DNA of 63,957 nucleotides, the filler included, from Octopus bimaculoides (lineage: Eukaryota): the NCBI RefSeq assembly GCF_001194135.2. It is 3 parts of 3 records of this genome, joined end to end, with 100 filler letters (N's around TTAATTAATTAA, not from the genome) between each part and the next. Parts side by side here need not be neighbours in the genome. Positions count along the whole stretch, not along the records: positions 20,163 to 38,830 come from NC_069007.1; 2 more parts are not named here. One strand, 5' to 3'. The position numbers and the translations under genes were made by a program. A model generated the notes under the pieces. The model saw nothing but the letters and a program-made list of their open reading frames with translations. It searched no databases and was not told where the DNA came from. Every line of letters begins with the position of its first letter. The first letter of the stretch is position 1. Below are positions 1-63,957 of this stretch, in pieces.

Positions 1-15455: not shown

Positions 15456-16339
15456 ACTATTTGATTTTCCTGAGCGTCAAACTAATACACTTGCTTGTTG
15501 TTCATACATCTTTNNNNNNNNNNNNNNNNNNNNNNNNNNNNNNNNNNNNNNNNNNNNNNNNNNNNNNNNNNNNNNNNNNNNNNNNNNNNNNNNNNNNNNN
15601 NNNNNNNNNNNNNNNNNNNNNNNNNNNNNNNNNNNNNNNNNNNNNNNNNNNNNNNNNNNNNNNNNNNNNNNNNNNNNNNNNNNNNNNNNNNNNNNNNNNN
15701 NNNNNNNNNNNNNNNNNNNNNNNNNNNNNNNNNNNNNNNNNNNNNNNNNNNNNNNNNNNNNNNNNNNNNNNNNNNNNNNNNNNNNNNNNNNNNNNNNNNN
15801 NNNNNNNNNNNNNNNNNNNNNNNNNNNNNNNNNNNNNNNNNNNNNNNNNNNNNNNNNNNNNNNNNNNNNNNNNNNNNNNNNNNNNNNNNNNNNNNNNNNN
15901 NNNNNNNNNNNNNNNNNNNNNNNNNNNNNNNNNNNNNNNNNNNNNNNNNNNNNNNNNNNNNNNNNNNNNNNNNNNNNNNNNNNNNNNNNNNNNNNNNNNN
16001 NNNNNNNNNNNNNNNNNNNNNNNNNNNNNNNNNNNNNNNNNNNNNNNNNNNNNNNNNNNNNNNNNNNNNNNNNNNNNNNNNNNNNNNNNNNNNNNNNNNN
16101 NNNNNNNNNNNNNNNNNNNNNNNNNNNNNNNNNNNNNNNNNNNNNNNNNNNNNNNNNNNNNNNNNNNNNNNNNNNNNNNNNNNNNNNNNNNNNAGGATCA
16201 TCCTGTAAAGTTGGAGGGAGTCAGGATAATGTATCTGCATCAACTTGCTATAAAAGCAGGTAGTAATTTTACCTTGTCCTTATTCTTAGTGCAAGTTTTG
16301 AAGAGTACAGTTCGATTTTAACAATTATCTTTTCAAAGC

Positions 16340-17370
16340 TGTAATGGAAGTGACAAAAGAACATATTCAGCAAAGGCAACAACGCAAAGAAAAGTGCAAG
16401 GAATATTAATGCAGGATATAAGCATAAGCCAGTGTCAACGGTGGTTCCAGAAGTTCCAAGCCAGACACTGCAGCCTAGAAGATAAGCCTCGTCCTGAAAG
16501 ATCTGTAGAGCTCAATGAGGACATCCTGCAAACCCTGCTGGAACAAAATTCCATCATAACTATTGATGGAACTAACAGAAAAACTTGGATTTGGTCATTC
16601 AACCATTCATTGACACCTTTGTGCCATCCTAAAAGTCAGGAAATTGGATCTATGGGTTCCTCACAAAGTTTCTGAGTCTAATTGCACCACAGAGAGTGAA
16701 TGTGTGCTCTTCTTTGCTGTCCCATCTCATGAATTAACCTTTTTTTTGGGACCGAATAGTAAATGGTGACGAGAAATGGGTTCTCTATAAAAATGTCAAG
16801 CACCGAAGACAGTGGGTAAAGAAAGGAGAAACACTGGCACCTCAGGCTATGTAAGGTGTTCTCTGTTTGGTGGGATATGAAATGTTTAGTCCACTTTGAA
16901 CTTTTAAGCTCAAACCAAATGATAAAGGAGATCTACTGCAAGCAGCTTGAGTGACTTAAATCAGTGCTAGAAGAAGAATGACCATCTTTGGTTTCAAGAT
17001 GAAAAGTGTTCTTCCATCAGGATAATGCTTGGCTACATACAGCAAGGATGACATTCCAAAGGCTGGAGTAGTTTGAATGGGAAACGATGCCCCACCCACC
17101 ATATTTGCTGGACATTGCCCCATCTAATTATCATTTATTCTGCAGTCTTCAAAATCATTTAGACAAAAAAAAAAATTAATTCTGGGGGAGTATTTTTCAT
17201 CATAGACAAGTGAATTTTGGAAGAGGAGCCTTGCAAGTTTACCAGATAGATGGAAGATCATTGTAGAAAATGAAGGAGAGTATATTTTAAATTAAAAAAG
17301 AACTTTGTTTTGATTTTGAAAAAGAAAAGAAATATAAAAAACCTGCATTATTTATGGGATGACCCAATAC
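16340..17370 (+). mobile_element. Decayed Tc1/mariner transposon (transposase pseudogene, right TIR near 17345-17370)
   Basis: CQRWFQKF..LEDKPRPERSVE, WVPH, DRIVNGDEKWVLYKN, FHQDNA, HPPY..DIAPSNYHLF with many stops; the left TIR is probably in the gap. Confidence 0.9.
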
Positions 17371-17955
17371 ATACACACAATAAAAATCAATAAAAAACAT
17401 AGAAGTGGATTCTGCCATCTGTACTGTTAATTTCAAAAAGTAGGTTTCTTAAAGATAATGACCCACAAATAAATTAATTTAAAGATGATAGGTGATTTCA
17501 TAACCACACAAACATATGTGTATAAAAAGCAAAACCAAAATACTTGAAAAGAGACCAACACAAACCATTGAATATTTTCTACAAAATAGATTAAATCTAT
17601 ACGTCACCATCTACCCCATTCTCTCTGTTTCAAGTAGTATTTTAATTACAATAAAGTGTATCTCTGCCATCAATTAATTAAAAAAATAGAGTCAGACAGA
17701 TAGACATACAGAAAAGTAAACAGATAGAGACACAATAAAAACCACTTATTGTGATTAGTTTTGTAAGAAACCCTTTCAAAAGCAGTAACTGGCTGATAAC
17801 ATTAAGCAAGTAGAGTATGCAACCCATTAATTTTGATAAGAATAATTGGTTGATAACATCTGTATGTGTGTGCGTATTTATATGTATAGAATATTTTATA
17901 GGTAATAAACAGTATTTCATCAATTTCTAGCTTTCTACTTTCATTTATAAATATA

Positions 17956-18600
17956 CTAGCAGCAATACATGTCATTGATTGGGCAATTACTTTTACTGTT
18001 TCTCGGGCCAAGAAGCTAAGAATAGCTTTATGGAATCCAGTTGATTGTGATGGCACTGAAAAGGCTGCAGATCAAGTGGAACATTACTGTTCATATAGAA
18101 AAGCATTGCATTTAGTGCGTTTGTTTGGTGTTTATTTTTTGACGGTCTTTTTTTAGACATATTTTAATTAGGAATATCACTAAGTAATAGTGGAATGAAA
18201 TTACAAATGCTGTGTCCTGTCAATGTTAGTGCTGAAATTACAGGAATGGAAGGCAAGGCAACAGTAATAGTGCAATGAAATTACAAATGATGTGTCCTGT
18301 ATGTATGTGAGAAAAACATAACTGAAGTAGAAAAAACCGGTTTTCATATATGAATTTCTGTTTGTTCTTCAAGTTGCAATCCAGCAATTTTTAGTGTTTG
18401 GCCCTGACTTTTATTAATGCTCATAGCAAAAGAAAGTGGGATAGGAAATTGGAAGGGTTTAAATTTGAATGGGACATTAGATGGTATAACTGGTGTGCGA
18501 GGAACGAAGACAGTGTCGCGTTTACCACAACCAGTGAGAATATTTGCCCCAATGCATAGATTTGTGCACAATTAGTGTTGCCTCCCTTGAACCATTTACT
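17956..18600 (-). mobile_element. Helitron fragment (PIF1-like helicase C-terminus) with CTAG|T 3' end
   Basis: PFKFKPFQFPIPLSFAMSINKSQGQTLKIAGLQLEE; minus strand ends ...gctgCTAG|tatat at 17956. Confidence 0.8.
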
Positions 18601-18744
18601 TTCACTTTATNNNNNNNNNNNNNNNNNNNNNNNNNNNNNNNNNNNNNNNNNNNNNNNNNNNNNNNNNNNNNNNNNNNNNNNNNNNNNNNNNNNNNNNNNN
18701 NNNNNNNNNNACTGCGCAAGACCACCACAGTCAACAGACATGGG

Positions 18745-19638
18745 ATGGCCTCCCCTAACATCTGCACAGGGATCACGCCAATATTTTTACTAAATATTGG
18801 GGGCCTGTTGCATTATAATAATAAAAGCAAAATTTTTTTCCTGAGAGACCTTGCTGCATGCAATCAAGCCCTATGCATAGCACTCTTGGAAACTCACCTC
18901 AGCCCTGATATAGAGGATGCAGAAGTACAAGTACCAAAATATGTCATACTGCGAACAGACAGAAGGGAAAGGAGCCATGGTGGAGTTGCTGTATACATCC
19001 GTGACGACCTCACACCCCAGGTCTTACTGTCATACTCAAATTCGGTATGCGACACCCAAATTGTATACATAAGACAACATAATATAGTCATATGCAATAA
19101 TTTAATGCACACAAATGATGGCATTAGTCATTCAGATATTAGTATAGGTAATATGTTCAATATTGGGAATCATAAAAATATCTGTAACATTAGTAAGATT
19201 AGCAATAAGATTAGCATCTCGGAATTAAATCCTAATAGAATTAGGTTTTTAAGTGCGAATGCAAGGACCAAAAATGTAGTGTACCAATGCAAGGTAACAT
19301 CTTTCGCTGATGTCTCATATTACGTAGGTAGCTCATCGACACAGATATCCAAGAGAATCTTGAATCATTATTCGTCATTTAGGGATAGAAATAAAGCTAG
19401 CACTACCGGCCTAAGTAAATTTATTTGGGAACTGAAGGATTGCAATAAGCAATCCTCTTTGGAATGGTCCATACTGGCCACCTCAGTTCCCTATGACAAG
19501 GGTAGGGATTTCTGCCCTCTTTGTAACTTGGAGCTTTTTTATATCCTGTTCTCCAAGAATCGCCTAGTTAACCAAATAACTCAGAGGGCGTACCGCTGTC
19601 AGCACATCAAGAAACATACCTTCTTTTATTACCGTTAG
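18745..19638 (+). CDS. TE-derived chimeric ORF (297 aa): N-terminal half of an APE endonuclease fused in frame to a Penelope-type GIY-YIG endonuclease
   Basis: No stops. LLNIGGL..IALLETHL..RTDR..HGGVAVYI (APE) up to ~19096, then VVYQCKV..YYVGSS..KRILNH..LSKFIWELK..CPLCNLE..VN..CQH (GIY-YIG). Confidence 0.6.
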   Translation: MASPNICTGITPIFLLNIGGLLHYNNKSKIFFLRDLAACNQALCIALLETHLSPDIEDAEVQVPKYVILRTDRRERSHGGVAVYIRDDLTPQVLLSYSNSVCDTQIVYIRQHNIVICNNLMHTNDGISHSDISIGNMFNIGNHKNICNISKISNKISISELNPNRIRFLSANARTKNVVYQCKVTSFADVSYYVGSSSTQISKRILNHYSSFRDRNKASTTGLSKFIWELKDCNKQSSLEWSILATSVPYDKGRDFCPLCNLELFYILFSKNRLVNQITQRAYRCQHIKKHTFFYYR

Positions 19639-20106
19639 CTCCATCATTCCTACTAGGTTAGGTTTTAAGCATTATTATTATTATTGTTATTATTATTATT
19701 TTTTTTTTATTATTACCCCCTTTTTTTTTAACTAAATGTCCTCTGAATAATATCTACTTCTATATCCACCATAACTTGCCTTTCCCCTTCTATAGTTCAT
19801 TAATATTTTCCTTCCCAGTAATTACTGCTTGGGCTACTTTGTACCACTAGCTGCTTTGCCTTATATCTGACCTTCCCCTTATTAGCATGTATATTGTTAT
19901 TATTATTTCTCAACAAAACACCCTGTACTTCGTTTTTACATTGATTAGCGCAAACATAAGTATATTGATATATCACAGGGTAATGAATGGTGTTTCATTT
20001 ATCATGTTTATGTTCTTCGCTTCAAATCAGTATGTTATTAATCTTAATATTTTTATAATCTTNNNNNNNNNNNNNNNNNNNNNNNNNNNNNNNNNNNNNN
20101 NNNNNN

Positions 20107-20118
20107 TTAATTAATTAA
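20107..20118. other. Artificial six-frame-stop linker TTAATTAATTAA inside a scaffold gap (again at 38875-38886)
   Basis: Identical 12-mer isolated between N runs in two ~100-nt gaps; true distances across these gaps are unknown. Confidence 0.9.
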
Positions 20119-20162
20119 NNNNNNNNNNNNNNNNNNNNNNNNNNNNNNNNNNNNNNNNNNNN

Positions 20163-20472
20163 CATGTAGGGGCTTTTCTTGCCATCGTTTTATCATGGTC
20201 CGTTGCTGTTCTAGTTTTAGTTTGGATTTCATTTGTTTTATAGCTTTTGTTGTTTCTACTTCTTCTTCGTATTTGTTAGGTAGTATGATTTCTTGTTTGT
20301 ATTTGTCAGCTTCCTTAAATACTGAAAACAGTTTTTTGTTTTGCTTGTGTTTTGTGGCTATTTGTATTAGTTTTCCTTGCTTCTGGAGTAGGTATTTTTG
20401 CAGTCCTATGGTGGTTATTTTATAATGGTTTTCCAGCTGTATAAGACCCCTACCACCTTCTGTACGTTGTAT
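20163..20472 (-). mobile_element. R4/Dong-like LINE fragment immediately upstream of WFS1 coding exon 1
   Basis: RTEGGRGLIQLENHYKITTIGLQKYL...WQEKPLH. Confidence 0.8.
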
Positions 20473-20520
20473 ATTATTATTATCATTATTATTATTATTA
20501 TTATTATTAAAATTCCAGAG

Positions 20521-20737
20521 ATGGAGTCGTCCCTCGATCCAGAGGTTTTGAAGAGAGCAGAAGATGGATCGGAAGAGGACCAACTTATCGTGGGTAAACA
20601 TTTCTTGGTATTGGCTCAGTCTGGGGTCAATGAAGAGAAAAACGGCGTTGAGGCTGTAAAATGGCTCATCATGGCATCGAAACAAGGCAATGAACCTGCA
20701 ACAGAACTTCTCTGTCACTGCAAGGATACACAAATGG
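20521..20737 (+). CDS. WFS1: Wolframin, coding exon 1 (MESSLDPEVLKRAEDG...KDTQM-G, phase 1 end)
   Basis: Translation matches the wolframin N-terminal helical region (VGKHFLVLA..AVKWLIMASKQG vs human VGKHYLQLA..AVDWLVLAAKQG, from memory). Acceptor ttccag at 20513-20518 just before the ATG; donor G|GTAAGA at 20738. The true start or 5' exon may lie upstream. Confidence 0.9.
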
Positions 20738-22850
20738 GTAAGAAACCAGTCACCTTTTTTAAAACCATTTTTGTTGTTGTTGTTGATCCCCAGATGAACC
20801 TTCATTGAGTAGATCCATGATGAAAGTCAATACGGCCATGACCATCTCGTCTTATTGTATAACAAACTATGGTGTTAAGTGCAGCGTTTCTTTATGACTT
20901 CCAGGTTTTCAATATCGTTACCAATAATGTTATGACGACGTTGGGGGTGTGCACAAGGGTGTAGGAATAGTATTACCTTAATAAATATTTGGATATGGTT
21001 ATCTAGAATAACCAAATTAATAAGTTCACGCAGAACGTGCTGCGTAATATGCCAGACGTACGTACGATATTAAAGTAACTCAGTAATCCGATACGAACGA
21101 CTCTTTATTTGATTGAAATGCACGAGTCCACTTTTGGTCACTTGGGGGTGGTCAGGATCCTTCCACAACACTTTGGGGGTGGACAGTCTTGTGGATTTCT
21201 ACCAAGTCAGCTGCTAAACGTTAAAACTTATTTAAATAAAAAGTGGCGATTTCTGTTAGGTTGTATTAAATTTCACTTAAATCCTAGTTTTTATTAATTA
21301 AAAATTTTTTAATTAAAAATTTAAAGAAAATAACAAAGCGTTTTAAAATCTGAATCCGAAATGCAATTATGATTGAAATTAAGAAAAAAATTGTAGCCAC
21401 CCAGAGTTCTTTCCCTTTGACTAAAATTTTTTCTTATTTTCATTTCTATTTCTGTAAGCCCAGAAGTGAGATCTAAGTGAGATGGTCTCGGTTGGAATGC
21501 CTCTTATCAAAGGTCTGCTCCACTAATCTTTGTCCTGGGGTTAAACAATAACAGTAACATCGATACATTATCACGAGCAGTTCAGGGTACTTCTGCGTAG
21601 TAGTCGTTCGTCTTGCTAGAAATAACAGTCAAATCTCTCACAACCACATTCACAAGCGTTTAAAAAGAAAGACTGCGCGCGCTTCCTTACAGTTTTCGGT
21701 TAATGTTGACATTATTACCCGGAAACGAAATCGAAAAAAGAAAATAGTGCAACAGGTGTAAAAAAAAATGTGTAGGAAACGAATCTGAAAACAAAAATGC
21801 CCAGAAGGCAACGAGGAGGGGAGGATTTCGGAAAATTTACAAAATCCGAGTTTTCCCCTCATAACTTTAAGGAAAATATAATCCTTTTGAAATCACAAAT
21901 TAGGTTTTTCNNNNNNNNNNNNNNNNNNNNNNNNNNNNNNNNNNNNNNNNNNNNNNNNNNNNNNNNNNNNNNNNNNNNNNNNNNNNNNNNNNNNNNNNNN
22001 NNNNNNNNNNNNNNNNNNNNNNNNNNNNNNNNNNNNNNNNNNNNNNNNNNNNNNNNNNNNNNNNNNNNNNNNNNNNNNNNNNNNNNNNNNNNNNNNNNNN
22101 NNNNNNNNNNNNNNNNNNNNNNNNNNNNNNNNNNNNNNNNNNNNNNNNNNNNNNNNNNNNNNNNNNNNNNNNNNNNNNNNNNNNNNNNNNNNNNNNNNNN
22201 NNNNNNNNNNNNNNNNNNNNNNNNNNNNNNNNNNNNNNNNNNNNNNNNNNNNNNNNNNNNNNNNNNNNNNNNNNNNNNNNNNNNNNNNNNNNNNNNNNNN
22301 NNNNNNNNNNNNNNNNNNNNNNNNNNNNNNNNNNNNNNNNNNNNNNNNNNNNNNNNNNNNNNNNNNNNNNNNNNNNNNNNNNNNNNNNNNNNNNNNNNNN
22401 NNNNNNNNNNNNNNNNNNNNNNNNNNNNNNNNNNNNNNNNNNNNNNNNNNNNNNNNNNNNNNNNNNNNNNNNNNNNNNNNNNNNNNNNNNNNNNNNNNNN
22501 NNNNNNNNNNNNNNNNNNNNNNNNNNNNNNNNNNNNNNNNNNNNNNNNNNNNNNNNNNNNNNNNNNNNNNNNNNNNNNNNNNNNNNNNNNNNNNNNNNNN
22601 NNNNNNNNNNNNNNNNNNNNNNNNNNNNNNNNNNNNNNNNNNNNNNNNNNNNNNNNNNNNNNNNNNNNNNNNNNNNNNNNNNNNNNNNNNNNNNNNNNNN
22701 NNNNNNNNNNNNNNNNNNNNNNNNNNNNNNNNNNNNNNNNNNNNNNNNNNNNNNNNNNNNNNNNNNNNNNNNNNNNNNNNNNNNNNNNNNNNNTGGGTAT
22801 TTGAGTATATTTAAGAATTTAAGGATTGGAGAAAACGCATGTTATAATTG

Positions 22851-22949
22851 CATACTTTATTCCTACATATGTTTCAAAGGATTACAACCTGTGTGATCCA
22901 TAGGGATCTTTGATATTAAAATTGTAACCTTCTCATCAGGGAAAGCATG
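22851..22949 (-). ncRNA. Type I hammerhead ribozyme, intact core
   Basis: Minus strand: CATGCTTTCC-CTGATGA-GAAGGTTACAAT..GTTGTAATCCTTT-GAAA-CATATGT-A-GGAATAAAGTATG. All core nucleotides present; helices I and II pair; helix III is the palindrome ACATATGT; GUA cleavage triplet. Confidence 0.85.
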
Positions 22950-23515
22950 GGAATCACCTTAAACGTAAGACATTATGACAGATTATGAAAACAATAGATG
23001 GATAAGGTTATGACTTGATTCATTTGAAAAAGACCATTAATAATAATAATAATAATAAAGGAGTTACGATGCAAAAACGTATATATTCAAATGAACATAT
23101 TTATCTTCTTCAATATATATTTCAGTATAAAGAATTCATTGAGACTTAATAAATCAAAATTCCTATACAGGAAAAAATAAATATAACAACAGAAAACCAC
23201 ACTATATATGTGTGTTTGTGTGTCTGCAAATTTTATTGAACTTTTCTTTGTAGTGTTTTTGTCGTCATGAGTGTTGGTGGTTGTCGCAGCAAAATTGGTG
23301 TCACTACTTTTTATTATCACTGTGACACATAGTCCCCAGTTGGTAACATTGATTTCAAGGCTTTCTCAGATGAGAGACTGGCATTCCACTTAATGTCTAT
23401 GTTCCATGCTGGCATGGATTGGAGAGTTATTAATGTAGAAATATGGTATCGTAGCTACTAACAGTTGAGGGTTGCGTAGTCTAGACGGCGTTTTTAGATT
23501 TCATTATTATCTTTA

Positions 23516-23544
23516 ACCCGGGCAAAGCCAGGTATTTCTGCTAG
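23516..23544 (+). mobile_element. Helitron-type 3' terminus (GC hairpin + CTAG|T)
   Basis: acccgggc-aaa-gccaggt hairpin followed 7 nt later by CTAG|tata. Confidence 0.55.
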
Positions 23545-23580
23545 TATATATATATATATACACATACATATATACATATA

Positions 23581-23745
23581 TACGACGGGTTTCTTTCAGT
23601 TTCCGTCTACCAAATCCACTCACAAGGCTTTGGTCGGCCCGAGGCTATAGTAGAAGACACTTGCCCAAGGTGCCACGCAGTGGGACTGAACCCGGAACCA
23701 TGTGGTTCGTAAGCAAGCTACTTACCACACAGCCACTCCTGCGCC
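23581..23745 (-). mobile_element. tRNA-derived SINE family A (resembles octopus OK-type SINE); best-preserved copy
   Basis: Minus strand GGCGCAGGAG-TGGCTGTGTGG (A box)..GGTTCAGTCCC (B box)..GGAAACTGAAAGAA tail. Other copies at about 800-960(-), 26954-27114(-), 39814-39906(+), 50456-50620(-), 61314-61476(-), 63784-63943(+). Confidence 0.85.
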
Positions 23746-24339
23746 TAATAATAATTATTATTTAATTCTATTTTGTTTTTGTATCTGGTATGCAAGATTC
23801 TTCATGTGGATTCATGTGTTGAAACAAATTTCGTCGTGTCTTGGGAGAGTCATTATGCCAATGTAATTAACACACACTCTATAGTGGATTAAGTCAATAG
23901 CCATTGAAAAGGTCACAAGAAGCAACAAAAGAGCTTTGACAAACAAAGATAAAACAATTGGATATTTAATAAGGGAGTGGAATTGAACCAGTGTGTGTGT
24001 GTGTTAATTATATTGGCATGATGACTCTCCCTAGACACAGTTATTTTTCATTGTTTACTTGTTTCAGTCATTGCACTGTGGCCATGCTGGGGCACTACCT
24101 AGAAGGGTTTAGAACACTTATTGATATGCTATCAAAGTGACACTGGGGTAAAATATACGAAGCCCATTATACCCATCATGACTACCCGTCTGATAAAGGA
24201 TACACCAGGCACATGCATCACAACCATATGTGCACGACATGGTGAACTCATATCAAGATAAACAGTGCATGACCTTGCAGGTGGGGCCCAGTTAGAATTT
24301 TTTCAGGCCTTATTATTATTATTAATATTATCATTATTA

Positions 24340-24930
24340 AGGTGGTGAGCTGGCAGATTCATTAGTGCCCTGGACAAAATGCTTTGTGGTATTTCACTCA
24401 TCGCTACATTCTGAGTTCGAATTCCCTCGAGGTCGACAAATTAAATACCAGTTATGCACTGGAATCAATGTAATCGATTATCCCTACCCCCAACTTTCAG
24501 GCCTTGTGCCTATAGTAGAAAGGATTATTATTAAGGCGGTGAGCTGGCAGAATTGTTAGCATGCCGGGTGAAATGGTTAGTGGTATTTCGTCCCACTTTA
24601 TGTTCTGAGTTCAAGTTCCACCAAGGTTGACTTTGCCTTTCATCCTTTCAGGGACAATGAATTAAGTACCAGTTGCATGGGGGGGGGGGTTGATCTAATC
24701 AACTGGCCCCTTCTCCAAAAATTTCAGTCCTTGTGCATAGGATAGAAAAGAATGCTTAGCAGTATTTCACCCATCGCTATGATCTGAGTTCAAATTCCAC
24801 AAATGTTGACTTTGCCTTTAATTCTTTTGGGGTTGATAAATTAAGTACCAGTTGCGTACTGAGGTCAATGTAATCCACTCATCCCCTCCCCCAAAATTGC
24901 TGCCCTTGTGGCAAAATTTGAAACCACTAT
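24340..24930 (+). mobile_element. Three tandem copies of tRNA-derived SINE family B (OR-type-like)
   Basis: ggtggtgagctggcaga..ttagc..ctgagttcaaattcc..gtcgactttgcctttcatcc. Further copies at about 31108-31310, 37500-37930, 46200-47100, 53640-54590, 58850-58970, 62045-62300. Confidence 0.8.
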
Positions 24931-24932
24931 TA

Positions 24933-24963
<31 letters not shown>

Positions 24964-25036
24964 TTACATGTCAGTTTTGGTACATGGGAACTACTTCAGT
25001 GTGGCAGTTTTAATTGGAGTAGTTTTGAGGTATATA

Positions 25037-25086
<50 letters not shown>

Positions 25087-25899
25087 TAGATAGATAGATA
25101 GATAGATAGGCAGATAGATAGATAGATAGATAGATAGGCAGATAGACAGACACAGAGAGATAGATAGATAGACAGATAGATAGATAGATAGGCAGATAGA
25201 TAGACAGACAGATAGATAGATAGATAGGCAGATAGATAGACAGACAGATAGATAGATAAATAGAATGATAATTAGGCTGATATATGGAACAATAATTTTT
25301 TTTGTTTTTTGTATTTTATAATTATTATAATTTATTAATGTATGATGTGTAGGTAGGATAGATGTGCTAATTCTAAACAACTGCATGTGTTATTGGACCA
25401 AATTAATATTTATAACTGGATGGTAGCTGCACCCTAAAATTACTTATTGGGTCAGTCTGGACTTTTATAATCAATAAATTTATATTTAGTAGTTTGTTGT
25501 CTTATATTTCAGCCATGGATAATATTTGACCAATAAATACAATCCAAATATGCCGCAGTGTGGTAGCTGTCGGTTAGTTCTTTGTCCAATCCTGACTGAC
25601 TAGATCTCTGATCAATGCTTTTGCATTCTAGCTATGACCATCATGTCTTTTTTTTTTTAGGAGTGTGTAGGATTACTTTATTTGATTAGATATTAATTAT
25701 CTATGTAGATAATATTCATCATCCTCCACCTCCTCCTCCTCCTCATCATCCTTATCATTTAATGTCTGTTTTCCATGCTGGCATGGGTTGGACGGTTTGA
25801 CCAGAGATGGCCAGCTGGGGAGCTGCCCAGGCTCCATTTTGTCTGTTTTAGTATGGTTTCTATGGCTGGATGCCCTTCCTAATGCCAACCACTTTATAA

Positions 25900-26660
25900 A
25901 ATGTGTTGGGTGCCTCCTGTGCGGCGCTAGCAAAAGTGCTCTTACCTAGCACCAATATGGGTCCTTTCATATGGAATCAGTGGGGTGCTTCTGTATGGCA
26001 CAGACATGGGTGCTTTTATGTGGCACTAACATGAGTATACTCTATCGTGACACCAGAACAGGTGCTTTTGCTTGCTAGCAGCAAGGGTACTTTTAAGTGG
26101 CACCAGCATGGGCACGTTTATGTGACACTGGCGCGGGTGATTCTACAAAGCACCGGCACAGGTGTTTTTATGTGACACCAGCTTTGAAGGGTTTTGAACC
26201 AGTGTGTGTGTGTGTTAATTATATTGGCATGATGACTCTCCCTAGACACAGTTATTTTTTATTCTTTACTTGTTTCACTCATCGCACTGTGGCCATGCTG
26301 GGGCACCACCTAGAAGGGTTTAGTTGAACAGATCAACCCCAGTACTTATTATTGATATGCCATCAAAGTGACACTGGGGTAAAATATATGAAGCTCAGTA
26401 TACCCATCATGACTGCCCGTCTGATACGGTTACACTAGGCATTTTTACGTGGCACCAGCACAGGCACTTTTCCGTGGCACCTGCATCGTTGGCACTGGCG
26501 CAGCTGCTTTTATGTGTCACCGGCAAGGGCACTTTTATGTGGCACTGGAATGGGTTCTTTTACATGACACCAGCACAGGCACTTTTACATGGCACCAGTA
26601 TGGGTGCTTGTATGTGGCACCAGCACAGATGCTTTCACGTGGTACCAGTACCAAGCCTGC
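25900..26660. repeat. Degenerate ~21-26-nt minisatellite (gtgcttttatgtggcaccagcaca), interrupted at ~26196-26440
   Basis: More than 15 recognisable units; the same motif is the variable tail of family C. Confidence 0.75.
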
Positions 26661-27789
26661 AAGATATGGACTTTTCAGCTGAGAGAGGGATGTAGAGAAC
26701 GTGCCTCTTCGTATAAACAGCCACAATTTTATTTAGCTTGATGTGTCTTCAAATTTTGGCACAAGGCTTGCTAGTTTGGGGGAGGGGGTAAGATGATTAC
26801 ATTGACCCCCACTGCTCAACTGGTCCTTATTTTATCGACCCTGAAAGGATGAAATAGAAAGCTGACCTCTGTGGAATTTGAACTCAGAATGTAAAGACGG
26901 ATCTAAGAAGATAATATTGGTTCCAAATTTTGGTTCCAGGCCAGCAATTTCAGGGATTTCTTTCAGTCTCCACCTACCAAATCCACACACAGGGCATTGG
27001 TCAAGCAGGGGCGTTAGTAGAAGAAACTTGCCCAAGGTGCCATACAGTGGGACTGAACCCAGAATCACATGGTTTCAAAGCAAGATTCTTAACCATGCGG
27101 CCATGTCTGTGCCTTCTGAGAAAAAAAACAAACAAAAAAAAAATAGAGCAAATTTGATAATAATGTTCTAAGTATATAACAATTGCAGGATGGTCATATA
27201 TGGAACTCCTTTGCTCATAGATTTGCTTGACCAGAGTTGAATTGAGCTGAACAACAACAATAATAATCAATGAAGCATGTGACCGCAATCCTAAAACAGT
27301 TTGATGCTTTGTTAAAATATAATTAAAATAATAAGTTGATGACAGCTGGAACGATAATTACATGATGAATTGTGTTTCTAGGCCAAATATAATTATATAT
27401 TTTGGTATATGCTAATAAAAGACATTTAATCCACTAGAAATAGCAACCAAATCACCTGAAATCACACTACAGTTTTTTTTGTTTTTTTAGGTCTGTTGTA
27501 TATCGTAATTATCATCATCATCATCATCATCATCGTTGTTGTTGTTGTTTAACATCCATTTTCCATGCTTTAGTGGGTCTGTGGCTACCACATGTTAATT
27601 TCCATGTGTCCTCAAGATCAGTGGATCTAGTTAAACGATCTTTAGTAATACCCTGCCCGAAGAAACATCTACAATAGTAATAAAGCAAAAAAAGTATTCA
27701 AATACAGAATTATTGAGAGGAATTTTAAATTTATTACGGAGATGCACTTGCATAGCAAGTGACCTGATCTGAGATCGTGTGCTGGAACG

Positions 27790-27969
27790 AAAACAATTGC
27801 AGCGTGGAAGGTGTTTATAAGCCATTTAGAATAACACACAAAATCCGTTAGATTCACTTCAACATTTCAACATTTAAATTTAAATTTAAATTTAAATGTT
27901 GAAGTGAATCTAACGGATTTTGTGTTATTTTAAATGGCTTATAAACACCTTCCACGCTGCAATTGTTTT
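27790..27969. repeat. 180-bp near-perfect palindrome centred on (AAATTT)n
   Basis: aaaacaattgcagcgtggaagg..cttcaacattt / aaatgttgaag..ccttccacgctgcaattgtttt. Confidence 0.95.
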
Positions 27970-28194
27970 AAATTTATATTATATGAATATGAAAGTCAGA
28001 ACCTAAATGATGATGTGTGATGTAGAAACATATGTTGCAATACACAATTTAAACCTATGGATTTACATTCTTTTGTTGTTATTGTGTGAAAGAGCGGTGC
28101 ACACCATCAGATATACAAAGCCCAATATACCCATAATGACTACCTGTCTGATTAGGGTACATCAGGCACATGCATCATATGTGTGTGACATGGT

Positions 28195-28434
28195 GATATC
28201 ATCATCATCATCATCATCGTTTAACGTCCGCTTTCCATGCTAGCATGGGTTGGACGATTTGACTGAGGACTGGTGAAACCGGATGGCAACACCAGGCTCC
28301 AGTCTGATTTGGCAGAGTTTCTACAGCTGGATGCCCTTCCTAACGCCAACCACTCAGAGAGTGTAGTGGGTGCTTTTACGTGTCACCCGCACGAAAACGG
28401 CCACGCTCGAAATGGTGTCTTTTATGTGCCACCT
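28195..28434 (-). mobile_element. Retroposon family C with (GAT)n tail (RTE-3'-end-like)
   Basis: (cat)n-cgtttaacgtccgctttccatgctagcatgggttgg..ggatgcccttcctaacgccaaccac. Copies at about 2826-3110, 8583-8770, 12150-12430, 25745-25930, 30545-30827. Confidence 0.75.
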
Positions 28435-29344
28435 NNNNNNNNNNNNNNNNNNNNNNNNNNNNNNNNNNNNNNNNNNNNNNNNNNNNNNNNNNNNNNNNNN
28501 NNNNNNNNNNNNNNNNNNNNNNNNNNNNNNNNNNNNNNNNNNNNNNNNNNNNNNNNNNNNNNNNNNNNNNNNNNNNNNNNNNNNNNNNNNNNNNNNNNNN
28601 NNNNNNNNNNNNNNNNNNNNNNNNNNNNNNNNNNNNNNNNNNNNNNNNNNNNNNNNNNNNNNTGAAAAAGAGTTGTTTAAGGTTGTTAAATGAAACACCC
28701 ATGTCTCCAGAGGTGAATTATCCAAACCCCAAAGAATTCCTTTCAACACATGACTATGATGCTCCCCGACTACTTCTGCTCATGATCAGAGATGCACATA
28801 TCGTCAGCCACCAAGGGACATGCTCAACTGGTTAAGGTCAAACAACTGACAAGCAAATCTGTGGTATTAAGCAGAATATTTGCTGTAACCCATCTTTTAT
28901 ACCAAGACAAAACAATGTACATGATAACACTTCCAATCAATTAAGATCAGAAGCCATGAGAGCCACTGCCTGGTACTGCATAATTATTGTTGTTATTATT
29001 ATGAGAGATCTTTTTATGAGTAAGAGAGCATATGGAACAATATTTCCACATAATCCATTTTTCTTTTCCTTTTAAGTGTCCTTTTTGTTGTAGATAGCAC
29101 CATTTCACTCTTCTTTTGGGCTCTTCAGTACAACATAACTTGAGATCATGAAATTAGTTGGTCTATATTCATGTAAAACCTTTAGGAATTATATATGATT
29201 GATTTTCTTTTTTTCTCTGTTTTCTTACTCTCTTAACAGTGGAGAAAAGTTGTGAATAGTCAGAGGCGGGGAAATGAAAGCCCTAGAGTCATTTAAAAGT
29301 AACATTACACTTAGATATGATTGTTCTTTTGTTTATCTTTACAG

Positions 29345-29545
29345 GGATCACAGAACAGAATGAAGAACTCATTAAATGGTGTATAAATACGTCTTCAATG
29401 GAAAAGAAAATCAGACTTGCTGCCAGGCAGATGTTTGGCTCTCTCAACAAGACCCACAAAGAAGTGTTGAGCAAGGATGAGTATATGAAAGCCATAAAGG
29501 AAATCCCAGGGGATGAACAGGCACGGAAATTATTGGCTGCAGCAG
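29345..29545 (+). CDS. WFS1: Wolframin, coding exon 2 (GITEQNEELIKWC...RKLLAAA-G)
   Basis: Acceptor tttacag|, donor G|GTAATG; 201 nt, phase 1-1. GITEQNE..EKKIRLAARQMF matches human GITSENE..ERAVRKAALVMY (recalled). Confidence 0.92.
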
Positions 29546-30369
29546 GTAATGGGGTCTGGGATGTATGTGTATGTGGCGGGGGGGGGGGCTGCTCATAATT
29601 GTTGTTGTTGTTATGGTGGTGGTGTTGCTGTTGTCGTTGTTGTAGTTGCTTTTGTTGTTGTTGTTATTATTATTATGTTTATGTCTTATTCAACAGATAG
29701 AGGGCAGCACCTCTGACTTTTTGTAGGGTCTTTTAAGGTGCAAAGGAAAGGAACAGAATGGAAGACAGCAAGAACCCATAATTCATGGCATTGCTTCTAA
29801 AGAATACCAAAATATTAGAATCTTTTCTGTTTGGCTGCCACTTTCCAATTTCTTAAAATTCTGATCCAATTGATTTAAAATTTGGTGTATTGATGTAGTT
29901 TTGTATGCTAGTTATTGACATGAAATTCATTTTCACCATAGATCAATAAATAAATAGCACCTTATGAACCAGGTTCAAATCCTACAGAGCCCACCTCCAG
30001 TTTTCATCATTCCAGGGTCAATAAATAGAAACCATTCTAGAGCAGTGGAATGGCACAATTCTTATGGTACCTTGTAGTGATTGTTTCAGTTCTTTGTATT
30101 CTGAGTTCAAATCCTACAAGAGCCTGCTTGGCTGTTAGACCTAACCATCACTGTGTCAATTAAATTTTCGCTGGTGATGTCACATGCAAATCATATGCAA
30201 ATCAGGTCTTGTGATATCTCTCTCTATTGGCCAATACAAAAATATAATGTGTGTACATTGTCATTTGAATTGTTGAGAATTCCGTAAAGTACCCCAATAC
30301 CGGAAATGAGTTAAATCAGTTCCTGTACATTAAGGGTTAATCTTAACCCTTCTTTTTCTTCTGTGATAG

Positions 30370-30509
30370 GTAAGAAGATTGGTGATGCCATCTCTGAAGA
30401 TGCTTTCGTAAAGACCATCTCCAAGAAGATCCAAGGAAAGATTAATTTGACTGAGGAAGAAGCAGCTGAACAGTCTGAGGTGTACAAGAGATCAAGCATT
30501 TGGTCAAAG
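30370..30509 (+). CDS. WFS1: Wolframin, coding exon 3 (GKKIGDAISEDAFVKTISKKIQG...SIWSK)
   Basis: Pyrimidine-rich acceptor ...ctgtgatag|, donor AAG|GTAAGA; 140 nt, phase 1-0, restores frame into exon 4. Resembles human IALDDFVEITKKYAKG (recalled). Confidence 0.9.
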
Positions 30510-31062
30510 GTAAGACAAATGTCCATCATCACTGTTATCATCAACATCAACATCATCAACATCATTTAACACGTTTTTCATGCTGGCATGGGTTGGACAG
30601 CTTGACAGGAACTAACAAGGCCAGGGGCTGCTCCAAGTTCCATTGTCTGTTTCGGTTTGGTTTCTATGGTTGGATGCCCTTCCTAATGCCAACCACTCCA
30701 CAGAGTGTACAAAGTGCTTTTTACATGGTACCATCACCAGAGTTTTTTACATGGCACCAGAACCACTGCATGTTTCATGGCATCGGCATCCACACCAATG
30801 CTTTTTATGTGGCACCTTGGTTTTCAGNNNNNNNNNNNNNNNNNNNNNNNNNNNNNNNNNNNNNNNNNNNNNNNNNNNNNNNNNNNNNNNNNNNNNNNNN
30901 NNNNNNNNNNNNNNNNNNNNNNNNNNNNNNNNNNNNNNNNNNNNNNNNNNNNNNNNNNNNNNNNNNNNNNNNNNNNNNNNNNNGCACATGCACACTGACA
31001 TTGTACATTCAGCTGACCATACCTTATTTATTCATACATTTGTTTAGTCAAAGGTAGAAAGG

Positions 31063-31100
<38 letters not shown>

Positions 31101-31310
31101 GATTATTAAGGTGGCAGAATTGTTAGCACACTGGGCGAAATGTTTAGTGGTATTTTATCTGTCACTACTTTCTGAGTTCAAATTCTGCCAAGGTCGACTT
31201 TGCCTTTCATCCTTTCAGGGTCAATAAACCAGTCAAGTACTGGAATCGATGTGATCAACTTAGCCCCCTCCCCACAAATTTCAGGCTTTGTTCTTATTGT
31301 AGAAAGGATT

Positions 31311-32225
31311 AACGTAGACCCAGGTTGGGTGTTTGGCATCTAGAATGTTACCAGGTGCTCACTGCATTGTATCAGCTGCCCAAAACCATTAGCAGGAAAA
31401 CAACCCATGATTTCTATAGGGGGCCAGTTGAGGGTATGAGTGATGATGGCCTAGGATTGAATCTGGGCATCGACGACAACGGTCTGAGTAGTCTCTTCCA
31501 GAGGACCTTTGGGTTGAAAATCATAGACAATTTCCAAAATTCTTTGGCTTGATAGTGCTACAGAGGAGCATTGCCCGTTTGAGACAAACTCTTCAGGCAT
31601 GGAAGTGCCAACAGCTGAACCTGCCTGAGATGCTTGCAAGAGGTACGAAACCGTCCCGCATACAATAATTCAGTGTCCTTGCATTAGAGAGTTGTGGGGT
31701 TATGTGGAGCAGCTGTTGTCACATGTAAAACGAATTCAGCTGTCTGCCAAGTGTGTAGGGAAGATCGATGCACCACCTTCTCTTAGCAGAGAAGGAAGGC
31801 AAACCTTTCTCTGCTTAGTGGCCGTGGCAAAAGAAGCTGTGTGGTGGACCCGTTTGAAAGGTTTGAAGACAGATACTTCCCTACTTGGCCAAGCCCTCAT
31901 CAGTTGCTTCAAATATCATTTGAAGGGGGAAGGTGAGGGTAGAGAGGGAGGTGCTGCCTTTTAATGTGTTTATCAAAAGATGGTCGACAGTGACAAAACT
32001 GGGTGAGACTGAATGGATCGACTCTGAACATGCTTTTCTAAGCAAGAGGAAAGAAACTGGAAGAGGGCACTTTCCCATGCCTTGGGGACGGCAGAGTAAT
32101 CTGGGATTTTTCATGGGGTTTACTCCGGATTACCGTAAGTGGACTGCCCCGCTATTGGAAATTCTATTTATTTATTATTTATTTCTTTACTTTCTATTAT
32201 ATATCCTCTGTTATATCCTTTAATG
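31311..32225 (+). mobile_element. Decayed L1/Tx1-like LINE 3' end (post-RT, zf-RVT-like region)
   Basis: FYRG..FQRTFG..NFQNSLA..YRGALPV.DKLFRHG..CLRC..WGYVEQLL..FKYHLK..VRVERE; homologous to 59190-59980. Confidence 0.7.
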
Positions 32226-32407
32226 TTGAAGTATCTCCCCTTGATTGATGTTGACCCCACATATTTTTATGCTGTAACTCATCCTTCAATATTGTCCTCC
32301 ATGTCTTGGGCCCTTGTGGCCAATAAATGAAATTGTAATTATTAATATTATTGTTATTGTAGTTGTTGTTGGTGTTGTCATTATTATTATTATTACTCTA
32401 CTTTTAG

Positions 32408-34171
32408 ATTATGAAACATCCGATGACTACGATCAAAGTTTGTGTCCAGCACGTGTTGGAAGTGGCATCAACTCGAGGAACCAGTTGGCTGCTCTCTCTC
32501 ATCCCAACCCGACAAATCTATTTTATGTTGCTGCTCTTCGTCTACAGTTTCATCACTCCAGACCTTATTTTATTTATTTTCCCCCTCTTCTTCTTCTACC
32601 TTTCTATTGCCGCCATGATAATTTCTACCTTGCAGATGTTCTACAGTCGGCAGAAGCTTTCGGAAACAGCTCGGCTGACGTCTGTGTTGAAGAATTTTGA
32701 GATTGGCGTCGACATTGAAAATGTCGAGTCCCAGTTCTGCTGGAATTCTATGGCGCCGTATATAGTCTTTTTCCTGTCAGTTTTTACTACGGTTTTTAAT
32801 TTTTCTCTGGCCGACAAATTGTACATACCATGTTCGGAGTTTTGTGTTATCTCTCTGCTGTTAGCCATTAGTTGTTTTATTGCATTAAGTGACAGCTATG
32901 ACCACTTGACCTTAGCATGTCTGGCCACCAACTTATTTGCCTCCCTTCCGACACTTATGAAAAATTTCCCAGACATCCCTGTTGTAGTCCAACTCCTCCA
33001 GTTCATCTCGTCTCCGTTGTTTGTGATCCACATTGGACTCGGATTCAACTTCAACTTCAGCCTCCCGTCTGCTGCTTTCATCACCCTCCTCTTCCTCTTC
33101 ATGTTCATGGCCAGGAAGAAATCCTGGCAAGGATTCTACCGAGTCCTCATTCCTCACCTGGTCTGCTATTTTTGGTGGAACTTTGCGATAATACTCTTTA
33201 CTTACACCACCTGGTGGACCTTGGCTCGTGCCACCGTCGGTTACCTCATGCTGCCTCTGTTAGTGCCACTTTCGTTCTTGACTGCTTGCCTGTCGGTTCT
33301 CTACTTCATTTTCAAAATTGTCCAATCAGCGGTGTTCGGTAAAATTCTGACGACTGCTATTCTGCTCGGGATTCCACTTGGTCTCACGCAAAGCCATCTT
33401 TTGCTTGGAGACCAAATTAACTCGAAATACCGAGTCGCAAAACGAATTGCAATTGCCATTTTCTGCGTCGTTGCTATTGTTCCGTTGTTCTTCATTCAGA
33501 TTCCTGCGATGCACGAAGAGACTCAGAGTCAGTTGACATGGCCTGAATACATGCAACGTTGCAGCAGTATTCCTCCAGGTGAGACCAAAGCGACGACTGC
33601 AATACGCTGCTCGCACCTGCAAGGAATAAAAGTCGCATGGAACGGTACAATTGAAGACATAACCATTACAAAAGTGGAGAATTCGGCAGAGAAATTTCTT
33701 GAAAGTATACCACTGTTTATAGCAAACCACTTACGCTGTGCCTACGGAGAAGCTTATGAGTGTAAGGAAGAAAACTTTGAGAATACCGTCGACTACGAAC
33801 ATTGCCAGCAAATGATGTCTCTAGGCCGGACCTGTCACCTCAAAGAATATGATTACTATACGTTTAAGGTATTTGTTACCATGCAAGGATCTTACATTCA
33901 ATGTTCGCTGCTGGCAGATTACCGTTTCCAAGACCAGCTGCTGACTTTACGAGTTGGAGACCGTGTAAGATTCATTGGCCTGATAGCACAAAATTTGGCG
34001 CTGGGTGACCCTATTCTTCATCTCCGCCACATATCTACTGAAGACCGAGATTTGCCTCAGATGATAGAGATTAACGAAATCCAAGATATTTTCCGAATGA
34101 AGTTAGTCGAGATGTTATCAATATTGGTGCGATTCTTCATGTTCCCTTTGTTTGAGTTTGCTTACAATTAG
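32408..34171 (+). CDS. WFS1: Wolframin, large terminal coding exon (multi-pass TM region plus luminal domain), stop TAG
   Basis: Uninterrupted 587-codon frame after acceptor cttttag|. Motifs IPCSEF, LIPHLVCYFWW, ARATVGY, LTWPEY..RC, RCSHLQG, NSAEKFLESIPLFI, RCAYGE, CHLKEYDYY and terminal FFMFPLF are diagnostic of wolframin. Confidence 0.97.
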   Translation: MMKHPMTTIKVCVQHVLEVASTRGTSWLLSLIPTRQIYFMLLLFVYSFITPDLILFIFPLFFFYLSIAAMIISTLQMFYSRQKLSETARLTSVLKNFEIGVDIENVESQFCWNSMAPYIVFFLSVFTTVFNFSLADKLYIPCSEFCVISLLLAISCFIALSDSYDHLTLACLATNLFASLPTLMKNFPDIPVVVQLLQFISSPLFVIHIGLGFNFNFSLPSAAFITLLFLFMFMARKKSWQGFYRVLIPHLVCYFWWNFAIILFTYTTWWTLARATVGYLMLPLLVPLSFLTACLSVLYFIFKIVQSAVFGKILTTAILLGIPLGLTQSHLLLGDQINSKYRVAKRIAIAIFCVVAIVPLFFIQIPAMHEETQSQLTWPEYMQRCSSIPPGETKATTAIRCSHLQGIKVAWNGTIEDITITKVENSAEKFLESIPLFIANHLRCAYGEAYECKEENFENTVDYEHCQQMMSLGRTCHLKEYDYYTFKVFVTMQGSYIQCSLLADYRFQDQLLTLRVGDRVRFIGLIAQNLALGDPILHLRHISTEDRDLPQMIEINEIQDIFRMKLVEMLSILVRFFMFPLFEFAYN

Positions 34172-34633
34172 AACTGCTGACGGTAAATTAACTGTTCACA
34201 TTACATATACATATATGTATACACACGTATATGGATACATACACATATATATCCATGTAAGATAGATGTATGTGTGTGTGCATGCATATGCATGTGTGTG
34301 CATACTTATGTATGTACATTCATAAATGTATACATATATATGTATATGTGTGTGTATCTATAAATATATATATATATTTATATATATTTCAATACAGACA
34401 AATAATTCATGAGAAAATATTTGTGAAGGTATCATTGACTCTGTTATTATCTAGTGTAACAATTTTAAAATGATAATAACAAAATCAATAATATACACAT
34501 AAATTAGTAAGCACATGTGTGCACACACAGATAGGTTTATAAACTATATACATATGTGTGTGTGTATGTATATATGCATGCATGTATGTGTTTATGCATA
34601 CATGTATGTACTAGTATGTATGTGTGTATCTAC

Positions 34634-34664
<31 letters not shown>

Positions 34665-34751
34665 CATGCAAATACGTATATAATGTTAGAATTGTATCAT
34701 AATTTATTATAATTTATTAATATTTCCTAACTTTGTTTTGCTGCCTTTATT

Positions 34752-34785
<34 letters not shown>

Positions 34786-35074
34786 GGTGTATATACATAA
34801 TTATACATCATTTGTTAAAAGCACACTTTCATAATATCATGTCATTAAAACTAGGCTGGACTGAATCAAAGACAAACTTTTACAAGAATTTTCGCAAGGA
34901 AAACAAAAGAACTTTCTCTCTGTCTCACCAAAAGTGCACTATATTCTTTAAACTGGAATCGTTTAAGTGTTTGAGTCTGAAATTTCAATCCTAGAACAGC
35001 ATGACTTTCAATAAAGATCAAATAACTTCGGTTAGAACTGGTGCTTTGATCTGTTTTCTTTGAGTTATATATAT

Positions 35075-35850
35075 GATACATCTGCTAAATGAAATTTATT
35101 TGAACTGTTAAGTCTGCTGATGGAATTCCCATGTCTTGAAGTCTGAAGACAGGGATAACTCTAGTTATAAATGGCATTTTTATTAATTTCATTTGTACCA
35201 TAATAAAGTCTGCTTAAAGAAATGGAAGTTCTGCTTAACAAAATTTATCTGGAATTGTTAAATTTGCTGATGGTAGCTCCTGGTCTTGAAGTTTTGATGA
35301 GAATAACTCGAGTTAGGAATGGTATTTTTACCAATTAAATTCATACCAGTCTGCTTAAAGGAATGTAATTTCTGCTTATTGAAATTTGTCTGGAATTGAT
35401 AAAATTTGCTGATGGAGTCCCGTTGTCTTGAAGTCTGAAATCTCAGATAACTCAAATTAGGAATGGAATTTTTACCAAATAAATCTGTATTGGAATAAAG
35501 TCTGCTCAAAGAAATATCAGATCTGTATAATGAAATTTTAGTAGAACCATTAAATTTACTGATGGAATTCCAAAGTTTCGAATTTTGATATATGAAGAAA
35601 ACAGAAAATTTGAGGTAGAAATGGTTGTTTTATCAATTATGCTTGTCATAATAAAGACTGCTCAAAAAAATGTAAGGTTTGCTTGAAGAAATTTGTCTGA
35701 AGTTGTTTAAATTTGTTGATGGACTCTCCATGCTTTGAAGTCTAAATATGGAGATAGTTCTTGTTAGAAATGGAATTTTTACTGATTTAATTTGTGCCAT
35801 GATAAATAAACTCCACTTAAAGAAATGTATCTGGAACTAACTGGAAACAG
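35075..35850. repeat. Degenerate tandem array, ~150-bp unit, ~5 copies
   Basis: Anchor (g/a)(c/t)tgatgg at 35116, 35266, 35408, 35558, 35715; recurring aataaagtctgctyaaagaaat. Confidence 0.88.
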
Positions 35851-36754
35851 CATGTTTAATAAAACTTTTGTGATATAAAAAATATGAAGGATGGAAGCAG
35901 TAAAAATGGTCAGAGGGAATAAAGAAACCTGTTGGGGTTTAAAATGGTTCATTAAAGCAAGAACTATGGCGCTGTAAGTTACTATAAATTTGAATTAAAC
36001 CAAATTGGCAGCAAAAGACAACCATTCAGCTGTTGTCAGAGATTAGTCTTGGATTATAGTACTGCAAGACATTGGATTAGCTTGTTATGAATAGTTTTTG
36101 TGAGTCATCCAGCATGCTAGATATAGCAGTTAAAGTTCTGTCAAGTCTTAAACACACCGGACACACTCAGTAATGTAATGTAGTTTGATACGTCTAAGAA
36201 AATTGAATGCTTATGACTTTAACCTTAGATGACTGCTTGAATGAGGATGACCTAGGGCTAAACAATTGCAAAAACATAACAACAACAGCAGCAGCAACAA
36301 AAGCAAAAACAGGAAACTACAACATTTATATACATGTATCGTTTCAAAGTAAATATCCATCTTTATTGTTTACGTATTTTTTTGTTTCACCAGAGAATAC
36401 AACCACTTCTCTCCCCAAAGGACTCTAGTTTCAGGAATATTGGTGGCCCCTTTAAAGTTGGTGGGATTTAAAATTTATAGAAAATACTTTAAACAGGAAA
36501 AAAAAAAAAAAGTTACACATTTGTATTCTATGCATCTTTATTCTTTATTCTTTAATCTCACCAAATATTACGACGAGATAATTATCTCCCTTGCATTAAC
36601 GGTCAGCAAGGGAGACCCCGTGACTTTGAAGGACGTTGTTGCAGATGATNNNNNNNNNNTGCAGATGATTAATGATTCCATCTTTGAAAAATCTTCAATT
36701 TTTCCAGCTGAAATTATTGGACATATTACCAAAATATATATATATATATACTAT

Positions 36755-37112
36755 TTAATAAACACAATATGTTTTTATGTGCTACTATCAGTTTCATGTG
36801 ATGAAAGCATCTCAGACAGTATTTTTTAACACATCTGGTGCCTTAGCACAATCTTCCGGCAATGTCCACATGGTATAACAAACTAAAAATAGGATGAAAG
36901 AATATACAAGAAAAGGCAAGAAAGAAGTAGATATAAAAGGTGGACTTGTTTTTTCTTTCATCTATTGTCTTATTTTTAGCTTGTTATTCCATGGAGGAAT
37001 TGCCTGAGGATTGTGCTAAAGCACTAGATGTGTTAAAAATTACTGTCTGAGATCCTTTCATCACACGAAACTTATACTAGCACATACAGAAACATATATT
37101 GTACTTATTAAG
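36755..37112. repeat. Long imperfect inverted repeat (~150-bp arms, ~50-nt loop)
   Basis: gtttcatgtgatgaaagcatctcagacagt.. pairs with ..actgtctgagatcctttcatcacacgaaac and continues on both sides. Confidence 0.9.
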
Positions 37113-50700: not shown

Positions 50701-51315
50701 GCATTACCTAGAAAGGTTATGAGTAGCACGGCAGTCTATGTTTTCGATTAACCTAGGAACGGAAAATCAAATTGAAGGCTGGCTATTGTGAATGTCGTTG
50801 CCCTTTAATAATCATAGAGCATAAGTTTGCAAGCGATGCAAAGCAGAGCTACTGAAGTGTTTTGAGAGTAGATTACAGATAATGACAACAAAATATAGTT
50901 GTTTTACATGAAAGCGAAATCTCTTGTCAGAAACAGCCACATAAATGGTGTAAGGAAATTCTGTGACTTACACTTTGTAGATTTGATTATGAAACTTTCG
51001 GAAACAAATAAATATGCCGAAAAATAGACACTTTTCTACCAAATCCGAAAGATCTATACTTTGAAGGAAAACCACATCAAAGTGCCCGACAGAGACTTAT
51101 GGGTGGAAATATAAATACAGAGACGCCATGCTCAGTCACTCGATAATGTAGCAGGCCAGAAAAAGAAAACAATAAAATAGAAAACTAAGTAACCCTTTAA
51201 ATCACAATTCTGCACAAACGAATATAAGTATTCCATCAAACTGAGTTACAATTCCTGTCTGAGGAGCGCATTGGTATGGAACTGGGAAGCCAAGGGTTTA
51301 GTTCCGATAAACTAT

Positions 51316-51365
<50 letters not shown>

Positions 51366-51620
51366 NNNNNNNNNNNNNNNNNNNNNNNNNNNNNNNNNNN
51401 NNNNNNNNNNNNNNNNNNNNNNNNNNNNNNNNNNNNNNNNNNNNNNNNNNNNNNNNNNNNNNNNNNNNNNNNNNNNNNNNNNNNNNNNNNNNNNNNNNNN
51501 NNNNNNNNNNNNNNNNNNNNNNNNNNNNNNNNNNNNNNNNNNACAAAAAACAAAAGACGAAGACAGGTGGTGTAGACAACAAACAGATGTATTAGTTTAA
51601 CGCGCAGGAAGTGAAAAAGT

Positions 51621-51656
51621 CTTTAACGTTTCGAGCCTACACTCTTCCACAGAAAG
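51621..51656 (-). ncRNA. Minimal hammerhead motif, A6>U variant (same family as 15420-15455)
   Basis: Minus strand: CTTT-CTGTGGA-A-GAGT gtag GCTC-GAAA-CGT-T-AAAG; helix III palindrome ACGT. Confidence 0.55.
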
Positions 51657-51660
51657 GAAC

Positions 51661-51713
<53 letters not shown>

Positions 51714-51794
51714 TGCGTGTGTGTGTGCGTGTGTGTGTGTGTATGCAAGTATATGTGTGTGTGTGTGCGTGTGTATGCAAGTATATGTGTGTGT

Positions 51795-52105
51795 GTGAAG
51801 GATCACTACTCAGTGGTTAGAACGTTGGGCTCACAATCATGAGGTAGTGAGTTCAATTCTCGGACCGGGCTGTGTGTTGTGCTCTATTTTACGTTACTCC
51901 GGTTCACTCAGGTGTAGAAATGAGTTGCGACGTCAGTGGTGCCAAGGTGTATCGGCCTTTGCTTTTCCTTTGGCTAACATCAATGACATGGAGTGTGGAG
52001 GCTGGTATGCATAGGTGACTGCTAGCCTTCCATAAACAACCTTGCCTGGACTTGTGCCTTGGAGGGTAAAGTTCTAGATGCAATGCTATGGTCATTCATG
52101 ACCGA
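51795..52105 (+). mobile_element. tRNA-headed SINE family E (full length; headless copy at ~10335-10565)
   Basis: A box tcagtggttagaac and B box gagttcaattctc, then cactcag..tgtagaaatgagttgcgacgtca shared with 10335-10565. Confidence 0.75.
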
Positions 52106-52866
52106 ACAACAATAACAATAGAAACAACATGTAGAATGGTAACAATAATAGATACAACAACGATAAAGACATCAGCAAGAACATCAGTATCCTCAGTAAC
52201 ATCCTCACCAGCACCAGCACCAGCACCAACAACCACAACCACAACAACAACAGCAACAAGCAATAGCAACAGCAAAAACAATAGCATAAACACAGCACCA
52301 TGAAAAATGCCAACATCTTCGAAACAATCTCTTGTAGCTCGCGCGATCTTGTAGAGATAGCAACCAAATTTCCTTTAAAACTCACGCAACCATATTAACA
52401 ATTAAAGAATGAAATAAAACATTGTAGTTCGAGATGCACAAGGAAAAAAAAACAAACGAAACAAAATAAAAAAAACAAAAGAAGGTAGATCCATAGTTGG
52501 GATAGCTGTTATCATAGGTCAATTCGTTCAGGATTGACCTGGGGTTAAACAACCACATCAACCATAACACTATCGATAACAACATCAGCATCATTAACAA
52601 CTACAACGATTATAAACACAACAACGATGAGAGGAACAACAACAATTATAACAACAACATTAACGTTAAAGAATATGACAACAAAAAGTCATTTAGTAAA
52701 GAAAGAGTAATCATCAAATATGGCCGACCATCTCTCCACAACAGCTCCACCTGGTGCGAGAATAATGTATAAATTGGAACGGCGCCAAATGGATGTGAAA
52801 TATGTTTATTACAGTCTAATGTAGAGGTGTGTGCTGTGGTAGTGGTATGTGTTTGGGCGCGCATGT

Positions 52867-52918
<52 letters not shown>

Positions 52919-54899
52919 GTACGCATATCTGTGTGTGTATATATGTATGTATGCATGTATATACATATATATATATATATGTATGCATGTATATACATAC
53001 ATACACACACACACACGCGCGCGCATATATATGTAAGAAGAGGGGTGGGTGAGTTCAGTATTTAACCGAGTCTCCATGAATGAGGGAAGGTCATAATATG
53101 TTGGCAATCTGGGGTGGAGTGAAGTATGACGGAGATATAGAGAGTAATTTAGTCTGTGAATGTGTTGTGTATGTGTGTATATTTGTGTGTGTGCGAGAGA
53201 GAGAGGGGGGGGTGAGTCGTTAGCAGAAATGCAGTATGTATGCAAGAACAGATATGAGTGTGTTTGTGTTGTTTGTGTGCATGTGTGCATGTGTGTCTGT
53301 GTCTGTGTGTGCAACATATGTGAGTGAAACAAAGCTAATTCCATTAATTGACTTCCAGTGATTGAATCATATTACAACAACAACAATAACAACCACAGCA
53401 ACAATTTCCAACATAGGCACAAAGCCAGAACGTTTTGTTTTTGTGGCGAGTGATCAGTCCATCATATCGACCTAAGTAGATGACTGGTATACTTTATCAA
53501 CTAGATTGGATGAAGAGCAGAGCCGACTTCGGCGGGATCAGAACGTAAAATGACATAACTAAATACTATAAGGTAAATTGTGATTGAGGTTATAATCGAT
53601 TAAATCGAGCTGTGAGTATTACTGCGACTTTATTGCATCGATCTAGGTAGAATGAAAGGCAGAGGTAACTCTAGTGGGATTTGAACTCAGTGTGTTGCTG
53701 AATATTGTCAGGAATGTTTTCCAGCACTCTGTTATCTGTGCTACTTCGTCAATAACGTTATCTACTTTAAGTATTATGGCCACAAATCTTGGAAGATAAG
53801 CTGAGAATATTATATCGACTACAGTACTTAACTGGTAGTTTAATTTAGCAGCCTTCAAAGGATAAAATACTACGTCAAACCTGGCGGGATTTGAACTCGG
53901 AATGCAAAAGAACGTAATTAAAACAAAAACAAAAAACCGGTCGTATGTCATACTGGTGGTGCCGTTAAAAATAATGGTTTCAAATTTTGGCACAAGGCCA
54001 GCGGTTTTAGGGGAGGGGTAAGTCGATTACATTGACCTCAGTTCTCTACTAGAGCTTACCATATATTAACGCCGAAAAGGCTGAAGGCGAAGTCGACCTC
54101 GGCAGAATTTGAACTCAGAACGTGAAGACGGACGAAATGCCACAAATCATTTTGTCAAGTGTGCTAACGATTTTGCCAGCTCGCTACCTTAAACAATAAT
54201 AACAATGCTTTCAAATTTTGCTACAAGAGCAGCAATTTTGGGGGAAGGGATGAGCCGATTACATCGACCCCAGTGTTCAACTGGTACTTATTTTATCAAC
54301 CCCGAAAAGATGAAAGACAAAGTCGACCTCGGTGGAGTTTAAACTCAGAAATGCCACTAAGCATTTTGTCCAACGTGCTGACAATTCTGCCAGTTCACTG
54401 TCTTAATAATGATGATAATAATAATGCTAATTCTACTACTATAGATATGGGGTCTGAAATATTGGGCGAGATGGCAAATCGATTACAAGGACTCCAGTAC
54501 TCAACTGGTAATTATTTTATCGACCCGAAAGAATGAAAGCCGATCCCGGTGGAATTTGAACTCAAAATATAAAAGCCGGAAGAAATGCTGCAAATAACAA
54601 TTTGTTCTTTATAAGCCACAATATTCGTTCATACGTGCAGTAGACATGTTGGTTACAAAATATGTGGGGATGGACATGACACAGTTAGATAATGACGATG
54701 GAGGGGCGTTACATAAAGCGAATATTAAAATAAATAAATACAGAACAAGTATGAACTTGTATGGAAGACATTCAATAATTTTAACAAGATATAATATTAA
54801 AGTAAAAACATGAACCACATTTAGAGTTACTCATCCATGCAATGTCGTCGGATGTTCTGGTGCAACCTAGCAGATGGGTGAGATTCTTATAACTAGATT

Positions 54900-55700
54900 G
54901 GGTTTGAACACGCCACTACAGTGACCACCGGTCTCTTTTTGAAGCTGCTATTCTTGAAAGTGCCTGCGACCACCTTCAATGTGAAACTGAGCATGAAATT
55001 CTCTCGGCTCAGCATAAAATTACGAAATAGCAGATTATGGACAACTCTTGTAATATTTCAGGTAGTTTATCATTTGGGTGCTTTACAGAATCAGTTCTTT
55101 TTAATCAACGCATGACAACTATCTTGTTTCTCCTTAAAGCGGAGAAGATAGTGACCGCATATTTATTGTTCATCTTGTTTTGGGATGTAATATAATGTTT
55201 TTTAAGTTTCCGATTCTTTTTTTCGTTTTTGATTTCCTGCTGTTTTTGCTGTCTGCCATTCCTGTTCGATTTCCATCTTTTCTTCATTATCAGAAGAGGA
55301 TGCTGGGGCGCTACTAGTTATGGTGAGGAAAAGGTGTCTTTCGGTCTCTTAGTCGTAACCGAGGATAGGCAATCTCCTTTCTAAGCCGTAGCCGATGGAA
55401 CTCTTGAAATGTCGATGTCCGCGTACGGCAATTGCTGTTGTATTTTTCTGTTATCTTTTTTCTCCTATCACTTGTATGCAGAAAACCCTTTAATGGTCTT
55501 TACTTCAACATGTGTAGCAACTGGGTTTTCTGATGTGAACGACCAGGCGTAAAACTTTACTTTGTGCAACCACTACAGGGTAGAACACCGTGATCGTTTT
55601 TGGGTTATGAAATCCAAAAGATTGTACTGACAAGTACTGCCCACATCGTTAGAAAAACCCTATCAATTTAAATGTCTGAGTTGTATTACATGAAAATATT
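54900..55700 (-). mobile_element. Decayed gag-like LINE ORF1 fragment with CCHC knuckle
   Basis: Minus strand RKPSCYTC*SKDH*RVFC fits CX2CX4HX4C; downstream EWQTAK..QKRKK; many stops. Confidence 0.55.
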
Positions 55701-55840
55701 TCGCTACTGTTTCTGCTACTTCGTTAGAAGTGGGAACACTTACATCTATTAGTCTACAAGTATTTTCTTCCCTCTCTTTATTATTATTATTATGTTGTTA
55801 TTTTTCTTCTTTCTTTAAATTTTCTTCCATTTCTCGCCGA

Positions 55841-55894
<54 letters not shown>

Positions 55895-56059
55895 TAGTTT
55901 TATTTTTATAACNNNNNNNNNNNNNNNNNNNNNNNNNNNNNNNNNNNNNNNNNNNNNNNNNNNNNNNNNNNNNNNNNNNNNNNNNNNNNNNNNNNNNNNN
56001 NNNNNNNNNNNNNNNNNNNNNNNNNNNNNNNNNNNNNNNNNNNNNNNNNNNNNNNNNTG

Positions 56060-56419
56060 CTGTGGTGCTCTTATGTTTACTGTATTGAAAGTGTTTTGCG
56101 TAGAATGTGTGCAGTACCCAGTAGTGCAATTTTCTGTATGTTATATATATTTGTAAGTCCTGCTATTTTTGTTATGTATTTGTCTGAATATTTTTTTATT
56201 ATACCTAAGGCACCTACTATGATAGGAATTGTTTCTGTTTTTAGATTCCACATTCGAGTTATCTCTATTTCCAGGTCTTTGTATTTTGAAAGTTTTTCCA
56301 TTTCTTTTAGAGAAACGTTGTCATCTGCTGGTATTGATACATCAATTAGAAAGCATTTTTTTTCTTCATGATCTTTGACAACTATATCTGGTCTATTTGC
56401 CTTAATTTCTCTATCTGTG

Positions 56420-56425
<6 letters not shown>
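56060..56425 (-). mobile_element. 3' end of an R4/Dong-like LINE
   Basis: RPDIVVKDHEEKKCFLIDVSIP..EKLSKYKDLEIEI..PIIVGALG..QKIALLGTAHILRKTL*. Confidence 0.88.
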
Positions 56426-56455
<30 letters not shown>

Positions 56456-57266
56456 GTTGATGATGATGCACCTGGTTGTACAACTGATGACAGAATAATG
56501 TCAAACTATTTGAACACCAGTGGGAACGATGGCCTTTGAAAATACGGCTATTACTGACCACAGTATAAAAAAACTCTCGTAGGTGTTATTTAAGAAAAAA
56601 CCGAACTGACAATTTCGACGTCAGTATGGGTAAATGTGGTGCAGCTGAAATATATCAACCATTAGGTTAATGACTGCTGAATGAACAGAAAGATATTTTG
56701 ATAGCATTACGATGAATCTTTATATACATAACCTGTTTTCTCCAGCAAGTGACTATATGGAAGTGTTACTGCTGTCTTTTCCCACTTGCACTGCCATAAT
56801 TTTCAAAGATGTATATATACATATATATATATATATATTAAATAATGAAGACAGCTATAAGCACTATAAACCCAAAAAGGAAAAATTCAATTGTTACTAA
56901 CTGTGGAGTAGGGTGTGGGTTTGCGCATATAATTCTAGCAATATAGGTACTACCCCGCACCCTTCATCACAATTAGTGACGATTGAGTTTTTTCTTTTAG
57001 GCTTTATATATATATGTGTGTATGTGTGTGTGTGTGTTTGTGAGTGCGTCTGTGCGTGTGTGTGTAGACACGCCAACTGGCCGGAGACCAAGAGGTAAAC
57101 GAAGAGTGAGATGGCTAGATAATAACCATAATATCATTTGGTCAAACTTGGGAATCCAGTAGAAAAGCGTAATGACGGCTGCTTTTCATAGGATTCTAAG
57201 GGGGTTATGCCTAAGGACGTTCCTTCCATGTTACTCCCAGGAATAGTGGGCAGCGAAAAAGAGTGA

Positions 57267-57307
<41 letters not shown>

Positions 57308-58058
57308 AGTATATTGCCACTTAAATGTGGCTGANNNNNNNNNNNNNNNNNNNNNNNNNNNNNNNNNNNNNNNNNNNNNNNNNNNNNNNNNNNNNNNNNN
57401 NNNNNNNNNNNNNNNNNNNNNNNNNNNNNNNNNNNNNNNNNNNNNNNNNNNNNNNNNNNNNNNNNNNNNNNNNNNNNNNNNNNNNNNNNNNNNNNNNNNN
57501 NNNNNNNNNNNNNNNNNNNNNNNNNNNNNNNNNNNNNNNNNNNNNNNNNNNNNNNNNNNNNNNNNNNNNNNNNNNNNNNNNNNNNNNNNNNNNNNNNNNN
57601 NNNNNNNNNNNNNNNNNNNNNNNNNNNNNNNNNNNNNNNNNNNNNNNNNNNNNNNNNNNNNNNNNNNNNNNNNNNNNNNNNNNNNNNNNNNNNNNNNNNN
57701 NNNNNNNNNNNNNNNNNNNNNNNNNNNNNNNNNNNNNNNNNNNNNNNNNNNNNNNNNNNNNNNNNNNNNNNNNNNNNNNNNNNNNNNNNNNNNNNNNNNN
57801 NNNNNNNNNNNNNNNNNNNNNNNNNNNNNNNNNNNNNNNNNNNNNNNNNNNNNNNNNNNNNNNNNNNNNNNNNNNNNNNNNNNNNNNNNNNNNNNNNNNN
57901 NNNNNNNNNNNNNNNNNNNNNNNNNNNNNNNNNNNNNNNNNNNNNNNNNNNNNNNNNNNNNNNNNNNNNNNNNNNNNNNNNNNNNNNNNNNNNNNNNNNN
58001 NNNNNNNNNNNNNNNNNNNNNNNNNNNNNNNNNNNNNNNNNNNNNNNNNNNNNNNNNN

Positions 58059-58089
<31 letters not shown>

Positions 58090-59189
58090 TGCATACACAT
58101 GCACACACACACAGAGGCGCACACAAGCAAACACACTTACATACAATTCCCTGCATGTATGCTATTTATTCACACGAGATATTCTTACAACACTGATAGA
58201 AGAAACAACGGCAGTTTCATTGATGAAATTTCACTGAGTTGAATTTTTGGTTGGGTTGTTGTACCCTGTGAGCATATAACACTTCAATCCACACGACACA
58301 CTCATCACTGTTGTAATCCCTTATTAAAGGCAACAGTGTCAATATCAATATGCTCTCTATGATGTAATACTGTTACATTGCACGCACATACGTCATGCCA
58401 TGAAGAAGCAGTAAGCTACAGCTTGACTAAAATGAGAAGCCGTCATCTGAAATACACGTATGTATGTGTGCGTGTGGGTATCTGTGAGTGATGACGATAT
58501 TTCATTGGTGGAAGATAATATAGGAATAAGGCGTGGGGGTGGAGGTATAAGCTCACCAAGGGTCCATGGTGCCGGAACAGCTATGACATTTCCGGTTTCC
58601 CTTCTTGGTATTTCATTTCAATTATGACACAATACTAATACTTTTGGAATGGTATGAACACCTCTGAATCACAAATTGTTTTTGTTTTTCATTCTCTAAA
58701 TATGAAGCTGTGTACAAAACGAAGACATTATTGCTGCAGTAGTCATTAATGGCGGCGGATTAGTTGAATCAATAAAAAGGCGGGAAGAACAGTGTTGGTT
58801 TGACAGAATCAATAGAATCAGAGATTAAATGATGATATATTGATTTTAAATTTTGGCACAAGACCAACAATTCCAGGGGAGGGGTGAGTCGATTACATCG
58901 ATCCCAATGGTACTCATTTAATCAACCCTAGAAGGATAAAAGACACAGTCGACCTCGGCAGAATTTGAACTCTTAGCATTTCTCTTTTAAATGATGATAT
59001 ATTGGAAGAATCTTTAAAGCGTCGGTCAAAATATCTGGCAGTATTTAGCTAAGTCACTATACATTTTGAGTTCAAATCTCGTCCATGCTGGGTTTGTCTT
59101 TCATCCCTCTAGAAACAGTAAAATTTTTATCGGTTAAATAATGGATTTCATTTTTGATGGATTGTCGCCCCTTAACTGCGTGGCTTTGT

Positions 59190-59980
59190 AATAAGAAAGA
59201 TATTGGAAATCAATATTAAACTGGTTCGCGTCTCATTGACGGGGCTACGGTCCTGGATCAAGTGTAGACCAAAAAAGGGCGCTTGGCAACTGGAGTGTCG
59301 GCAAGCAATAACAGCTTTCTGCCAGTCGGGCAATATAGTCGGTGGAAGTTTCACAGTGGAGTTCTATAGGGGATCAGTGGCGGGCAATATCGATGACACC
59401 TTCGGGAAACTCTGGACATCAGAAGAGATCAATTGACTGGTTTTTTCCGAAGGGCTTTCAGGCCAGGGCCTATCAATAACTTCCAGTGCAACTGGAGAGC
59501 TCTGCCGATTCGAGAAAAGCTCTACAGTCACGGAAGTGCTGTCAGACGGACCAGTCCGAGATGTGCGACTAAACCGTCCTGCATACATTCGTCCAGTGTC
59601 CGGGAATTACCGACTTGTGGAGCTTTGTAGAAAGTTGTTGACGCGTGTAATACGGATCCGGTTATCAGCCGAGTCCATCGTGAAGATCGCACCCCCGCCC
59701 GCCTTCTGTTGGCCGGAAAAGAAAGGCAGTTCTCCTCTGCCTGGTGGCTGTGTGGTGGACGAAGCTGAAATGATTAAAGACAAATACTTTCCTCTTCGGT
59801 CAAGACCTCATCGACTATTTCGAGTTTCATTTGAAAAGGAAAGTGAGGGTTGAGAGGGAAGAACTGCCGCGCCAGTATTTTTGTTGAAAGGTGGGTGAAT
59901 GTGGCGAAGTTGGCCCGTATGAATGGGCATGCTCTGAATATTCGCTTGTATACTGGAGAAGTTGTGACAGAGAGGCACCG
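59190..59980 (+). mobile_element. Second decayed L1/Tx1-like LINE 3' end
   Basis: VEFYRG, IRLSAESIVKIAPP; collinear with 31311-32225. Confidence 0.7.
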
Positions 59981-60078
59981 GTTGTCAAGCGATGAGGGGC
60001 GATAAACACAGACACATAAATTTATACACACACACACACATGTATGTATGTATGTATGTATGTATGTATGTATATCAA

Positions 60079-60129
<51 letters not shown>

Positions 60130-62336
60130 ATACTACATATGTGGGAAATTCTGTCTGTTGGTGTGTTTGTGGAGTTGTTAGCTAACTCCTCCTACATCGT
60201 TTTATCGATTTTGATGAAACGACACGTGAGTAGAACTTATATCTGGAAACCTCATGGCATACTCAGATTGTTGAAAAAAAAATCGATAATAGGGCCCCTG
60301 GAAGGGATCCTTATATATATCTAATATATTTCATTTTAACAGCCAAGGGAAATAACCCATTCATTTTCCTAAATCATTTAGTATAAATAAAATTGAGTAT
60401 TTGATCTGTTAGAGTTATTTTTGCAATTTAACCCTTAAACAAGGAAATAATATTTTCCTAAACAATAGATCCACTTATTTTAGTTAGTGACTTATTCTCG
60501 AATATACCAACACTAGCGCCGCTGAGGGTAATATTCTCTGGGAACACACAAAATCCCTTTTCAGAGTTATTTAGTTTAAATTGTTATTATCTCATATTTG
60601 ATTAGCCTGTTATTACGTAACCAGCTTCATGATTTTGGTATACATACCTTATTAGTATTTTCTCCTAAGTTCTATATACTCTGGGAACACATTAAAGCCC
60701 GTTTCGGGGCTACTTTATTTGAATTATTACTATTGGGTAACTCATTTCATGTTATTACATAACTGATTTCACAACTTGGGTATTCATAACTTATTTGGAA
60801 TTCCTAAAAACATGATCCTGTGTAAGAAAGTTCACTGATCTCTGTAAATGCACAAAAACCGTTTTAAGGGCTACATACTTTGTATTGTTATTATTGGATT
60901 AGCGAAACAATTATGAGAACGGAACCAAGGGATAAGCCCCACTTTCCCGGGAATTACCGGGCACGTCAGCTAGTATACATACATACATACNNNNNNNNNN
61001 NNNNNNNNNNNNNNNNNNNNNNNNNNNNNNNNNNNNNNNNNNNNNNNNNNNNNNNNNNNNNNNNNNNNNNNNNNNNNNNNNNNNNNNNNNNNNNNNNNNN
61101 NNNNNNNNNNNNNNNATATATATATATATATACATATATATATATTTGTGTATCTATTTGTCTTTTCAGTCTCGCTTGACAACCGATGTTGGTTCGGCAA
61201 AAGAGATCGATAGAATAATTACTAGGCTTGCAAAGAATAAGTCATGGGTCGAGTTGTTCGACTAAAGGTGGTGCTCCAGCATGGCTGCAGTCAAATGACT
61301 GAAACAAAAGAATATGACGGGCTTCTTTCAGTTTCCGTCTACCAAATCTGCTCATAAGGCTTTGGTCGGCCCGAGGCTATAATAGAAGACACTTGCCCAA
61401 TGTGCCACGCTGTGAAACCGAACTCTGAACCATGTGGTTGATAAGCAAGCTTCTTATCACACACCCACGCCTGCACTTATTAACGAAAAACTCTACGATA
61501 TCTATATCTATGCAAATGCATCCATGCAGAAATGGAACAGTCTGCAAATATTTTATCCCTCGAAAAAATATAGAGAGGTGGATTCAAAAAGTTCTTTGAT
61601 TGCTTGAATTAATCAACATGACAAATTATAGAATCACGTGAAAAAATAATGGAATTTATTTCCAAATGATTATATCAAATATCAAAAGGTTTGTATTCAA
61701 CAGTATAGCATGTTATATTGCACACGGGGAGATATAACATGTCAACAGTATTATTGTATGTTTTATCACACAGGGATGTAACAGTATAGTGTTTTATATA
61801 TTATATATAGTTAGGGGTGGGATTAAGGAGGAAATAGGACATTGTCAATAGCCTGCTGTGTTGTAGCCCATTGGAAGGCAAACAGTTGTTGTGAACCAGT
61901 ACAGATAACTGTACATGTGACCATCACACCCTCCCTCTTTTTTGTACGTGTATGTGTGTGTGTGAATGTGTGTTAGGTGATGACGTGTGTGCGTGAATGC
62001 GTGCTGGTGATGATGGTGTTTGATGATAATACTACTATTGTTGTTAGGGCGGTGAGCTGGCAGAATCGTTAGCGCGCCGGGCAAAATGCTTAGCGGCATT
62101 TCGTCAGTCTTTACGTTGAGAGTGCAAATTCCGCCTTTCATCCTTTCGGGGTCGTTGAAACAATTACCAGTGGCACACTGAGGGTCGATGTTTGTGGTCT
62201 TGTGCCAAAATTTAAAATCATTATATTAGAAGGTTTGTTCAGGATTGCGAGGCGGCAGAATTGTTAGCACACCGGACAAAATGCTTAGCGGCATTCCACA
62301 TATACACACTCGCACATACATACATACATACATACA

Positions 62337-62428
<92 letters not shown>

Positions 62429-62589
62429 TACACACACACGCATCTGTGTGCGCGTGCGTAAATAGTTTTTAAAGTTGATAGCTTTTCTGTTTACGTTTCT
62501 CGCCAGAATGGGCTCTCATCAGTTGGACTTTGAACGAAGAAATATCTTCCCTACTAAGGGAATTATCTTTGCTATATATAAAGTCCTGT

Positions 62590-63030
62590 TTTGTTGTAGA
62601 GGTCAGCTGCCCAGCGAATGTGAGTGTACTGTTCAAAAGTTCAAGAAAAAGAGAATATTTATGGTGAATTAACGCGGAATTTACAGATATTGTACCCTGT
62701 GTATAAATTCTCATTTGTACCTGTCATCATAGGTGCATTAAGCTATGTAGCTACGAATTTACACAATTTCCTAAAATTATTAGGTTTTTCGAAGAGAGAG
62801 CAAAAGAAACTGACAGATTCTCTGAATCCAGTCTATCACTGGCACAGTGAAGAATTGTAAGACATTCCAAAATTTCTCTATCTGAATAGATGCACAAACG
62901 TGTATGGATGCATCGACAGATCAACCAACACACCAACTAAACCACATAATTACAAACACCGGGAGCTCTCTTAACTCAAAACTGCTGTCGCTTTGTAAGC
63001 GACCGGCTTGAACTGACACCAAATAATAAA
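62590..63030 (+). mobile_element. 3' end of an R4/Dong-like LINE with 3' stem-loop
   Basis: ENIYGELTRNLQILYP..VPVIIGALSYV; hairpin gtcgct-ttgta-agcgac near 62987-63003. Confidence 0.8.
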
Positions 63031-63154
63031 TATTTAAGTGAAGTTAAAAGTTTTGGGTACGTCTGGCTGATCTGTGTCTTATACGCTGTAAGTGTTTTAG
63101 TTCAGAATACGATCAAATGCAACAAATCAAGTACATATTCAATATATATTCTTT

Positions 63155-63359
63155 TATTCTTTTACTTTTTTACTCGTTCCAGTGACTTTGACTGTGGCCA
63201 TGCTCGAGCACAACCTTTTATCGACCCCTGGACTTATTCTTTGTAAGCCTGGTACTTATACTATCGGTTTCTTCTGTCGAATCGCTAAGCTACGGGGACG
63301 TAGACACACCAACATTGGTTGTCAAGTGATGGTGGGGGACAAACACAGACACAAACATG

Positions 63360-63360
<1 letters not shown>
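63155..63360. mobile_element. Short interspersed repeat family D
   Basis: ttttactcg..gactgtggccatgct..ggacttattctttgtaagcct..ggttgtcaagtgatg. Copies at about 548-760, 15060-15270 (opposite), 40040-40215, 61150-61310. Confidence 0.7.
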
Positions 63361-63403
<43 letters not shown>

Positions 63404-63549
63404 CATATACACATATACACATATACACATAGTCGTGCTTTAAATAGACTCCTAAAACAATTACACATTAAACATTAGTAAGAACACAATACCCATGTAA
63501 TCCTAAAGTCCACCTTTTTCTTTATTAAGTTCTTATTTTTTCTTATCAT

Positions 63550-63627
63550 GCTACTGATGAGTACTCTTTGACGACTCAGATTCTTAAAACGAATTTATTG
63601 TCTTTCTATACGAAAGGATCGTCTAGC
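63550..63627 (+). ncRNA. Type I hammerhead ribozyme with long helix II, one helix III mismatch
   Basis: GCTA-CTGATGA-GTA..TAC-GAAA-GGATCGT-C-TAGC. Helix I GCTA/TAGC, GUC triplet; helix III is one base from the palindrome ACGATCGT. Confidence 0.7.
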
Positions 63628-63748
63628 GAATTGAATAAATATTTTATCCTATCTAATCTCCTCCATTTATGAAAAATATGATTGAATTTGTTCTATAACT
63701 TAAATCATATGCTTAATACATACATACTTACATACGTACATACACACA

Positions 63749-63785
<37 letters not shown>

Positions 63786-63957
63786 GTGGACGAGTGGCAG
63801 TGTGATAAGACGCTTGCTTCCCAACCACATGGTTGCGGGTTCAGTTCCAATGTGTGGCACCTTGAGAAAGTGTCTGCTACAATAGCCTCGGGCCGACCAA
63901 AGCCTTGTGAATGGATTTGGTAGACGGAAACTGAAAGAAGCCTTTCATTCATATATA

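What the first reader, a model, noticed from the sequence alone, without database searches (positions are those of the whole stretch)
22851..22949. Intact type I hammerhead ribozyme antisense in WFS1 intron 1
Seen (minus strand): C3-A9 CTGATGA at 22939-22933. Helix II has 12 bp (GAAGG/CCTTT plus TTACAAT/GTTGTAA around one bulge) with an inner GATCC/GGATC hairpin. GAAA is at 22875-22872 and helix III is the palindrome ACATATGT. Predicted cleavage is after GUA, between 22864 and 22863. Helix I is TCC/GGA plus CATGCTT/AAGTATG around a bulge, and AATAAA follows the cut site. Established: this layout matches dimer-competent hammerheads of Penelope pLTRs and retrozymes, where helix I/II contacts speed cleavage. 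Inference: potentially still active; it would cut any minus-strand transcript here, including a MAN2A pre-mRNA if WFS1 is nested.
Basis: partly seen in the sequence, partly recalled or inferred. Interest (0 to 1): 0.85.

Follow-up and report, generated by a model that had tools for sequence, protein, structure and literature searches.

The report
Hammerhead ribozyme relic in octopus intron
A complete hammerhead self-cleaving RNA motif sits antisense in an intron of the Octopus bimaculoides wolframin gene. It is a stray, partly decayed copy of a mobile repeat family that also carries the motif in Octopus sinensis: a real but fairly ordinary retroelement ribozyme, not a host regulatory device.

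Summary
The motif is present exactly as described, on the minus strand at 22851-22949. It has CUGAUGA, GAAA and a GUA cleavage site, a three-segment helix II, a 2-bp helix III inside the palindrome ACAUAUGU, and a bulged helix I.

It is not a chance match. In 190 Mb of composition-matched random sequence, no hit combined these features.

A second copy with the same unusual architecture lies in O. sinensis, 7 kb downstream of WFS1. Excluding the core boxes, the two copies are homologous (0 of 5000 shuffles reach the observed score). They differ by three compensatory pair changes, plus a UA/CG swap that keeps the helix III palindrome.

The O. sinensis copy is a 540-bp insertion into a (TA)n microsatellite. 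It is absent from the empty site in O. vulgaris, so the family moved recently. Its inverted, 5'-truncated duplicate structure and microsatellite target resemble Penelope-like element (PLE) insertions.

Three caveats:
- Rfam recognises neither copy, even at E<=10.
- The window copy has G10.1·U11.1 instead of G-C, looks CpG-decayed, is solitary and abuts an assembly gap.
- It is absent from the orthologous intron of the sister species, and the intron is number 2, not 1.

Catalytic activity is untested. Verdict: a new member of a known kind, of moderate to low interest.

The parts
22943..22949 (-). Helix I, distal 5' strand (CAUGCUU)
   Evidence: Pairs with AAGUAUG 22857-22851, 7 bp including one G·U. 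The MFE fold reproduces it. This register is not shared with the O. sinensis copy.
22940..22942 (-). Helix I, proximal 5' strand (UCC; positions 2.3-2.1)
   Evidence: Pairs with GGA 22863-22861. Pair 2.2-1.2 is C-G here and U-A in the O. sinensis copy, a compensatory change.
22933..22939 (-). Catalytic core box C3-A9 (CUGAUGA)
   Evidence: Read directly. It is the only CTGANGA site in the piece that satisfies the hammerhead descriptor.
22876..22932 (-). Helix II, an extended three-segment rod of 57 nt: GAAGG/CCUUU; UUACAAU/GUUGUAA with bulged U 22881; inner hairpin GAUCC-CUAU-GGAUC (22908-22895)
   Evidence: The O. sinensis copy has the same three segments over a 55-nt span, with compensatory changes at 10.4-11.4 and at the second pair of the extension. 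The closing pair 10.1-11.1 is G·U here and G-C in the O. sinensis copy.
22872..22875 (-). Core box G12-A15.1 (GAAA)
22865..22872 (-). Helix III region, the palindrome ACAUAUGU: A15.1-U16.1 and C15.2-G16.2 closing an AUAU loop. It could form an 8-bp intermolecular helix III in a dimer.
   Evidence: The O. sinensis copy has ACACGUGU, so the palindrome is kept through a UA-to-CG double change. None of 147 random descriptor hits was palindromic.
22863..22864 (-). Predicted self-cleavage site: after A17 (22864) of GUA, before G1.1 (22863)
   Evidence: Follows from hammerhead numbering applied. No cleavage data exist.
22851..22863 (-). Helix I 3' strand (GGA, bulge AUA, AAGUAUG). It contains AAUAAA at 22861-22856.
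   Evidence: An AAUAAA also follows the cut site in the O. sinensis copy.
22794..22961 (-). Extent of the repeat-family fragment that carries the ribozyme. It is cut on its 3' side by the assembly gap 21911-22793. Non-repeated sequence continues upstream to the (ATT)n tract at 23037-23058.
   Evidence: The two-copy profile aligns to window 22961-22800 (L003 31072-30911). The flanks are homologous to the O. sinensis copy with cores excluded: p=0.021 (5' flank), 0.021 (helix II region), 0.0018 (3' flank), and 0 of 5000 combined. There is no match in the orthologous interval of O. sinensis or O. vulgaris.

Best explanation
The site is a solitary fragment of a hammerhead-bearing mobile repeat family of Octopus. 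[quoted passage not shown] The fragment lies antisense in intron 2 of O. bimaculoides WFS1.

In the parent element, the type I hammerhead would cut the element's own transcripts after GUA. Helix III is only 2 bp as a monomer but sits in an 8-nt palindrome. Efficient cleavage is therefore expected only when two copies pair through that palindrome, either as tandem or multimeric transcripts or in trans.

The window copy is a passenger. It is not conserved at the orthologous position in sister species. It has lost the canonical G10.1-C11.1 pair to G·U, probably by CpG decay. It probably has little or no activity on its own.

Shown here: the motif, its non-random nature, its homology to a second copy with compensatory changes, and recent mobility of the family. 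Inferred: the PLE or retrozyme affiliation, dimeric cleavage, and loss of activity in this copy.
For: - Motif: complete core and all three helices at the stated coordinates.
- Chance excluded: no hit in 190 Mb of random sequence combines helix II >=5 bp plus extension, helix I >=3 bp and a palindromic helix III. Two such hits occur in about 0.37 Mb of octopus strands scanned.
- Second copy: L001 55012-55105 (+) has the same architecture, with helix II spans of 55 vs 57 nt, the same three helix II segments, a GUA site and a downstream AAUAAA.
- Homology outside the core boxes: 0 of 5000 shuffles reach the observed combined score. The two copies are reciprocal best non-self nhmmer hits.
- Structure conservation: 20 of 22 pairs are kept in both copies. 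There are 3 compensatory doubles, 3 compatible single changes, and a UA-to-CG swap that keeps the palindrome.
- Mobility: the O. sinensis copy is a 540-bp insertion in a (TA)n tract. O. vulgaris has the empty site.
- PLE-like insertion anatomy: two head-to-head inverted 5'-truncated arms that are 100% identical over 123 nt, a one-sided tail, and a microsatellite target. This compares with the published PLE descriptions (PMC8557442) and with 'dual HHRs 100-700 bp apart on opposite strands' (PMC4209133).
- Helix III type: a short palindromic helix III and dimeric action are the published signature of metazoan type I and PLE hammerheads.
- PLEs in the host: they are annotated in Octopus genomes (PMC13282606).
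- Assembly gap: the gap abutting the window copy fits the known assembly problems at tandem or inverted PLE insertions.
- Decay: the O. sinensis copy has 6 CpGs and the window copy keeps 1. TG, CA or TA sits at three of them, including C11.1.
Against: - No Rfam hammerhead family matches either copy, even at E<=10.
- Only two independent copies, plus one inverted duplicate with a 1-nt core deletion, were available. The second copy was found with a core-requiring descriptor, so core conservation is partly ascertainment. My structural alignment was made by hand with the structure in mind.
- No PLE reverse transcriptase or GIY-YIG ORF, and no full-length element, was seen near either copy.
- Predicted folds are not more stable than shuffles: z = -1.35 and -0.07.
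- Helix II is far longer than in described PLE hammerheads (7-8 bp), and no loop-loop tertiary contact is evident.
- No further copies appear in 219 kb of octopod loci.
- There is no transcription or cleavage evidence.
Confidence: 0.72

Rival explanations
1. The carrier is a foldback or MITE-like DNA transposon, or another non-PLE repeat. The hammerhead motif is real, but the family is not a Penelope-like or retrozyme retroelement. Alternatively, the motif is an incidental feature of a hairpin-forming repeat that yields small RNAs.
For: The O. sinensis copy is a ~386-bp near-perfect palindrome in a TA-rich target, next to Tc1/mariner transposase remnants. Rfam scores it only as generic long miRNA-like hairpins, below threshold. 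No retroelement ORF or poly(A) tail was seen.
Against: The window copy is not palindromic over the 243 nt visible. The insertion has a 150-nt one-sided tail and no clear terminal inverted repeat plus target-site duplication. Compensatory changes specifically preserve the three hammerhead helices and the helix III palindrome. Inverted 5'-truncated pairs at microsatellites are a described PLE hallmark.
Confidence: 0.17
2. Chance hammerhead-like motif in AT-rich intronic DNA, with no biological meaning.
For: There is no Rfam hit. The fold stability is unremarkable. A relaxed descriptor hits random sequence about 0.8 times per Mb, which means thousands of hits per 2.7-Gb genome. PMC4209133 itself discards unclustered hits.
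Against: No random hit in 190 Mb carries the full set of features. A homologous copy with the same unusual architecture and compensatory changes exists in another species.
Confidence: 0.03
3. Host-exapted intronic ribozyme that regulates WFS1 or an antisense or nested transcript by cleaving minus-strand RNA.
For: The core is complete, the location is intronic, and an AAUAAA lies just 3' of the cut. Conserved intronic hammerheads exist in amniotes; this comes from my own knowledge and from reference 66 in the reference list of PMC6155905.
Against: The motif is absent from the orthologous interval in O. sinensis and O. vulgaris, and the compact Argonauta gene has nothing comparable. It lies antisense to WFS1. 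It has a G·U at 10.1-11.1 and CpG decay. No minus-strand gene is called in the locus.
Confidence: 0.03

Closest known systems
Minimal and atypical type I hammerheads of Penelope-like elements (Cervera & de la Pena 2014, PMC4209133)
   Same: - Type I topology and a complete CUGANGA / GAAA / UH core.
- Helix III of 1-2 bp inside a palindrome, implying action as a dimer.
- Helix II longer than the canonical 4 bp.
- Dispersed, mostly solitary copies.
- Paired copies on opposite strands about 100 bp apart (the O. sinensis copy).
- Microsatellite insertion sites.
   Different: - Helix II here spans 55-57 nt in three segments, against 6-8 bp in the described elements.
- There is no unpaired nucleotide between A9 and 10.1.
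- The window copy has G·U, not the 'highly conserved G10.1-C11.1'.
- No PLE ORF or pseudo-LTR was seen nearby.
- No cephalopod example turned up in my searches of the held library.
Metazoan non-LTR retrozymes with type I hammerheads (Cervera & de la Pena 2020, PMC7229834; Li et al. 2026 preprint 10.64898/2026.07.22.740005)
   Same: AT-rich short non-coding repeats that carry a type I hammerhead. Helix III is 2 bp plus a tetraloop, as in invertebrate and axolotl Amex2 motifs. They are proposed to be non-autonomous derivatives of PLE terminal repeats.
   Different: Retrozymes are defined by head-to-tail tandem arrays of 170-400 bp and by circular RNAs. No tandem array is visible here, although the 883-nt gap could hide one. 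The O. sinensis copy is an inverted pair, not a tandem pair. The preprint reports vertebrate retrozymes as excluded from introns.
Rfam Hammerhead_1 (RF00163), Hammerhead_HH9 (RF02275) and related hammerhead models
   Same: The same catalytic core and three-helix junction.
   Different: Neither copy scores within E<=10 against any Rfam family of that clan. I infer, but did not test, that the ~45-nt expansion of helix II and the weak AU-rich stems are the reason.

Membership tests
Hammerhead ribozyme (type I) | Conserved core: C3 U4 G5 A6 N7 G8 A9, G12 A13 A14, A15.1-U16.1, H17 | tested here: met
   CUGAUGA 22939-22933, GAA 22875-22873, A15.1 22872 paired with U16.1 22865, A17 22864. The same holds in the O. 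sinensis copy.
Hammerhead ribozyme (type I) | Three helices around the core, with helix I open and helices II and III closed by loops | tested here: met
   Descriptor hit with helix II 5 bp (+7), helix III 2 bp, helix I 3-4 bp (+7). The MFE fold reproduces helices I and II.
Hammerhead ribozyme (type I) | G10.1-C11.1 closing pair of helix II | tested here: not met
   The window copy has G·U (G 22932, U 22876). The O. sinensis copy has G-C, and the difference sits at a CpG.
Hammerhead ribozyme (type I) | Match to a curated covariance model (Rfam hammerhead clan) | tested here: not met
   No hit at gathering score or at E<=10, on the window copy or the O. sinensis copy.
Hammerhead ribozyme (type I) | Helices supported by covariation among homologues | tested here: inconclusive
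   With two copies only: 20 of 22 pairs kept, 3 compensatory doubles, and the palindrome kept. The alignment was hand-made and the sample is too small for a formal test.
Hammerhead ribozyme (type I) | Site-specific Mg2+-dependent self-cleavage | not testable with these tools
   This needs in vitro transcription and cleavage assays.
Hammerhead ribozyme (type I) | Loop or bulge tertiary contacts between helices I and II | tested here: inconclusive
   Helix I carries a bulge in both copies, but in different registers. The helix II loop is far from the core. No recognisable canonical contact could be assigned.
Penelope-like element hammerhead (pseudo-LTR / 3'-end HHR) | Short helix III with palindromic 15.2-16.2 and loop 3 (dimer-competent) | tested here: met
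   ACAUAUGU (window) and ACACGUGU (O. sinensis). The cofold of the O. sinensis copy forms the intermolecular palindrome helix.
Penelope-like element hammerhead (pseudo-LTR / 3'-end HHR) | Location in the terminal repeats of an element encoding a reverse transcriptase and GIY-YIG endonuclease | tested here: not met
   No such ORF lies within the piece or within 10 kb of the O. sinensis copy. Only LINE-type RT and Tc1/mariner remnants are present. Most published copies are also solitary, so this does not exclude a PLE origin.
Penelope-like element hammerhead (pseudo-LTR / 3'-end HHR) | Insertion anatomy: microsatellite target, inverted 5'-truncated partner, one-sided tail | tested here: met
   O. 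sinensis copy: inserted in (TA)n, with inverted arms and a 150-nt tail. Window copy: begins next to (ATT)n and ends in an assembly gap.
Penelope-like element hammerhead (pseudo-LTR / 3'-end HHR) | Membership of a multi-copy consensus family within the genome | tested here: inconclusive
   Two diverged members (63% identity) in two species. Genome-wide copy number could not be measured, because no octopus genome is searchable by DNA here.
Metazoan non-LTR retrozyme | Head-to-tail tandem repeats of 170-400 bp, each with a type I hammerhead | tested here: not met
   No tandem or second direct copy lies in the piece. The adjacent 883-nt gap is unresolved in the current assembly as well.
Metazoan non-LTR retrozyme | Expression as small linear and circular RNAs | not testable with these tools
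   No transcriptome data were accessible.

The most novel reading that the evidence does not exclude
Octopus genomes carry a currently or very recently active non-autonomous retroelement family. Its hammerhead has an unusually long, conserved three-segment helix II domain that existing covariance models do not detect. The extension could serve as a recognition module for the mobilising reverse transcriptase or for another protein. Copies such as the one in WFS1 intron 2 could still cleave antisense transcripts in trans-dimers with family RNAs.
Probability: 0.25. Interest if true: 0.5.

Novelty: new member of a known kind. Interest (0 to 1): 0.33.

Why it matters
Hammerheads in Penelope-like elements and retrozymes are already known to be abundant in invertebrates. 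One more copy in an intron does not change the picture.

Three things are modestly useful:
- My searches of the held literature found no description of a cephalopod hammerhead family.
- Its expanded helix II makes it undetectable by the Rfam hammerhead models, so such variants are probably under-counted in genome annotation.
- One copy is an insertion difference between O. sinensis and O. vulgaris. That points to recent mobility and offers a tractable system for testing what the ribozyme does in the life cycle of these elements.

For WFS1 itself there is no sign of a host function.

Tried and rejected
- Rfam at gathering score on the piece and on the O. sinensis and Argonauta loci, and at E<=10 on both copies. 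No hammerhead hit. The only hits were chance sRNA/snoRNA matches on the window copy and generic long-hairpin miRNA models, below threshold, on the palindromic O. sinensis insertion.
- Second copy inside the piece (repeat finder, blastn). None. The only neighbouring repeat is 23049-23201 ~ 38619-38780, which ends in (ATT)n and does not include the motif.
- Orthologous intron in O. sinensis, O. vulgaris and Argonauta. No counterpart; the whole interval window 21911-25062 is non-orthologous TE turnover.
- Filling the gap with the newer O. bimaculoides assembly. It is identical to the window and has the same N runs.
- Recovering more family copies through spurious ORFs of the O. sinensis insertion in the protein database. 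No hit.
- Sampling more octopus DNA through a LINE reverse transcriptase query and cluster look-ups. Only one extra 21-kb O. vulgaris locus was reachable, and it has no copy.
- Two pattern scans of metagenome contigs. The first gave 0 hits. The second gave 3 hits that lack helix II pairing, about the number expected by chance.
- RNAalifold on the MAFFT alignment of the two copies. Uninformative, because MAFFT misaligns the helix II 3' strand by one column. I replaced it with a hand alignment.
- A semi-global segment comparison that let the segments slide. Redone with anchored ends.
- No supplementary sequence files of the PLE hammerhead papers were held.

Full report
**1. What is in the sequence**

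- Helix I 5' strand: CAUGCUU (22949-22943) and UCC (22942-22940).
- Core box: CUGAUGA (22939-22933).
- Helix II, in three segments: GAAGG/CCUUU (22932-22928 / 22880-22876); UUACAAU/GUUGUAA (22927-22921 / 22888-22882, with bulged U 22881); and an inner hairpin GAUCC-CUAU-GGAUC (22908-22895).
- Core box: GAAA (22875-22872).
- Helix III: A15.1-U16.1 and C15.2-G16.2 closing an AUAU loop. Together they read as the palindrome ACAUAUGU (22872-22865).
- Cleavage triplet: GUA, with A17 at 22864.
- Helix I 3' strand: GGA, bulge AUA, AAGUAUG (22863-22851). It contains AAUAAA at 22861-22856.

The 10.1-11.1 pair is G·U rather than the nearly invariant G-C. As a monomer, helix III has only two base pairs.

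**2. Is it more than chance?**

My descriptor requires CUGANGA, GAAA, UH, helix II >=4 bp, helix III >=2 bp and helix I >=3 bp. It finds only this site in the piece.

| Feature set | Hits per Mb of random sequence |
|---|---|
| Relaxed descriptor | about 0.8-1 |
| Helix II >=5 bp and helix I >=3 bp | 0.32 |
| Plus a second helix II segment of >=5 bp | 0.005 |

None of 147 random hits had a palindromic helix III.

The bare core plus minimal stems would therefore occur thousands of times by chance in a 2.7-Gb genome. The full anatomy seen here would not.

Thermodynamic stability is unremarkable (z = -1.35). Rfam finds no hammerhead family at gathering score, nor at E<=10 in a 307-nt search.

**3. 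Where it is**

The large ORF at 32408-34168 is the last exon of wolframin, 97% identical to the O. sinensis protein.

The piece is identical, N runs included, to Octopus bimaculoides chromosome CM046627.1 (L003, offset 8111).

Mapping the annotated 786-aa protein gives these coding exons:
- Exon 1: about 18 kb upstream of the piece.
- Exon 2: window 20509-20739.
- Exon 3: 29344-29562.
- Exon 4: 30369-30512.
- Exon 5: 32408-34168.

The motif therefore lies in intron 2, antisense to WFS1, not in intron 1.

On the minus strand, 97 nt of unique sequence and an (ATT)n tract (23037-23058) precede it. That tract is the tail of an unrelated repeat, 23049-23201 ~ 38619-38780. On the other side, 70 nt after the cut site, the sequence runs into the 883-nt assembly gap.

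**4. Comparison with sister species**

I fetched the WFS1 loci of O. sinensis (L001), O. vulgaris (L004) and Argonauta hians (L002).

Intronic sequence on both sides is colinear at about 85%: window 20472-21910 with L001 34831-37471, and window 25062-26114 with L001 39731-40752. The interval between them holds different repeats in each lineage, and nothing there matches the motif.

The copy is therefore not a conserved host element.

**5. A second family member**

Scanning the other loci with the descriptor gave one good hit, at L001 55012-55105 (+), 7 kb downstream of O. sinensis WFS1:

...UUC|CUGAAGA|GAAAG-A-CACAA...UUGUG-C-CUUUC|GAAA|C-ACGU-G-U-A^GAA-U-GAAA...

It shares the unusual architecture. 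The helix II span is 55 vs 57 nt, with the same three helix II segments including the inner G(A/G)UCC...GGAU(C/U) hairpin. It also has an 8-nt palindromic helix III, a GUA site and an AAUAAA just downstream.

Because this copy was found with a core-requiring descriptor, I tested homology with the core boxes excluded and the segments anchored. The 5' flank gives p=0.021, the helix II region p=0.021 and the 3' flank p=0.0018. Combined, 0 of 5000 shuffles reach the observed score. The two copies are also each other's best non-self nhmmer hits, at E = 0.05-0.18.

In a hand-made structural alignment (63% identity over 153 columns), 20 of 22 base pairs are kept in both copies.
- Three compensatory double changes: 2.2-1.2 C-G/U-A; 10.4-11.4 G-C/A-U; and second extension pair U-A/C-G.
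- Three compatible single changes.
- The loop of helix III changes UA to CG, which keeps the palindrome.

With two sequences and a structure-aware alignment this is supportive, not a formal covariation test. MAFFT plus RNAalifold was uninformative because of a one-column slip.

Cofolding two O. sinensis copies forms the intermolecular palindrome helix expected of a dimeric hammerhead.

Rfam does not recognise this copy either. The negative Rfam result therefore reflects the variant architecture rather than damage specific to the window copy.

**6. The family is mobile**

The O. sinensis copy lies in a 540-bp segment (L001 54771-55311) that interrupts a (TA)n microsatellite. O. vulgaris has the uninterrupted microsatellite with 96% identical flanks. 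O. bimaculoides has no related sequence in the corresponding region.

The insertion consists of three parts:
- Two head-to-head inverted arms, 100% identical over 123 nt.
- A left arm that carries a one-base deletion inside its core box.
- A 150-nt tail on one side only.

Several features are described for PLEs and their hammerheads (PMC8557442; PMC4209133):
- Inverted 5'-truncated partners.
- One-sided tails.
- Microsatellite targets.
- Hammerheads near the 3' end or in the pseudo-LTR.
- 'Dual HHRs 100-700 bp apart on opposite strands'.
- Assembly problems at such insertions.

PLEs are annotated in Octopus genomes (PMC13282606). Animal retrozymes are argued to derive from PLE terminal repeats (preprint 10.64898/2026.07.22.740005).

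No reverse transcriptase / GIY-YIG ORF was found near either copy. The PLE or retrozyme affiliation is therefore an inference from anatomy. A foldback or MITE-like carrier remains a rival.

**7. State of the window copy**

The O. sinensis copy has six CpGs. The window copy retains one and has TG, CA or TA at three others. One of these is the C11.1-G12 step, whose C-to-U change produces the G·U wobble.

Together with its solitary state and its absence from sister species, this suggests a passenger copy drifting neutrally in a gene body. Published PLE-type hammerheads show little or no activity as single motifs and low activity as dimers in vitro. Axolotl and other short-helix-III motifs need dimers.

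I therefore consider autonomous cleavage by this copy unlikely. Cleavage in a dimer, with a hidden neighbour in the gap or with family transcripts in trans, is possible but unproven.

**8. Mechanism proposed**

- Shown: a complete type I hammerhead motif that belongs to a recently mobile repeat family.
- Inferred: in the parent element the ribozyme processes element transcripts after GUA. It acts through a dimer, in which two palindromic helix III strands pair.
- Inferred: the long helix II rod is a family-specific peripheral domain of unknown role.
- Inferred: the AAUAAA next to the cut site, present in both copies, may be a polyadenylation signal of the element, or may simply be part of helix I.

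**9. Novelty and score**

Hammerheads in PLEs and retrozymes are well established across metazoans. My literature searches found no description of a cephalopod family.

The expanded helix II, and the fact that Rfam does not detect it, are a minor variant feature. I classify the finding as a new member of a known kind, with interest about 0.33.

The claims of intactness and activity, the intron number and the high interest score were not borne out.

**10. Limits**

No octopus genome could be searched by DNA, so family size, consensus sequence and full-length structure are unknown. Attempts to reach more copies through the protein tools and metagenome scans failed.

Noticed in passing
L001 54771-55311 (O. 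sinensis, 7 kb downstream of WFS1): A 540-bp insertion in a (TA)n microsatellite, absent from the O. vulgaris empty site (L004 ~58197-58232). It is a ~386-bp near-perfect palindrome carrying two opposed hammerhead motifs, one with a 1-nt core deletion, plus a 150-nt one-sided tail.
   Followed up: yes
window 21911-22793: An 883-nt assembly gap begins 70 nt after the predicted cleavage site. It persists in the chromosome-level O. bimaculoides assembly (L003 30022-30904). It could hide tandem or inverted partners of the element.
   Followed up: partly
window 23049-23201 and 38619-38780: Two direct copies (88% identical) of an unclassified repeat. On the minus strand the first ends in an (ATT)n tail at 23037-23058, immediately upstream of the hammerhead-bearing fragment.
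   Followed up: partly
window 20164-20470 (-): Open frame resembling the C-terminal part of a LINE-type reverse transcriptase (…GGRGLIQLENHYKITTIGLQKYL…). It is cut by the piece edge and lies just upstream of WFS1 coding exon 2.
   Followed up: no
window 24310-24394, 24504-24588, 31109-31228, 37707-37791 and inverted copies 37519-37696: Multiple copies, 70-85% identical, of a SINE-like repeat that begins after (ATT)n with AAGGTGG(C/T)(G/A)AGCTGGCAGAATTGTTAGCA. ARAGORN calls no tRNA in them.
   Followed up: partly
window 25940-26650: A 25-nt-period minisatellite (consensus ~TGGCACCAGCACAGGTGCTTTTACG) in two blocks. It is colinear with the O. sinensis intron.
   Followed up: no
window 27790-27841 / 27918-27969: A 52-nt inverted repeat, 96% complementary, with a 76-nt spacer. 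It is MITE-like or hairpin-forming.
   Followed up: no
window 35022-35791: About six tandem units of ~133-158 nt (ATAACTC.AGTTAGGAATGG.ATTTTTAC…) downstream of WFS1.
   Followed up: no
L001 38290-39270 (-) and L001 53170-54121 (-): O. sinensis-specific TE remnants. The first is a LINE reverse transcriptase C-terminal region with a PHD-type zinc finger, inside the interval orthologous to the hammerhead site. The second is a Tc1/mariner-like transposase next to the palindromic insertion.
   Followed up: partly
window 20509-20739, 29344-29562, 30369-30512, 32408-34168 (+): Coding exons 2-5 of O. bimaculoides wolframin (XP_014767880.1). Exon 1 (MTAVDKVPPPTK…) lies about 18 kb upstream of the piece, at L003 10001.
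   Followed up: yes
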